Assembly: GCA_034722055.1 (NCBI GenBank) | Contig: JAYENL010000130.1 | Span: 18,021 to 82,020, forward strand | DNA: 64,000 nt | Direction of reading: 5' to 3' | From: Armatimonadota bacterium | GTDB taxonomy: Bacteria > Armatimonadota > Zipacnadia > Zipacnadales > UBA5352 | In this document: positions 1-64,000 of the stretch, one piece after another | Layout of the letters: each line of letters opens with the position of its first letter | How positions within the stretch are numbered: the first letter of the stretch is position 1 | Made by a program: the position numbers and the translations under genes | The notes under the pieces: model-generated | What the model was told of the DNA's origin: nothing | Database searches by the model: none | The model's input: the letters and a program-made list of their open reading frames with translations, nothing else

Positions 1-278
1 GAATCGGCGACGCGCAGGGACTGCTCCACGCCCTTCACGCCCTCCACCCGCACCGCCTCATCCGTGCTCGACAGCGGCAGCCGCCAGTGCGAGGTGGCCA
101 TGACGGATGCGATCTCTATGCCGGCCGCATCCGCCGCCGCCCGCGCCTCCTCCGCCTCCGCCTGACTCTCCACGCCGGTCAGCTCCAGCCCCTCCAGCCC
201 CGCCTCGGCGGCCAGGGCGAACCTCTCGCTCAGGGACATCTCCGGCGGCATGGAGCCCAGGGTCATCGCCTTCTTCAC
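1..278 (-). CDS. sugar phosphate isomerase/epimerase (TIM-barrel), 5' part; runs off window edge
   Basis: Not in ORF track; manual translation from GTG at 278 gives MKKAMTLGSMPPEMSLSERFALAAEAGLEGLEL...HWRLPLSSTDEAVRVEG; GAGGAGG RBS upstream. Confidence 0.75.
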   Translation of the reverse strand, partial: MKKAMTLGSMPPEMSLSERFALAAEAGLEGLELTGVESQAEAEEARAAADAAGIEIASVMATSHWRLPLSSTDEAVRVEGVKGVEQSLRVAD

Positions 279-436
279 AGCACAACCTCCTCGTGTCAAT
301 GACGGTATCATCTCGCCGGGGTGTCGGCCCCCCGCGCGGTCGCTGGCACCTTCCGAGGGCCAAGGACTTTTCCCTTCTCGCGCAGAATCTTTTTGCCGAG
401 AGCGTCCCTATACGCCTTCAGGAGGGAGCGCCACTG

Positions 437-1276
437 ATGAAGCTGTGCGGCCATACCATGGGCATGCCGAACAGGGACATCTTCCAGTCCATCTCCCTGT
501 GCGCCGAGATCGGCTACGACGGGATTGAGGTCCGCTGCGCCGAGAACGGGCAGATGCACCTGGAGGAGCTGAGCCCCGACGAGGTGCAGCGCATCGGGGA
601 GCACGCCGAGGAGCAGGGCGTGGAGATCGCCTGCCTCACGCCCTACTACCGTGACTTCATGACTGAGGAGACCACCGCCGCCACCCTCGACGGCTATCGG
701 CTGGCCTGCGGCATCGCCCGGGAGCTGGACTGCCCGCTCGTCCGCGCCATCTCCGGCACCTGGCCCGACGAGAACTTCAGCCGCGAGGAGGTCTTTGCCA
801 GGACCGTCTCGGGCATGAAGGAGGCGGCGCTGATCGCCGATCACAACGGCGTCCGGCTGGCGGTGGAGACGCATCGGGGGCAGCTCGCCTGGAGCGCCAC
901 GGAGGCGCTGGAGTTCGTGGAGGCCGTCGATCACCCGGCGGTGGGGGTCCTCTACGACGCCTACTGGGTGCAGGTGCGCGGTGAGGAGGACCTGGGGCAG
1001 CAGATCAGCATGCTCTCGCCATGGATCATCCACGTGCACGCCAAGAACGTGCGCTACGACGACGAGGGCAGGGCCCACGCGACCCTCCTGGATGAGGGCG
1101 AGATGGACTGGTGCCAGATCATCACGCTGCTTGACGCCATCGGCTATGAGGGCTACATCTCCGACGAGTACGAGAAGTTCTGGCGCCCGGCCGAGTTCCC
1201 GGAGCCGGAGGTGGGGATGAAGCGCAACTGCGAGGTCCTCCGGGAGTGCCTCATCGAGCTCGGAGCGCTGGAGTAG
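437..1276 (+). CDS. sugar phosphate isomerase/epimerase (xylose isomerase-like TIM barrel)
   Basis: MKLCGHTMG..GYDGIE..LAVETH..YDAYW..HVHAKN..SDEYE motifs; GGAGGGAG RBS before ATG 437. Confidence 0.85.
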   Translation: MKLCGHTMGMPNRDIFQSISLCAEIGYDGIEVRCAENGQMHLEELSPDEVQRIGEHAEEQGVEIACLTPYYRDFMTEETTAATLDGYRLACGIARELDCPLVRAISGTWPDENFSREEVFARTVSGMKEAALIADHNGVRLAVETHRGQLAWSATEALEFVEAVDHPAVGVLYDAYWVQVRGEEDLGQQISMLSPWIIHVHAKNVRYDDEGRAHATLLDEGEMDWCQIITLLDAIGYEGYISDEYEKFWRPAEFPEPEVGMKRNCEVLRECLIELGALE

Positions 1277-1320
1277 GCGGTACGCTACCCTTGTCTGCGG
1301 GTGGAGGCCCCCTCAGCCGC

Positions 1321-2448
1321 TCAGCCGCCCTGAGGACGGCTTGGCGACCTGTCGGCCTGCAGACTCTGCTGCAGGTCCTGGGGGATATCCCCGCCGACCT
1401 GGGGGTTCCATCGCGTGGTCTTGAAGATGTCGTTCCACAGGGCTGTGAAGTTCGGGCGCCCCTCACCCACCATCCGCAGCGTCTTCCGGTTCGTGTTGCC
1501 GCGGAAGACCATCACGTGCTCCCCGTTGGGCGCCGTCATCACCATCTGAACCGTGAGGGCCTCAACGGCCTCATCCGCCCGGACGGTAGCGAGGGCTATA
1601 CGGTAGGCCTGGCGTACAACTCGCTCCACCAGATGCCCTCTCGGCAGCGATTGGGGGACGGTGGCGCGGACGACGGCGTAGCCCGTGTAGGGATCAACCA
1701 TGGCGGTGACCTTCCCGGTCATGGGGCGATCGTCGCCCCATGTCAGGGAGCTGACGGCGTCGATGACCGCGCGATCGTGGTCGGTCACCGGCTCGGAGAT
1801 CTCCTCCTGCCGGGTGCGGGAGATGGGCCTGCGCGGAGCCCGGCGCGGCGCCTGCCGGGCAGCCCAGTGCTGCTGCGGGTTCTCGCGGGCCGTGGGGATC
1901 TCCACCCCCCCCCGCTGCGGCGCCGGCGCGGACCGAGTGCCGCGCACGGTGCTGGGCGCGGTGAGGCCCGGGGAGCGCTGCGGCCGGCCGGTCTCGGCGG
2001 TCGTCGCGCGCGGCGTCGGCGGCGGCTCGACCTCCACGCGGCCCGCCGTCAGGCCGACGATTACCAGGATCACGACCACCACCATCGCCGCCGCACCGAT
2101 CGCCAGCCAGATCAGCCGCCGGCGGCCGGCCTCGGCCTCCTCCACCAGCTCCGGCTCCGGGCCGGTGCGGGCCTCGCGGGCCTGCTCCTCAGCATCCTCG
2201 AGCTTGGCGCGAAGCTCCGGGGTGTCCGCAAGCTGGATGGCCAGGTCGTACCACTCCGCGGCGTCCTCCCACAGCTCCCGCCGGTACATGATGTCGCCCA
2301 TCTTCTCGTGGGCGGCGGCGCTGGTGGGATGGCGCTGCAGCAGCTCCTTGCACGCCCGCTGGGCGGGGCGGAGATTCCCGTCGTGGATCAGATGGTCGAT
2401 GCCCCGCAGGTCCGCCTGAATCTCGCTCCCCCCGGTGGACTCGCTCAT
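1321..2448 (-). CDS. membrane-anchored protein with N-terminal TPR-like region
   Basis: AAAHEKMGDIMYRRELWEDAAEWYDLA TPR-like helix pair, one TM helix, Pro/Arg-rich linker. Confidence 0.65.
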   Translation of the reverse strand: MSESTGGSEIQADLRGIDHLIHDGNLRPAQRACKELLQRHPTSAAAHEKMGDIMYRRELWEDAAEWYDLAIQLADTPELRAKLEDAEEQAREARTGPEPELVEEAEAGRRRLIWLAIGAAAMVVVVILVIVGLTAGRVEVEPPPTPRATTAETGRPQRSPGLTAPSTVRGTRSAPAPQRGGVEIPTARENPQQHWAARQAPRRAPRRPISRTRQEEISEPVTDHDRAVIDAVSSLTWGDDRPMTGKVTAMVDPYTGYAVVRATVPQSLPRGHLVERVVRQAYRIALATVRADEAVEALTVQMVMTAPNGEHVMVFRGNTNRKTLRMVGEGRPNFTALWNDIFKTTRWNPQVGGDIPQDLQQSLQADRSPSRPQGG

Positions 2449-2461
2449 TTCTGCTCCTATC

Positions 2462-2977
2462 TCAGCTCCGTAACTGCTCCGGTGGCTCCGGCCGCTTGAC
2501 CATGCGCACCCGCTCAACCTCGTAGCCCATCTTGCGGTAGAAGGCCACGGCTCGCTCGTTGACCACGCTGGCGTCGAGCATGATCTTCTCGACGCCCTGG
2601 TCGAACAGCCACTGCTCAACGACCCGCATCAGCCGCTGAGCCGCTCCCGTGCCGCGAAGGTGCGGCGCCACGTATACGTTCTTAATATACCCCACTCGCG
2701 GGTCCACCAACGTTGACATCAGCGAACCCCAGATGAATCCGCAAAGCTGCCGGTCCTGTTCCATCACGAACATGATCTCGTTGGGGTCCCGCGCCGCCCG
2801 CCTCAGGTCCCGGCTGTAGTCCTCCCGGAAGGCCCCATCCACCTGGAAGCCGGGGAAGTTCCCCTCGTAGATCTCGTACTGGAACTCCAGCACGGCGTCC
2901 AGATCGCGCCGCAGGTTGAGGCGCCGCAGCTTCGGCTCGCCACGGGGCGCGTTGCGCTCGGCCCGTATCGCAGCCAT
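2462..2977 (-). CDS. GNAT family N-acetyltransferase
   Basis: YIKNVYVAPHLRGTGAA and NERAVAFYRKMGY acetyl-CoA-binding motifs. Confidence 0.85.
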   Translation of the reverse strand: MAAIRAERNAPRGEPKLRRLNLRRDLDAVLEFQYEIYEGNFPGFQVDGAFREDYSRDLRRAARDPNEIMFVMEQDRQLCGFIWGSLMSTLVDPRVGYIKNVYVAPHLRGTGAAQRLMRVVEQWLFDQGVEKIMLDASVVNERAVAFYRKMGYEVERVRMVKRPEPPEQLRS

Positions 2978-2978
2978 C

Positions 2979-3293
2979 TCAGCCGCCCTGGTCGATGATC
3001 TCCACGTGCTCCTGCACGATCCGGCGGGGGCAGAGCTTGATGAACGACCACAGCGCGCCGATGGCCACCGCCGAGTCATCCACCCACCCCAGCGGGATGA
3101 GCAGGTCCGGCATCAGATCCGACGGCAGGGCCACGTAGGCCAGGCCCAGCACCAGCACCGCCTTCGGCAGCCAGCTCACCCGCTTGTCCTGGAACAGCCG
3201 CACGTAGAGCTTGGCGAAGTTGGGCAGGTGCACCAGCATGCGCAGGGTGTTCATCTGCCCGGGATTGAAGCCAATTCCCGATGGCTCTCGCAT
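2979..3293 (-). CDS. YkvA/DUF1232 family membrane protein
   Basis: LAYVALPSDLMPDLLIPLGWVDD signature; AAGGAG RBS before ATG 3293. Confidence 0.85.
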   Translation of the reverse strand: MREPSGIGFNPGQMNTLRMLVHLPNFAKLYVRLFQDKRVSWLPKAVLVLGLAYVALPSDLMPDLLIPLGWVDDSAVAIGALWSFIKLCPRRIVQEHVEIIDQGG

Positions 3294-3365
3294 CTCTCTC
3301 TCCTTCGGCGTGCGCCGGGCCACTCTCCCCTTGTACAGTCGCTCTCGGACCGGGGATTGTTCCCG

Positions 3366-4436
3366 CTATCCGCCACGCAGCTCGTCCAGGACCTGCTCGG
3401 TCACGTCCTGGTCGATGCTGGCCGCGAACCCCTCCCTCGTGGCCTTCTCGGCCACCTCCTGCACGAAGGCCGGGTCCACATCCGCCTTATCGAGGCCCAG
3501 CGCCACCATGATGGCGTCGGCGTTGGCCTCGCCCACCGCCTGATCCAGCGCCACCATGATCTCCAGGATCGTCGCATAAAGCTGCGCGTCCATCTCCGCC
3601 TCCATGGGCTGGTCCACGGCCGGGTCCGGCACCACGCCGCGTCGCACCGCCGCGATCAGCACCGGCACCAGCTCCCACCTCCCGGCCTCCACCAGCTCGC
3701 CGCCCAGCCGCCCCACGTTGGGCCAGTTGGGCAGCGCTGAGACCGCATGCAGGCGCGTGAAGGGTGGCTCCTCCGCCGTCAGGTCCATCCGCCAGGCGAC
3801 GCGACCGGGGCCGACCAGCTCCCCGGTGCTCTCCACGACCTCCCCGGGGAGCTGCACCGAGAAGCGCAGGCCGGCGTCACCACTGGACATCATCATGGTC
3901 ATCATCTGGCCGAAGGCCTCCTGCATCTGCTCGTTGATCTCCATCTGCATCTCGTCCTCGGCCTGCTCGTCCTCCTCCTCGGTCTCGCCCTCGGCCTGCT
4001 CGCCCTCGGCCTCACCTGCAGCCGGGGGGCCGCTGCTGAAGGCGGCCTCCAGCTTCTCCTCCGGGAACTGCATGGCGAACTCGTAGCGGGTGGTCAGCAG
4101 ATGAGTGGTGCTTGAGAACTCGGGCGCTACCTCGGCGTCCTCGGTGAAGAGGCTCTCGCCGGGGCCGGCATGGCCGACCATGGCCTTCACGTGCCACTGG
4201 CCGCGATCGTACTCCTCCTCCTGCCACTTCCCCTCCGCCAGCTCACTGCCCAGATCAGTAGTGAAGTCGCCCTCGCCCCGCTCCGCCATGGACTTGAGCA
4301 CGCCGGCCTCCAGGCGCGCGTCCACACTGCCGTCGGGAGCCATCGCGAACTGACCGTCGATGAACATGCAGCCACCCAGCAGCGCCAGCGCCGTGAGGGC
4401 CGCCGCTGCGACCATGATCCTACTCGTAGACGCCAT
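3366..4436 (-). CDS. putative lipoprotein with acidic linker
   Basis: Signal peptide ending in LGGC lipobox; E-rich central linker. Confidence 0.65.
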   Translation of the reverse strand: MASTSRIMVAAAALTALALLGGCMFIDGQFAMAPDGSVDARLEAGVLKSMAERGEGDFTTDLGSELAEGKWQEEEYDRGQWHVKAMVGHAGPGESLFTEDAEVAPEFSSTTHLLTTRYEFAMQFPEEKLEAAFSSGPPAAGEAEGEQAEGETEEEDEQAEDEMQMEINEQMQEAFGQMMTMMMSSGDAGLRFSVQLPGEVVESTGELVGPGRVAWRMDLTAEEPPFTRLHAVSALPNWPNVGRLGGELVEAGRWELVPVLIAAVRRGVVPDPAVDQPMEAEMDAQLYATILEIMVALDQAVGEANADAIMVALGLDKADVDPAFVQEVAEKATREGFAASIDQDVTEQVLDELRGG

Positions 4437-5490
4437 ACTCGTCCACCGCCTCGAAGAGCGCCTCGATGTTCTCCCAGGGTACATCCGGCTCCAGCACGTG
4501 CGTGGGTGCCACCAGCAGGCCCCCACCGGCTCCCACAGTGTCGATCGTCCACTTCACGGCCTCCCCAACCTCTTCGGGAGTGCCGAAGGGCATCGTCGTC
4601 TGCGTTCCGATGCAGCCCCAGAACGCCAGCCGGTCCCCGTACCGGCGCTTCAGGGCCGCCGGGTCCATACACTCCGGCTGCACCGGGTTGAGGATGTCGA
4701 AGCCGATCTCGATGAGGTCCTCAATGACCTCCCGCACGTCCCCGTCACTATGATACCATGCCAGGATGTCCGGGTTGACGTCCTTCGCGGCTCGGATGAC
4801 CCTCCGCCAGCGAGGCTTGAGCCACTCCCGCCACATCTCCGGGCTCATCATCAGCCGGTCCTGCATGCCGATGTCATCGCCGCAGTGGATCATGTCCGCG
4901 CCGGCTTGGGCGTAGCGGCGCGCCATGAAGGCGCGATCCTCGGTGATCCTATCGAATATGTACCCCGCGAACGCCCGGTTCAACACCATGTCCTGCATCA
5001 GCTTCTCCATGCGGGTGAGCGCCCAGGCGTTCTCCCAGATGTGGCCCACGCCCCCGGAGACGAACCACTCGTCCTGGTGCAGGGCCGCCACGGTTTCCTC
5101 CAGGTGGGCGTGCCGGCGCTCGGGCGTGTAGTCCGGCCAGGGATACTCCTCCAGCTCCTCCACCGTCTCAGCGCGCTCCAGGGGATAGATGCGGGAGGTG
5201 AAGTGATAGAAGTCGCTGGGCACGCGCCCGGAGCCGTACTCGTTGATGCTGGTGCCCTCCGGGATCCCGTCGGGGTAGTAGAGCGAGAAGTCCTGCGGCT
5301 CCTGGGGGCCTCTGAAGCCCACTCCGCGGCGCTCGAAGCCGAAGTACTCTGCGGCGTTGGTAGCCCCGGTGTTCTCCTCGAAGGCCGCCTGGATGGCCGG
5401 CGTGAAGCCGGCCTCCTTGGGCACCCGGTCCGGCACCTCCCGCCGCATGGTGGTGATCACCCGCTGGCGCGGCGACATCTCTGTGCGCAC
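4420..5490 (-). CDS. uroporphyrinogen decarboxylase (URO-D/MtaA-CmuA) family protein
   Basis: GDDIG..MSPEMWREWLKP..WYHSDG..LNPVQPECMD..GCIGTQTTMPFGTPEEV..APTH motifs; GGAGGT RBS before GTG 5490. Confidence 0.85.
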   Translation of the reverse strand: MRTEMSPRQRVITTMRREVPDRVPKEAGFTPAIQAAFEENTGATNAAEYFGFERRGVGFRGPQEPQDFSLYYPDGIPEGTSINEYGSGRVPSDFYHFTSRIYPLERAETVEELEEYPWPDYTPERRHAHLEETVAALHQDEWFVSGGVGHIWENAWALTRMEKLMQDMVLNRAFAGYIFDRITEDRAFMARRYAQAGADMIHCGDDIGMQDRLMMSPEMWREWLKPRWRRVIRAAKDVNPDILAWYHSDGDVREVIEDLIEIGFDILNPVQPECMDPAALKRRYGDRLAFWGCIGTQTTMPFGTPEEVGEAVKWTIDTVGAGGGLLVAPTHVLEPDVPWENIEALFEAVDEYGVYE

Positions 5491-5501
5491 GGGCACCTCC
5501 C

Positions 5502-6257
5502 TCAGCCGCGCATGCGGCCGAAGATGAAGAAGATGGTGGCGACGATGCTCACTGCCAGCATGATCAGACTGACCATCGGCGGAATCCACTCCGCCAGCAG
5601 CCCGATGACCACTGCGGGGACCAGAAAGACCACGATCAGCCACTTCCACAGCCGCATCATCTCCGGCGTGGTCAGCGTCTCGATGATCTCCACGGAGCCC
5701 TTCAGGTACATTCCGCACTCCGTGCAGCGCACCGCGTCCTGGGGGCTGTAGGCGCCACAGACAGGACACCGCTGCATGTGCATGTCCCGCCGGCGCCTGG
5801 CATCCAGGCAACGCTCCAGCCGCCGCTGGATGTCGGCGCTCCCGGAATGTATCTCCACGTAGGCCTGGTAGTGCTCGATGGCCCGGTCCAGGTCCCCACG
5901 CTGCTCGTAGATCTCGCCCAGCTTCCGATGGGGGAAGGGCACATCCGGCTGCCGCTCAAGGGCCTCGTAGTACCTGGCGATGTCCTGGGCCTCCAGCCGG
6001 CGCGTGCCGACCTCCTGCGTCGCCAGCGGCATGACGGTGATGAGCAGGCACACCACCATGAGCAGCAGGAAGAGCCCTATCGCCACCGGCCCGCCCATCA
6101 GTGTGCCGCCCAACAGCGCCAGCATCAGCGACAGTATCAGCACGAACTCCCAGCCGCTGATCACCTTATCGGTGATCCACATCCCGAAGAGGCGGAAGAT
6201 GGCCCAGCCAAACAGAGCAATGCACCCGAGGATCAGAAGCGCGAGTATGGCGCCCAC
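5502..6257 (-). CDS. membrane protein with TPR and double zinc ribbon
   Basis: N- and C-terminal TM helices, HRKLGEIYEQRGDLDRAIEHY TPR, CPVC..CTEC. Confidence 0.7.
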   Translation of the reverse strand: MGAILALLILGCIALFGWAIFRLFGMWITDKVISGWEFVLILSLMLALLGGTLMGGPVAIGLFLLLMVVCLLITVMPLATQEVGTRRLEAQDIARYYEALERQPDVPFPHRKLGEIYEQRGDLDRAIEHYQAYVEIHSGSADIQRRLERCLDARRRRDMHMQRCPVCGAYSPQDAVRCTECGMYLKGSVEIIETLTTPEMMRLWKWLIVVFLVPAVVIGLLAEWIPPMVSLIMLAVSIVATIFFIFGRMRG

Positions 6258-6292
6258 GACTTGAATCCCCCTTCTCGCCGGTTCCGGACACG

Positions 6293-7588
6293 TCAGCGCT
6301 CATCCGACAGCCCGTGGATGCTCGCCCCCCGCTGGTGCAGCCGCAGGCGAAGCTGGTCCGCGTCCACGGCGCGCACGTCACCCGTCGCCAGCGCCATCTG
6401 CGCCGCGCAGCCGGCCGCCTCGCCGATGGCCATTACGATGGGCATCACGCGCAGCGAGCTGTGCGCCCCGTGGTCGCACGAGACGCAGCGGGCGGCGATG
6501 AGCAGGTTCTCGAAGCCACGCGGCGTCAGGCAGCGGTACGGGATGTCGTAGGCCTCGCCCGGCGGCAGCCGCTTGATGACCGTCCCGCTGCCCGCCGGGT
6601 TGTGGATGTCCACGCAGTACGAGCCGCGGGCGATGCCGTCATCGAAGGTGCGCGCCGCCAGCACGTCCTCGGTGGTCAGCACGTAGTCGCCCATCACCCG
6701 CCGGCTCTCGCGCACGCCGATCTGCGGCGCGATCTCCTGCAGCCAGGCCTCCTCGAAGCCCGACACCTCCCGGGTGAGGAAGCGCACCATCTCGCGCACC
6801 TGCCGCCGCGCCTGCAGCTCCGCGTGGGTCATGTCCTCGGCGTTGGTGGGATCATGCTTCACTATCCGTGTAGTGTTGAGATGCACCTCGTTTTCGTGCG
6901 TCGTGAAGAAAAAAAGGACGTTCTCGCGCGGGTTGTCGATCTCCCCGCGCTCCCTGGCGGCGTCGTAGAGCTCAGTGATGTCGCCGCGCGAGGGCACGCG
7001 GTCGAGGTCCACATTCACCATGCGGAAGCACAGCGTCATGGGCTGGCAGAGGCCGTCCTCCTCCCGGCCGATCTCGACCTCCGCCCCGGCCCGGGCCGCC
7101 AGATCGCCGTCGCCCGTGGCGTCGATGAACACCTCGCCCTTGACCTGCTGCAGCCCGGACTTGCTCAGCGTGGCGATCCTGCTTACTCGACCGTCGCGGG
7201 TGTCTACGTGCGCCAGCATGGTGTGCAGACGCAGCCGCACGTCCGCCTCCTCGCACAGATCATCGGCCACCAACTTGAGCAGCTCGTCGTCGAAGGCGCT
7301 GCCCTGCCGGGGGCCCGCCCAGCCGCCGTAGTCGTCGAGCCGCTCGATGATGCGCTCGAACAGCCCCCGGATGATGGGCTTGCCGCCCGCGTGCCAGGTC
7401 ATGAAGGGGTTGACCAGCCCTGCTGTGGCCATCCCGCCCAGGAAGCCGTAGCGCTCGATCAGCAGCGTGTCAGCGCCCTCCTCAGCGGCGGCCACCGCCG
7501 CGCACAATCCACCCGGCCCACCGCCCACCACCACGACCTCGGCCTCCGCTGCCACCTCAAGGGCGTCGAAGCTCACGGCGTCGCTCAT
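6293..7588 (-). CDS. FAD-dependent oxidoreductase
   Basis: VVVVGGGPGG Rossmann motif, FIDATGDGDLA, GVRESRR, YDIPYRCL. Confidence 0.85.
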   Translation of the reverse strand: MSDAVSFDALEVAAEAEVVVVGGGPGGLCAAVAAAEEGADTLLIERYGFLGGMATAGLVNPFMTWHAGGKPIIRGLFERIIERLDDYGGWAGPRQGSAFDDELLKLVADDLCEEADVRLRLHTMLAHVDTRDGRVSRIATLSKSGLQQVKGEVFIDATGDGDLAARAGAEVEIGREEDGLCQPMTLCFRMVNVDLDRVPSRGDITELYDAARERGEIDNPRENVLFFFTTHENEVHLNTTRIVKHDPTNAEDMTHAELQARRQVREMVRFLTREVSGFEEAWLQEIAPQIGVRESRRVMGDYVLTTEDVLAARTFDDGIARGSYCVDIHNPAGSGTVIKRLPPGEAYDIPYRCLTPRGFENLLIAARCVSCDHGAHSSLRVMPIVMAIGEAAGCAAQMALATGDVRAVDADQLRLRLHQRGASIHGLSDER

Positions 7589-7935
7589 GTCTGGGGCTCC
7601 TCGCATTCGAGATCAACGTGAATGCGTATTCCGCGCTCTGCCGCCTCGCGTGCCAGCGAGTTCCACTCCTGCATCTCCTCGAAGTGCTGAGGCGTGCAGG
7701 GCAGCAGCTCGAGCTGCAGGTCCAGCTTCCACTCCCGCTGCAGCTCCGGGAGCAGCTTGCCCAGCGGGCGCCCCTCGAAGCTCTCGGAGAGCAGCACCAG
7801 GTTCAGGTCCGAGTGCGGGCGCTCGTCCCCGCGCGCCCGTGAGCCGAAGAAGATGGCGTCCTCCACACCCACCCGGCGCAGGAACCGCCGAATCTCCTCG
7901 ATCAGCTCTTCGCGTTGTACTGTGTCTCGATCCAC
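7585..7935 (-). CDS. minimal nucleotidyltransferase (MNT), second catalytic Asp replaced by Asn
   Basis: FFGSRARGDERPHSDLNLVLL (canonical GSxARG..SDxD). Confidence 0.8.
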   Translation of the reverse strand: MDRDTVQREELIEEIRRFLRRVGVEDAIFFGSRARGDERPHSDLNLVLLSESFEGRPLGKLLPELQREWKLDLQLELLPCTPQHFEEMQEWNSLAREAAERGIRIHVDLECEEPQT

Positions 7936-8300
7936 TCGAAGGCCTCCTGAGCCATCGCCACGGCCTCGCGCGCATCCTCGGGCTCGAAGCGCTCCGAGGG
8001 CGGCCCGCCGGCGGCGTCCACGTAGCGGGTGGACATGTAGAAGGGGTTCAGCCTCTTAATGATTGCCCACATGTCGTCGGGTATCCTGCCGAACACGTCG
8101 TGAACCATCGCCTGCAGGGAGTGCTCGTGGGGCATGGGGCGGTCCTTGAGGATGGGGTAGCCGCACTTGAGGAGCTTCTCAACGGCCTGCCGGGCGTGGA
8201 AGATGGCGTGGCTGGGGATGTCGTGCCGGGAGAGCAGCCGGGCCGCCTCCAGGTCGATCCGCGCATCGGCGATCCACGACCGCTCCCGCTCGGAGAGCAT
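7902..8300 (-). CDS. HEPN domain protein (COG2250-like)
   Basis: W..DA..DL..A..L..AIFHARQAVEKLLK..H.L..Y..TRY pattern; overlaps downstream MNT. Confidence 0.8.
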   Translation of the reverse strand: MLSERERSWIADARIDLEAARLLSRHDIPSHAIFHARQAVEKLLKCGYPILKDRPMPHEHSLQAMVHDVFGRIPDDMWAIIKRLNPFYMSTRYVDAAGGPPSERFEPEDAREAVAMAQEAFEWIETQYNAKS

Positions 8301-8303
8301 CCC

Positions 8304-9391
8304 TCACGCGTCCTCGCCGGCTCCACCGACCGCTTCCCCGCCGCTCGCGCAGCCGGGCTTCCGCCGTGTCATCGACAGCCCGAAGGCGTCGGCCGATACC
8401 GTCGCGTCCGCCAGCGCGGTCTTCGGCAGCATCTCCTGGAGCTTCACCACCGTGTAGGCCGCTTTCAGCGAGCTGGCGAAGCCCGCCTTCAGCTCCCGGC
8501 TGGTCATCAGCTTCATGAACCAAGCGATCACCGGGTTGATGTCGCACCGCAGGTCGCCGAGGCAGTACGCACCGCCCGGCTTGAGCCCCCGCGCGATCTC
8601 GTCGAAGACGCGCTCCGGCTCGGCCCACTCATGCGGCGACCCGTTGCTGAACGCGCCATCGAAGGTGGCGTCCTCGAAGGGCATCGCCAGGGCATTCCCC
8701 TCCATGAACTCGGCGCGCTTAGTGATCCCGTACTCCTGGGCGTTGCGCTGCGCGACGGCGATCATCGCCGGGCTGATCTCCAAACCGTGCAGACGCGTCC
8801 CGTCCGTCGCCTTCAGCCACTCCAGGCCCAGGTAGCCCGGCCCGGGGCCGACCTCCAGCACGAGGCTCGAATCTACGCCCGCGCCGATGGTCTCCCGGGT
8901 GTGCATTAGCCCCCGGTCACGCATGCTGCGCTGGAAGCGGTCTGCCCTCGTCGGTCTCCACTAGTGCTCACTTCCGCAATTCCGCGTACCTTGACGACGG
9001 GCACAGTCGGCGCTCGGTTGCCTCAAAAACCCACCGGCTCCGGTGGAGGGGCCGCCGGGCGCGCAGCGCCCGGTGAGGCCTGTGACTGAGACTTCGTAGA
9101 AGTCTCCCAGCGAATAGGCCTCAGGTTCCACCCCGGCCCGGTGGATAGCTCTACCCAGGGGCTGAACGGCGCGCAGGCGGGGGCGCCCGCGCTGATGGTC
9201 GGGCTGGAAGCCCGTGAGACCGAAGGTCTCCAGTGGGCCGGGGTGGAACCTGCGCGGTCAGTCGCTACCGCTCCTGATCGCGCCCCGCTCGCTTCGCTCG
9301 CGGCGGCCCCTCCATGGCGGGCACGCCTCTTGTCGGGACGTAGGAAGCTACGCGAACTTCTGCGACTTAGCACTAAACGCGGCTTGATCAT
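8304..9391 (-). pseudogene. class I SAM-dependent methyltransferase interrupted by a TA-flanked element and a frameshifting deletion
   Basis: Body 8304-8924 has VLEVGPGPG SAM motif; removing the 8962-9375 element and one TA restores ATG ATC AAG CCG CGT TTA GTG GAG ACC GAC GAG GGC (MIKPRLVETDEG) with a GGGGAGG RBS; the following DRFQRSMRDRG is out of frame by 1 nt. Confidence 0.8.
8962..9375. mobile_element. MITE-like non-autonomous element, copy 1 (TA-flanked)
   Basis: TA at both ends; imperfect 27-nt terminal inverted repeats (about 19/27 match); internal perfect IRs 9044-9057/9301-9314 and 9122-9139/9235-9252; homologous to 14661-15022. Confidence 0.8.
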
Positions 9392-9435
9392 CGCTACGCC
9401 TCCCCGCTGTGAGTGTCACATCGCCGCCTATGCCT

Positions 9436-10299
9436 TCAGCCGTCATCGTCAGAGGTGTCCTCGTCGCCCGGCTCGTCATCGAGACCGGCGTCCTCAGGGA
9501 CGTCGCCCGCAGTTGGCAGCCCGCTCTCAGGCAGCTGCTCGCCCACCCATTCGAGGACGCTCTCCATCGCCACGAGCGCGCTCTCCGCGTCAAGCTCGTT
9601 GTAGTATGTCGTCGGCGACGGAATGACCTCCGTTGGGTACCGGGTCAGGATGTAGTACGCCTCAAGCTCCCTGAGTGGGCCCTTGACCTCGCCTGGGACA
9701 TCGCCGAACGCGGTCTCCGCCAGCTCGTGCAGCGCGTGGGTTCGAGGAGGTTCCTCAGCGCGCAGCTCGACACAGGCCGCCTTCAGGGCGGCCTCCACTG
9801 CCTGTCGCGCATGATAGATTGCCTGGCTGAAGACGTTGGCTTCACTCAGTAGCCGTGCTACCCGCCGGTTCGTGCCAGCTTCCGTCAGCCAGTTCTTTGT
9901 CTCTGGCCGCATTCTCTCACCTCCCGGCTCGGGCGGTGGCTGGTGCTCCACAATGGCGCCGTCACCGTCACCACGCAACGTGATGTGGATACCGGTCCTG
10001 GCCGCGGCTCGTTCGATGCCAAGGCCCCTTTTCGCCCGCTCGAACTCCTCGGGCGTGTAGGCGAGGACTTCCAGGAAGGGTAGCTCCGGGTCCCACTCGG
10101 AATGCAGAGGCGCGAGGCGCCGGTGAGGAGGCGTATCCGCGAACCGCGGCGAGATCACCATCAGGTCCACGTCGCTGCTCTTGATGTGATCCCCACGCGC
10201 TCGCGACCCGTAGAGGATGGCCTCAGTGACGCCGACGCGCCGCATGAACTCCTGCACGACCTCGATCAGCTCGTCTCGAGTAAGCGTCCGGACAGGCAC
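9436..10299 (-). CDS. MNT-HEPN in-frame fusion protein
   Basis: N-half LYGSRARGD..SDVDL (MNT); C-half from MRPETKNW with AIYHARQAVEAALKA..THAL..YILTRYP (HEPN); acidic tail. Confidence 0.8.
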   Translation of the reverse strand: MPVRTLTRDELIEVVQEFMRRVGVTEAILYGSRARGDHIKSSDVDLMVISPRFADTPPHRRLAPLHSEWDPELPFLEVLAYTPEEFERAKRGLGIERAAARTGIHITLRGDGDGAIVEHQPPPEPGGERMRPETKNWLTEAGTNRRVARLLSEANVFSQAIYHARQAVEAALKAACVELRAEEPPRTHALHELAETAFGDVPGEVKGPLRELEAYYILTRYPTEVIPSPTTYYNELDAESALVAMESVLEWVGEQLPESGLPTAGDVPEDAGLDDEPGDEDTSDDDG

Positions 10300-10342
10300 G
10301 CGAGCACCTCCCGCGCATCCTCGATGGCTCGCTGAATCACTG

Positions 10343-11776
10343 TCACTGCAGCTTCTCCCGCATGATCTCGTTGACCATCTGCGGGTTCGCCTGGCCCTGC
10401 GTGGCCTTCATGACCTGGCCGATGAGGAAGCCGATGGCCTTGTCCTTGCCGCTGCGGAACTGCTCCGCCGGCCCGGGGTTGTCGGCGATCACCTGCTCGA
10501 TGATCCCCTCCAGCTCGCCGGCGTCGGAGATCTGCTCCAGCCCCTCCTCCTCCACGATCTCCCGCGGGCCCCTGCCGGTCTCGAACATCGTCGCCAGCAC
10601 GTCCTTGGCGATCTTCCCGGAGATGACGTCCTCCTCTATCAGCGTCAGCAGCTCTGCCAGGCCCTGGGAGGAGATGGGACTCTCGGTGATGCTTACGCCG
10701 GCCTCGTTGAGCAGGCTCATGACATCGCCCATCAGCCAGTTGCTGACGGTCTTGGCCGCTCCCTGGAAGTGCTCGCAGGTATCCTCGAAGAAGTCGGCCA
10801 GCTCCCGGCTCTCGGTGAGCACCTCAGCGTCATACTCAGGCAGACCATACTGCTCGCACAGCCGCCTGCAGCGCTCGGCGGGCAACTCCGGGCAGCTCTC
10901 GATGATCTCCTGCACCCACTCCGGATCCGGCTCCAGCGGCACCAGGTCCGGCTCCGGGAAGTACATGTAGTCGTCGGAGGTCTCCTTGCGCCGCATCAGC
11001 GTCGTCACGCCCTTATCCTCATCCCAGCGCCGCGTCTGCTGGAACAGCTCCTCCTCCCGGCCCTCCCGCACCGCACGCCGCTGGCGCTCGATCTCGTACT
11101 TCACGGCCTCGTAGACCGAGCGGATGGAGTTGAGGTTCTTGATCTCCACCTTCGGCGTGGCCTCACCGGTCTGGGGATCACGCAGGTTGACGGTGGGCTC
11201 GGCGCGCATGGCGCCCTCCTCCATGTTCGCGTTCGAGACCCCGAGGCAGCGCAGGATCAGCCGAAGCTGCGTGAGGTACTCCCGGCACTGCTCGGCGGTG
11301 GTGAAATCCGGCTCCGTCACCACCTCCATCAGCGGGATGCCGCAGCGGTTGTACTCCACCAGCGACGAGCCGCTGGGCAGGTGGATGTTCTTGCCGGTGT
11401 CCTCCTCCAGATGCGCCCGGCGGATGCCGATGCGCACCTCCTCCCCGTCCACGGTCAGGTCGATGTAGCCGTCATGCGTCAGCGGCTCATCATACTGCGA
11501 GATCTGGAAATTCTTGGGCAGGTCGGGGTAGAAGTAGTTCTTGCGCGCGAAGCGGCAGCGCTCCGCCACCTGGCAGTGCAGCGCCACCCCGGTGCGGATG
11601 GTGTACTCCACCGCAGTGCGGTTCGGCACCGGCAGCGAGCCGGGCAGCCCCAGGCAGGTAGGGCACACGTTGGAGTTCGGCTCAGCCCCGAACTCCGTCG
11701 AGCACTGGCAGAACATCTTCGACTTGGTGTCGAGCTGAGCGTGCACCTCAAGGCCGATCATGGGCTCAAGCGCCAT
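10343..11776 (-). CDS. gatB: Asp-tRNA(Asn)/Glu-tRNA(Gln) amidotransferase subunit B
   Basis: IGLEVHAQL..KMFC..RKNYFYPDLPKNFQISQ..HLEEDTGK..YMYFPEPDL..GQVMKATQGQANP. Confidence 0.97.
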   Translation of the reverse strand: MALEPMIGLEVHAQLDTKSKMFCQCSTEFGAEPNSNVCPTCLGLPGSLPVPNRTAVEYTIRTGVALHCQVAERCRFARKNYFYPDLPKNFQISQYDEPLTHDGYIDLTVDGEEVRIGIRRAHLEEDTGKNIHLPSGSSLVEYNRCGIPLMEVVTEPDFTTAEQCREYLTQLRLILRCLGVSNANMEEGAMRAEPTVNLRDPQTGEATPKVEIKNLNSIRSVYEAVKYEIERQRRAVREGREEELFQQTRRWDEDKGVTTLMRRKETSDDYMYFPEPDLVPLEPDPEWVQEIIESCPELPAERCRRLCEQYGLPEYDAEVLTESRELADFFEDTCEHFQGAAKTVSNWLMGDVMSLLNEAGVSITESPISSQGLAELLTLIEEDVISGKIAKDVLATMFETGRGPREIVEEEGLEQISDAGELEGIIEQVIADNPGPAEQFRSGKDKAIGFLIGQVMKATQGQANPQMVNEIMREKLQ

Positions 11777-11932
11777 GCCTATCACCTGCGAAGGGCAGCA
11801 ATTGGGAATGCGCGGCGCTCGCGTTCCGAGCGCAACACGAGTAGCAGTCTACAACGTGCGCGACCGATCATTCGGCTGCCTGGTATGATACACCGCGGGA
11901 GGGAGGGTTGTCGAGGGAGCGGTCCGCTGCGA

Positions 11933-13519
11933 CTATTCCCCGCCCTTGGGCCCTCCGTATTCCCGCGCCACGTGTATCGGCGGGTCCGTGCCGATCTGCT
12001 CGATGCTCTCGAAGCGGAACTCGCGCTGCCAGTCCTCCGGCGTCTTGAGCACCAGCACCGCCGGACGGCCCAGCAGCTTCGGGTCCGTCAGGTCCGTGTC
12101 CTCGAAGTAGTCGTACTGCGAGCCCCGGCGGCCCACATAGCGGCCCGCGCCGTAGACCGTCGGCCTTCCCGGCAGATAGTAGGCGAGCTGGCTGGCCCTC
12201 CCGTATGAGGCCGCCGCCACGAAGGGCTGCTCCCCCGTGCGCTCCCGCAGCAGCGCCATCGCATCCTCCACCCGCCCGGCCAGGCGTCTCGCGCCCACGA
12301 TGCGATACATCGGCACATACTCGCCGAGCACCGGCAGCTTCGCGTAGACCTGCGGGAACATCAGCAGGCTCAGCGTGAAGAGCCCGAAGCCGATCGTCCA
12401 GCGCCAGGCGCTGATGAGCCGCGGTCGCGGCCCCTCGATGACCGTCAGCTCCGCCGCCAGCACCACCAGCGTGGCGTAGCCGGCGACCGGCCAGTTCGCC
12501 TCCACTCGCGAGACCAGCGACACCGCGAACATGAAGCCCAGCATCACCAGCCCGCAGCAGAGCATAAGGAGCCGGTGCGGCCATTTCCCGGGCTCATCCC
12601 ACCGCGAGCGGACGGCCCGGAGCGCGGCCATGACGATGAGCACCAGCGCAGGGGGCCCCACGACGCCGATCTGTGACAGGAGCAGATCCGCCGCCGAGAA
12701 GCCGCCGAAGGGCCACGTCCACTGGGTGGGCACATCCCCGCCCGGCGCGCCGAGGTGCCCCAGCTCGTGCCTCACCGCCGGCCAGCCGTGGCGCGCATTC
12801 CAGATGAAGAAGGGGCTCATGGCCGCCAGCATGACCGCGGCCGTCAGCACCGCGCCCGCCGTCAGCCGCCGGTCCCAGGGCAGCTCCCGGCGGCGCAGTG
12901 CGCCGTAGATGATGAATCCCGGCGGCAGCAGCAGCATGGTGTATTTGAAGAGGAAGCCCACGCCAAGCGCCAGGCCCGTCAGCGCCCACAGGCCCCACGG
13001 CCTGTCCCCGGCCTCGTGCCGGGCGAAAGCGCGCCAGCCCCCCCAGGCTGCCAGCACCCAGCAGGCCACGAAAGGCCCGTCGATGGTCATGATCTGTGCC
13101 TCGGCCTGGTAGATGGGCACCAGGCACCAGGCCGCGGCGGCCAGGAGGCCGGCCCGCTCGTCGGAGGTCACGTCGATGGTCAGCCGAGCCAGCGCCAGGG
13201 CGCCGATGCCGGAGAAGATCGCGGCCGGCAGGCGGATCGCCCACTCCTCATGGCCGAAGACGGTCGTGCTCAGCCAGACCGACCACGCTACGCCCGGCCC
13301 CTTAGAGTAGTAGGACAGCGCCGGGCGTCGCGCCCACTCCCAGTAGTGCGCCTCGTCCTGCACCAGATCCCACTCGCACAGGAAGATCAGATAAGTGACG
13401 CGCAGGGCCAGCAGGCCCAGCACCAGCACCAGCGTGGCCCGCCAGTCGGCCCACGCCAGCCAGGGCCGCTCAAGCGCGTTCTCCTCCTGTGGCGTTGTCC
13501 GCACCTTGTGCTGCCGCAT
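11933..13519 (-). CDS. ArnT/PMT-like (GT-C fold) glycosyltransferase
   Basis: DEAHYWEWARRPALSYYSKGPGVAW, multiple TM helices, GFLFKYT; start uncertain. Confidence 0.8.
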   Translation of the reverse strand: MRQHKVRTTPQEENALERPWLAWADWRATLVLVLGLLALRVTYLIFLCEWDLVQDEAHYWEWARRPALSYYSKGPGVAWSVWLSTTVFGHEEWAIRLPAAIFSGIGALALARLTIDVTSDERAGLLAAAAWCLVPIYQAEAQIMTIDGPFVACWVLAAWGGWRAFARHEAGDRPWGLWALTGLALGVGFLFKYTMLLLPPGFIIYGALRRRELPWDRRLTAGAVLTAAVMLAAMSPFFIWNARHGWPAVRHELGHLGAPGGDVPTQWTWPFGGFSAADLLLSQIGVVGPPALVLIVMAALRAVRSRWDEPGKWPHRLLMLCCGLVMLGFMFAVSLVSRVEANWPVAGYATLVVLAAELTVIEGPRPRLISAWRWTIGFGLFTLSLLMFPQVYAKLPVLGEYVPMYRIVGARRLAGRVEDAMALLRERTGEQPFVAAASYGRASQLAYYLPGRPTVYGAGRYVGRRGSQYDYFEDTDLTDPKLLGRPAVLVLKTPEDWQREFRFESIEQIGTDPPIHVAREYGGPKGGE

Positions 13520-13679
13520 CAGCCGGCGTCCACCCGTCTCAGCCGCTCCGTCGCTCCGGACAGACAGATTACGCGCAACTGAGGCCGGGCGCAAGGCCAA
13601 CACACGCGGCGCGGAGGCTCTGCGGCGGCCGACGGCGAAGTCAAACGTGAGTGCGCGACGCCACCCGAGGAGCGCGACC

Positions 13680-14663
13680 ATGCAGCAGCTCAGTTCGGGC
13701 GCCGAGGCCGCGCCCGACGTCTCCATCGTCATCCCGGTCTACAACGAGGAGGAGGCCATCCGCCCTCTGCACCAAGCGCTCGTGGACGCCCTCGATGACC
13801 TCGAGTGCGGATGGGAGGTCATCCTCGTCAACGATGGCAGCAGCGATGGCAGCGCCGAGCGCCTTGACGAGGTCGCGCAGGGCGATGCACGGTTCGTGGC
13901 CATCCACCTGCGCCGTAACTTCGGCCAGACAGCGGCCATGGCGGCCGGCTTCGATCACGCCCGCGGCCAGATCATCGTGGCCATGGACGCGGACCTGCAG
14001 AACGACCCTGCGGACATCCCCAGGCTGCTGGCGAAGATCGACGAGGCCTACGATGTTGTCAGCGGCTGGCGGAAGAGCCGCAAGGACTCTTTCCTCACGC
14101 GCATCCTCCCCTCCAGGATCGCCAACTGGCTGATCTCCGCTGTCACGGGCGTGCGCCTGCATGACTACGGCTGCTCCCTGAAGGCTTATCGCCGCGAGAT
14201 CCTTGAGGACGTGCAGCTTTATGGGGAGATGCACCGCTTCATCCCCGCCCTGGCGCACTGGGCGGGCGCACGCATCGCGGAGGTGGAGGTGGCGCATCAC
14301 CCGCGGCAGTTCGGCGCCAGCAAGTATGGCCTCGCGCGGACCATCCGGGTCTTCCTGGACCTGCTGACGGTGAAGTTCCTGCTCAGCTACGCCACCCGGC
14401 CGATCCAGGTCTTCGGCAGGTGGGGGCTGCTCTCCGGCGCCATCGGCTTCATCATGGCGGCCTGGCTGAGCTTCCGGAAGTTCTACTTCAGCGAGGACAT
14501 CGGCAACCGTCCCGCGCTGCTGCTGGCGGTGCTGCTGATGCTGGTGGGGCTGCAGTTCATCACCATGGGCCTGCTGGCGGAGCTGCAGGCCCGCACCTAC
14601 TACGAGGCCCAGGGCAAGCCCATCTACGCCATCCGCAGGATCACTCGCGACGACGGACGCTAG
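13680..14663 (+). CDS. GT2 glycosyltransferase (ArnC/DPM1-like)
   Basis: SIVIPVYNEE, NDGSSD, RNFGQTAA, MDADLQNDP, GEMHRFIP, two C-terminal TM helices; GAGGAG RBS. Confidence 0.9.
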   Translation: MQQLSSGAEAAPDVSIVIPVYNEEEAIRPLHQALVDALDDLECGWEVILVNDGSSDGSAERLDEVAQGDARFVAIHLRRNFGQTAAMAAGFDHARGQIIVAMDADLQNDPADIPRLLAKIDEAYDVVSGWRKSRKDSFLTRILPSRIANWLISAVTGVRLHDYGCSLKAYRREILEDVQLYGEMHRFIPALAHWAGARIAEVEVAHHPRQFGASKYGLARTIRVFLDLLTVKFLLSYATRPIQVFGRWGLLSGAIGFIMAAWLSFRKFYFSEDIGNRPALLLAVLLMLVGLQFITMGLLAELQARTYYEAQGKPIYAIRRITRDDGR

Positions 14664-15022
14664 TGGTGACTTGCGCAATTCCGCGTGCGTTGACGACGAG
14701 AAGCCTCGGCGCTTGGTTGCCTTGGAGATGAGCGGCTTGCTTGGTGGAGGGGCCGCCGGGCGCGCAGCGCCCGGCGAGACCCAGGGTCTCCGAAGGTTCC
14801 ATGAACGGCGTGCAGGCGAGGGCGCCTGCACTACTTGACGGTTGGGCCGGGGTGGAACCTGAGCGGTGCGTTACAGAACGCATCGCTCCCCGGAGACGCT
14901 ACGCGTCTCTCCCCGCCCCCACACCCCGCCCGCTCGCTTCGCTCGCGGCGGCCCCTCCATCGGGGGCGGAAGCGTGGCATCCTGGCGCCAGAAGATGCGC
15001 GAGCTTCCGCCACTGAGCGCTA
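14661..15022. mobile_element. MITE-like non-autonomous element, copy 2 (TA-flanked)
   Basis: Begins TAGTGGTGACTTGCGCAATTCCGCGT and ends GCGCGAGCTTCCGCCACTGAGCGCTA; shares several 18-32 nt blocks with 8962-9375; internal IR 14745-14758/14946-14959. Confidence 0.75.
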
Positions 15023-16339
15023 CTCCCACCGCAGCGCGCCCAGCTCTCGCTGAAGCTGCTCCTCCAGCCGATCAACCTCCTGCGGGAACTCGTGCGCAAC
15101 ATCGTGCTGCTCCGCCGGGTCCTGCTCCCGGTCATACAGCTCACGCTGGCCGCTGGCCCCCGGCAGCAGCAGGCTCCAGCGGCCGTCGCGGATCGCGGCG
15201 CTGCGGCTGTGTATGCCCGTGATGGCGTAGTCGCGCACCCAGTCGGTCTCCCCGCGCACCAGCGGCAGCAGGCTGGTGCCATGGATGCCGGGCTGCCGAT
15301 CCACGCCCACGGCGTCGCAGATGGTGGGGGCGATGTCCGAGAGGCGCACCAGCGCCTCCCGCCTCTGCCCGGCTCCCGCCCCGTCGGGCAGGCGCACAAG
15401 CAGCGGCACCGCCGCCAGCTCCTCGTAGAGCCACGGCCGGGCCTTCCGCACGATGCCATGGTCGTCGAGCGGCTCCCCGTGGTCGCTGGTGAATACAATC
15501 ACCGAGCTGTCGAGAAAGCCCATCTCCCGCGCGGCGTCCAGCAGCCTGCCAACCCATCGATCCACCAGCGTCACCTCGCCGGCATACAGGGCGCGGACGT
15601 TCTGCATCTCCTCCGGCGTGAGATAGCCCTCCACCTCCGAGGGCACCGGGTCGATGATCTCCAGACCCTCGTAGCCGGGGTTGTAGGGCTCCTTGAGCTC
15701 CAGCGGGGGGTCCCAGGGCTCGTGCGGGTCGAACATGTCCAGCCACAGGAAGAGGCGGTCCTGCCCCCGGTGTCGCTCCAGCCAGTCGATGCCCTTCAGG
15801 CACACCTGAGCGCAGAAGTAGTCCTCCTCGCTCTCGCGCCCGGAGATGTTGCGGAGGTAGTGGCGGAAGCGCGCCGCGAAGTCCTCGCTGCGCTCCGCAT
15901 CGCCAGTGGGCTTGAAGTGGCGCTCGAGCCCGGCGTCGATCTCAGCGGGATCCACATCCGAGGGCCGCACCCACGGGTCGTACTCCTGCCCGCGGACAAA
16001 GAGCGTCTCGTCGAAGCCCCGGCCCATGTTGTAGCCGGGCTTGTGCATGTGATAGACGTCGGTGATCAGGGCCGAGGTGTAGCCCTTGTCCCACAGCCAC
16101 TCCGCGATGGGCAGGTCCTCCTGCTCCAGCGGCTGCCAGGGCCGGAAGGGGAAGCAGATGCGTCCGGTCCACATGGAGGTGCGGCAGGGGATGGTATTGA
16201 GCGAGTCCGCGTAGGCGCCGTCGATGACGCAGCTCTCGGCCGCCAGGCGGTCCAGGTTCGGCGTCCGTATCCAATCGTTGCCGTAGCAACCCAGGTGGTC
16301 TTTGCGCAAGCTGTCCGCGACGATCACGATGACGTTCAC
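15020..16339 (-). CDS. sulfatase-like alkaline phosphatase superfamily hydrolase
   Basis: NVIVIVADSLRKDHLGCYGN..TPNLDRLA..TIPCRTSMWTGR..FDPHEPWDPP..TSDHG; GTG start with AAGGAGG RBS. Confidence 0.85.
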   Translation of the reverse strand: MNVIVIVADSLRKDHLGCYGNDWIRTPNLDRLAAESCVIDGAYADSLNTIPCRTSMWTGRICFPFRPWQPLEQEDLPIAEWLWDKGYTSALITDVYHMHKPGYNMGRGFDETLFVRGQEYDPWVRPSDVDPAEIDAGLERHFKPTGDAERSEDFAARFRHYLRNISGRESEEDYFCAQVCLKGIDWLERHRGQDRLFLWLDMFDPHEPWDPPLELKEPYNPGYEGLEIIDPVPSEVEGYLTPEEMQNVRALYAGEVTLVDRWVGRLLDAAREMGFLDSSVIVFTSDHGEPLDDHGIVRKARPWLYEELAAVPLLVRLPDGAGAGQRREALVRLSDIAPTICDAVGVDRQPGIHGTSLLPLVRGETDWVRDYAITGIHSRSAAIRDGRWSLLLPGASGQRELYDREQDPAEQHDVAHEFPQEVDRLEEQLQRELGALRWE

Positions 16340-16505
16340 TGTGTGGCCTCCTTCGATTGGCCTGAGCGGCCGCGCTGGCCTCTGTCTCGTGATGACAGCT
16401 TCATCGCATCCACCGCGTGTCCTCCCCGAGGATGGCGCTTGCAGGAGCCCCGGCGCGTGTGGTTGAATAGAAGGGCGACTGCTGGCCGCGAGGTGGCGGT
16501 GCGAG

Positions 16506-17021
16506 ATGAAGCGCATCGAGGATACGGAGCGCTGGACCTGCCCCGTCTGCGGCACAGAGCTGCCCGACGACGAGCACCTGAGACGTTGCCCCCGCTGCGG
16601 GGCGAAGGCGCTCTGGCGGCGCCGGGAGCCGGCTGTGGCGTATGGCGTGGTGCTTTTCAACGCCCGGCTGTGCGGCATCATGGCGGGCATCCAGGCGGGG
16701 ATGATTGCAGTGCTGGTGGCCGGCTACCGCCTGCCCATCCCCTGGGGGGTTGCGCTGGCGGTGGCGGCGCTTCCCGTCCTGGGCTATTGGCTGGCGGGAT
16801 TCGTCGCCCAGCGGGTGCCGCGGTCATGGCGCACGGGCCTGCTGGTGTGGGTGCTGGCGCTCAACGCCGGGCTGCTGGCAGCGCTTATCGTGGCGGTGCT
16901 GGGGTACATGGACCCTTTGGCACTGGCCGCCATCACCGTTGGCGTGGCAGCGGTGCTCTCACACACCATCCGCAAGGCCGTCACCCACCACGCCAGCCAG
17001 AGGGACACCACCGCGGGCTAG
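16506..17021 (+). CDS. membrane protein with N-terminal zinc ribbon
   Basis: CPVC..CPRC followed by about four hydrophobic helices. Confidence 0.65.
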   Translation: MKRIEDTERWTCPVCGTELPDDEHLRRCPRCGAKALWRRREPAVAYGVVLFNARLCGIMAGIQAGMIAVLVAGYRLPIPWGVALAVAALPVLGYWLAGFVAQRVPRSWRTGLLVWVLALNAGLLAALIVAVLGYMDPLALAAITVGVAAVLSHTIRKAVTHHASQRDTTAG

Positions 17022-17035
17022 GAGCCCGTCGTTGG

Positions 17036-17116
17036 CGTACGGAACCGCGGCGCGCTCGCAAACGGCGGGCGGGCTGGGCAGCCCGCCCCTCCATACGGCA
17101 TTCGTGCGCCGCGCCC
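17036..17116. repeat. REP-like palindromic repeat (GGGCGGGCTGGGCAGCCCGCCC family)
   Basis: Hairpin 17067-17089 plus TCCATAC and flanks recur at about 51652-51727 and 51796-51859. Confidence 0.7.
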
Positions 17117-17187
17117 TCCACGGGGTGCGCGTCGCTTGCGTCGTTCCGCCGCACGGAGTGCAACAGAGAGCCGTCGGAGGTCTGCCA

Positions 17188-18441
17188 ATGTCGATCCAGG
17201 ATCAGGTGCTCCACGCCGCGCGCAACGCCCGCCAGGCCAGCCGCTCGCTGGGCAGCATCAGCGGCGTGAAGAGAGCCGAGGCCCTGCGCGCCATGGCCGC
17301 CGCCGTTCGCGACAACACCGAGGCCATCACGCGCGAGAACCACAAGGACATGGAGGCGGGCGAGAGCAGCGGCCTCTCCTCGGCCATGCTCGACCGCCTG
17401 CTGCTCACCGACGAGCGCATCGAGGACATCGCGGTGGCGCTGGAGGAGATCGCGGAGCTGCCCGACCCGGTGGGCCGCGTCCTGAAGGAGTGGACCATCG
17501 ACAGCGGCCTGCACATCCAGCGCGTGGCGGTTCCCATCGGCGTCATCGGCATCATCTACGAGTCTCGCCCCAACGTCACGGCCGACGCCGCCGGCCTGTG
17601 CATCAAGTCCGGGAACGCCTGCGTCCTCCGTGGCGGATCGGAGGCCATCAACTCCAACCTGGCGCTGGCCGGCGTTCTCTCGGCTGCCGCCACCGAGGCG
17701 GGGCTGCCCGAGGGCTGCATCTCCATGATCCCGATCACGGATCGGGAGGCGGTGGGGATGATGTGCCGCATGCCGGAGCACATCGATCTCATCGTCCCTC
17801 GCGGTGGTGAGGGCCTCATCCGCGCTGTCACCGAGAACGCCCAGGTCCCGGTCCTCAAGCACTATCGCGGCATGACGCAGATCTATGTTGACGAGCACGC
17901 CGACCTGGACCTGGCCGTGAAGCTGGTTCACAACGCCAAGGTCCAGCGGCCTGGGGTGTGCAACGCCGTCGAGAATCTGTTCGTGCACCAGGGCGCCGGC
18001 GACCTGCTGGCGGCGATCGTGGCGGACCTGCAGGAGGCGGGCGTGGAGATCCGCGGCTGCCCCCGGACGGTGGAGATGGTGGAGGGGATCAACCCGGCCA
18101 CCGACGAGGACTTCGACACAGAGTACCTGGACCTGATCCTGTCGGTGATGATCGTGGACACGCTGGACGAGGCCCTGGAGAAGATCGCCGAGCATACCTC
18201 GGGGCTGACTGAGGCCGTCATCACAGAGGACAAGGAGGTCGCCGAGCGCTTCCTGAGCGAGGTGGACTCCGCGGCGGTCTACCACAACGCCTCGACGCGG
18301 CTGACTGACGGCGGCGTCTTCGGCCTGGGCGCCGAGATCGGGGTCTCGACTGACAAGATCCACGCCCGCGGGCCGGTGGGAGCGGCGGAGCTGACCATCT
18401 ACAAGTACGTCTGCCGCGGCGACGGACAGGTGCGCACCTGA
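17188..18441 (+). CDS. proA: gamma-glutamyl phosphate reductase
   Basis: VPIGVIGIIYESRPNVT, LRGGSEA, PRGGEGLI, GVCNAVE, NASTRLTDG..GAEIGVSTDKIHARGP. Confidence 0.96.
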   Translation: MSIQDQVLHAARNARQASRSLGSISGVKRAEALRAMAAAVRDNTEAITRENHKDMEAGESSGLSSAMLDRLLLTDERIEDIAVALEEIAELPDPVGRVLKEWTIDSGLHIQRVAVPIGVIGIIYESRPNVTADAAGLCIKSGNACVLRGGSEAINSNLALAGVLSAAATEAGLPEGCISMIPITDREAVGMMCRMPEHIDLIVPRGGEGLIRAVTENAQVPVLKHYRGMTQIYVDEHADLDLAVKLVHNAKVQRPGVCNAVENLFVHQGAGDLLAAIVADLQEAGVEIRGCPRTVEMVEGINPATDEDFDTEYLDLILSVMIVDTLDEALEKIAEHTSGLTEAVITEDKEVAERFLSEVDSAAVYHNASTRLTDGGVFGLGAEIGVSTDKIHARGPVGAAELTIYKYVCRGDGQVRT

Positions 18442-18450
18442 GGGATACCC

Positions 18451-19584
18451 GTGAGCGCCGAGAGCGATCACAGCAGGCCCGGCCGCGTGGTGGCGAAGAT
18501 CGGCACGCGGCTGGTTATCGACTCCCAGGGAGAGCCCCGCCGCGACTTCCTCCGGCGCATGGCGCGGCAGGTCCGCGAGCTCATCGACGACGGCGTCGAG
18601 GTCGTGCTGGTCACCTCCGGGGCCGTTGGTGTCGGCCGCCGCATGATCTTCGAGGCCGGCAAGCACCTGCGGCCGAATGAGCGCCCGTCCGCGGCCGCCG
18701 TGGGCCAGCCCACCCTGATGCGCTACTGGGCGGAGGCCCTGGGGGAGGTGGACCTCGTCCCCGCCCAGGTGCTGCTGACCCAGGACGACGTCATCAACCG
18801 CGGGCGCTGCATCCGCCTCCGGGAGACCCTCGAGGACCTGCTGGGCTGGGGCGTGGTGCCGGTGCTCAATGAGAACGACTCCGTCTCCGTGGAGAGCGTG
18901 ACCTTCGGCGAGAACGACCTGCTGGCGGCCATGGTCGCCGTCGCCATCGCCCCGGCGGAGCTGCTGGTGATTCTCTCCGACCAGGAGGGCCTGTACACGG
19001 CGGACCCTCGCAGCGATGAGACCGCGGAGTTGATCCGTGAGGTCGCCCCCGACGAGGACGTGAGTCGCTACGCGTCCGGCGCCGGAGGCCCGGATTCGCT
19101 GGGCGGGATGGCGAAGAAGATCGAGGCCGCCCGCCGCGCCACGGACTGTGGCATCCGAGTGGTCATCGCGGACGGCAACTGCGATGGGGTGCTGAGTCGG
19201 ATCGTGGCCGGCGAGGAGATCGGCACCCACATGATGGCGAGGCCTCGCCTGCCCTCCCGCAAGGCCTGGCTGGCCGTGCACGGCATGCCCCGAGGGAGCC
19301 TGGTGGTTGATGAGGGCGCCCGTCAGGCGCTGCTGCAGAGCGACGGGTCCAGCCTGCTGCCCAGCGGGATCGTGGAGGTGCGCGGCGACTTCCAGGTCGG
19401 CGACCTGGTGACCATCCGCGACGCGCAGGGACGGGAGATCGCGCGGGGGCTGGCCGCCTACTCCTCCGCGGAGACTGAGACGATCCGGGGCGAGCACTCC
19501 TCGCGCATCCCGGACCTGCTGGGGCGGGAGGGCTCAGCGGAGGTCATCCACCGCGACGACATGGTCATCACCGCGGACCAATAG
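18451..19584 (+). CDS. proB: glutamate 5-kinase with PUA domain
   Basis: VVAKIGT, VTSGAV, AAVGQ, VPVLNENDSV, FGENDLLAA, GLYTADP, GGMAKK, VIHRDDM. Confidence 0.95.
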   Translation: MSAESDHSRPGRVVAKIGTRLVIDSQGEPRRDFLRRMARQVRELIDDGVEVVLVTSGAVGVGRRMIFEAGKHLRPNERPSAAAVGQPTLMRYWAEALGEVDLVPAQVLLTQDDVINRGRCIRLRETLEDLLGWGVVPVLNENDSVSVESVTFGENDLLAAMVAVAIAPAELLVILSDQEGLYTADPRSDETAELIREVAPDEDVSRYASGAGGPDSLGGMAKKIEAARRATDCGIRVVIADGNCDGVLSRIVAGEEIGTHMMARPRLPSRKAWLAVHGMPRGSLVVDEGARQALLQSDGSSLLPSGIVEVRGDFQVGDLVTIRDAQGREIARGLAAYSSAETETIRGEHSSRIPDLLGREGSAEVIHRDDMVITADQ

Positions 19585-19643
19585 ACAATAGCCATCACAG
19601 CCGGCACCCAGCCGTGGGCTGCATGAGCGGGGACACGGCAGGA

Positions 19644-19670
19644 ACAGGATAGACAGGATACACAGGATAA
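19644..19670. repeat. three tandem 9-mers ACAGGATAN
   Basis: acaggatag acaggatac acaggataa. Confidence 0.7.
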
Positions 19671-19750
19671 CGACTGACCTCGAAGGCGGTGCGCGATAAC
19701 CTGCCCTGCCGTCATCCTGCCGGTCCCCGGCGCCGGGACCCTGGTCGCGG

Positions 19751-19785
19751 AAAAACTAAGGCCCCCGCGATCGTCTGCGGGGGCC
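19751..19785 (-). terminator. Rho-independent terminator
   Basis: 9-bp stem GGCCCCCGC/GCGGGGGCC followed on the minus strand by TTAGTTTTT, just downstream of the 19834 gene. Confidence 0.7.
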
Positions 19786-19833
19786 AGTGCACTATGCTTC
19801 GACCGCCCTCAGGCGGCCTCGCATCGTCGCGTG

Positions 19834-20130
19834 CTACTCAGGTTCGGCAGGCGGTACCTCAGGAGCCTCGGGCTCGCCCTCGGGTGCCTCAACCTCGCCC
19901 TCGGGTGCCTCCTCCTCGGTGACCTCTTCCTCTGGCGCCTCTTCCTCGGGCACCTCCTCCTCAACACCGGGCGGCCCCATCCCGGGTTCGGGCATGGGCT
20001 CCTCACCCTCCAGCATCATGGGCTCCTCGATCGGCTCCTCCTTCTTTGGGCAACCGCTGATGGCGAGTACCGTCAGCAGCAGCGCGACGATCAGGACGAC
20101 CATCGCAACTATGCCCCAGTTGCTTCGCAT
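19834..20130 (-). CDS. small acidic Glu/Pro-rich lipoprotein
   Basis: Signal peptide with ISGC lipobox, then EE(V/A)PE-type repeats; AAGGAGG RBS. Confidence 0.75.
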   Translation of the reverse strand: MRSNWGIVAMVVLIVALLLTVLAISGCPKKEEPIEEPMMLEGEEPMPEPGMGPPGVEEEVPEEEAPEEEVTEEEAPEGEVEAPEGEPEAPEVPPAEPE

Positions 20131-20237
20131 CGATGCAGCCTCCTTTGTCCTGGTACTGCGCACCCACACGCAGTTGTCTCGCGCCGCCGTTGCCGGCGAC
20201 GGAACCTCAAGCCCCGGACGAGCCGGGGCACGCAACC

Positions 20238-21107
20238 CTATTCGTCAAGGATGTCCGATGCCGAGTAGCTGCGGCGCAGCAACTGCGCCGCCTGGTGCAC
20301 CTCATCCTCGGTGATCGGACCTCGTTCCTCCCTATCTTGGTACTCGTAATCGGCCTCCACGTCAAGGCCCAGGACGATGCCTTGGTCGCCTTCCTCGTCG
20401 AAAGCGCCCGGTCGGGCGAAGATCTCCGCGGCCTTCTCGAAGCTCGCCTGGGCGGGCTCCTCAAAGCCCGCCGCCTGCAGGATGTTGCCGATCCACCAGT
20501 GCAGATGGCCGTCGAAGACCCCGCCGGTCAGGCCGTCCTGGAAGGCACCGACGGCGCTGAGGCAGGCCAGGCGAAAGCGATCGATGTCATCCACCACGCG
20601 GCTACCGCTCTGCGGGTCGTAGCGCGTGAAGGCCTGTGTCGCCAGCTCGTAGCGGTTGTAGCCCAGCGCGAACTGAACCAGGGGATGGTCGGCGCCGGCG
20701 GCCGCTGCCGCCTCCAGCCGCTCCACCACACGATCCACCAGTCCGAGCTGGTAGTAGCACTCCGCCGACAGCAGCAGACGGCCGATCTCGGGCTCGCCTT
20801 CAGCCTGGTCCACGTTGAGCTGCTCCAGCAGCACGCGCACGCCGATATCCCGCTTCTCAGCCGAGGAGCGCACGTTGCCCAGAGTCACCTGCTCCTCAAC
20901 AGTGAAGACCTGCATGGCGCGATGATAGCGCTCCAGGACCTCCAGGAACTCCCCGAGCCGCAGCCGCAAGCCCTGTGCCGCCCGCCCCTCCCCGGAGAGG
21001 TATTCGGCGATCAGCTCATAGTAGCTGACCGCGAAGGCGGAGACGGTGTCATACTCGCTCAGCCGGTCAAGGCGCTCCCAGATTTCCTCCTCGTCGGCAT
21101 AGGACAT
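20238..21107 (-). CDS. hypothetical TPR-like protein
   Basis: 289-aa acidic ORF with helical repeats (LSAECYYQLG, HWWIGNILQAAG). Confidence 0.65.
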   Translation of the reverse strand: MSYADEEEIWERLDRLSEYDTVSAFAVSYYELIAEYLSGEGRAAQGLRLRLGEFLEVLERYHRAMQVFTVEEQVTLGNVRSSAEKRDIGVRVLLEQLNVDQAEGEPEIGRLLLSAECYYQLGLVDRVVERLEAAAAAGADHPLVQFALGYNRYELATQAFTRYDPQSGSRVVDDIDRFRLACLSAVGAFQDGLTGGVFDGHLHWWIGNILQAAGFEEPAQASFEKAAEIFARPGAFDEEGDQGIVLGLDVEADYEYQDREERGPITEDEVHQAAQLLRRSYSASDILDE

Positions 21108-21264
21108 GTCCTGCCTGCTGCCCTCACTTGGACGAATTCTGGCCTCACGGTGAGGTACTTCCGCACTGGCCGCAGAACTCCTCTTCGCTTTTCCACGAAT
21201 TCGCGGCCATCACGCCGCGGGGCCGAACGCTGCCGCCGGCCCCGGCTGCGGGCTCCTCGGGCGG

Positions 21265-21645
21265 CTATCGGAGCTCGACCGACGCGCCGGCCTCCTCCAG
21301 CCGCTGCTTCATCTGCTCGGCCTCCTCCTTGGGCACCGCCTCCGACAGCACGGCGTCCGGCGCCGACTCCACGAGCTCCTTGGCCTCCTTCAGACCCAGA
21401 GAGGTGCTCACCTCGCGGACGGCCTTGATAACCTTGATCTTCTCCGCGCCGGCGTCGGCGATGACCACGTCGAACTCCGTCTTCTCCTCCTCTTCGGCCC
21501 CGGCGGCCTCGGCCCCCGGCGCACCGGCCGCCGCCACGGGCGCGGCCGCGGTCACACCGTACTTCTCCTGCAGCTTGTCCTTGAGCTCCACAAGCTCCAG
21601 GACGGTGAGTCCGTCTACGGCCTCAATGATCTCGTCAACGGTCAC
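21265..21645 (-). CDS. rplL: 50S ribosomal protein L7/L12
   Basis: [48 protein letters not shown]. Confidence 0.97.
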
Positions 21646-21685
21646 TCGCGATCTTCCCTTCAGTTGAGCTGTATTCTCTGCTCGC

Positions 21686-22213
21686 TCAGGCCGCATCCTC
21701 GCCGCGCTCGTCGGCGAGGGCCTGAAGCGTGAACACCAGGTCCGACACTACGGCGTTGAGCGTGAACACCAGACCGCTCACAGGCCCGGCGAATGCGCCC
21801 ACGACCTCGGCCATGAGCTGATCGGCCGTCGGCACCTTCGCAAGCTGCTCGATCTCCTCGGGGGCCAGCCGCCGCCCCTCCACCACCCCCGCCTTCACGG
21901 GCGGCTGCTCGTGCTCCTCGGCGAAATCCGTGAGGACCTTCAGCGGCTCGATGGGGTCCTCCCCGCAGTACGTCAGCGCGTTGGGCCCTGTCAGCAGCTC
22001 CCTCAGGCATTCGTAGTCCGTTCCCTCGATCGCGATCATCAGCAGGCGGTTCTTGATCACCTGCATCTCGCCGCCCGCATCGATGAGCTGGCCTCGCAGC
22101 TCGTTGGCCTCAGCCACGGTCAGGCCCTCGAAGGACGTCAGATAGACGCTCTGGGCCTCCCGGAGACGCTCCCGCATCTCCCGGACCATCTGCTTCTTCG
22201 CCTCAGTGGGAAT
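21686..22213 (-). CDS. rplJ: 50S ribosomal protein L10 (start ATT 22213 or GTG 22222)
   Basis: [31 protein letters not shown]; lies between rplA and rplL. Confidence 0.93.
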
Positions 22214-22229
22214 CTCGTTCACCTCCTCG

Positions 22230-22378
22230 GCCCGGTGCCCGCCAACGCCAAGCGGGAGCGCCCAGGACAGGACGCTCCCGCGAAAGCACAAAGCTCACTT
22301 GGTCGCTCCTGGCCTCGGCAGGCGGAGCGTGCAGCTCCATTACGCCCCGGAGGGCACCGGCTGTCTTCAGCCTGGACT
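22230..22378 (-). promoter_or_regulatory. ribosomal protein L10 leader (autoregulatory RNA)
   Basis: Minus strand GAAGACAGCCGGTGCCC..TAAT..CCTGCCGAGG in the rplA-rplJ gap resembles the L10-leader core; boundaries approximate. Confidence 0.7.
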
Positions 22379-22407
22379 GACGCGTTCGATTGTGTGCAGG
22401 CAGCGCC

Positions 22408-23112
22408 TCAGGCGGCGCGCCGGCTGACGACGTCGGAGACCAGCACCTTCACCCCCGGGCCCATGGTGGCGGAGAGAGTGATGCTCTTGATGTAGCGGCC
22501 GGAGAAGGACGCCGGCCGGGCCGCCACCACGGCCTCAATCAGGGTCTCGAAGTTCTCGCGAAGCTGCTCCTTGTCGAAGGAGGCCAGGCCCAGCGGGACG
22601 TGCAGGACGGCGCCGCGGTCCATCTTGAATTCCACCTTCCCGGCCTTCAACGACTCCACCGCACTGCCCACGTCCTCGGTGATGTTCCCGGCCTTCTTGG
22701 AGGGCATCCTAGGGCCGAGCTGCTTGCCCAGCGGTCCCACGATGCGCATCATCTGCGGCTGGGCCACCAGCACGTCGAACTCGTCCCAGCCATTGCGTAT
22801 GTCCTCCACCAGGTCCTCATCGCCGACGCGGTCGGCGCCTGCGGCCTCCGCCTCGCGGACCGCCTCCCCCTCAGCGAAGACGGCCACCCGGGGGACCTTG
22901 CCGGTCCCGTGCGGCAGCACCACCGTGCCGCGCACGTTCTCGTCGCCCCTGCCGGCGGCCACCCCCAGCTTGATGGCGCAGTCCACGGTCTCGTCGAAGT
23001 CCGCCGTCGCGGTCTCCTTCACCAGGTCCAGGGCCTCGTCCAGCGGGTAGTAGCGCTGGACATCCACCCTCTCCCTGGCCTCCTCGTATCGCCTGCTGTT
23101 GTTCCTGGCCAT
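22408..23112 (-). CDS. rplA: 50S ribosomal protein L1
   Basis: FDETVD..VRGTVVLPHGTGK..LGPRMPSKKAG..ATMGPGV. Confidence 0.97.
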   Translation of the reverse strand: MARNNSRRYEEARERVDVQRYYPLDEALDLVKETATADFDETVDCAIKLGVAAGRGDENVRGTVVLPHGTGKVPRVAVFAEGEAVREAEAAGADRVGDEDLVEDIRNGWDEFDVLVAQPQMMRIVGPLGKQLGPRMPSKKAGNITEDVGSAVESLKAGKVEFKMDRGAVLHVPLGLASFDKEQLRENFETLIEAVVAARPASFSGRYIKSITLSATMGPGVKVLVSDVVSRRAA

Positions 23113-23160
23113 GCGGCTCACCTCAGTGCGCCACGGATGCTGTCACGCCCGCGTACCGAG

Positions 23161-23745
23161 TCACTGCTCGTCCGCCTCCACGGGCTCCTCGGCGCCCTCC
23201 TCCGCCACGGGCACCTCCTCCGCCACGGGTACCTCCTCCGCCACGGGTACCTCCTCCACCGCGGGCCTCTCGGTCACCACGACGGTCTCCTCGGGAGCCA
23301 CGTACTCGGTGTCCGTGGCCTCCTCCACCACCTTCAGGCCCATGCTGCGAGCGGTGCCCGCCACGATGCGGGAGGCGGCGTCCAGGTCCCGGGCGTTCAG
23401 GTCCTCCATCTTCGCCTCTGCGATCTCCCGCACCTGGTCCCAGGTCACCTCGCCCACGAACATCTTCCCCGCCTGGCCGCTGGCGGTCTGCAGCCCAGCG
23501 GCCTTCTTGAGCAGGCTCGACGCCGGCGGGCTCTTGCAGATGAAGTCGAAGCTCCGGTCCTGGTAGACCGTGATCTCCACCGGAACGATGTCCCCCATCT
23601 GCTGGGCGGTCTCGGCGTTGAAGGCCTTGCAGAAGTCCATGATGTTCAGACCGTGCTGGCCCAACGCAGGTCCAACCGGCGGCGCGGGCGTGGCCTTCCC
23701 CGCTGGAACCTGCAGCTTGATGATCGTCATTACCTTCTTTGCCAT
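23161..23745 (-). CDS. rplK: 50S ribosomal protein L11 with acidic C-terminal extension
   Basis: [36 protein letters not shown]; about 50 extra acidic residues. Confidence 0.97.
23197..23257. repeat. 18-bp tandem repeat x3 (encodes VPVAEE) in the rplK tail
   Basis: ctcctccgccacggg(c/t)ac repeated. Confidence 0.8.
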
Positions 23746-23784
23746 GTCGGGTGCTCCTCATACCGCCGCCATCCGGCGCACCGG

Positions 23785-24309
23785 TTACAGCTTCTCCACC
23801 TGCGTGAAGTCCAGCTCCACAGGCGTGTCGCGGCCGAAGATGGAGATGAGAACCTTCAGCGTCTCTCGCTCGGGATTGACCTCGATGATCTTCCCGGTGA
23901 ACTCGCTGAACGGCCCCTCGGTGACGCGCAGGCTCTGGCCCACCGACCACACGCTCTTGGGCTTCTGGCTCTCCTCCCCCACGACCTCCAGGATGTTCTT
24001 CACCTCGTCGGGCCGCAGCGGGACGGGCTCATTGGACGAGCCCACGAAGTGGGTCACCCCGTTGGTCTGGGTGATGAGCTGGCGCATCTCATCGGTCGCG
24101 TCCAGCTCGATGAGCACGTAGCCGGGGTACAGCTTGCGCTTGACCTCCCGCCGCTGGCCCCCGGACGACCGAATCTCGGTCTCCGTGGGGACCAGGATGC
24201 GGCCCAGCAGGTGTGAGAGGTCCTTGGCAGCAGCCATCTTCTCGATGCTGGCCTTGACCCTGTTCTCCTTGCCTGTCAGCGTGTGAACGACATACCACTG
24301 CTTGGCCAT
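23785..24309 (-). CDS. nusG: transcription termination/antitermination factor NusG
   Basis: WYVVHT..YPGYVLI..GVTHFVG..GPFSEFTG..IFGRDTPVELDF. Confidence 0.97.
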   Translation of the reverse strand: MAKQWYVVHTLTGKENRVKASIEKMAAAKDLSHLLGRILVPTETEIRSSGGQRREVKRKLYPGYVLIELDATDEMRQLITQTNGVTHFVGSSNEPVPLRPDEVKNILEVVGEESQKPKSVWSVGQSLRVTEGPFSEFTGKIIEVNPERETLKVLISIFGRDTPVELDFTQVEKL

Positions 24310-24337
24310 GAGCCCTGCCTCTGCGTGATGCGCCTCA

Positions 24338-24550
24338 CTATTCGTAGAGGCGCATTGCCCCTACGATTTGCGTGAAGATCAGGTCCAACAGCCCCATCCA
24401 GGCGGCCACGATGGCCACGGCCACGATGACCACGCCGGTGAAGGCGTAGGTCTCCTCGTGGCTGGGCCACACCACCCGCTGCAGCTCCATCCAGACGTCC
24501 TTGAGGAAGCTGGCAACCGACTGGAATGGGCGCTTGATGCGATCTATCAT
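24338..24550 (-). CDS. secE: preprotein translocase subunit SecE
   Basis: FLKDVWMELQRVVWPS motif plus one TM helix, upstream of nusG. Confidence 0.93.
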   Translation of the reverse strand: MIDRIKRPFQSVASFLKDVWMELQRVVWPSHEETYAFTGVVIVAVAIVAAWMGLLDLIFTQIVGAMRLYE

Positions 24551-24703
24551 TCAGAACCTTTCCTGGCGGTGCCCCGCAGCAGGGTCGCTTAGGCCGCCGC
24601 GCACTCCCCGCCCCAGGAGGCGAACGACGGGCGCCACTCAGCGCGCCCGCGTCGTGCTCGGCGTCCCGGGTTGTCCATGCTGCGGGCACCTGAATCGGCT
24701 GGC

Positions 24704-24780
24704 TGGCAGGGGCAGCGGGACTCGAACCCACAACCGCCGGTTTTGGAGACCGGTGCTCTGCCAAATTGAGCTATGCCCCT
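24704..24780 (-). tRNA. tRNA-Trp(CCA)
   Basis: AGGGGCATAGCTCAATTTGGCAGAGCACCGGTCTCCAAAACCGG..GGTTCGAGTCC..CCCCTGCCA cloverleaf, anticodon CCA. Confidence 0.96.
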
Positions 24781-24811
24781 GCCCACGACTTCTGGGGCGA
24801 ATGCGACTGTG

Positions 24812-24973
24812 CTATCTGCGCAGCCGCGTCTCCTCGTGCTCCGTATGCTTGCGGCAATGCGGGCAGTGCTTACGCAGCGTCAGCGTATCAGGGCTGTTCT
24901 GACGGTTCTTCTGCGTGTAGTAGTTGTGTTCGCCGCACTCGCTGCAGCGAAGGATTATCTTCGTTGCCGGCAT
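24812..24973 (-). CDS. rpmG: 50S ribosomal protein L33 (zinc-binding form)
   Basis: Not in ORF track; manual translation [53 protein letters not shown]. Confidence 0.93.
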
Positions 24974-24990
24974 CTGTCACATCCGCCCCA

Positions 24991-26193
24991 TTACTCGACG
25001 ACCTCGGTTACGACACCGGCGCCCACCGTCAGGCCACCCTCGCGGATCGCGAAGCGAACGCCCTCCTCCATCGCAATCGGCTGGATGAGCTCCACGGTCA
25101 TATTGACGTTGTCGCCGGGCATGACCATCTCAGTGCCCTCCGGCAGCGTCACGTCGCCGGTGACGTCGGTGGTGCGGAAGTAGAACTGCGGCCGATAGCC
25201 GGTGAAGAACGGCTTGTGCCGGCCGCCCTCGGACTGGGTCAGCACGTAGACCTCGCCCTGGAACTTCGTGTGGGGCGTGATGGTGGCGGGGGCGGCAACC
25301 ACCTGGCCGCGCTCGATCTCATCACGCTCGATGCCTCGCAGCAGCACGCCGATGTTGTCGCCGGCGCGCCCCTCGTCGAGGGTCTTGCGGAACATCTCCA
25401 CACCGGTCACAACCGACGTCTGCGTCTCCCGCAGGCCCACGATCTCCACCTCGTCGCCGGTCACCACTCTCCCGCGCTCCACCCGGCCGGTGGCAACCGT
25501 GCCGCGGCCGGAGATGCTGAAGACATCCTCCACCGGCATCAGGAACGGCTGGTCGATGGGCCGCTGCGGGGTGGGGATGTACTCGTCCACGGCGTCGAGC
25601 AGCTCGAATATGGGGCCGCACTTCTCGCAGTCCCGGCCGCCGCAGCCGCACTCCATGGCCTCCAGCGCTGAGCCGGAGATCACCGGCGTGTCGTCGCCGG
25701 GGAACTCATAGCTGTCCAGCAGCTCCCGCACCTCAAGCTCCACCAGCTCCAGCAGCTCCGGGTCGGCGATGTCAACCTTGTTGAGGAACACCACCATGGC
25801 CGGAACGTCAACCTGGCGGGCCAGCAGAACGTGCTCGTTGGTCTGCGGCATGGGGCCGTCGGTCGCCGCCACCACCAGGATGGAGCCGTCCATCTGCGCC
25901 GCGCCAGTGATCATGTTCTTGATGTAGTCCCTGTGGCCGGGGCAGTCCACGTGAGCGTAGTGGCGATTCTTCGTCTCGTACTCAGCGTGGAAGGTCGCGA
26001 TGGTCAGGCCACGCTCCCGCTCCTCCGGAGCGGCGTCGATCTGGTCGAACTCCAGCGGATCAGCCCAGCCCTCGTCGCTGTTGGACAGGCACTTGGTGAT
26101 CGCTGAGGTCAGCGTTGTCTTGCCGTGATCGACGTGACCGATGGTCCCGACATTGACGTGCGGCTTGGTCCTCTCGAACTGCTCCCTCGCCAT
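24991..26193 (-). CDS. tuf: elongation factor Tu
   Basis: [32 protein letters not shown]. Confidence 0.99.
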
Positions 26194-26313
26194 GGTACTT
26201 CCTGCCTCCTAGCACCCTCACGCTGCCCAGCAAATCCGGGCAGTGGCCGGCGGGCGCCGGCCGGTCCGGTGGTTGAACATGCACCCGGATGTCACCGGGC
26301 CGCTACAAAGCTC

Positions 26314-26388
26314 TGGAGCCCACGACGGGACTTGAACCCGTGACCTTGTCCTTACCAAGGACACGCTCTACCACTGAGCTACGTGGGC
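26314..26388 (-). tRNA. tRNA-Thr(GGT)
   Basis: GCCCACGTAGCTCAGTGGTAGAGCGTGTCCTTGGTAAGGACA..GGTTCAAGTCC..GGGCTCCA. Confidence 0.96.
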
Positions 26389-26398
26389 GACGTCTCTA

Positions 26399-26484
26399 TG
26401 GTGGAGGGGGGAGGATTCGAACCCCCGAAGGCATTCGCCGGCAGATTTACAGTCTGCTCCCTTTGGCCGCTCGGGCACCCCTCC
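26399..26484 (-). tRNA. tRNA-Tyr(GTA)
   Basis: GGAGGGGTGCCCGAGCGGCCAAAGGGAGCAGACTGTAAATCTGC, long variable arm, CCA end. Confidence 0.96.
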
Positions 26485-26542
26485 ACCGATCACCTGCTGT
26501 CACACGTCCATCCTGCGGCCGTCGCCGCAGCTCACTATCTTC

Positions 26543-26617
26543 TGGAGCCGGCGGCCCGATTCGAACGGACGACCTGCTCATTACAAGTGAGCTGCTCTAC
26601 CGCTGAGCTACGCCGGC
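26543..26617 (-). tRNA. tRNA-Thr(TGT)
   Basis: GCCGGCGTAGCTCAGCGGTAGAGCAGCTCACTTGTAATGAGC..GTTCGAATC..CCGGCTCCA. Confidence 0.96.
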
Positions 26618-26658
26618 TCTATGGCGCGCCCACCGAGGCTCACCCCGGCGGGCGCATT

Positions 26659-26687
26659 ATCATACATGACGGCCGCTCCGCTGTCGA
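26659..26687 (-). promoter_or_regulatory. putative sigma70 promoter for the tRNA-tuf operon
   Basis: TCGACA-17 nt-TATGAT followed by a GC-rich discriminator. Confidence 0.5.
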
Positions 26688-26702
26688 GTCTCTTTTCCCC
26701 CG

Positions 26703-27341
26703 CTACCCGGCGCCGAGCGCCACGTGCTCCTCCAGCTTCTTCTTCGCCCGCTGCAGGGCGTTATCCACCTGCTTGACGTTCGTTCCCAGGCCCTCGGCGA
26801 TCTCCCGGTAGGAGTGGCCGTAGAGGTACTCCCGCAGTACCTCCCGCTCCAGATCCGACAGCGACCGGTCCATCTCCGTCCTGACCTTCCGCTGCAACTC
26901 CCTGCCGATCACAGCCGCTTCGGGGCTATCCGGCTCCTCGGAGACCAGGACCTCCTCCAGGACCCCCTCCTCCTCGCTATCGGCGGGGGCGGCGTCCATC
27001 GACACGTAGGAGTTCAGGGCCTCGTGCTTCTGCCTGCTGGCGCACTTGACCGCGCTGATGATCTGCCTGGTGACGCACAGGGCCGCGAATTTCCGAAAGC
27101 CCCCGAACTTGTGCGCTGAGAAGTCCCGGATGGCCTTGAAGAGACCGATCATCCCCTCTTGAATGACGTCCTCTCGCTCGGCACCCATCAGGAAGTAACT
27201 CTTGGCCTTGGCCTCGACCAGGCCCTGGTACTTCCGCAGGAGGTATTCTGTCGCGTCTCCGCTGCCCTGCTTGGCGAGGGCGATGACCTCATCCTCCGCC
27301 ATGCCCTTCAGCGGACGGCTGGTCCTCACCGACCCCTGCAT
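26703..27341 (-). CDS. sigH: RNA polymerase sigma factor, SigH family
   Basis: YFLMGAEREDVIQEGMIGLFKAIRDF..CVTRQIISAVK.A.RQKHEALNSY..SYREIA..VDNALQRAKKKL. Confidence 0.88.
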   Translation of the reverse strand: MQGSVRTSRPLKGMAEDEVIALAKQGSGDATEYLLRKYQGLVEAKAKSYFLMGAEREDVIQEGMIGLFKAIRDFSAHKFGGFRKFAALCVTRQIISAVKCASRQKHEALNSYVSMDAAPADSEEEGVLEEVLVSEEPDSPEAAVIGRELQRKVRTEMDRSLSDLEREVLREYLYGHSYREIAEGLGTNVKQVDNALQRAKKKLEEHVALGAG

Positions 27342-27531
27342 GCGACCCCACCTCCACGGGATGCGACTTCTCGTGTCTCCACCTCATCGGCCCCCCTTTG
27401 CGGTCGCATTGCTGACCCGCCAGCCGTTACGGCGCGTCTCAGCGCGCCGTCCCGCACTGCCGGAGTCATCACGGTAAGCTCCATTCCAATGAGCGCTCGT
27501 GCGCGGATGTTCCGCGCTACGGTAGACAAAA

Positions 27532-27560
27532 AGTATACCGCACTTCCCGCCCGGAGTCAA
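27532..27560 (-). promoter_or_regulatory. putative sigma70 promoter upstream of sigH
   Basis: TTGACT-17 nt-TATACT, near consensus, in an AT-rich patch. Confidence 0.65.
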
Positions 27561-27575
27561 ACTCACCATGTCGCG

Positions 27576-27809
27576 TCAATGACTGTAGTACCAGATGACG
27601 GTGCCAACCGAGACCGAGACGATCCAGGCGATGGCGAAGTACTTGGTCAGCCGCGCCAGCAGCTCCTCACGCGTCCCCTTCCGGAACTGGCTGGCGTCGG
27701 TCCCTCCCATCGCCGCGGAGAAGCTCTCGGCCTTCGACGTCTGCAGCACGACGGATACGATGAGCCCCAGTGCCGTGACCGCGGATGTGACCTCAAGAGC
27801 GAGTAGCAT
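27576..27809 (-). CDS. secG: preprotein translocase subunit SecG
   Basis: Two TM helices with VVLQTSKAESFSAAMGG loop and LARLT motif. Confidence 0.88.
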   Translation of the reverse strand: MLLALEVTSAVTALGLIVSVVLQTSKAESFSAAMGGTDASQFRKGTREELLARLTKYFAIAWIVSVSVGTVIWYYSH

Positions 27810-27839
27810 GGCTGTACTCGACCTCTCACGTAAGGGCGT

Positions 27840-28766
27840 TCAGTTCGTCGGCGCCTCGACCAGCGCGAGGCGCGTCGCGATCCACTCCACCACCCGCTGC
27901 AGCGTCTCCGGCGGCATGCCCACGTGGCCGCCCTCGTACCAGAGGACCTCCTTGGGCTGCCGCGCCGCCTCATGCAGCGCTTCAGCGGCCTGCGGGGGGA
28001 TGACGCGATCCTGCGTGCCGTTGACCATGAGCACAGGGCGAGGGCTGATATGGCCGACGAAGTGCACCGGGTCCATCTGTCCCAGCGACCTGTCGCGGGA
28101 CAGCCCCGCGTCGCGCAGGGCGGCCGCCGCGGGGTGCTCGGAGGACTCCAGGATGGTCGTCCACCCCCCGCCTCCCACCAGGAGCGCCGCGGCGTCGATG
28201 CGCTCATCTACGGCCGCCACGATGGAGCCGAGGATCGCGCCCATGCTGGCTCCCACCAGCACCAGGCGATCCGCGTCCAGATCGCCTCGTATATGAATGT
28301 AGTCGATCGCACGCCGGTTGTCAATCACGGTGCGGACCAGCGCCTGCGGGTCGGCAGCGAGCTGCCTGCCGATGCCCGGGCCCTCCACGGCCCGGTCGCC
28401 GTGCAGCGCCGCGTCGATCGCCACCACCGCCACCCCCTGCGGCGCCAACAGCATCGCCACCAGCCGGGCCTGTCCCTTATCGCCGCCCAGCCCGTGCAGG
28501 AACAGCACCACCGGCGGCTCCTGAACCTCCGTCGGCCGCATGACCACCGCCGGCACCCGCTCCCCACCTGCGCCGGCGAAGGTTAGCTCCTCGACCCGGA
28601 AGGCGCCCAGGTCGCGGACCTGTCCGGCCGAGATCTCCAGCGGCGCCTCGGCGTCATAATCATAGACGGCGCGCAGCGACTGCCAGTCGTCAGCAGTCTG
28701 CGCCGATGCCGTTGCGCCTGCAAGCAGGAGCAGTCCGACCAGAAAACAGGTCGCAGTTCGCCTCAT
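27840..28766 (-). CDS. secreted alpha/beta hydrolase
   Basis: Signal peptide, LHGLGG, GASMG nucleophile elbow, NGTQDRVI, YEGGH. Confidence 0.85.
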   Translation of the reverse strand: MRRTATCFLVGLLLLAGATASAQTADDWQSLRAVYDYDAEAPLEISAGQVRDLGAFRVEELTFAGAGGERVPAVVMRPTEVQEPPVVLFLHGLGGDKGQARLVAMLLAPQGVAVVAIDAALHGDRAVEGPGIGRQLAADPQALVRTVIDNRRAIDYIHIRGDLDADRLVLVGASMGAILGSIVAAVDERIDAAALLVGGGGWTTILESSEHPAAAALRDAGLSRDRSLGQMDPVHFVGHISPRPVLMVNGTQDRVIPPQAAEALHEAARQPKEVLWYEGGHVGMPPETLQRVVEWIATRLALVEAPTN

Positions 28767-28989
28767 GGCGCCTCGCCGGAGCCGTATGCATCCAATGTAA
28801 GCTCCGGCGCCGGTCGGGCGCCGGAGTCACATAGAGTCTACACGATACGCCCGCGCCAGTCAACCCGTCAATCGCTGATCGCCGGGCGCCGGGATGCCGA
28901 CTCCAGGTGTCTGCGCAACGACGGAGGCAGACGACCGGCGGGTCTAAAGACGCCGCCGCTCCCGACGACGGCGGGTGCCTTCGCCCGCC

Positions 28990-30084
28990 CTACTCCTCAT
29001 AGAACCACTCCACGCCAATGCGGGCGACGTGCAGGCCGTCGCGCTGGTGGTAGCTGAGGATCACCATGTCATCGACGAAGTCCACGCTCTGGTAGCCATA
29101 GTCGCCGTCGGGCTCGCCGAAGAGGACGCGCTCGTGCTCCCAGGTCTCGCCCTCGTCGGTGGAGATGGCGGAGACCAGTGGCGTCCGCGCGCGCTCGCCC
29201 TGCCCCAGCCCCCGGCAGCGGATCAGCAGCAGGTCGCCGGTGCTGGGGATGCGATCGACGGTGATGGCCGAGGCGCGCGGGGTCATGGGCACGTCCTCCA
29301 GGGCCTCCGGCTCCGACCAAGTCTGGCCGCGGTCGTCGGAGTAGGACCTGCCGCAGAAGCCGCTGTAGGTGCGGAACATCATCATCAGCCGGCCGTCGCG
29401 CAGCTCCACCACGTGCGGCTCCTGCACCTCGTAGTTGGCCTTGACGATGCTGGAGCTCATCCGCCACGCGTAGCCGTTGTTGTCGGAGTAGTAGGCGGTC
29501 GCCACGTAGTTCCGATGGCTGCCCTTCTCGGCGCCCGGCGAGAACTCGGCAGGGGCGATGATGCGCCCGTCCGACAGCAGCACCAGCTTGTCGTTGTGCA
29601 CCAGCATGCGCTCGGGGTGGGGGGTGACGATGAACTGGTCGCTCCAGGTCTCGCCGTCGTCATCGGAGCGCCGGTAGTAGGTGTGGCCGTAGCCGGGATC
29701 GACGCTCACGTCGTAGATGTAGGACATCAGCAGGTCGCCGTCCGGCAGCCTCAGGAAGCTGGGATGCGCGTAGCGGCCGTTCTCGGACGGCGGCCGGGGG
29801 TCGGGCAGCAGCGGATACTCCTCGCTCCACGTCTGGCCCCTGTCGTCGGAGGTCCGCGCCCAGATTCCTGTCTCCTTCCCGCCCGCGACGTAGCCGTAGC
29901 GGGTGTAGGCCAGCAGCAGGCGCCCGTCGGTCAGCTCGATGATATCTCCGGGCATCCCGCGGGGCCCATGCCAGGTCTCCGGCACGGGCACGATGAGCTG
30001 ATCCTCAAACAGCGCCTCAGCGCAGGCTGCCACTGGCAACAGCAGCAGCATCGCCCCGATGAACTCGGTGGTGCTCACGGTCAT
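28990..30084 (-). CDS. BNR/Asp-box (sialidase-like) protein
   Basis: Five Asp-boxes (SDDRGQTW, SDDDGETW, SDNNGYAW, SDDRGQTW, STDEGETW); signal peptide. Confidence 0.85.
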   Translation of the reverse strand: MTVSTTEFIGAMLLLLPVAACAEALFEDQLIVPVPETWHGPRGMPGDIIELTDGRLLLAYTRYGYVAGGKETGIWARTSDDRGQTWSEEYPLLPDPRPPSENGRYAHPSFLRLPDGDLLMSYIYDVSVDPGYGHTYYRRSDDDGETWSDQFIVTPHPERMLVHNDKLVLLSDGRIIAPAEFSPGAEKGSHRNYVATAYYSDNNGYAWRMSSSIVKANYEVQEPHVVELRDGRLMMMFRTYSGFCGRSYSDDRGQTWSEPEALEDVPMTPRASAITVDRIPSTGDLLLIRCRGLGQGERARTPLVSAISTDEGETWEHERVLFGEPDGDYGYQSVDFVDDMVILSYHQRDGLHVARIGVEWFYEE

Positions 30085-30255
30085 CGCCTCCCTCTGGAGT
30101 GCTCAACGCGCGCACGGCGGCTGGGAACGGCCGGCAACGACCGTGAGCCGTTCCCCTCGCTGTGCGGGCCTCCGTCCGATCCGCCGCTTGTCGCTGACGG
30201 CCAGCGTGTGCTAAGCTGCCAGCGACGGGTGCCATCTTCGCTCCCGAGGGATCGT

Positions 30256-31818
30256 TTGCCTGCCTACCGCAGAGAGATACTGGCCGACGAGGTCCACGTG
30301 CACGGGCCGCCCGCCGCCAGCGGGCGCGTGCGGGTGGCGCTGCTGTTCCCCTCCGACTACGCCGTGGGCACGGCCAACCTGGCGCTGCAGGGCCTCTATC
30401 GGCTGTTGAACGCGCGTGCCGACGTGCTGTGCGAGCGCGTCTTCTACCCGGGCATCCGCGAGCGAGGCCGCCAGCGCGATGGCACGCTGCGCTCCCTGGA
30501 GCACGCCACGGCTCTCGGCGGCTTTGACGTCGTCGCCATCACCTCGTCGTTCGAGCTGGACTGGCTCAACATCCCCCCGGCCATGCGAGAGGGCGGCGTG
30601 CCGCCGCTGGCCGAGGAGCGCGCGCCGCAGTCCCCGCTGGTCATCGCGGGCGGGCCGGCCGTTACCGCCAACCCCGAGCCCCTGGTGGGCCTGGCCGACG
30701 CTCTGTTCATCGGCGAGGTCGAGCCGGTGGCGAACGATCTCCTGGACGCCCTGGTGGAGACGGACCTCCGCTCCCGATCCGGACGGCAGGAGCTTCTGGA
30801 GCGGCTGGCGGCGCTTCCCGGCTTCTATGTTCCGGCGCTCCCGCCGGACGGGAGTATCGACCGGGTGCTTCTCGATGATCTGGATGCGGTGCCCACGACC
30901 ACGGAGGTCCTCACGCCCCGCTCCGAGTTCTCGCGCACCTTCCTCATCCAGACAGGCCGGGGGTGCCCCCGAAGCTGCAGGTTCTGCCTGGCGCGCCAGA
31001 TCTACCACCCCCTGCGGACGCGTAGCGAGCAGTGCATCCTCGACAGCGCCGGGGTGGGCCTGCAGTTCACCGACCGCATCGGCCTGGTGGGTGCGGCGGT
31101 GGCGGACCATCCGCGGATCGAGGAGATCGCCGGGGAGATCGTCGCCATGGGGGGCCGGATCTCGACGTCCTCTCTTCGCGCCGAGGGCGTGACCCCGGCG
31201 CTGATCGAGGCGCTCGCGGCCAGCGGCCAGCGCAGCATTGCCCTGGCGCCAGAGACCGCAGACGAGCGCCTCGCGGAGGTTCTCGGCAAGCGCGTTCCCT
31301 ATGAAGCGGTGCGGTATGCCGTGGCACTCGCCAGCGAGGCCGGCCTCACCGACGTGAAGCTCTACTTCATGCTGGGGGTCCCCGGCGAGACGGACGAGGC
31401 TGCGGATCGGATCGCGGACTACGTGCAGGCGCTGGAGAGCGACGTCGGCGGCATACATGTGAGCGTGGCGGCGGGCGCCCTGGTCCCTAAGCCGCACACC
31501 GAGCTCGCGCGCGCCGCCGTCCCACACCCCGACACGGTGGGCCGGCGGCTGAGGCGGCTGCGGGGCGAGCTTCGCGCGCGCACCGGCGCAGACCTCCGCA
31601 GCTCGTCGGCCCGCTGGAGCGGAGTGCAGACGGCGCTGAGCCGCGGCGGCCGGGAGCTGGCAGGGGTGATCCTGGCTGCGGGCGGAGGCGGGCCGGACGA
31701 GTTCGAGCGCGCGCTGCGCCAGGAGGGCCTGGCTCTGGAGGACTACCTTGCCGAGCAGACGGGCCCGGTGCCCTGGGAGGTTGTGGGGGAGTGCCAGAGG
31801 ATGGGGGTGGGCCCATGA
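30256..31818 (+). CDS. radical SAM protein (B12-binding-like N-terminal domain)
   Basis: FPSDYAVGTANL..ERVF..GGPAVTANPEP..RGCPRSCRFC..APETA..KLYFMLG; TTG start inferred from GAGGGA RBS. Confidence 0.85.
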   Translation: MPAYRREILADEVHVHGPPAASGRVRVALLFPSDYAVGTANLALQGLYRLLNARADVLCERVFYPGIRERGRQRDGTLRSLEHATALGGFDVVAITSSFELDWLNIPPAMREGGVPPLAEERAPQSPLVIAGGPAVTANPEPLVGLADALFIGEVEPVANDLLDALVETDLRSRSGRQELLERLAALPGFYVPALPPDGSIDRVLLDDLDAVPTTTEVLTPRSEFSRTFLIQTGRGCPRSCRFCLARQIYHPLRTRSEQCILDSAGVGLQFTDRIGLVGAAVADHPRIEEIAGEIVAMGGRISTSSLRAEGVTPALIEALAASGQRSIALAPETADERLAEVLGKRVPYEAVRYAVALASEAGLTDVKLYFMLGVPGETDEAADRIADYVQALESDVGGIHVSVAAGALVPKPHTELARAAVPHPDTVGRRLRRLRGELRARTGADLRSSSARWSGVQTALSRGGRELAGVILAAGGGGPDEFERALRQEGLALEDYLAEQTGPVPWEVVGECQRMGVGP

Positions 31819-32807
31819 TCGACGCCCCTCTCCCCTACTTCTACCGCCTGTCGCCGCCCACGGGCTACTACGAGCTGGCGGCCCTGGAGTTCGAGGCCCT
31901 GACCGGCGACCCGGCGCCCCAGGCCCAGCCCTGGGAGCAGCGCGAGCAGCCCACCGATGTCCCGCGCATCGCGTGGTCGCGCGTGGGAGCGGACATCCAG
32001 CGCGCGGCCTACCTCGCGCAGTGCTGTCGGCTGCTGGCGAGTGCCGACGGGCTCGAAGGATTGCTGTCGGCGGCGGAGAAGCTTCACCTGCGACGGGAGC
32101 GCTTCCGGGTGCGCGTGCGCAAGACAGGCGGCGTGCAGGCCCCCCGCTCCCAGCACATCGAGCGCATGATCGCCGACACCATCGATGGCTCGCCGGACCT
32201 GTCGCGGCCCGTTGTGCAGATCGTCATCATGGCGCGTCCGGAGCGCTGGCTGATGGGTGAGCTGGTCTCGCGCACGGACAGTGGCTGGCGAGGCCACGAG
32301 CAGCGGCCCTACCAGTACTCCAGCGCGCTGCCGCCGAGGCTGGCGCGGGCGCTGGTGAATCTGGTGGCGCGCCCGGGCGATCGCCTGATGGACCCGTGCT
32401 GCGGCGTGGGAACGGTCCTGGTGGAGGCCGCGCACATGGGCGTCGAGGCCTTCGGCTGGGACACCAACCGGCGAGTCGTGGAACACGCGGCGTCGAATCT
32501 CTGTCATCATGGCTTGGGGGCCTGGCTCGTGGTGGGCGACGGGCGCAGTGTCCGTGGCCGTTTCGACGGCGCGGTCCTGGACCTGCCCTACGGCCAGTCC
32601 ACCCCGCGGGTCGAGAGCGTTTGCCGCGGACTCGTTGAGCGCGCGCTCCAGGTCGCGCGGCATGTGGCCGTAGTCGCCATCGAGGACATGCGCGAGCTGC
32701 TCGGTGACATGGGGGCGGAGGTCCTGGGGTGCGCCGCTCTGACCAAGGGGAACCTGATCCGCCGGGTACACTGGGCCCGCGCACCGTCCGCTGGCAAGGA
32801 CGCCTGA
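31815..32807 (+). CDS. putative RNA methyltransferase (Trm11/UPF0020-like)
   Basis: YSSALPPRLARALVNL..LMDPCCGVGT..DLPYG. Confidence 0.8.
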   Translation: MIDAPLPYFYRLSPPTGYYELAALEFEALTGDPAPQAQPWEQREQPTDVPRIAWSRVGADIQRAAYLAQCCRLLASADGLEGLLSAAEKLHLRRERFRVRVRKTGGVQAPRSQHIERMIADTIDGSPDLSRPVVQIVIMARPERWLMGELVSRTDSGWRGHEQRPYQYSSALPPRLARALVNLVARPGDRLMDPCCGVGTVLVEAAHMGVEAFGWDTNRRVVEHAASNLCHHGLGAWLVVGDGRSVRGRFDGAVLDLPYGQSTPRVESVCRGLVERALQVARHVAVVAIEDMRELLGDMGAEVLGCAALTKGNLIRRVHWARAPSAGKDA

Positions 32808-32821
32808 AAGGGGAGGAAACC

Positions 32822-33697
32822 GTGGAGCTGTGGCAGCGTTTCACACAGCGGGCGCGGCGGTCGATCCTGACCGCCCACTCAGAGAGCAGCGAGATGCGGC
32901 AGGACGCTATCGGGACGGAGCACCTGCTGCTGGGGCTGCTGCGACTTGGCGCGGGCACGGCGCACGGGATCCTCCAGGACCTGGGCGTCGATACCAGCGC
33001 GCTGGAGGCGGACGTCCGAAGCACTGCGGAGCAGGGCTCCGGTGAGGGCGTCCCGGATCAAATCAGCTTCACGCTGACCGCTCAGCGGGTGCTCCAGACG
33101 GCCTATGCCACGGCCGGGGAGATGGCCGATCAGCACATCGGGACCGAGCACATACTGCTGGCGCTGGCGCAGGAGGGGGAGGGCATGACGCATGGGATTC
33201 TGCGCCAGCACAATGTGTCAGCCGACAGAGTCGGGCCCGCTCTCAGGAAGCTCAGAGACGAGGGCGAGCCGGTCGAACCTGCGGCTGCCCAGGGGTCCGA
33301 CCTTCAGCGACCACGGACGGGTATCGAGGCGCTGTCCAGCGACCGCATCCCGCCGGCCGTGGGGCCCTACTCCCAGGCCATCCGCGCCGGCGACCTTATC
33401 TTCTGCTCCGGTGTAATCGGGCTCTCGCCGGAGACGAAGAAGCTGGTGGAGGGTCCGTTCGAGGACGAGGTGCGGCAGGTCATGAGCAACCTCAAGGCCC
33501 TGCTGGAGGACTGCGGCAGCGGCCTCAACCGCGTGGTGAAGACGACCGTCTTCCTGGCGGACATCGAGCAGTTCCCGGCCTTCAACGAGATCTATGCCGA
33601 GTACTTCGACGAGGCGCCCCCGGCGCGGTCCACCGTGCAGGTGGCGGCGCTGCCCCTGGGCGCCCGACTGGAAGTGGAGGCGATAGCCATTGCTTAG
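32822..33697 (+). CDS. Clp N-terminal domain fused to RidA (YjgF/YER057c/UK114) domain
   Basis: WQRFTQRARRSI..IGTEHLLLGL..HIGTEHILLAL (two Clp repeats), then PPAVGPYSQAI..SGVIG..KTTVFL..NEIY..PARSTVQVAALPLGARLEVEAIA. Confidence 0.85.
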   Translation: MELWQRFTQRARRSILTAHSESSEMRQDAIGTEHLLLGLLRLGAGTAHGILQDLGVDTSALEADVRSTAEQGSGEGVPDQISFTLTAQRVLQTAYATAGEMADQHIGTEHILLALAQEGEGMTHGILRQHNVSADRVGPALRKLRDEGEPVEPAAAQGSDLQRPRTGIEALSSDRIPPAVGPYSQAIRAGDLIFCSGVIGLSPETKKLVEGPFEDEVRQVMSNLKALLEDCGSGLNRVVKTTVFLADIEQFPAFNEIYAEYFDEAPPARSTVQVAALPLGARLEVEAIAIA

Positions 33698-35966
33698 GCG
33701 AGGACACGCTGCGATACTGGCGGGACTGCTGGCCGCTACCGTGGCCGGCGTTCCCTCGTCCGCCCGGGCCCAGAACCTGCTGCGCAACGGCAGCTTCGAG
33801 GGCCCCGTGGCGGGCACCGTTCCCGAGAGCTGGTCGTTCCACGACTTCCAGGGTGATGAGCTGGCCAGCGGCGAGGTGGACCGCGGCGGGCGCGTCGGTC
33901 CGCACTGCCTCAAGCTGACATCCCCCGTCTTCCCCGTGGACTATGTCGCCTACTGCCGGCCGATAGATGTTGAGGACCTGGACAGCGACGAACTCATCTT
34001 CTCATGCTTCTTCCGCACAAAGGACCATCCGCAGGCGCAGGTCACCCTCGCAACCTACGGCGAGGACTTCACCGAGAGGGAGTTCGCCACTCCCGACCTC
34101 CTCACAGAGTCCCATCCCCTGGGCGAGACCAGGCGGTGGGTCCTCTACACCACGCACCTGCAGCTCCGGCCGGGCACCAAGCAGCTCGTGGTGATGCTGC
34201 GGGTGATGGGCGAGGGCACCGTCTACTGGGACGGCGCCTCGGTGCGAGAGGTCGGTGGGCAGGTGGAGGCGGAGCTGCAGGAGGCCGGCACGCTCGTGGA
34301 CCTGCCCGGGCGCCGCATCGTGCAGTGTAGGGTGCGCAACGCCACCGAACGCGAGCTGCCCCTGCGGCTGGAGCTGGAGGCCAGCGACGAAAAGCATCGG
34401 CCCCGGCGCCGAGCCACCCCGTGCACCCTGGTGCCGGGCCAGCGCGAGTCGCTTCAGGTCGTCTACCCATTCGATTTCCGCCAGCCCCACAGGCTGTTCG
34501 TGGCCGTGGTCGGCGACAGCCCTGACGAGGTGCACGAGGCCTGGCGGCTGCAGGTGCCCGGCCTGGTGGATGCCCGCATCGTGGAGCCCGCCTTCCGCTC
34601 CATGGTGCTCTCCACCGTCCCTACCGAGCAGATCGTCGTGCAGGGGGAGCTCAACGCCCTGGCGGAGATCGCCAGGCGGGCGGAGATCTCCGGCCACCTG
34701 GTGGGCACCGGGGCGCGTGCGGAGCAGCCGGAGCTGCTGTCGGATGAGGGGCTGACCGGCCCCTGGCTGGTGCGGCTGTCAACGGAGGGCATGCTCACCG
34801 AGGAGTACGAGGTCGCCGTCACCGCCCGCGTGGACAACCATGAGCACACCCTCAGCCTTCCGCTGCAGCGCGCGCCGCGCGCCGAGGCGGAGGTGGCCTA
34901 TGACGCCCGCCATCGGCTGTGGGTCAACGGCCAGCAGACCTTCCCGCTGGGCATCTACCGTGTCGTTGAGGAGACCGACCTGCCCAGGATCTCGGAGGCG
35001 GGCTTCAACTTCACCATCACCCCGTCGCGGTCGGTAAGCTGGCGCTACGCCAACGCCGCCCGCGATGAGGGGCTGCACGTCGCCATCGGCTCGCCGACCC
35101 TGCAGGGCCTGTTCTGGACGAACATCACGGAGACCTACTCCGGTCGCGAGGCGCTTCTGGGCTGGTACGGGCTGGAGCTTCCCGACGCCCAGGCCGCCAC
35201 CACTCAGGTCCTCGAGCAGGCCTACGTGCGCTCCACGGAGGGGCCGTATAAGGCCATCGCTCAGCTCGATCCTCACCATCCGGTGATCCTCGCCCTGCGG
35301 CCCAACGGCACCATGGACGAGTTCGCACGGGTCGCCGACATCGTGCTGGCCTGGAGCGAGCCGCTGCCGAAGTGGAGCATCACCATGGTCTCGGAGGCCG
35401 TGCGCCGCGCCCACGAGGCCGTGGACGGCCGCAAGCCCGTCTGGGCGGTCATCCAGTCCACAGGCCATCTCTGGACCACCGATCCCAGGCCGGGGCCGGA
35501 GGATCTGACCCGTCCGCCCACGCCCGCCGAGCATCGCGCCATGGTCTATCTGGCGCTGATGGAGGGCGCCGAGGGGCTGGCCTACTACGCTTACAGCCTG
35601 CCCTCGGTGGGCGAGCGGCCGTCCTACCGCATGGAGGCGGACGCGCCGGAGCTGTGGGAGTCCATCCAGGAGACCAACCGCCAGGTGCTGTCCCTGGAGC
35701 CGGTGCTGCTGGCGGCCGACCCCGCGCCCCTGGACCTCGGCGAGGGTCCCATCCGGGCGGCGCAGTGGGAACACGAGGGCAGCCGCTACGTGATAGCCGT
35801 CAATGCCGACGAGGCGGCCACCGCGGCGGTGCTGGACATCGGGGCCGAGCCGGGCGAGGAGATCGATGTCCTCTTCGAGCAGCGCACCACCATCGCGACC
35901 GACTCCGGGGCCGTCGGGGAGGCCTTCGAGCCCTACGGCGTGCACGTCTACATGCTGAGCGGATGA
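33690..35966 (+). CDS. large secreted protein with carbohydrate-binding-like and glycoside-hydrolase-like regions
   Basis: Signal peptide, NLLRNGSFE, VNGQQTFPLGIY, KPVWAVIQ, PTPAEHRAMVYLAL..GA.GL.YY. Confidence 0.6.
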   Translation: MLRRGHAAILAGLLAATVAGVPSSARAQNLLRNGSFEGPVAGTVPESWSFHDFQGDELASGEVDRGGRVGPHCLKLTSPVFPVDYVAYCRPIDVEDLDSDELIFSCFFRTKDHPQAQVTLATYGEDFTEREFATPDLLTESHPLGETRRWVLYTTHLQLRPGTKQLVVMLRVMGEGTVYWDGASVREVGGQVEAELQEAGTLVDLPGRRIVQCRVRNATERELPLRLELEASDEKHRPRRRATPCTLVPGQRESLQVVYPFDFRQPHRLFVAVVGDSPDEVHEAWRLQVPGLVDARIVEPAFRSMVLSTVPTEQIVVQGELNALAEIARRAEISGHLVGTGARAEQPELLSDEGLTGPWLVRLSTEGMLTEEYEVAVTARVDNHEHTLSLPLQRAPRAEAEVAYDARHRLWVNGQQTFPLGIYRVVEETDLPRISEAGFNFTITPSRSVSWRYANAARDEGLHVAIGSPTLQGLFWTNITETYSGREALLGWYGLELPDAQAATTQVLEQAYVRSTEGPYKAIAQLDPHHPVILALRPNGTMDEFARVADIVLAWSEPLPKWSITMVSEAVRRAHEAVDGRKPVWAVIQSTGHLWTTDPRPGPEDLTRPPTPAEHRAMVYLALMEGAEGLAYYAYSLPSVGERPSYRMEADAPELWESIQETNRQVLSLEPVLLAADPAPLDLGEGPIRAAQWEHEGSRYVIAVNADEAATAAVLDIGAEPGEEIDVLFEQRTTIATDSGAVGEAFEPYGVHVYMLSG

Positions 35967-36002
35967 CGCAAGCGCGCGCCGCTATCGACGGGAGGCGATC
36001 CG

Positions 36003-37559
36003 GTGGCGGGGCCTGAGATGACCAACATCGTGCAGTACTGGCGCGCCACCGTGGCACGCTTCCCTCACAAGCCGGCCGCGGTCTTCGAGGGACGGGAGTT
36101 CTCCTACCGGGAGGCCGATCGTCTCTCGGCCAGCCTTGCGATGGCCCTGCGGGATCGGTTCGAGGTCGATGAGGGCCACACCGTCGCCATCGCCATGCCC
36201 AACTGCATCGAGTTCCTGCTGGCATACTGGGCGGTGATTCGCGCCGGGGCGGTGGTGGCCGCTGTCAACTGCCGGCTGGGCGAGGAGGAGATGGCGCACG
36301 TCCTGACCGACACCAAGGCCAGGGTGCTCATCACCCACGGTCGCGTGCAGCGGCAGGTTGAGGCGGGGCTGCGCGAGGCCGACAGCGTCGAGCGCATCAT
36401 CGTCGCCCATCCGCAGCAGGAGCGCAGCGCCCGCTTCGCCGAGCTGTGCGACAGTAGCGCCTCAGGCACCGCAGGCGGTCTGCAGGCCTTCGAGGACGCC
36501 AACCCCCGCACCGACGCCCTGGCCGTCATCGCCTACACCTCCGGGACCACAGGCAAGCCCAAGGGCGCCATGATGCGCCACTGCGACCTGCTTTTCAATG
36601 TCAAGAACTGCCTGGTGGCCCACAGCTTCCGCCACGAGGACGTGCACATGCTGGCTCTGCCCATGTTCCACTGCACGGCGCTGTACAGCCTGCTGCCGTC
36701 CTCGGCCTACCTGGGCAGCACGCTGGCCATCGCGCCGCGGCCCGATCGCGGGGAGCTGCTGGACCTCATCGAAGGCGCCCGCGTGACCACCTTCCTGGGC
36801 CCGCCCACGCTCTTCGCCATGCTCGCCCAGGGCGAGGAGCTGGCCCACCGCGACACAGCCTCCCTGCGGCTGATCGCCTACGCCGGCTCCCCCATGCACC
36901 CCGACACCATCCGCAGGCTCCGGGAGCTTGTGCCCCACGTGGACCTGCGCAACTTCTTCGGCCTCACCGAGACCACGTCCGTCACCCATGTGCTGCCCAG
37001 CGCCGAGGCCCTCAGTCACGCCGAGTCGGTGGGAAAGCCGCTGCCCGAGGTCCGCGCCATCGTCGCGAATGAGGAGGGCGAGGAGCTGCCCACCGGCGAG
37101 ACCGGAGAGCTGTGTATCCACCGCGACAACGTCATCTCCGGCTACTGGAATCAGCCCAACCGCCTGGAGGAGGACATCCGCGGAAGCTGGTTCCGCACCG
37201 GCGACCTGGCGCACATAGACGAGGACGGCTATCTCTACGTGCACGGCCGCGAGAAGGACGTCATCATCGTGGGCGGCGAGAATGTGGTGGCCGGCGAGGT
37301 GGAGGAGGTCATCGCTGAGCTGGAGGGCCTGCGCGAGGTGGCCGTGGTGGGCGTCGAGGCGACCGGCATTCGCTCCTACCTGGGGGAGCTGGTGAAGGCC
37401 GTGGTTGTGGTGGAGCCGGACGCGGAGATCGAGGAGAGAGAGATCAAGCGCCATTGCATGCAGCGGCTGGCCAGCTACCAGGTGCCGCAGACGATCGAGT
37501 TTCGCGACGAGTTGCCCCGCAATCCGGCCGGGAAGGTCCTCAAGCGAGAGCTGAAGTAA
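36003..37559 (+). CDS. acyl-CoA synthetase / AMP-binding enzyme
   Basis: YTSGTTGKPKG, FGLTET, FRTGDL, GREKDVI, LPRNPAGKVLK. Confidence 0.92.
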   Translation: MAGPEMTNIVQYWRATVARFPHKPAAVFEGREFSYREADRLSASLAMALRDRFEVDEGHTVAIAMPNCIEFLLAYWAVIRAGAVVAAVNCRLGEEEMAHVLTDTKARVLITHGRVQRQVEAGLREADSVERIIVAHPQQERSARFAELCDSSASGTAGGLQAFEDANPRTDALAVIAYTSGTTGKPKGAMMRHCDLLFNVKNCLVAHSFRHEDVHMLALPMFHCTALYSLLPSSAYLGSTLAIAPRPDRGELLDLIEGARVTTFLGPPTLFAMLAQGEELAHRDTASLRLIAYAGSPMHPDTIRRLRELVPHVDLRNFFGLTETTSVTHVLPSAEALSHAESVGKPLPEVRAIVANEEGEELPTGETGELCIHRDNVISGYWNQPNRLEEDIRGSWFRTGDLAHIDEDGYLYVHGREKDVIIVGGENVVAGEVEEVIAELEGLREVAVVGVEATGIRSYLGELVKAVVVVEPDAEIEEREIKRHCMQRLASYQVPQTIEFRDELPRNPAGKVLKRELK

Positions 37560-37577
37560 CGCGCCCCGGCGCTGCCA

Positions 37578-37826
37578 TTAATCCCCGCCACCGGCCGCAT
37601 CGCCGAGCCCTGCAGCGCCCGCGCCCCCCTCGCCGGTCAGCCGTCCCAGCCCCTCCGTGCCGGCAGTGACACTGTCCTGCGCCACCCTCGCCAAAGCCTG
37701 ATAGGCAATCACAGCCGAAAGCGCCATGACCGCCAGCATGAGAGCGTACTCTACCGTCGTGGCCGCCTCCTCGTCACGCCACAGCCGGGAGACCCCTTCG
37801 ACGATGCACCGACCGACGCGTCCCAC
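37578..37826 (-). CDS. Flp/Fap family type IVb pilin
   Basis: LWRDEEAATTVEYALMLAVMAL Flp motif next to a Tad-domain gene; start uncertain. Confidence 0.7.
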   Translation of the reverse strand: MGRVGRCIVEGVSRLWRDEEAATTVEYALMLAVMALSAVIAYQALARVAQDSVTAGTEGLGRLTGEGGAGAAGLGDAAGGGD

Positions 37827-38051
37827 CCTCTCCTGCCTGTCCCCACCCATACCCTTACCCGCACGCCCCTCCAGCAGCGTCAGCACGGACGCCGAGAGCT
37901 CGATGGTGTAGTCGGGCGACCCGCTGATCCCAAAGCGGAGCATCTATCCGACCATCGGCGGATGGCAATTGCTGAGGGCGACGCTCCACTTGTCGCCCTC
38001 CTGCGCGCTCTTCTCACAATGTACTTGGGATGACATCCGTCACGATCCAGC

Positions 38052-39314
38052 CTACTGAACGAGCTTCACCTCGGTGCATTCGTATCCGCTGTCGGCGCTG
38101 GCGGGGCCCTCGTGCGTGCTGGCCGAGCCGGTCAGCTCCACGATCTCGGCGACCAGGCCCACTTCGTACATGTGCTCGCTGGATCCGTCGAAGTAGAGGC
38201 TGCCGCCCGGAGCGTAGAGGATCCCGCTGGCCTGACAGTTGGAGGCGTCCACCCATATCGCGTCGGCGGCAGTTCCCGCCCCGCCCATGGTGCTGAAGGC
38301 GGTGAGGTCGCGGACGAACGGTGAGAAGCTGCTGTAGACGCCGTTGACGTAGATCTGGCCGCCCGCCACCATGGTGACGCGGTCGAAGATCGTATCTGAG
38401 CCGTTGATGAAGATGTCGCCGTCCACGACGAAGAGAGCATCCTGGCACTGGCAGCCGTTGGCATTGATGATCATGTCCCCGCGCACGCGCCAGCGGCCTG
38501 AGGCCAGCGAGGCATCGGACTGGTCGATGTAGATGCTGCTCACCTCGTGGTCCCACGGCCCTTGGTCGAAGTCCTGCCACATGAAGTCCACCGGGTACTC
38601 CTCGATGTCCGCGGCCACTGTCTGACCGCCGACCGAGAAGCCGGAGCCGGAAATGTCCAGGTCATTGCGGTACTCGACATCACCGGTGACCGAGAGGTTC
38701 GAGCCATTGATGTAGACGCCAGTGTTGGAGTGGATACTCCCATTGAGGGTGTTGCCGGAGCCGTTCAGGGTAATACCGTCAACACCGGGATCGGTGGAGG
38801 CGGCGAAGATGAAGCTGTCGGAGAGGCCATTTCGCCACAGCTCAGCGCGGGCGAGCGCCCCGCGCTCCAGTGTCACCTGCTCGGCGCCGAGGGCCTTGGC
38901 GAAGGAGAACTCGAACTCCGCCTGCCCCACCACTTCGGCAGCGTACTGCCGGTGCCCGAGAGTCCCGCAGCCGGGCACCTCATCGCCCGGAACGTAGTAA
39001 TGGACCGTGGAGGTGACCTGCCAAGGCGAGGCGTTGTTGTTGGCGGCGACTGTTTCGGAGACTGCGACGTCCCGGCTGCCCAGCTCCGCCGTGTTCGCCG
39101 CGCCGGCCAGCGCCGCGGCATCGGTGACGTCCTGCACGCGCTGGACGGCCAGGGTCATGGCCCCGATGTCGAAGACCAGCGCCGCCACGCCCATCAGCAC
39201 GGGAAGGGCTGCGACGGTGAGAGAGGAGACGGAACCGCGGCGACCCCCGCGGCGATCCAGAGTGGGATGCGTCAAGAACGCCAATAGCCGCCGACTGCTC
39301 GCACGCTGACCCAT
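38052..39314 (-). CDS. TadG-like pilus-associated protein
   Basis: RRGS..ALVFDIG..QRVQDVTDAAALAGA Tad domain, followed by an N/G/S-rich beta-helix-like region. Confidence 0.75.
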   Translation of the reverse strand: MGQRASSRRLLAFLTHPTLDRRGGRRGSVSSLTVAALPVLMGVAALVFDIGAMTLAVQRVQDVTDAAALAGAANTAELGSRDVAVSETVAANNNASPWQVTSTVHYYVPGDEVPGCGTLGHRQYAAEVVGQAEFEFSFAKALGAEQVTLERGALARAELWRNGLSDSFIFAASTDPGVDGITLNGSGNTLNGSIHSNTGVYINGSNLSVTGDVEYRNDLDISGSGFSVGGQTVAADIEEYPVDFMWQDFDQGPWDHEVSSIYIDQSDASLASGRWRVRGDMIINANGCQCQDALFVVDGDIFINGSDTIFDRVTMVAGGQIYVNGVYSSFSPFVRDLTAFSTMGGAGTAADAIWVDASNCQASGILYAPGGSLYFDGSSEHMYEVGLVAEIVELTGSASTHEGPASADSGYECTEVKLVQ

Positions 39315-39610
39315 CGGTCTCACTCCTGCGTGTGTTGCCGGCGGTGCCACCAACTTTACTACATGCCTGCCGCAATGACCCTCTGGAAGCAGTCAATTCT
39401 TCCTCAAGATACGCTCAAACGAAGCCGCCCCGAAATAGCGCCTTTGCAGTCTGCCTCCCGCGCTGGGACGCTGTTCGCGGCTCTGTCACCAACCAGGGGC
39501 CGCAAAGTGATCTGCCCCGAAGCATTGACGCGAAGGGCCCTCCTGTGGCATCATATTCGCGCCGCGTGAGGCGTGCCTGGGCGCCATTGAGATGAGGAGG
39601 CACCGCTGCC

Positions 39611-40225
39611 ATGCATCGAGCAGCCGTCTGTGTCACGATCACCGTGGCCCTGGCGCTCGCCTGTGGAGTGGCCTGGGCACAGGACTACATCACCGATACG
39701 GTGGACCCGCTTGCCCCCTACATGCATGACCTTGAGCGGGTGTACGCACTGGGAATCATGGAGGGCTATCAGGACGACACCTTCCGGCCTGACCAGAACG
39801 TGGAGCGTGGCGAGCTGTGGGTGGCCTTCAACCGCCTCATCGACGTGCTGCGGATGAAGGGGATGGAGCTGCCCGAGGACTACAAGCCATATCTGGCGAC
39901 GTATGGCCGGGGCGTCCGCGACCACTGGGGCATGGAGGCCTGGGAGCGGATGACCAAGACCCACCTCATCGACCGTCGTCCGGTAGCGCTGGTGATGGAC
40001 CTCGATGCCGAGATCAAGCGCATCGAGTTCGCCGAGCTTGCGGTGGGTGTCCTACGGGGGTACGGCATGCTGCAGGCCGACCTCGCACCCGCCGAGGTCG
40101 CCATCGGCGAGGAGATCATGGTCCGCCAGGAGGATGGGCACTTCCACTTCCAGGGGGCGATGCCCCGCTGGGAGATGGCGGTGGCACTGTCGAGGCTCCT
40201 GAACCGAGTCGCTCCCGACCTCTGA
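39611..40225 (+). CDS. S-layer homology (SLH) domain protein
   Basis: Signal peptide; GIMEGYQDDTFRPDQNVERGE plus two degenerate SLH repeats. Confidence 0.75.
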   Translation: MHRAAVCVTITVALALACGVAWAQDYITDTVDPLAPYMHDLERVYALGIMEGYQDDTFRPDQNVERGELWVAFNRLIDVLRMKGMELPEDYKPYLATYGRGVRDHWGMEAWERMTKTHLIDRRPVALVMDLDAEIKRIEFAELAVGVLRGYGMLQADLAPAEVAIGEEIMVRQEDGHFHFQGAMPRWEMAVALSRLLNRVAPDL

Positions 40226-40248
40226 GCCGCCAGCGCACTCGTCCCGCC

Positions 40249-40275
40249 AGGCCCGGCGCCCGCTGCGCCGGGCCT
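40249..40275. terminator. GC hairpin between convergent genes
   Basis: 11-bp stem AGGCCCGGCGC/GCGCCGGGCCT; weak U-tract. Confidence 0.4.
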
Positions 40276-40384
40276 TCTGCGCGCAGGGCTGCTACCGGCA
40301 TGGGCAGGCGAAGGCGGCCTGAGGCGCGTCTTTCAGGTGGACGGTTCGGAGGTGCGGGAGAGCGTCCGACTGAACTGCGCGCGG

Positions 40385-40762
40385 CTACGAGACACGCACC
40401 CCGCACTCGGGGCAGAAGCTGGCCTCCGCCGGCAGCGTCGCGCCGCACTCGGGACAGGTGGGCTGTGTCTGCGCCTCGTCGGACTGCTCGTCCGCGCGCA
40501 GGTCCTTGATCTGGGCGCGTATCTCCATCATCTGGGCCTCGATCTCCCTGGCGCGCTCGATGAGCACGGCCAGCTCCTCGTCGTGGACCTGCCGCATGGT
40601 CAGCAGCTCCCTGGCGCGCTTGCCGGCCTCCTCGTACGCCCGATCAAGGTCGTTCTCCAGCGCCCCCATCTTGGTCTGCAGCTTCAGGATCTCCGCCTCT
40701 CGGCCGGCGGAGCCGGCAAGATCCCCTATCGCCTCTCTGGCCTTCCTCAGGAAGTCATCCAT
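40385..40762 (-). CDS. coiled-coil protein with C-terminal zinc ribbon
   Basis: Helical body ending in CPECG..ASFCPECG. Confidence 0.75.
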   Translation of the reverse strand: MDDFLRKAREAIGDLAGSAGREAEILKLQTKMGALENDLDRAYEEAGKRARELLTMRQVHDEELAVLIERAREIEAQMMEIRAQIKDLRADEQSDEAQTQPTCPECGATLPAEASFCPECGVRVS

Positions 40763-40903
40763 GCTGGCACTCCGAGCCGCTTCCGTGATCTCGCATTCGA
40801 TTCTTCGGCCCACGCCAGCCGAACACCTGCATGCGGGGAGGACGCCGCGGCCGGCGACGCGAAGATGAACCTGCAGACAGCCACTCGAGGAGGTGCTCGG
40901 AGG

Positions 40904-42295
40904 ATGCTGCTCAGAGCCGCCGTCATGTTAGTCATGATCGCCGTCTGCCTGGCCGCCCACGCCCAGGCGCCGAAGCTGCTGCTGCGCGCCGCCTTCGACG
41001 GCTCGACCGATCTCGAGCCCGGCGGCGAGGGCGAGCTGGTGGCCGCCGAGTTCGCCGATGGACGCGACGGCCAGGCCATCCGCGCCACCGCCGCGGACCA
41101 GCCCGCCGCGCGCATCCCACTGGACGTCGCCAGCGCAGACGAGGGCACGCTGATGTTCTGGTTCCGCTGCGACGAGCCCAACCCGCCCGACCGCTCGGAG
41201 CGGGTTCACTGGACGCCGGTCACCACCGGCGGCGAGCCCGGGCCGCGCATCGACGTCCACCAGATGTACCACCAGGCCCAGATCCAGGCCCGCAATCCCT
41301 GGGGGGAGGACCACTCCGGCGGCGCCCGGGCCGTCTACAGCCACCTCATCCCCGGCAAGTGGTACCACCTCGCCTACACCTGGCGGAAGGCCGGCAACGA
41401 CGTCTGCTACTGGCTCTTCGGCGAGGCTCAGAGCGACACTCTCGGCAAGTGGAATGAGCTGGAACACACCGACGCCCAGTGGGCGGACACGCTCCAGGTC
41501 GGCTCCGCGCTCGGCAGCATCGACGATCTGCGCATCTACGATCGCGCCATGACCGGCGAGGAAATCCAGGCCGCCGGCGAGTACCGCGACGGGGAGGCCA
41601 TGTACGATGAGGGCAAGGTCTTCTTCGACACCGTTCTCGACATCGACGCCCTGAAGGGCGAGCTGATCGCGGAGGACACTTTCGACGAGCCCTGGCAGGG
41701 AAACTGGACGCTGGAGGGACCCGGCATCCTGACGCAGGAGGACGGCCGGCTGCGCCTCCAGGAGCCCGAGCCCGGCACCGAGGGCGCCAACCACATCGTG
41801 CTGTGGAACGACACGCCGACGCCCAAGGACTTCATCGCGCAGTGGGACTTCACGCCCAATGACGTCGCCGGCCTGTGCATCGTGTTCTTCTCCGCCAAGG
41901 GACTGGGCGGGGAGAGGATCTTCGACCCCGGACTGGAGGAGCGCGATGGGACCTTCAGCCAGTATCACTCCGGGGATATCAACTGCTACCACATCTCCTA
42001 CTTCCGCAACACCTGCTCGCGCTCACCCAACACCGCCCTGCGCAAGAACAAGGGCTTCTGGCGCTGCTCCGCGGGGTATGATTACATTCCGCTGGAGACG
42101 GGCGTGACCAGCACCATCACGCTGGTCAAGCGCGGCGCGCACATCCAGTTCGCCATCAACGATCGCGTCTCCATCGACTGGGTGGACGACGGGGTCAGCC
42201 GCGGCCCGGTCTGGGGCGGAGGGCACATCGGCCTCCGCCAGATGATGACCACCGATGGCTGGTACGACAACTTCCGCGTGTGGGCGATCAAGTAG
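40904..42295 (+). CDS. secreted LamG-like plus DUF1961 (YesU-like) protein
   Basis: Signal peptide; KWYHLAYTW..IDDLRIYDRA (LamG); YHSGDINCYHISYFR..LRKNKGF..GGHIGLRQM. Confidence 0.7.
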   Translation: MLLRAAVMLVMIAVCLAAHAQAPKLLLRAAFDGSTDLEPGGEGELVAAEFADGRDGQAIRATAADQPAARIPLDVASADEGTLMFWFRCDEPNPPDRSERVHWTPVTTGGEPGPRIDVHQMYHQAQIQARNPWGEDHSGGARAVYSHLIPGKWYHLAYTWRKAGNDVCYWLFGEAQSDTLGKWNELEHTDAQWADTLQVGSALGSIDDLRIYDRAMTGEEIQAAGEYRDGEAMYDEGKVFFDTVLDIDALKGELIAEDTFDEPWQGNWTLEGPGILTQEDGRLRLQEPEPGTEGANHIVLWNDTPTPKDFIAQWDFTPNDVAGLCIVFFSAKGLGGERIFDPGLEERDGTFSQYHSGDINCYHISYFRNTCSRSPNTALRKNKGFWRCSAGYDYIPLETGVTSTITLVKRGAHIQFAINDRVSIDWVDDGVSRGPVWGGGHIGLRQMMTTDGWYDNFRVWAIK

Positions 42296-42314
42296 CGCCG
42301 GGGAGACCAGGAAC

Positions 42315-42632
42315 ATGGACCTCGACGAGGCGCTGCGACAACTGAGGGCGGAGCTCGAGGAGCTCTACGGCGAGCGCCTCAAGGGCCTGTATCTGTTCGG
42401 CTCCCGCGCCCGCGGCGACGCCGAGCCGGACTCGGACGTGGACGTGGCCGTGGTGCTGGACGACTTCGAGTACGAGTCAGACGAGCTCACGCGCATGGCG
42501 CCGGTGCTGAACAGGCTGTCGCTTGAATGTGACCTGGTCTTCGCTGCGGTCCCGATCCGCGCCAGCGAATGGGCAGGTGGCGGCAGCCCCCTGATGCTGA
42601 ATCTCCGTCGCGAGGGAGTGCCGCTGCCATGA
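42315..42632 (+). CDS. minimal nucleotidyltransferase (MNT) 1
   Basis: LYLFGSRARGDAEPDSDVDVAVVL. Confidence 0.9.
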   Translation: MDLDEALRQLRAELEELYGERLKGLYLFGSRARGDAEPDSDVDVAVVLDDFEYESDELTRMAPVLNRLSLECDLVFAAVPIRASEWAGGGSPLMLNLRREGVPLP

Positions 42633-43018
42633 CCGAGGAGATGCGCGTACTGCTGGCCGACGCAAGGCGGAATGCGTCGGCCGCACGTGACTTGCTGGAT
42701 CGGGGAGACTCGGACGACATCGCGGCCTCTCGAGCCTACTACGCCATGTTCTACGTCGCTGAGGCCGCCCTGCTCAGCCTCGACCTGTCCTACAGCAAGC
42801 ACCAGGCCGTGGTGTCGGCGTTCGGCAGGGAGTTCGCCAAGGGCGGGATACTCCCCCGGGAGCTTCACGGCCACCTTCGGGAAGCGTTTGGGCTGCGCCA
42901 GACGGCCGACTACGCCACGGGGGCGAGCGTGTCCCGCGCTGCTGCGGAGGAAGTCGTTGACCGCGCCGAGCAGTTCATCGACGCCATCGAGGATTACCTG
43001 CGGCAGCAGACAGAGTAG
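42629..43018 (+). CDS. HEPN domain protein 1 (UPF0332/COG1895-like)
   Basis: SRAYYAMFY..SKHQAVVSAFGREF..LRQTADY; ATGA overlap with MNT1. Confidence 0.88.
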   Translation: MTEEMRVLLADARRNASAARDLLDRGDSDDIAASRAYYAMFYVAEAALLSLDLSYSKHQAVVSAFGREFAKGGILPRELHGHLREAFGLRQTADYATGASVSRAAAEEVVDRAEQFIDAIEDYLRQQTE

Positions 43019-43210
43019 CTCGGAACCTCGCGCTCCAGGCCGGTTGGTGAGGTAGATGGACCTTCACGAGGCGCTGCGACAACTGAGGGCGGAGCTTGAG
43101 GAGCTCTACGGTGAGCGCCTCAAGGGTCTGTATCTGTTCGGCTCCCGCGCCCGCGGCGACGCCGAGCCGGACTCGGACGTGGACGTGGCCGTGGTGCTGG
43201 ACGACTTCGA
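42965..43210 (+). repeat. 246-bp constant junction block, copy A
   Basis: About 16 mismatches against 43703-43948 by manual count; partial copies at 42315-42469 and 44441-44477. Confidence 0.9.
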
Positions 43211-43373
43211 CTCGGCATTCGAGGAGATCGACCGGATGGCTGAGGTCGGGACCCGGATCTCGCTGGCGGCGGATCTCGCTATCACCAAGATACCTCTCAC
43301 CGAGGCCCAGTGGCGAGATAAGCAGACGGCGTTCCTGCGCAACGCCCGCCGGGAGGCGGTGAGCATCGAGTGA
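43056..43373 (+). CDS. minimal nucleotidyltransferase (MNT) 2
   Basis: First 51 aa nearly identical to MNT1, C-half divergent. Confidence 0.9.
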   Translation: MDLHEALRQLRAELEELYGERLKGLYLFGSRARGDAEPDSDVDVAVVLDDFDSAFEEIDRMAEVGTRISLAADLAITKIPLTEAQWRDKQTAFLRNARREAVSIE

Positions 43374-43756
43374 ATGAAGAGCAGGCGGCAATGGTGGGAA
43401 GGGCACGCAGCGCACTCAGGCTGGCGCGTGTCGCCCTGCGCGAGGATGAGGCGAATGCCGCCGCATCGCAGGCGTACTACGCCATGTTCCACGCGGCCAA
43501 TGCTGCCCTGGCATCACTGGGTCTTGGCTTCTCGAAGCACTCGGCGGTCCAGAGCGCCTTCGGTCGCGAATTCGCCAAGACTGGCCGCCTGCCCCGGCAA
43601 CTGCATCGCTGGCTGATCTCCGCCTTCGAGAAGCGGGTCATAGCAAACTACGACTACACGTCGCATGTCGAGGACGAAGAGGCGAGCGAAGTCGTCGAGC
43701 AGGCCGAGCAGTTCATCGCCGCCATCGAGGATTACCTGCGGGAGCAGACAGAGTAG
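43370..43756 (+). CDS. HEPN domain protein 2
   Basis: SQAYYAMFHA..SKHSAVQSAFGREF..KRVIANY; GTGA overlap. Confidence 0.88.
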   Translation: MNEEQAAMVGRARSALRLARVALREDEANAAASQAYYAMFHAANAALASLGLGFSKHSAVQSAFGREFAKTGRLPRQLHRWLISAFEKRVIANYDYTSHVEDEEASEVVEQAEQFIAAIEDYLREQTE

Positions 43757-43948
43757 CTCGGACCCTCGTGCTCCAGGCCGGTCGGTGAGGTACATGGACC
43801 TTGACGAGGCGCTGCGACAACTGAGGGCGGAGCTCGAGGAGCTCTACGGCGAACGCCTCAGAGGCCTGTATCTGTTCGGCTCCCGCGCACGCGGCGACGC
43901 CGAGCCGGACTCGGACGTGGACGTGGCGGTTGTGCTGGACGACTTCGA
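43703..43948 (+). repeat. 246-bp constant junction block, copy B
   Basis: Direct repeat of 42965-43210. Confidence 0.9.
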
Positions 43949-44111
43949 GTCGGTCTACACGGAGATCAGGCGCATGTCGGAGGTCGGCGCCCGGACATCT
44001 CTCGATCTCGACCTGCACGTTAGCCTCATCCCGGTGCGTGAGGCCGACTGGCGTGAAGGGACGAGTATATTCCTCCGCAACGTCGCTCGGGAAGGAGTCT
44101 CGGTCCATTGA
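43794..44111 (+). CDS. minimal nucleotidyltransferase (MNT) 3
   Basis: Same N-half as MNT1/2 (one K->R against MNT1), divergent C-half. Confidence 0.9.
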   Translation: MDLDEALRQLRAELEELYGERLRGLYLFGSRARGDAEPDSDVDVAVVLDDFESVYTEIRRMSEVGARTSLDLDLHVSLIPVREADWREGTSIFLRNVAREGVSVH

Positions 44112-44488
44112 ACCCCGAGGTGCGCGGCAAGCTTGATCGCGCTGGATCATCATTGGAGGCGGCGCGCGTCCTGGCGGCTGAGGATCTGGCCAACCAGGCG
44201 GCTGCCGAGGCGTATTACGCGATGTTCCACGCCGCGACCGCGGCCCTGGCCGCACGTGACCAAAGCTACTCCAAGCACTCAGCGGTGATAAGCGCCTTCG
44301 GCCGCGAGTTCGCGAAGACCGGCGAACTGCCGGCGGAACTGCACCGGCGACTCCGGGAGGCCTTTGAGACCCGCCTCTCGGCGACGTATGACTACACCCA
44401 CCAAGTGACCGTTGCCGAGGCCGTCGCTCTCTGCGACGAGGCCGAGCAGTTCATCGCCGCCATCGAGCACTACCTGCAGCGGCGATAG
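44108..44488 (+). CDS. HEPN domain protein 3
   Basis: EAYYAMFHA..SKHSAVISAFGREF..TRLSATY; TTGA overlap. Confidence 0.88.
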   Translation: MNPEVRGKLDRAGSSLEAARVLAAEDLANQAAAEAYYAMFHAATAALAARDQSYSKHSAVISAFGREFAKTGELPAELHRRLREAFETRLSATYDYTHQVTVAEAVALCDEAEQFIAAIEHYLQRR

Positions 44489-44491
44489 CCA

Positions 44492-44932
44492 TCATGACTG
44501 CGCCTGGGAGGGAACGTCCTCTTCGCGCTTGAGCCCAGGGACGGAAGAGAGCTTGCGGTCGAAGGAGTAGAGCCGCCCCTCGCACTCCTCCAGCGCTGCC
44601 GCACAGGCGCAGGCGTCTCCGAAGTGCTTCACCGTGTCCCTGAAGAGCCGCAAGGCGCGCAAATACCGCGGCGTATCGGTCATCAAGAAGCCATCGGTCT
44701 GGAGAAGGGGAATGAGCCCGTCGCTGATTTCCTCGTTGGGCAGTTCGTAATAGGAGGAGGGCACGTAGACTACCTCAGCAAGCGTCACAGGGTCGCAGAC
44801 TACTGCAGCCTTCCCCCGCTGCGCGCTGCGGAGAATCGTGGCCGCCTTGGCTGCCAGGGCTTCCTCGTCTCGCAGCAGGAAGCGCAGAATCACGTTGGCG
44901 TCGATTACCCACAGTTCCCGCGTGTTACTCAT
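44492..44932 (-). CDS. PIN domain (VapC-like) toxin
   Basis: VIDANVILRFL..TLAEVVY..FGDA..LYSFDRKL acidic PIN residues. Confidence 0.85.
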   Translation of the reverse strand: MSNTRELWVIDANVILRFLLRDEEALAAKAATILRSAQRGKAAVVCDPVTLAEVVYVPSSYYELPNEEISDGLIPLLQTDGFLMTDTPRYLRALRLFRDTVKHFGDACACAAALEECEGRLYSFDRKLSSVPGLKREEDVPSQAQS

Positions 44933-45176
44933 CCGCCACCTGCTTGGCTACAGCTTCCTGCGCCTCACGCCGGACGGTGTCCCACTCGGCATCCCTGCCC
45001 TGCGCGTACTCGTGGAAGATCCCGAACAGCTCGTCAACCGATCTGAGAGGCCACAGCACTGCCTCATCCTCGCGGGCCTCCAGTGCCAACTCGTCCCCGG
45101 GCTGTATACCCAGCTTCCGACGAACATCGGCAGGTATCGTGATGCGGCCCTGTTCCGAGACCCTGACCTTTGTCAT
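44925..45176 (-). CDS. AbrB/MazE/SpoVT-fold antitoxin (VapB-like)
   Basis: MTKVRVSEQGRITIPADVRRKLGIQPGDEL; overlaps the PIN gene; AGGAGG RBS. Confidence 0.88.
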   Translation of the reverse strand: MTKVRVSEQGRITIPADVRRKLGIQPGDELALEAREDEAVLWPLRSVDELFGIFHEYAQGRDAEWDTVRREAQEAVAKQVADE

Positions 45177-45360
45177 GTCGGCGTACCTCCTGCTCTCCAT
45201 CTTACCCATGTTCCCAGGACCGCACAAGACGCCGCATGGGCCCCGAAACTCGGAGGCTCCAAGACCGCTCCGACCAGGACGAGCTTTCAGCCCGCCAGGC
45301 AGCGAACGCCCGAGAGGTCCGGAGGGTGATTCCTCACGCCGGATCGAGGCGGGAGCCGAC

Positions 45361-47016
45361 TCAGGAGCGGTCAGTTCGGCGCAGCAGCACGCCGCCGTCG
45401 TCGAAGCGCTTGACGATCTCGAATCCCGGCAGCGGCTGCTCCCCCGCCATGATCGGCTCCCAGGCGACGGTCATCCCCCGGTTGCCGGGGCGGTGCTTGA
45501 TATGCACCCAGTCCGCGGGCACCATCTGCTCGTGCATGCGGAGGAACTGCTCCGGCGTCAGCGGCAGGCCGATGGCGTACATCCCCGGGCTCCACGCCAC
45601 CAGCGCGTGGTGCGTGGACACCACCACGTCGTCCTGCGAGCCGTGGGAGGAGAGGTATCCCGCCAGCGTCCGGGCCCGCTCGAGCGCCTCCTGGTGATAG
45701 GGCCCGACGGCCAGGTCGAACAGCGTCGGGACGGCCATGAGGGCCACGATGAGCCCCAGGGGGATCACCGCCAGCCGCATGGAGGCGCCGTAGCGGCGCA
45801 GCAGCTCGAAGCCGAAGGCCGCGCCCAGCGTAGCGCAGAGCGGCCCCAGCGGGTCCAGATAGCGGTTCACCGAGACCCCGCCGTGCCCGTAGGACGCCAG
45901 CGGCAGCAGCAGCAGTTGCTCGGCCGCCAGAGCGTAGACCAGCCAGTGCAGGCGCACTCGCTTCCCGCCCGCCAGCACCACCACCATCTCCGCCACGAAC
46001 AGCGCCACCAGCAGGGCCATGCCGCCCATGGTCACGAAGTCCGGCCACGCCCGTTCCGCGATCCGGGCGTACTTGCGGGCCATCACGCCCGGGTGCGCGC
46101 GGATGAACTCCAGCGTCCCCCAGCTCTCCAGCACGTGTGAGGAGCCCCGGCCGGGATACAGGCCCGTGTCGCGCCGAGTGCTGATGTCCTGCTGCGCCGA
46201 GTAGCCGAACTCCCCGGCCAGATGCTGCATCTGCAGCCCCCACCAGACCATCGCGATAATCAGCGGGATGCAGAACATCAGCGCGCGGCCTACGGCTCGG
46301 AGCCAGCCGGCGTCCCAGGAGCGCCACAGGACGAACAGGACCATCAGCGGCGCCCACAGCATCATCGTCGAGCGCCCCAGATAGCCGATGCCCACCGCCC
46401 CTCCCGCGGCCAGGGCCACCGGCCAGGTCAGCCGGAACGTGAAGAGGTAGGCCACGGCCGCCAGCGCGAAGATGGTGCTGCTCTCCGTCAGGCCCGTGAC
46501 GCCGTACCATAGCCCGGCCGGTGAGAGAGTGTAGCCGCAGGCCGCCAGGGCTCCGGCGCCTCGTCCCCCAAGCCGGTCGCCGAGGAGGAACACCAGGGGC
46601 ACCGAGAGCACGAAGAAGACCCCGGACGAGAGCGCCACCGCCGTGGGCTCGGAGGTCACGTGCGTCAGCGCAGCGATGGCCATCACGGGGAGCGGGGCAC
46701 GCGTGGCGCTGGGCCAGGGCGGGTCCTCCCTCCCCCGCTCGGCCAGGCCGGCGACCATCGACGGAACGGCCGCTCGGGTGGTGAAGCCCCTCCCGGCCGC
46801 CAGCTCCCGCGCCGCCGCCACCGCCTCCATGGTGTCCTCGCGAGGCAACACGTGGAAGTCGGTCCGCGCCAGGTAGGCTGCATAGACGGCGGCGGCCAGC
46901 ACCAGCACGATGAGCGCTGCTCGCGCCGGCGGGCGAGCCGGGCCCTCCTGCCCGCCGGCGCCTTCCCCGCCCTCTCCGCCCGGGCCGGACCTCCGCTCAT
47001 CGACCACCCTGGTCAC
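45361..47016 (-). CDS. GT-C fold (ArnT-like) membrane glycosyltransferase
   Basis: EDTMEAVAAARELAAGRGF..RAPL, many TM helices, LTE and RY motifs. Confidence 0.65.
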   Translation of the reverse strand: MTRVVDERRSGPGGEGGEGAGGQEGPARPPARAALIVLVLAAAVYAAYLARTDFHVLPREDTMEAVAAARELAAGRGFTTRAAVPSMVAGLAERGREDPPWPSATRAPLPVMAIAALTHVTSEPTAVALSSGVFFVLSVPLVFLLGDRLGGRGAGALAACGYTLSPAGLWYGVTGLTESSTIFALAAVAYLFTFRLTWPVALAAGGAVGIGYLGRSTMMLWAPLMVLFVLWRSWDAGWLRAVGRALMFCIPLIIAMVWWGLQMQHLAGEFGYSAQQDISTRRDTGLYPGRGSSHVLESWGTLEFIRAHPGVMARKYARIAERAWPDFVTMGGMALLVALFVAEMVVVLAGGKRVRLHWLVYALAAEQLLLLPLASYGHGGVSVNRYLDPLGPLCATLGAAFGFELLRRYGASMRLAVIPLGLIVALMAVPTLFDLAVGPYHQEALERARTLAGYLSSHGSQDDVVVSTHHALVAWSPGMYAIGLPLTPEQFLRMHEQMVPADWVHIKHRPGNRGMTVAWEPIMAGEQPLPGFEIVKRFDDGGVLLRRTDRS

Positions 47017-47049
47017 CTCCGGGCGCGTACCCGGTCGCCCGAGCCATGC

Positions 47050-48069
47050 CTACCGCGCGTCCTCTCCACGCTCGGGGGCTTCGCTGGTACGGGAGGGAGG
47101 CACCGCCTCGCGGCTGCGGCGCTCGTTCTCCGACATGAGCTGCAGCTCCTTGACGCGCTGCAGCGTGTCCTGCACCAGCTTGCGGTTGGCCCCAATGAGG
47201 TCCGCCAGCACCCCCACCACCACGCTCAGCGCCCCCACCATCACCAGCATGGCGCCCACAATGACTGACTGCACGTGGCCGGTGCCCTCGCCGATGGCCA
47301 TGAAGTACAGGTAACGGATGCCCAGCGCCACGCCCAGGCCGGCGAACACCGCCCCCACGATGTTGAAGAAGACCCCCGGCTGGTAGAGGGCGTAGATGCG
47401 CAGGATGGTGCCGACCGACCGGCGGATATACTCCGGGATGCTGCGGAAGAGGCGGGACTCTCGCGTCGTGGGGTTGGTCCGGATGGGCACCTCGGCGACG
47501 GCCAGCCCGCTGCGCCCCGCCTGGATCAGCGTCTCGTGGGTGTAGGTGAAGTCCGAGACGACCGTCAGCCCCATGGCCGCGGCACGGCTGTAGGCCCGAA
47601 AGCCGCTGGTGGCGTCAGAGATGTCGGTGGCCGAGACCTTGCGCACCACCCAGCTTCCCAGCCGCTGCAGCCGCCTCTTGGCCCAGGAGAACTCCTCGAT
47701 CTCATCGATGGGCCGCGCCCCCACCACCATGTCGGCCTCGCGGGCCACGATGGGCCGCACCAGATCCGGGATGCACTCGCCGCCGTACTGGTTGTCGGCA
47801 TCGGTGTTGACGATGACGTCGGCGCCCAGCCGCAGGGCCGCCTCGATCCCGGCGCTCCAGGCGGCTGCGAGGCCGCGGTTCTGGGCGAAGCTGACGATGT
47901 GGTGGGCGCCGGCCTCCCGCGCCGCCTTCACCGTGTCGTCGGTGGACCCGTCGTCGATGATGAGGATCTGGACCTCGTCCACGCCCGCGATCTCGCGGGG
48001 GATATCCGCGATGGTCTCGCCGATGGTCTGCTCCTCATTCAGACACGGGATCTGGACGATGAGCTTCAT
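47050..48069 (-). CDS. GT2 glycosyltransferase
   Basis: MKLIVQIPCLNEE..IDDGSTD..NTDADNQY..DATSGFRAY. Confidence 0.9.
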   Translation of the reverse strand: MKLIVQIPCLNEEQTIGETIADIPREIAGVDEVQILIIDDGSTDDTVKAAREAGAHHIVSFAQNRGLAAAWSAGIEAALRLGADVIVNTDADNQYGGECIPDLVRPIVAREADMVVGARPIDEIEEFSWAKRRLQRLGSWVVRKVSATDISDATSGFRAYSRAAAMGLTVVSDFTYTHETLIQAGRSGLAVAEVPIRTNPTTRESRLFRSIPEYIRRSVGTILRIYALYQPGVFFNIVGAVFAGLGVALGIRYLYFMAIGEGTGHVQSVIVGAMLVMVGALSVVVGVLADLIGANRKLVQDTLQRVKELQLMSENERRSREAVPPSRTSEAPERGEDAR

Positions 48070-48206
48070 CTCGGCCCCCGTGGCAGAGCGTCGCTGAGCG
48101 TGGCTCCGGGACTCTACGGCATCACCGAGTGTTGCGCCAACGGCGGGTCGCCGCGCCGGCCAGTATACACGATGCCTACCGCACTCGCAATAGCGTGAGG
48201 ACCGCG

Positions 48207-49190
48207 TCAGGGCCGCTCGGCGGGCGCCTCGGCCTCCTCCAGCGACTTCGGCCCGGGGACGCCTGCGGGCAACACCCACGCCAGGCCGATAGCCGACATC
48301 TCCGCCAGGGTGCGCCACACCCGCGCCACCAGCGCAAGCACACCCGGGCCGGGCACCGCTCCCGTCAGCGCCAGCACGCCCGCCAGCGTGGCATCGGAGA
48401 CGCCCAGGCCGACCGGCGCGAAGACGGTCAGCGTGCTGCCTATCTGGGAGATCATCAGCGAGATGGCCAGCCCCGGGAAGTCCCACAGCGGCGCCCCCAG
48501 CGTGCCCCGGGTGAGCAGGTAGAAGCCTGACGTGTAGAGCGCCCAGAAGACCAGGTAGCCCGCCAGCAGCGCCGCGATCCTTCCCGCTCCCAGCTCGCGA
48601 GGCAGCTCGGGCCTGCCGAGCGTGCGCAGCACGAAGTTCCCGAGGCGGTTGAAGACCGCCGGATGCGCCACCACCGCCGAGACCAGCAGCATCATTGCCA
48701 GCGCCGCCATGTAGGACTGCCCCACTCCCATGTGGTACAGTCCCAGCCCCGCCAGCAGCGCCGCCACCAGATTCCGCAGCAGCGTCTCCAGGACCACGCT
48801 GCCCGCCACCGGCACCTTGGGGACACCATAGCGGCCCGCGATCTCGGCCCGGAAGATGAGAATCACCACCTTCCCGGGCACGTAGTTCCCCAGCAGCGAG
48901 ACAACCGCCGCCCTCATGCCGACCGCGGCGCCGATCGTGTAGCCCAGACCCCGGATCATCACCACCCACAGCAGCCCCTGCCAGAAGAAGGCCACCACCA
49001 CGCACAGCACCGACAGGGCGATCAGGCGGGGGCTGACCTCCAGCTCTGCCCACTGGATGCGCCCAACGTCGTGCCATGCCCGCCAGCCCACCCATGCCAG
49101 CAGGGCCAGCACCGCCAGCATCGCCGCGATCCGCTTCAGCAGCGATCGCACCGGGCGGCCAGATTGTGCGCGGTTGTGCGTGTCCGCCAT
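48207..49190 (-). CDS. flippase-like / lysylphosphatidylglycerol synthase TM (UPF0104) protein
   Basis: SLLGNYVPGKV..R, FAPVGLGVSD, multiple TM helices. Confidence 0.75.
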   Translation of the reverse strand: MADTHNRAQSGRPVRSLLKRIAAMLAVLALLAWVGWRAWHDVGRIQWAELEVSPRLIALSVLCVVVAFFWQGLLWVVMIRGLGYTIGAAVGMRAAVVSLLGNYVPGKVVILIFRAEIAGRYGVPKVPVAGSVVLETLLRNLVAALLAGLGLYHMGVGQSYMAALAMMLLVSAVVAHPAVFNRLGNFVLRTLGRPELPRELGAGRIAALLAGYLVFWALYTSGFYLLTRGTLGAPLWDFPGLAISLMISQIGSTLTVFAPVGLGVSDATLAGVLALTGAVPGPGVLALVARVWRTLAEMSAIGLAWVLPAGVPGPKSLEEAEAPAERP

Positions 49191-49427
49191 CAGCTCACCC
49201 GGGGCATTCGGAGGATGAAGAGCCCGCAGCCTCGATAGGCCTCGCAGCGGCTGCGCAGCGTCCGGCCGCTCGTTCGTCGCCTCCCACGTCCCCACCTTCC
49301 GCGTCCTGCAAGGGCTTCGATGCTCCCGTCCTCGGGGGCCCCCTCGGTCAGCACCGCGCCTACCTCGGTCTTGCCTCAGGGTCACACAGGTCCCGGTCCC
49401 GCCGGCGGTGAATGCCCTCTGACAGCT

Positions 49428-49910
49428 ATGAGAGTCGACGATGACGCCACAGCCGAGGGCGACGAGGCCAGTACCTGGTCGATCGGCCACAGCAACCGCG
49501 ATCTGGCGGAGTTCATCGAGGCCCTGCGTGACGCGAACATCGAGGTGCTCGTGGACGTGCGGCGCTGGCCCACCAGCCGCTTCCCGCACTTCAACCGGGA
49601 GGAGCTGGCCGACGCCCTCGCCGAGCACGGTATCGAGTACCGATGGATGGGCGAGAGCCTGGGCGGGTATCGCAGCGGCGGCTATGCGCGGCACATGGAG
49701 AGCGAGGAGTTCGCAGAGGCTATCGAGGAGCTGCAGGAACTGGGCCGGCGTTGGCGCACGGCCTTCATGTGCGCCGAGAAGCTCCCCTGGCGCTGCCACC
49801 GGCGGTTCATCGCCGACGCCCTGGTCGAACGGGGCTGGAGGGTCGTGCACATCATCGAGCCCGGCCGCACCTGGGAGCCCACCGGCCGTCAGGAGAGCAT
49901 GGACCTGTAG
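49428..49910 (+). CDS. DUF488 family protein
   Basis: SIGHSNR..LVDVRRWPTSR.PHF..LGG.R..MCAEKLPWRCHRRFIADAL. Confidence 0.88.
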   Translation: MRVDDDATAEGDEASTWSIGHSNRDLAEFIEALRDANIEVLVDVRRWPTSRFPHFNREELADALAEHGIEYRWMGESLGGYRSGGYARHMESEEFAEAIEELQELGRRWRTAFMCAEKLPWRCHRRFIADALVERGWRVVHIIEPGRTWEPTGRQESMDL

Positions 49911-49963
49911 TCCGGCCACCCGCGTGCATCGGCCGCCGGCCCAGCGGCGTCCCAGCCTCCAGC

Positions 49964-50974
49964 TTACCGCGAGTGAAGGAACTCCTGCACCTCAGGCATG
50001 GTGGGGATGCCCGCCCGGCCGCCCAGCGATCGGCACTTCATAGCCCCTACGGCCGACGCGAACCGCAGGTTCTCGCGCAGGCCGTAGCCGAGCGCGATGC
50101 CGTAGGCGAAGGCCCCGTGGAAGACGTCCCCCGCGCCGGTGGTGTCCACGATAGGCTCGACGGGGATCGCCGGCTGGCCGATGACCTCGCCGGCGGTGAA
50201 CGCCACGCAGCCCTCGGGGCCGCGTGTGATAACGACCACGTCCGGGCCGCGCGCCAGCATCGCCCGGCCCGCCTGCTGGATCTGCTCCTCGCCCGTGAAC
50301 TGCTTCGCGTACCGCTCCGGGACGACGGGATGTGAGGCGTTGGCGATCAGTACCTCATCCTGAGCCTGCGGGCGCTCCAGGTCCAGCACCACCGGCACGC
50401 CGGCTTCCCGCGCCCAGCGCACCGCCGCGGTGGCAGCCACGTTGTGGTGGCCGTCCACCAGCACACAGCGGCAGTCCAGCAGCGCCTCCCGGTCGAGGTC
50501 CTCGGGCGCGAACTTCCCCTTGGTGCCGTGGATGTAGAAGATGGTCCGCTTCCCGGTCTCCTGATCAATGGCGCAGAATGCGAACTGTGAGGTGGCGTTC
50601 GGCACCTCCACCAGCCAGGTGGTGTCCACGCCCTCCTCCTCGAAGGTCCGCCGGATGTGGCCGCCGAACTCGCCGTCGCCGATGCGGGCGAAGATGGCCG
50701 CGCGCCCGCCCAGCCGGGCCACAGTCGCGATGCCCGTGCCCGCCTGGCCGCCGCCCTGCTGCGACAGCTCGCTCATGGCGACCTTCTCGTCGAGGTCGGG
50801 GTAGAACGGGATGATGCCCAGCAGGTCCCAGCAGACCCCTCCCAGGGCGATGACGTCGAAGCTGGGCGCGCGGTCGGTGGCGATGGCGATCGCATCCCTT
50901 CGCGGATGACGCTGAGCCGGGGTTTCGCCGGATGGGGGGGATTCCCTTGCCAGAATGGGCCCGCCACGGTACAA
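49964..50974 (-). CDS. PfkB family carbohydrate kinase (true start probably near 50884)
   Basis: GGGQAG..ARLG..IGDGEFG..ITRGPEG..DTTGAGDVFHGAF. Confidence 0.88.
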   Translation of the reverse strand: MYRGGPILARESPPSGETPAQRHPRRDAIAIATDRAPSFDVIALGGVCWDLLGIIPFYPDLDEKVAMSELSQQGGGQAGTGIATVARLGGRAAIFARIGDGEFGGHIRRTFEEEGVDTTWLVEVPNATSQFAFCAIDQETGKRTIFYIHGTKGKFAPEDLDREALLDCRCVLVDGHHNVAATAAVRWAREAGVPVVLDLERPQAQDEVLIANASHPVVPERYAKQFTGEEQIQQAGRAMLARGPDVVVITRGPEGCVAFTAGEVIGQPAIPVEPIVDTTGAGDVFHGAFAYGIALGYGLRENLRFASAVGAMKCRSLGGRAGIPTMPEVQEFLHSR

Positions 50975-51048
50975 TCCCGCAACTCGTCAGCGCCGTCGCT
51001 GGAGACTCTCGTGAAAAGTGCCTATGTCGCGACATGGGAGGTCCACCC

Positions 51049-51549
51049 GTGTGGCGTTCTCTGTTTGAGGCCGTGAGAGATGCCATCCCGCCACCAGCCG
51101 TGGTGGCCCTGCTGTCGGCGGCGCCGATCAGCGAGGTGCGCGGGGGCATCCCGGCCGGCCTGTTGCTCGATATGCCGCTTGCGGAGATCCTCCCCATCGC
51201 GATCATCGCCAACGTCGTCATCGTGATACCGGTGCTGCTGTGGTTCAACCCCCTGGCCGACTGGCTGATCGAGCGCGGCATCCTCACCGGCATCATCCGC
51301 CGGCTCATCGCCAGGGCGCGGTCGAAGAAGCCCATGGTGGACAAGTACGGGGTGTTCGCCGTCACGCTCTTCGTGGCGATACCCCTTCCCGTGACCGGGG
51401 CGTGGACGGGCGCGCTGGTGGCCTCGGTCTTCAAGATGGACTTCTGGCGCGCTCTGGCCTGCATGCTCCTCGGCGTGATCATCGCCAGCATCATCGTGAC
51501 GCTTCTGTATCTCGGCGGCGTGTGGGTCTGCGACACGGCCGCCGCCTGA
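51049..51549 (+). CDS. small multi-drug export family membrane protein (COG2426)
   Basis: PISEVRGGIP..FVAIPLPVTGAWTG; GGGAGGT RBS. Confidence 0.85.
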   Translation: MWRSLFEAVRDAIPPPAVVALLSAAPISEVRGGIPAGLLLDMPLAEILPIAIIANVVIVIPVLLWFNPLADWLIERGILTGIIRRLIARARSKKPMVDKYGVFAVTLFVAIPLPVTGAWTGALVASVFKMDFWRALACMLLGVIIASIIVTLLYLGGVWVCDTAAA

Positions 51550-51651
51550 TACCCTTCGGAGCGGCGATCCTCGCAGGCAAGCATTGAAGTAGGTCCGGCG
51601 CCCTCCGGCCCACCCCGCTTTGGCACTGCGCGATAGCCGCAGGTCGTGCGG

Positions 51652-51859
51652 CACGGCGGCGCGCTCCGCAAACGGCAGGGCGGGCTGGGCAGCCCGCCCC
51701 TCCGTACGGCATTCATGCCCCGCGCCGGGGTCGTTGTCATTTCCGTACGGAGCGGCGGCGCGCCTACGCCGCCGGCCGTTGCCGTCCGTCGTTTCCGTAC
51801 GGAGCGGCGGCGCGCTCGGCAAACGGCAGGGCGGGCTGGGCAGCCCGCCCCTCCCTACG
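51652..51859. repeat. REP-like palindrome cluster (two copies of the 17067 hairpin plus duplicated TTTCCGTACGGAGCGGCGGCGCGC)
   Basis: CAAACGGCAGGGCGGGCTGGGCAGCCCGCCCCTCC(G/C)TAC at about 51669-51707 and 51820-51858. Confidence 0.75.
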
Positions 51860-51978
51860 ACTCTGGATTGCCACGGGCGGCTGCGGGCGTTTCCGTCGCC
51901 GGCATCCGCCGGCTTGCCGCTCCCTCGCGGCCTGTGATATACTCTGCCCCACCACGCAATCCTGAGGGAGTGATCGGG

Positions 51979-52413
51979 TTGTCCGGCGAGCAGCGGGCCG
52001 CCGAGCGCGACGCAGGGGGCTTCGACATTGCTGGCGGCGTCATCGGGATCCTGGTCTTTCTGGCCGGAATCGCCATGATCATCATGGTCTTCACCTGGGT
52101 CCGTGGCGTCTTCGACGGCGTCGATGAGCAGGTCCAGCAGGTGCGCTCAGCCCGTGCAGCGGCGGCGGCCGCCCAGCAGGCCGCGACGCCGGGCGAGGAG
52201 CAGCCCGCAGGAGGCGCCGAGGCCGGCGCCCCGGAGCCGGGGGCCACCTCCGCCAGCGTCGTAGCCACCCCGCATCAGGGCCCGACCATCGCCGACGTGG
52301 GCGTGACCATCGGGCTGAAGATGCTGGGGCTGCTGGTGCTGGGCTGGCTGGGGGCGCTGGTGGCCTCCAAGGGCGCCCAGCTCGCCGGGGCCCATCGCGG
52401 GAAGCGGAAGTGA
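51979..52413 (+). CDS. hypothetical two-TM membrane protein
   Basis: Two hydrophobic helices around an Ala/Pro-rich linker; GAGGGAG RBS before TTG. Confidence 0.65.
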   Translation: MSGEQRAAERDAGGFDIAGGVIGILVFLAGIAMIIMVFTWVRGVFDGVDEQVQQVRSARAAAAAAQQAATPGEEQPAGGAEAGAPEPGATSASVVATPHQGPTIADVGVTIGLKMLGLLVLGWLGALVASKGAQLAGAHRGKRK

Positions 52414-52417
52414 TAGC

Positions 52418-52711
52418 TTGCCTGGCGAGGGCGACCGACGGCTGGAGGCAACAGTCCACGGCCGCGTACAGGGCGTGGGCTTCCGCTACTTCGTGCGACA
52501 GCGCGCCACCAGCCTGGGGCTGAGGGGCTGGGTTCGCAACCGCCGCGGGGGAGCCGTCGAGGTAGTCGCCGAGGGGCCGGAGGAGGACGTGAGGAAGCTG
52601 CTGGCCGCCGTGCGCGAGGGCCCGCCCATGGCCTGGGTGGAGCGCGTGGACGAGGCGTGGACAGAGCCGAAGGGCAATTCAATCGGCTTCGACGTCAAAC
52701 ACACCATCTGA
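52418..52711 (+). CDS. acyP: acylphosphatase
   Basis: GRVQGVGFR..GWVRN..GAVEVVAEG..GPPMA. Confidence 0.92.
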   Translation: MPGEGDRRLEATVHGRVQGVGFRYFVRQRATSLGLRGWVRNRRGGAVEVVAEGPEEDVRKLLAAVREGPPMAWVERVDEAWTEPKGNSIGFDVKHTI

Positions 52712-52752
52712 TCCAGTCCAGGCCCGGCTTGGCCGGGAGAGCGGGGCGCATC

Positions 52753-53775
52753 GTGACCGCCGCCGACAGCAGCGGAGCCGTCCTGGTCGTCGATGACGAG
52801 CCGCAGATACGCTCGGTCTGTCAGGAGGCCCTGGAGAAGGCGGGCTACGAGGTCGTCACCGCCGCCGATGGGGCCAGCGGGCTGCAGGCGCTCGAGGGCC
52901 GGCAGTTCGACGCCGCCGTCCTCGACATCGTCCTGCCCGACACCGACGGGCTGCAGCTGCTGCGGGCGGTCAGAGAGCGCGACGAGGACGTCGTGGTCGT
53001 GCTGGTGACCGGGTTCGCCACGCTGGACACGGCCATGGAGGCCGTGCGGCTGGGGGCCTACGAGTACGTCCGCAAGCCCTTCGGGGCATCCGACCTGGTG
53101 CGCATCATCAGGCGTGGCCTCGAGGGGCGCAGGCTCAAGGGCCGCAATGAGGAGCTGCTGGAGGAGCTCCGGCGCGCCAACGAGGAGCTGCTGCAGCAGC
53201 AGGAGCAGCTTCAGGAGCGCATGCGCATCGCCACCGACGACCTCACGGCCTTCGTCGAGCTGGGCAGGCGCCTGGCCGAGGGCGGGGATCTCACGCAGAC
53301 GCTGCGCGCCATGCTGCGGGCCGGCATGCAGATCACGCGCGCCCGGGCCGCGGCCGTCTACCGCGTCCATCAGCAGCCCCCGCGGCTGCGGGGGCTGGTT
53401 GCCGAGGGGATGGCGGAGCGTGACGTGGTTGGCGTGCAGCTGCCGATGGGCGAGGGCCTGCTGGGTCGCGCCGCTGCCGGCGGCGCACAGATCGAGAACG
53501 ATGTGCTGGCCGGTCCCATCGCTGACGACCAGCATCTGAGCTTCCTGGGGGTGCAGTCGGTGCTGGCCGCGCCGCTGGTCTGCGCTGACGTGGTGGTGGG
53601 GGTGGTGGCCTTCTTCGACCAGGAGAGCGGGGGCTTCTCCGAGGAGAGCATGGACCTCGTCCGGGTGCTCTCCTCCCAGGCCGCGCGCGTGGTGGAGGCG
53701 CTCGCCGAGGCCGACGAGGACGATCGTGGGGAGCCCGACAGCGGGGAGTTCGTGGACCTGACTGACCTGCTCTGA
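52753..53775 (+). CDS. response regulator: REC, coiled coil, GAF
   Basis: VLVVDDE..VLDIVLP..VTG..YVRKPF; GEGLLGRAA..SVLAAPL..VVGV..FSEES. Confidence 0.85.
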   Translation: MTAADSSGAVLVVDDEPQIRSVCQEALEKAGYEVVTAADGASGLQALEGRQFDAAVLDIVLPDTDGLQLLRAVRERDEDVVVVLVTGFATLDTAMEAVRLGAYEYVRKPFGASDLVRIIRRGLEGRRLKGRNEELLEELRRANEELLQQQEQLQERMRIATDDLTAFVELGRRLAEGGDLTQTLRAMLRAGMQITRARAAAVYRVHQQPPRLRGLVAEGMAERDVVGVQLPMGEGLLGRAAAGGAQIENDVLAGPIADDQHLSFLGVQSVLAAPLVCADVVVGVVAFFDQESGGFSEESMDLVRVLSSQAARVVEALAEADEDDRGEPDSGEFVDLTDLL

Positions 53776-53797
53776 GCCGCCACGGCCGGAGGTGTTC

Positions 53798-54562
53798 ATG
53801 TCTCAGACCCAGCGGCGGTCGCCTGCCTGGTGGCGGGAGTTCTTCGAGAGCGCGGATTGCATCCCCCTCTCGTTCTTCCCCGGCGAGGAGGAGACCCGGC
53901 GGCAGGTGCAGGGGCTCCGCCAGCTCCTGGAGCTTAGCGCGGGTGAGCGCATCGCCGACGTCTGCTGTGGCATGGGACGCCACGCCATCCCGCTGGCCGA
54001 GGGGGGCGCCACCGTTGTGGGCGTGGATGTCTCGGCCTTGATGCTGCGCATCGCCGAGACGCTCGCCGAAGACACAGACGGCCTGCACCTGGTGCAGGGT
54101 GACGCCGCGCGACTGCCCCTGCGCTCGAGCTGCATGGACGTGGTGCTGAACCTGTTCAACAGCTTCGGGTACTTCGAGGACGAAAGGCAGAACGCTCGGG
54201 TGTTGGAGGAAGCCAGGCGCTGCCTCCGTCCGGGCGGTCGCTTCCTGCTGGAGACCCGCAACCGCGCCTACCAGATCCTCTACGCGCCCTACTACCAGGA
54301 GGTCGAGCTCGCCGACGGCAGCCCCGCGGTTATCCGCTGCCGCTACGATGAGGGCAGCCACCGCCTCTCCAGCAGGTGGACCGACCCCGACGATCCGGAC
54401 GAGATCCTCTACCGGGCGTCGATCCGGCTCTACGACCTCGACGAGCTGCGGGAGATGTTCCACGCCGCCGGCCTGCAGATCGAGGGCGTCTTCGGGCAGT
54501 ACGACGGCCGGCCCTTCGAGGGCTGGGAGCGCATGCTGATCCTGCTGGCGCACAAGCGATGA
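53798..54562 (+). CDS. class I SAM-dependent methyltransferase
   Basis: IADVCCGMGRHA..GVD..LFNSFGYF..LRPGGRF. Confidence 0.88.
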   Translation: MSQTQRRSPAWWREFFESADCIPLSFFPGEEETRRQVQGLRQLLELSAGERIADVCCGMGRHAIPLAEGGATVVGVDVSALMLRIAETLAEDTDGLHLVQGDAARLPLRSSCMDVVLNLFNSFGYFEDERQNARVLEEARRCLRPGGRFLLETRNRAYQILYAPYYQEVELADGSPAVIRCRYDEGSHRLSSRWTDPDDPDEILYRASIRLYDLDELREMFHAAGLQIEGVFGQYDGRPFEGWERMLILLAHKR

Positions 54563-54579
54563 CCGGGCGCGGAGATGAC

Positions 54580-55500
54580 ATGACCGAGCACTTCGCGGAC
54601 AGGCTCATGGCCGCCATCGAGGCGAAGAACAGCCGGGTGTGCGTGGGCCTCGACCCCGTGCCCGAGCGGCTGCCCGATGTGCTGCACCCGACAGAGGGCG
54701 GGTGGACGGAGCGATCCATCGCCAGGGCCTGCCAGAAGTTCTGCAGCCGCATCCTGCGCGCCGTGGCCGATCACGCAGCGGTGGCCAAGCTCAACTCCGC
54801 GTTCTTCGAGGCCCTCAGCCCCCTGGGCGTGGGGCTGCTGGAGGCCCTGGTGGCCACGGCGTCCGACCTGGGCCTGATCACCGTCCTGGACGCCAAGCGC
54901 AGCGACATCGGCTCCACGGCCGCCGCCTACGCCCGGGCCGTCTTCGGCCGCTATCCGGCCGAGCAGGGCGCGGTGCCCGATGCCGTCACCGTCAACCCCT
55001 ACCTGGGCAGCGACGGCGTCCTGCCCTTCCTGGCGGAGGCCGATGAGCTCGGCGCCGGGATCTTCGTGCTGGTGAAGACCTCCAACCCCTCGTCGGCTGA
55101 GCTGCAGGACCTTGACGCCGGGGGCTGGCCGGTCTACCGGCACGTGGCGGAGCTGGTGGAGGCCTGGGGCGAGGAGCGGGTAGGCGGGGGCGGCTACTCC
55201 TCGGTCGGAGCCGTCGTCGGCGCCACCCACCCCAGGGAGCTGGCCGAGCTGCGGGAGGCCATGCCGCGCACGCCGCTGCTGGTACCCGGATACGGGGCGC
55301 AGGGCGGCGGCGCCGAGGACGTCGTCGCCGCCTTCGACGAGAATGGGCTCGGCGCCATCGTCAACTCCTCCCGCGGCATCATCTACGCCGCATCCAGCGA
55401 GCCGTACCGCGAGCGCTTCGGCCCCGACGAGTTCGATCGGGCGGCGGCCGAGGCCGCGAAGAATATGCGCCGGGCCATCAACCAGGCCATCGGGGCCTGA
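54580..55500 (+). CDS. pyrF: orotidine-5'-phosphate decarboxylase (subfamily 2)
   Basis: CVGLDP, LDAKRSDIGST, TVNPYLGSD, KTSNP, GAVVGAT, PGYGAQGG, NSSRGI. Confidence 0.95.
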   Translation: MTEHFADRLMAAIEAKNSRVCVGLDPVPERLPDVLHPTEGGWTERSIARACQKFCSRILRAVADHAAVAKLNSAFFEALSPLGVGLLEALVATASDLGLITVLDAKRSDIGSTAAAYARAVFGRYPAEQGAVPDAVTVNPYLGSDGVLPFLAEADELGAGIFVLVKTSNPSSAELQDLDAGGWPVYRHVAELVEAWGEERVGGGGYSSVGAVVGATHPRELAELREAMPRTPLLVPGYGAQGGGAEDVVAAFDENGLGAIVNSSRGIIYAASSEPYRERFGPDEFDRAAAEAAKNMRRAINQAIGA

Positions 55501-55517
55501 GCTGGGGAGGGCCACAC

Positions 55518-56696
55518 GTGTCACTGGCCGGACGCGATCTGATCACCATGTCCGACCTGTCCGTGGCGGAGATCCACCAGCTTCTGGACACCGCCGGGCA
55601 GATGGCCGAGGCCATCGGCTTCGACGATCCCTCCACGCGCCAGAACGTGGCGCGCCTCGACCGCATCATGGCCACCTGCTTCTTCGAGCCCAGCACCCGC
55701 ACGCGGCTGTCCTTCGAGAGCGCCATGCTGCGGCTGGGCGGCGGCGTGCTCGGCTTCGCGGAGGCCGCGGCCTCCTCCGTCGCCAAGGGCGAGAGCGTCG
55801 CGGACACGGCCCGCGTGGTCAGCGGCTACGCCGACATCATGGTCATCCGCCACCCGCTGATGGGCGCCGCGAAGGTGGCCGCCGATGCGGCCTCCATCCC
55901 GGTCATCAACGCCGGGGACGGCCCTCACGCCCATCCCACCCAGACGCTCACCGACCTGTTCTGCATCCAACGCCACAGGGACACCCTCGAGGGCCTCACG
56001 GTGGGGCTCTTCGGCGACCTCAAGTTCGGCCGCACCGTGCATTCGCTGGGGCCGGTGATGGCCCGGCTGGGCTCGCGCGTCATCTGCATCGCGCCCCGGG
56101 AGCTGTCCATGCCCCAGCGTTACCTGGCGCAGATCGAGGAGCTGTCCGGCGAGCGGCCGAGCGAGGTCACGGACATCCGCGCGGCGCTGGATGAGCTGGA
56201 CGTGCTCTACGCCACGCGGGTGCAGGCGGAGCGCTTCGACGACCCCGCGGATGCACAACGGGTGGCGGGCAGCTACGTCGTGGACGCGGAGCTGATGGCG
56301 GAGGCGCCCGAGGACATGATCGTCATGCATCCGCTCCCGCGCGTGGATGAGATCCATCCCGAGATCGATGACGACCCCCGGGCGGTCTACTTCGAGCAGG
56401 CGCACGGGGGCGTGCCCATGCGCATGGCCCTGGTGGCGCATGTGCTGGGGCTGATGGAGGAGCGGCCGGACTTTCGTGGCTTCGAGCGCCGGCAGGAGCC
56501 CCAGGCGGAGGCCGAGCCGGGACGCGCCAGGCCCCAGGCCGAGGCGGAGCGCGTTCCGGCCTCGGCGGTCGGCAGGTGCCCGAACGAGAGGTGCATCACA
56601 TGGGAGGAGCGCTTCCTCGCCGGCTTCTTCCACAGGCTGCCCTCCGGCGACCTGCAGTGCGCCTACTGCGAGGAGATAGTGGACGAGGACTTGTGA
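55518..56696 (+). CDS. pyrB: aspartate carbamoyltransferase catalytic chain with C-terminal PyrI-like zinc domain
   Basis: FFEPSTRTRLSF, KGES, NAGDG..HPTQ, GDLKFGRTVHS, TRVQAER, HPLPR; tail CPNERCIT..CAYCE. Confidence 0.93.
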   Translation: MSLAGRDLITMSDLSVAEIHQLLDTAGQMAEAIGFDDPSTRQNVARLDRIMATCFFEPSTRTRLSFESAMLRLGGGVLGFAEAAASSVAKGESVADTARVVSGYADIMVIRHPLMGAAKVAADAASIPVINAGDGPHAHPTQTLTDLFCIQRHRDTLEGLTVGLFGDLKFGRTVHSLGPVMARLGSRVICIAPRELSMPQRYLAQIEELSGERPSEVTDIRAALDELDVLYATRVQAERFDDPADAQRVAGSYVVDAELMAEAPEDMIVMHPLPRVDEIHPEIDDDPRAVYFEQAHGGVPMRMALVAHVLGLMEERPDFRGFERRQEPQAEAEPGRARPQAEAERVPASAVGRCPNERCITWEERFLAGFFHRLPSGDLQCAYCEEIVDEDL

Positions 56697-56816
56697 GTTG
56701 TCAGTTATGAGTTGTGAGTTGTCAGTTGTCAGTCACAGGTTGCGAGGCTCAGGCCCTGGGCTCTCGCTCGCGAGTTTGCCGCCGTTGCTGAAAGCTGATC
56801 GCTGATAGCTGATCGC
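56691..56816. repeat. two heptamer tandem arrays
   Basis: TT(G/A)T(G/C)AG x6 at 56691-56732; GCTGA(A/T)(A/C) x4 at 56787-56816. Confidence 0.75.
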
Positions 56817-56842
56817 CTGCCGTTTACTGGAGGTTCCCGAAG

Positions 56843-58081
56843 ATGCCCGACCAGCATCCCGACTATCAGCCGAAGGTCGAGATCGCGCAAGTCAACAAGG
56901 TGGCCCTGGCCTTCTCAGGAGGCCTGGACTCGACCCTGGCAATCAAGCTGCTCCAGGAGTACTACGGGGCCGATGAGGTCCTGGCCGTGACCGTGAACGT
57001 GGGCCTGACCGAGGCCGAGATCGAGGACTGCCGCTCCAAGGCCGAGCTCCTGGGCGTGCCGTGGGAGATGATGGATGCCAGCGACGAGTTCGCCGACGAA
57101 TGGGTGGCCCGCGCCATCCGCGCCAACGCCGACTACGAGGGCTATCCGGTCGCCACGTCGATGACCAGGCAGCTCATCGCGCGGAAGGTCGCCGAGTACG
57201 CCGTCGAGGAGGGCTGCGACGCCATCTGCGAGGGCTCCACCGGCAAGGGCAACGACCAGTACCGCATGGCGAACGTCTTCGCCATCTTCGCCCCCGACCT
57301 GGAGGTCATCGTGCCCATACGGGAGTTCGACTTCACCCGCCAGGACGAGAAGGACCTCTCGGAGCACTATGGCATCCCCTACAAGGCCGGCATCGGCGAC
57401 GATCTGACCATGTGGTGCCGCTCCATCGGCTCCGGCGAGGTGGACAACCTGCAGATGCGCATCCCGGAGGAGGAGTACGTGTGGTACCAGTTCCCGGAGA
57501 GCGCGCCGGATGAGGCGCAGCAGGTGGAGATCGAGTTCGAGGATGGCCTGCCCGTCCGATGCGACGGCGTCACCGGCCTGGCGGAGATCATCGACTACCT
57601 CAACCACGCCGCCGGCACGCACGCCATCGGCAAGATCGACATGTTCGAGGACGGGCTGATCGCGCTGAAGTCCCGCGAGGCCTACGAGGCCCCGGCGGCC
57701 ACGGTGATCCTGAACCTCCACCGCGACCTGGAGCAGCTCTGCCTCACCAAGGAGCAGGTGCAGAACAAGCCCCACATCGAGCGCCTGTGGGCCTATCAGG
57801 TCTACCACGGCGCCTGGTTCCACCCCTTCACTGAGGACTGCGCGGCCTTCATCGAGAGCTCGCAGTCGATGGTCAACGGCACCTACGTCGTCTCGCTCTA
57901 CAAGGGCAACATCGACATCCTCAGCCGGGAGACGGACAGCGGCCTGTTCGCCCCTGAGCTGCGCTCCCTGGCGACCTCCGGCTTCCAGCAGCCCGACTCC
58001 GGCCCGGCCACCAAGATCCACGCCCTGCAGTACAAGATCCTCAGCAAGCGGGGGATGCCGTTCCTAGAAGATGAGGAGTGA
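56843..58081 (+). CDS. argG: argininosuccinate synthase (divergent)
   Basis: LAFSGGLDS, GSTGKGNDQ.R, LKSREAYEAP, LYKGN; argH nearby. Confidence 0.88.
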   Translation: MPDQHPDYQPKVEIAQVNKVALAFSGGLDSTLAIKLLQEYYGADEVLAVTVNVGLTEAEIEDCRSKAELLGVPWEMMDASDEFADEWVARAIRANADYEGYPVATSMTRQLIARKVAEYAVEEGCDAICEGSTGKGNDQYRMANVFAIFAPDLEVIVPIREFDFTRQDEKDLSEHYGIPYKAGIGDDLTMWCRSIGSGEVDNLQMRIPEEEYVWYQFPESAPDEAQQVEIEFEDGLPVRCDGVTGLAEIIDYLNHAAGTHAIGKIDMFEDGLIALKSREAYEAPAATVILNLHRDLEQLCLTKEQVQNKPHIERLWAYQVYHGAWFHPFTEDCAAFIESSQSMVNGTYVVSLYKGNIDILSRETDSGLFAPELRSLATSGFQQPDSGPATKIHALQYKILSKRGMPFLEDEE

Positions 58082-58165
58082 GCCGGAAAGAGGAAACCGG
58101 AAAGCCAGATCCGGGACCGGAGAAGAACGGCCGTCGCCAGAGACCCGCGGCGGCCGTTGTCGTTG

Positions 58166-58790
58166 GTCGTTGCTGTCCGGAGCGACGCATGTTCACATGC
58201 GTCGAGTCGTTGGCCGTTGGCGTAGTCGTTCTGGAGGGGAGGGCCTACGCGGCCTCCCGGCCGTCGCCCTTGACGTTGTGCCCTCGGCGCCCTCGCCGCG
58301 GACGGCGCGAAGCGCCGTTGTTGTTGTCGGCTGTTGGGATAGGCCGCAGATGCACGACGCACGGGCAGGAGTGCCCGTGCCACGGAGCGACCTCTGGCTG
58401 CAAGGGCCATTGTCGTCGTCGTTGCTGTCCGGAGCGACGCATGTTCACATGCGTCGAGTCGTTCGCTGTTACCGTTGTCGCAGTCGTTGTGGAGGGAAGG
58501 GCCTACGCGGGCTCCCGGCCGTCGCCCTTGACGTTGTGCCCTCGGCGCCCTCGCCGCGGACGGCGCGAAGCGCCGTTACGAGGCGCGCGAAGTCAGGCCG
58601 GTCGCAGCAGCAGGAACGGCGTCGGGCTCGAAGCCCGACCTACGCGATGGAAGGCGCCGTTGCTGTTCTGGGCCGCTGGGACACGCTACGGCTTCACGGC
58701 GCACGGGGAGGACTCCCCTGCCACGGGACGACGAATGACAACGGCCGTGCGCTTTCGGCGCACCCCCGGCGAGGGCGCCGGGACCACAAG
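58166..58790. repeat. mosaic REP/BIME-like intergenic array
   Basis: Direct repeat 58166-58319 / 58418-58577; palindromes CGACGCATGTTCACATGCGTCG, ACGGCGCGAAGCGCCGT, GCACGGGCAGGAGTGCCCGTGCCAC, GTCGGGCTCGAAGCCCGACCTAC. Confidence 0.8.
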
Positions 58791-58800
58791 ACGACTTTAG

Positions 58801-59685
58801 CTATGCCTCAGCACCATCCCGCCACTCGACGAACTGCACCCCGGCTCCCTCGAAGCTCAACTGCGCATCCGAAAAGCGCTCTCGCATCACCTCGAAGGCC
58901 TCCGGGTTGTTGTCGATGAGGCAGAACCTGCGGCCCAGCTCCAGTGCCGCCACGCCGGTCGTGCCACTGCCGGCGAAGAAGTCCAGCACCAGGTCGCCGG
59001 GGCGCGACGACGCCGCCACGATGCGCCGCAGGATCCCCACCGGCTTCTGCGTGGGATAGCCGGTCTTCTCGCTGCCAGTGGGCGAGACGATGGTGTGCCA
59101 CCAGGTGTCCGTCGGGAACTTGCCCTGGTCCCGCTTCTCCTCGCTCACCAGGCCCGGCGCCATGTAGGGGATGCGGTCAACCTCCTCGCGGTTGAAGACG
59201 TACGCCTCGGGGTCCTTGGCGTAGAGGAGGATGTTGTCGTGCTTGGCCGGCCAGCGGTTTCTGCTGCGGCCGCCGTAGTCATACGCCCAGATGATCTCGT
59301 TGATGAAGCACTCGCGGCCGAAGATGGCGTCGAGCAGCACCTTGACGTAGTGGACCTCGCGGTAGTCGATGTGCAGATAGAGCGAGCCGTCGGGAGCAAG
59401 CACGCGGTGGGCCTCCTGCAGGCGCGGCTCCAGAAAGCCCAGGTAGTCGTCGAACTCATCCTGCCACGCCCGCGAGATGACCTCCTGCGTGCGGTAGCGC
59501 TCTCCGCCGAAGCCAGTCCGATCGCCGGCCTCATCGCGCTCGACCCTGATCTGCGTCCGCGCCTGCTGCTTGCCGGTGTTGAAGGGCGGGTCGATGTAGA
59601 TCAGGGGCACGCAGGCGTCCGGCATCTGCCGCAGCAGCGGGAGGTTGTCGCCCAGGTGCACGGTGTTGCGCGTGAGGTCAATCAT
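58801..59685 (-). CDS. site-specific DNA methyltransferase (N6-A/N4-C, beta class)
   Basis: YIDPPF precedes YPTQKP..VLDFFAGSGTT. Confidence 0.9.
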   Translation of the reverse strand: MIDLTRNTVHLGDNLPLLRQMPDACVPLIYIDPPFNTGKQQARTQIRVERDEAGDRTGFGGERYRTQEVISRAWQDEFDDYLGFLEPRLQEAHRVLAPDGSLYLHIDYREVHYVKVLLDAIFGRECFINEIIWAYDYGGRSRNRWPAKHDNILLYAKDPEAYVFNREEVDRIPYMAPGLVSEEKRDQGKFPTDTWWHTIVSPTGSEKTGYPTQKPVGILRRIVAASSRPGDLVLDFFAGSGTTGVAALELGRRFCLIDNNPEAFEVMRERFSDAQLSFEGAGVQFVEWRDGAEA

Positions 59686-60571
59686 GCCCGGCAAGGCTCG
59701 CCCTCCATGCCTCGTACTCCGCCAGCACGTCGTCCCGGGAGACGAAGGGCTTGTAGACCACGCGGTGGCGCAGCACGACCTCCTCGCCCGGGGTCAGGCC
59801 CTGCAGCCGGTAGCGGAAGTCCCACGCCGGGCATGTGCGTTCAAGCTCCTCGTTGTAGCCGCCACCGGATGGTGACATGTAGGGGATGACCTCGTGCCCG
59901 CGCTCGAACATGTAGATCAGCACCATGCCGCCGTCGATGTTGCCGTAATACAGCGCGCGCTCGGGGTCGAAGCGCGGATCGGACAGTGAATCCGCGAAGC
60001 TGTTGGTGCCGTGCGCGTATGTCGCGTCCGGGACCGTCTGCAGCTCCGGCGGCTCCATGCCCTCGGGCAGGACGCTGGCGGCCGAGCCGTGCTCGGGGTC
60101 GTAGTGGCGCATCCACTCGCCGGCGGAGTTGATGAGGTAGATGGCCGGGTCCTCCGGCGCGTTCATATAGGAGGCGTCATTCCAGTAGGCCGTCTCGCCT
60201 GTAGCGGGGAAGCGCACGGTGTAGTCGAGGTAGTGCGGTGGCACCACCTCGAAGCGCTCCACCGCATCCACGCCCTCGCGTCGGATCTCGGCGGCCGTCT
60301 CGCTGATGCGCACAGCCTCGCACGGCTGCCGGTGGGCGATGAGCCCGGCGTAGATCGGCCGGTAGACGTTGATGTCGCGCTGCGTGTGCGTCAGGCTCCA
60401 GACGCCCTCATACCCCTGGCGTCCGGCGCCGTGGTCGGAGCTGTCGCCAATGACGACTGTCAGCTCGCCCGCCTTGATGGTCACTGAGTGCATTGTCGCC
60501 TCCTCGCCCTGCGCGAGGCAGGGGATGCAGCAGATGAGCGCGAAGGCTATAGGGGCCGGGGTGCGGTGCAT
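59678..60571 (-). CDS. hypothetical secreted protein
   Basis: Signal peptide; SPSGGG..PAWDF motif; overlaps the MTase start. Confidence 0.65.
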   Translation of the reverse strand: MHRTPAPIAFALICCIPCLAQGEEATMHSVTIKAGELTVVIGDSSDHGAGRQGYEGVWSLTHTQRDINVYRPIYAGLIAHRQPCEAVRISETAAEIRREGVDAVERFEVVPPHYLDYTVRFPATGETAYWNDASYMNAPEDPAIYLINSAGEWMRHYDPEHGSAASVLPEGMEPPELQTVPDATYAHGTNSFADSLSDPRFDPERALYYGNIDGGMVLIYMFERGHEVIPYMSPSGGGYNEELERTCPAWDFRYRLQGLTPGEEVVLRHRVVYKPFVSRDDVLAEYEAWRASLAGHD

Positions 60572-60709
60572 GGCATTTGCTCCCTCCCGGCGATTCGTGT
60601 ATTGTTACAGCGTTGGCAGTGATGCACCGGGCGTTTCGTGCGCGTGGGGCTGGAGACCTGCCTCTGCGGTTGCGCCTGCGATGATGGAGGAGACTCCCTG
60701 AGGAGGCTG

Positions 60710-61243
60710 ATGGACGTGGCGGACGTGTGTGAGGTTATGCAAGAGGCCATCGAGATGGAGCGCGACGCGCAGCGGTTCTACACCAAGGCCGCGAGTGAGG
60801 CCACCAATCCCCTCGCCAAGCGCACCTTCGAGGCGCTGTCGGAGTGGGAGGTCGAGCACGAGAAGCTGCTGCGGGACGTCTTCGAGAAGGCCAGGGCCAC
60901 CGATAGCTGTCCCGCTCTCGGCGAGCTCGAGCCCAAGCAGGTTGACATGATGCAGCAGGCGGAGCAGATCTTCATGACGGCGCTGGAGGACGTCGGCGAC
61001 ACCCTCGCCAACGACCCCACCCTGGAGGGCGCCTACGCGACCGCCATGGACAAGGAGCGCAGGGCCATTCGCTTCTACGGCCAGCACCTTGAGGAGGCCG
61101 AGGGCGAGAATGAGCGGATGCTCTACGAGTTCCTCCTCGGCCAGGAGCGGGGGCATCTGAACCTGCTGGCAACCACCGAGGAGTACCTCAACGACACCCA
61201 GTACTGGCACTTCAAGGAAGAGATGTGGATGGCGACCGGTTAG
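60710..61243 (+). CDS. ferritin-like / rubrerythrin family protein
   Basis: AIEMERDAQRFY..WEVEH..AMDKERRAIRFY..QERGH di-iron motifs; GAGGAGG RBS. Confidence 0.85.
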   Translation: MDVADVCEVMQEAIEMERDAQRFYTKAASEATNPLAKRTFEALSEWEVEHEKLLRDVFEKARATDSCPALGELEPKQVDMMQQAEQIFMTALEDVGDTLANDPTLEGAYATAMDKERRAIRFYGQHLEEAEGENERMLYEFLLGQERGHLNLLATTEEYLNDTQYWHFKEEMWMATG

Positions 61244-61366
61244 TCCCGGTTCGCCTTCGGCCGACAACGATGATGTGGATGGCGGCGAGGCCCTCTCGCC
61301 GCCATTCCTGCACGCGGAGACCGTTCCACGGCCGAATTCCGGTGCGGGCGTCTCCGGAGAGGATGA

Positions 61367-62872
61367 ATGATTCCCATGACCGGGCCAGGCGGCTCTGACA
61401 AGCTCTGGGGCGGCCGGTTCTCGACCGATGTGGACGAGACCATGCTGCGGTTCTCCGAGTCCACGGAGGCCGATGGCGAGATGATCGCCGAGGATATCTG
61501 GGGCAGCGAGGCCCATGCCCTGATGCTCCACGAGTGCGGCATCAACAGCACGGAGCACACCCGGGAGATCCTCCGCTGGCTGGAGACCGCGCGGAAGCGC
61601 TTCGAGGCGGGCGAGCTGGAGCTGAAGGTCGAGCTCGAGGATGTCCACATGAACGTGGAGAGCTTCCTTCGGGAGGGCGCCGGGCCGGAGGCCGGGGGAC
61701 GGCTGCACACCGCGCGCTCCCGCAACGACCAGGTGGTCACCGACTTCCGCATGCGCCTCCGGCAGTATCTGCTGGAGGTCCGGCGGGGGCTCGCGGAGCT
61801 GCGCGAGGTGCTGCTGGAGCTGGCGGAGCAGCACGCCGAGCACACCATGCCCGGCTTCACCCACACCCAGCACGCCCAGCCCATCACCGCCGGCTTCTGG
61901 CTGGCCGCCCACGCTGCCGGCCTGGAGCGCGACGAGCAGCGCCTGGCCCAGGCCTACCTGCGCACCAATCAGTGCCCCCTGGGCGGCGCGGCGCTGGCCG
62001 GCACGTCCTTCCCCACCGATCGCGAGCTGACCGCCCGGCTGCTGGGCTTCGACGGGGTGGTCTTCAACGCCATGGACGCCGTGCAGTCGCGCGACTTCGC
62101 GGTGGAGTCGGTGGCGGCGCTGACCATGCTCATGGTGAACCTCTCCCGGATGGCCGAGGAGGTCGTGCTCTTCTCCTCCCCGGCCTTCGGCATGCTGGAG
62201 GTGGACGACGCCTTCGCCACCGGCAGCTCCATCATGCCCCAGAAGAAGAACCCCTGCGCCGGCGAGCTCTCGCGGGCCCGCACGGCCGCCGTCGCCGGCC
62301 GCCTGATGGAGCTGGTGACGCTCCTGAAGGCCCTCCCCAGCGGCTACAACCGCGACCTCCAGAACGATAAGCCGCCGGTCTGGGAGGCCTGCCGGCACGC
62401 GCTGGACACCGTGGAGGTCATGGTCGGCATGTGGCGGTCCATGACGCTGAAGACCGAGCGCATGGCGGAGCTGGCCGGCGCGGAGTTCGCCTCCGCCACC
62501 GAGCTGGCGAACCACCTCGTCCGCGAGCGCGGGATGCCCTTCCGCGACTGCCACGAGCTGATCGGCTCGCTGGTGGGAAGGCTGCTGGAGGAGGATGCCA
62601 CGCTCGACGATCACGAGCGGGTGGCGCAGATCCTGAGCGACCGCGGCCAGCCGATGACTCCCGAGCAGGTCGCGGAGGTGGTGGACCCGGCCGCGGTGGT
62701 GCGGGCGCAGGAGAGCCTGGGCTCGACCAACCCCGACGAGGTCCGCCGCTGCGTCGAGCAGCTCCGCTGCGACCTGGCGGTCAACGTCGAGGAGATCGAG
62801 AAGGACGCCTCCCGCCTGCGCGAGGCCCGGGAGGAGACCGCCCGTCGCGTCCGCGAACTGCTCTCGGAGTAG
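61367..62872 (+). CDS. argH: argininosuccinate lyase
   Basis: KLWGGRF, EDVHM, LHTARSRNDQ, MPGFTH.QHAQP, TGSSIMPQKKNP, GYNRDLQ. Confidence 0.96.
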   Translation: MIPMTGPGGSDKLWGGRFSTDVDETMLRFSESTEADGEMIAEDIWGSEAHALMLHECGINSTEHTREILRWLETARKRFEAGELELKVELEDVHMNVESFLREGAGPEAGGRLHTARSRNDQVVTDFRMRLRQYLLEVRRGLAELREVLLELAEQHAEHTMPGFTHTQHAQPITAGFWLAAHAAGLERDEQRLAQAYLRTNQCPLGGAALAGTSFPTDRELTARLLGFDGVVFNAMDAVQSRDFAVESVAALTMLMVNLSRMAEEVVLFSSPAFGMLEVDDAFATGSSIMPQKKNPCAGELSRARTAAVAGRLMELVTLLKALPSGYNRDLQNDKPPVWEACRHALDTVEVMVGMWRSMTLKTERMAELAGAEFASATELANHLVRERGMPFRDCHELIGSLVGRLLEEDATLDDHERVAQILSDRGQPMTPEQVAEVVDPAAVVRAQESLGSTNPDEVRRCVEQLRCDLAVNVEEIEKDASRLREAREETARRVRELLSE

Positions 62873-62974
62873 GCTCAGACCGCACGCCATCGCACGGCCG
62901 CATCGTACCGCGACCTCGAGGAGGGGCCGCCTGAGGGCGGCTGCGCAGCAGGCGCGCGAAGTCGCCCGACCAGC

Positions 62975-63868
62975 CTACCTCAGCTCGTTCTCCTCAAGCC
63001 ATTGCAGAAAGCGCCGGGCGCAGCGGTCGAGGTTCTCCAGGCTCCCGCCCCCGCGCAGCGGCGAGCACATCTCGTAGGCGATGGGCCCCTCGTAGCCGCC
63101 CGCGCGCAGCCCGCGCACGAACTCCAGACTCGCGATGTCACCCTCGCCGATGGGCACCGCGCGCACGAAGTCCGGCTCCACGCGCTCGTAGTTGACCAGC
63201 GACGCAGTGTGCTGGAAGCGCGGCAGCCGCACATAGTCTGCGAGCGTGGTGTAGACCACGTGTGGCGCCATCTCCCGGGCGGTCTCGAAGGGCTCCTCGC
63301 CGCGGAGGCACGGCGACCACGGGTCGAACATCAGCGCGCAGTTGGGCCGGTCGATGTCCCCCAGCAGCTCCAGCAGGGCCTTCGAGTGCACCGCCAGGTC
63401 ATGGTGGTTCTGGATGCCGATGGTCACGTCGAACTCGGCGGCTCGGTCGCAGCACTCCTGCAGCGCCTCCACCGTCCGCCGCCAGTTCTCGGCAAGCGGC
63501 AGGTCGGGCCGCTCGTAGGAGGTGAAGACGCGCACCAGCCCGCAGTCCAGCGCCCGCGCCAGGCGTGCAAGGCGCTCCACGTACAGGACCTGAAGCTCCC
63601 CGAAGGGCACCTCAGCGGACTCCACCCCGCCGCTGAAGTTGGTGTAGGCTGCGACACACGCCACCTCCAGCCCCACCTCCTCGCACAGTCCCGCCAGCTC
63701 CTCGGCGCGCTCCTCCCTGTAGTCCAGCGGCGACAGGTGCGGCCGCTTGCCCATCAGCTCCACGCCCGCGTATCCCAGCTTCGAGGCGTGCCGGACGAAC
63801 TCCTCAAGGCCCAGGACATCCTGTCCCCACAGGCCCGCGTAGCTGACCGAGAATAGCACCGGATTCAT
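62975..63868 (-). CDS. sugar phosphate isomerase/epimerase (TIM barrel)
   Basis: FSVSYAGLWGQ..GVELMGKRPH..IQNHHD..FDPWS..YEMCSPL. Confidence 0.8.
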   Translation of the reverse strand: MNPVLFSVSYAGLWGQDVLGLEEFVRHASKLGYAGVELMGKRPHLSPLDYREERAEELAGLCEEVGLEVACVAAYTNFSGGVESAEVPFGELQVLYVERLARLARALDCGLVRVFTSYERPDLPLAENWRRTVEALQECCDRAAEFDVTIGIQNHHDLAVHSKALLELLGDIDRPNCALMFDPWSPCLRGEEPFETAREMAPHVVYTTLADYVRLPRFQHTASLVNYERVEPDFVRAVPIGEGDIASLEFVRGLRAGGYEGPIAYEMCSPLRGGGSLENLDRCARRFLQWLEENELR

Positions 63869-64000
63869 GGCTGCCTCCCGTCCACGATTGATGGCATCTA
63901 CGGCCTCGCCACAGCATGGCATTCGCTATCATGGTCCTGCGGTCCTTCCGACCTTACAGACGGTCTGGCATGGCCGCGACGAACGATGGCAGGCAGGGAT

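Follow-up and report, generated by a model that had tools for sequence, protein, structure and literature searches.

Organization of the locus

The window analyzed here, 64,000 nt of a contig from an Armatimonadota bacterium, contains at positions 42315–44488 three tandem pairs of genes encoding a minimal nucleotidyltransferase (MNT) and a HEPN protein, whose ORFs repeat with periods of 741 and 738 nt, as the first-pass annotation had described. Each HEPN start overlaps the stop of its MNT by 4 nt, and Pfam detects NTP_transf_2 (PF01909) in 3/3 MNTs and HEPN (PF05168) in 3/3 HEPNs, all above the curated cut-off. MNT1 (42315–42632) contains the GS-x10-DxD motif and has an AlphaFold model (pLDDT 95.5) with a fold like that of MNT antitoxins 8xeo and 7bxo; its partner HEPN1 (42629–43018) has a canonical RxxxDY motif (RQTADY) and His58. 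MNT2 (43056–43373) is related in sequence to PDB 9XBD chain E (E 2e-9), and HEPN2 (43370–43756), where Asn takes the place of the conserved Asp (RVIANYDY), is a relative of the 9XBD/9XBC HEPN (E 1e-19). MNT3 (43794–44111) is followed by HEPN3 (44108–44488), in which the same position is Thr (RLSATYDY).

Upstream of the array and, like all of its elements, on the forward strand lies a DUF1961/laminin-G gene (40901–42295; PF09224), a conserved anchor that is found in 12/17 family relatives and is probably co-transcribed with the array; a promoter scan returned no sigma-70 sites and 1 terminator-like site, which is chance level. At the other end, a convergent, reverse-strand pair of AbrB/MazE-type antitoxin and PIN toxin genes (44492–45182; PF04014, PF01850) closes the array outside the repeat. 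This pair occupies the same position in G007 and G010 and is absent in G001 (G000 designates the genome of the array, G001 one of the same genus, other G-labels genomes of the family and L174 a metagenome locus). There is no tRNA near the array, the nearest being ~16 kb away, and a tRNA-linked island was accordingly discarded.

Constant blocks alternate with variable cassettes

Constant block 0 (42315–42469) corresponds to the N-half of MNT1, comprising helix a1, b1, the catalytic motif and b2, and is identical to MNT2 at 150/155 nt and to MNT3 at 152/159 nt. Block 1 (42965–43215) joins the HEPN1 tail, a 37-nt spacer with the RBS and the MNT2 N-half, and sequence comparison places the equivalent block 2 (HEPN2 tail, spacer and MNT3 N-half) at 43703–43953. 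These limits, set by x-drop, give 234/251 identical nt; within them, the 246-bp repeat of about 93% identity that had been noted earlier (42965–43210 versus 43703–43948) matches at 230/246 nt (16 differences, 93.5%). Likewise, the count of about five differences between MNT1 and MNT2 over their first 155 nt is exactly 5, with 7 differing sites for MNT1/MNT3 and 10 for MNT2/MNT3.

The N-halves of the three MNTs are thus 93–97% identical, whereas the cassettes between the blocks are 50–60% identical: type A (42470–42964; MNT1 a2-b3-a3-a4 and the HEPN1 body), type B (43216–43702) and type C (43954–44440). The reported collapse of identity after VVLDDF is found right after codon 51, beyond which identity is 49–58%, and the HEPN bodies are, as described, divergent (the HEPNs being 52–60% identical pairwise). 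The statement that the MNT C-halves are one-third identical (17, 20 and 27 of 54 residues) holds for two pairs and fails for MNT2/MNT3, which share half of their residues. Conversely, the non-coding spacers match at 33/37 positions and 10–12 of 13 HEPN tail residues are common to the copies; the tail of HEPN3 is also partly homogenised (0 synonymous differences in 10–11 codons).

Codons for identical residues differ synonymously in 4/49, 5/49 and 7/48 cases in the N-halves and in 0/12, 0/10 and 0/11 in the HEPN tails, against 44/70, 42/73 and 47/87 in the MNT C-half plus HEPN body (N-half versus cassette, Fisher p 5e-10, 6e-8 and 7e-6). Because synonymous differences, compared across the units as the first-pass annotation had proposed, are this non-uniform, few in the N-halves and many in the cassettes, purifying selection does not explain the blocks. 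Among 37 single-copy homologues, the most conserved segment of the MNT family is b1-b2 (mean pairwise identity 0.56 versus 0.31–0.37 elsewhere); helix a1 and the HEPN tail score 0.32 and 0.26 in the same set, and helix a1 is 95–100% identical among the three MNTs of the array.

The array encodes class II HEPN/MNT modules

The HepT/MntA-type (class I) identity suggested at first does not hold, because the HEPNs are PF05168 class II proteins without RX4HXY (RQTADY, RVIANYDY, RLSATYDY). They are not PF01934 or PF08780 (DUF86) members, and the MNTs score 43–45 bits against the 60-bit cut-off of MntA family model NF047752. Class II traits are instead present throughout: a PF05168 HEPN beside a PF01909 MNT, GS-x10-DxD, and a conserved Tyr with no RX4H. 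This class is defined in PMC7641770, of which the accessible portion describes RX4HXY as missing and Tyr as kept, and offers neither biochemistry on the class (toxicity, AMPylation) nor its validation as toxin-antitoxin systems. The consulted part of PMC3710099 mentions that this HEPN family has an alternative His and that motif-less HEPNs can still be toxic; His58 is kept in the array. A class II complex has been solved (PDB 9XBD, with Tyr-to-Phe variant 9XBC), for which a literature search that left subscription journals mostly out of reach retrieved no paper.

By analogy, each HEPN would be a growth-inhibiting, RNA-acting toxin restrained by binding and nucleotidylation by its cognate MNT, with the Tyr of RxxxDY as the probable nucleotidylation target. 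The Asp preceding this Tyr is kept in 36/37 homologues and in type A, and is replaced in every type B, C and D unit, including HEPN2 and HEPN3. In PADLOC, MNT1 matches candidate PDC-S09, HEPN1 and HEPN2 match PDC-M05B weakly and HEPN3 has no match; these candidate matches were not accepted as a sign of defence.

Helix a2 stays with the HEPN

In the MNT1 model, b2 spans residues 42–48 and a2 residues 54–71, so that the break at residues 51/52 falls in the b2-a2 loop. Helix a2 and the a2-b3 loop form HEPN interfaces in a Legionella class I complex, as described in the available part of PMC11586414. Across the arrays of the family and order, a2 is at most 69% identical in 23/23 scored pairs and homogenised in 0/23, and in 10/12 units it is closest to a2 of the same cassette type. 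Whichever gene comes first, the homogenised MNT end is the one farther from the HEPN, and a2 remains with the HEPN, for which reason we infer that the cassette, consisting of MNT recognition half and HEPN, is a cognate specificity unit. The boundary could also mark the mere end of homology, since a2 is variable in the whole family (0.31 pairwise identity among the 37 single-copy homologues). Chimeras inside the HEPN were considered and set aside, as the conserved middle segment places 8/12 units in their own type and is uninformative.

Cassettes differ at the orthologous locus

The first position behind DUF1961 is held by type A in G000 and G010, B in G015 and G003, C in G001 and L174, D in G007 and a lone MNT in G013. 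At the locus of G001 lie a single type C unit, which is broken, and an MNT stub of 72 nt. In G010, type A is followed, at a contig break, by a duplicate of the end of DUF1961; on another contig of G010, type C lies ahead of the PIN pair, and the arms common to the two units measure 97 nt for the N arm (97% identity) and 125 nt for the tail arm (96%). In G015, type B precedes type A (210-nt arm, 93%), and in G013 the lone MNT precedes type D with a 163-nt arm (92%). Behind DUF1961, the B unit of G003 and a unit of G008 are frameshifted, G012 and G016 retain stubs, G017 ends within the N-half, and G009 and G014 have nothing. Cassette number, order and type therefore differ between species and genera, as had been anticipated for relatives, although related genomes do not count as independent events. 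Units are often broken (G001, G003, G008; stubs in G012 and G016), which together with the loss of the Asp fits weak selection.

N-halves are 93–99% alike within genomes and cluster by genome or genus, whereas MNT C-half plus HEPN clusters by cassette type across genera. Type A of the array groups with that of G010 and G015 (support 100/100), type B with the first unit of G015 and with G003 (90/95), and type C, 92–93% identical to the first-position cassette of G001, with G010 and L174 (99/98); the grouping of type D is unresolved in the cassette tree. AU tests on trees of 14 and 11 rows, with groups named after the first trees had been seen, reject cassette-type clades for the N-half (p 3e-7, 0.003 and 1e-111) and genome clades for the cassette (p <1e-40). 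This incongruence and the synonymous test bear out the original view of the constant blocks as recombination products. Judged from sequence, the catalytic N-half, upstream spacer and HEPN tail are repeatedly homogenised within each genome, and the segment that begins with a2 and takes in the HEPN body is passed on as a single old cassette, of which at least four types change in number, order and identity.

L174 resembles G010 in DUF1961 (93%), N-half (94–98%), tail (91%) and downstream flank (87–88%), and its first cassette is type C where G010 has type A (46–54% alike); as aligned, the difference between them is a cassette replacement between conserved arms. The L174 cassette is nearer to C of G000 (70–76%) than to C of G010 (65–67%). 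Horizontal transfer of this cassette was tried as an explanation and not retained, its grouping with G010 type C not being rejected (p-AU 0.059). The exact-pattern scan of metagenomes yielded 1 locus, and seven loci from weak DNA matches (L047–L053) contained no MNT-HEPN unit.

Between G000 and G001, divergence is an even 7–10% in DUF1961, N-half, C-half and HEPN, and the arms within G000 differ by 3–7%, about the same. Events therefore appear to be spaced on the scale of species divergence, and turnover looks slow, unlike phase variation.

Similar blocks recur in other arrays

Further tandem pairs of MNT-HEPN units in G000, on contigs C179 and C324 and from other MNT subfamilies, have 186–192 nt blocks of 99% identity whose ends lie shortly after the DxD strand; that on contig C323 has no homogenised block. 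Within the family and order, the N-window is ≥85% identical in 12/18 adjacent MNT-to-HEPN pairs, that is, 10/16 arrays and several MNT subfamilies, the other 6/18 pairs being without a block. Some blocks lack any synonymous difference (0/38, 0/37), and in the family arrays measured, which include unrelated MNT subfamilies, the right edges fall between +26 and +39 nt relative to the first Asp. In arrays of the opposite gene order, with the stop codon of a HEPN overlapping the start codon of the MNT behind it, the block lies at the MNT C-terminus instead (89–99%, 5/5 scored pairs). Homogenisation is less clean in these reversed arrays because 4/5 of the pairs belong to one orthologous family whose C-terminus is also 93–98% alike in most between-genome comparisons within one genus. 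Seven further tandem loci, in which the second MNT is divergent with D-x-N, show no block except for one 77% stretch; 23 pairs were scored in all, and 8 D-x-N MNTs fell outside the scoring windows.

Same-strand tandems account for 42/106 PF05168 matches in 18 family genomes, against 0/85 in 25 outside genomes and 2/97 in 66 other genomes of the phylum, with E-value limits that differ between the three sets. The single tandem pair elsewhere in the phylum also has a 153-nt N block (86%), and a second unit flanks 0/76 related loci outside the lineage (49 of 80 loci had ~3 kb on both sides). Tandem prepilin-like genes of G000 have 5-prime blocks that are 87–99% identical as well.

A model for cassette exchange

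Taken together, the data make it reasonably probable that this class II MNT-HEPN array evolves by ordinary homologous recombination in intragenic arms, by which co-adapted units of MNT recognition half and HEPN are added, deleted and swapped. Every crossover or conversion tract within the shared arms would restore a complete MNT, since one catalytic half can stand in for another, and would leave helix a2 joined to its own HEPN; an event that extended into a2 would break the match between antitoxin and toxin and be removed by selection. Unequal crossover would lead to cassette gain or loss, and double crossover to the replacement of one cassette. RecA-type crossover and conversion may suffice for these steps, with no need for a dedicated recombinase: none is found among the 15 neighboring ORFs (33.7–54.6 kb scanned), block edges vary, and the prepilin-like tandems also have 5-prime blocks. 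Nor is there a sign of a fixed recombination site, as left edges differ between arrays and right edges have no common motif beyond the coding sequence. Loss of mismatch repair was dismissed as a cause, a MutS_I match being present.

A bolder extension, which we regard as rather unlikely, is that interchangeable toxin-antitoxin specificity cassettes form a genome-wide library which selection maintains in this lineage. The catalytic half would double as recombination arm, so that a toxin and its recognizing helix could be added, dropped or swapped, also between genera, and the Asp-less types B, C and D would have gained new RNA targets of value for defence against phages or for the response to stress.

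Alternative explanations

The strongest competing account, which is unlikely but deserves to be taken seriously, invokes recombination without a specificity code: conversion would be seeded at the catalytic motif and spread to the end of homology, the cassettes being too diverged to recombine, while each MNT would also neutralise the other HEPNs or the HEPNs would have little activity, leaving the array as a slowly decaying by-product. The high conservation of b1-b2 (0.56 versus 0.31–0.37) agrees with this, as do the 87–99% blocks of the prepilin-like tandems, the many broken units and the disappearance of the RxxxDY Asp from types B, C and D. It accounts less well for the HEPN-to-MNT arrays, whose block lies over the C-terminus and leaves out the catalytic motif and, once more, a2, for right edges that in unrelated MNT subfamilies keep to +26 to +39 nt from the first Asp, and for an a2 that is closest to the same cassette type in 10/12 units.

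The first-pass annotation had raised a possible recombinational diversification system, for a dedicated form of which there is no sign: the 15 neighboring ORFs scanned include no recombinase, and block edges vary between arrays. In its full form, with a dedicated recombinase or selected hotspot that shuffles, excises and re-inserts cassettes at high rate to provide a variable toxin repertoire within populations, we consider it improbable. It could draw on the concentration of tandems in the lineage (42/106 versus 0/85 and 2/97, at differing thresholds), on the blocks with zero synonymous differences (0/38, 0/37) and on site 43742, which carries the block-1 letter in X1 and X2, two of four runs (X1–X4) of one study that may include the source sample. 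Against it stand, besides the missing recombinase and tRNA, variable left edges, right edges without a motif beyond the coding sequence, and G000 N-halves that differ by 3–7%, close to the distance to the congener G001.

An assembly artefact, in which single-cassette alleles of co-occurring strains were joined serially by the assembler, is very improbable. The genome assembly comprises 330 contigs, no Logan record spans the whole array, and single-cassette alleles do occur in relatives; the A-B-C order thus comes from the genome assembly alone and has no independent support. However, the three arms differ mutually at 5–16 sites, and Logan contigs of run X1 contain all three cassettes and both flanks: A, B and C are present with 3, 0 and 2 differing letters in the covering records, and there are contigs that connect DUF1961 with the start of MNT1 and cassette C with the PIN gene. 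Moreover, intact tandems exist in other genomes, at the DUF1961 locus and elsewhere. In contigs of X2 and X3, HEPN1 has a one-base deletion at 42853 (codon 75). No joint skipping a unit is listed among the Logan contigs of the four runs, although these break at the repeats; junction 1 (43007–43143) has almost no cover in X2–X4, which in itself proves nothing, and read-depth figures were not taken as copy numbers. Finally, a simple, old triplication whose catalytic halves are kept alike by purifying selection is hardly credible, even though conservation in the family is highest in the catalytic segment, given that synonymous sites, non-coding spacer, helix a1 and HEPN tail are all homogenised too and that N-halves cluster by genome.

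Comparison with known systems

The array resembles other class II HEPN/MNT modules (PDB 9XBD, 9XBC, 2HSB) in domains, GS-x10-DxD, Tyr, alternative His and coupled two-gene units, but these modules are elsewhere usually single, whereas here they are tandem, with homogenised intragenic arms and the Asp of RxxxDY replaced in B, C and D. Type VII HepT/MntA systems (5YEP, 7BXO, 8XEH; Shewanella, Legionella) have in common with it the MNT fold, catalytic motif and MNT-before-HEPN order; they differ in that the array HEPNs are not DUF86/PF08780 and have no RX4HXY, and the MNTs are below the NF047752 cut-off.

A logic of homology blocks is familiar from the esaG, tipC and lpl tandem arrays, where, in the portion of PMC9484751 consulted, high-identity blocks among paralogues drive loss, gain and mosaic genes, and an lpl unit runs from the 3-prime part of a gene across the spacer into the 5-prime part of the gene that follows. 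There, as here, blocks lie in diverged paralogues and copy number and content vary; however, the esaG, tipC and lpl genes encode immunity or surface proteins connected with secreted toxins, whereas the MNT-HEPN unit combines a putative toxin with the partner half of an enzyme antitoxin. No secretion link is seen for the MNT-HEPN array, with no carrier domain in it or in 15 neighboring ORFs. Rhs/CDI systems comprise a secreted carrier with an exchangeable toxic tip and orphan toxin-immunity modules that feed one expressed gene. In Rhs orphan modules, Neisseria tpsA/tpsC and Vibrio T6SS, homologous recombination at a fixed locus transfers a toxin together with its protective part, as it probably does here; the earlier analogy to Rhs/CDI extends this far. 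It does not extend to the secreted carrier and orphan modules: the array has no delivery domain and no silent orphan cassettes, and each unit includes a full MNT. Cassette displacement is likewise described, in the sections available of PMC5361080 and PMC3848433, for T6SS effector-immunity arrays. A site-specific array of the integron type is also unlike the MNT-HEPN array, which has varying cassette edges and no recombinase among the ORFs scanned in 33.7–54.6 kb.

The accessible parts of PMC2701414 and PMC3710099 mention clustered MNT and HEPN genes without arms or cassette exchange, and our literature search, with subscription journals mostly beyond its reach, found no report of such recombining MNT-HEPN arrays. 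The type of recombination is therefore known, while the recurrent MNT-HEPN architecture appears new to the published record. Class II HEPN/MNT pairs are widespread, and the consulted portions of PMC7641770 and PMC2701414 leave their function and partner recognition open. The arrays provide a natural chimera series, with near-identical catalytic halves on divergent recognition halves in unrelated subfamilies and both gene orders; their pattern of conservation points to helix a2 as a candidate specificity element and makes partner specificity directly testable. Homology-block cassette exchange, known from secreted-toxin immunity arrays, would thereby be extended to intracellular putative toxin-antitoxin modules.

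Further arrays with homology blocks in MNT genes

Two further MNT-HEPN tandems are found in the source genome (G000), at G000:C179:16900-18700 and G000:C324:29100-30700; the N-half block stands at 99% in both, with zero synonymous differences, and an array of the C179 kind, consisting of three units, is present on contig C436 of the related genome G005. In the array at G000:C4:4470-5550, where HEPN precedes MNT, the block common to the copies is the C-terminal 30 codons of MNT, as it is in the HEPN-then-MNT arrays of four further loci (L054, L056, L057 and L060).

In sequencing run X2, low-depth contigs match the N arm of the main array at window positions 43206 and 42478 and then continue into other cassette sequences, one of which resembles type D; these contigs probably derive from related organisms in the sample.

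Other elements of the window and genome

An AbrB/PIN toxin-antitoxin pair (window 44492-45182) converges on the main array. It is present in G007 and G010 and absent from G001, where the rest of one unit is gone too.

On the minus strand, window ~7550-8300 carries a pair in which MNT lies behind HEPN (G000:C130:25946-26302); the catalytic DxD of this MNT is replaced by D-x-N. Eight family genomes contain close copies, and these often adjoin an MNT-HEPN fusion or a unit that varies more. The pair looks conserved and possibly domesticated. An in-frame MNT-HEPN fusion lies at window ~9440-10400 (minus strand; G000:C130:27558-28427), and similar fusions are present in G007, G012 and G014.

Short palindromic repeats (64 nt, 92%) lie at window 51645-51859; repeats of this kind also occur intergenically elsewhere in G000. 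Finally, tandem genes beginning with GFTLIELLVV, which we take to be prepilin-like, occupy G000:C95:27300-30900 and G000:C57:9990-11300; their 5-prime blocks are 87-99% identical and their remainders differ.
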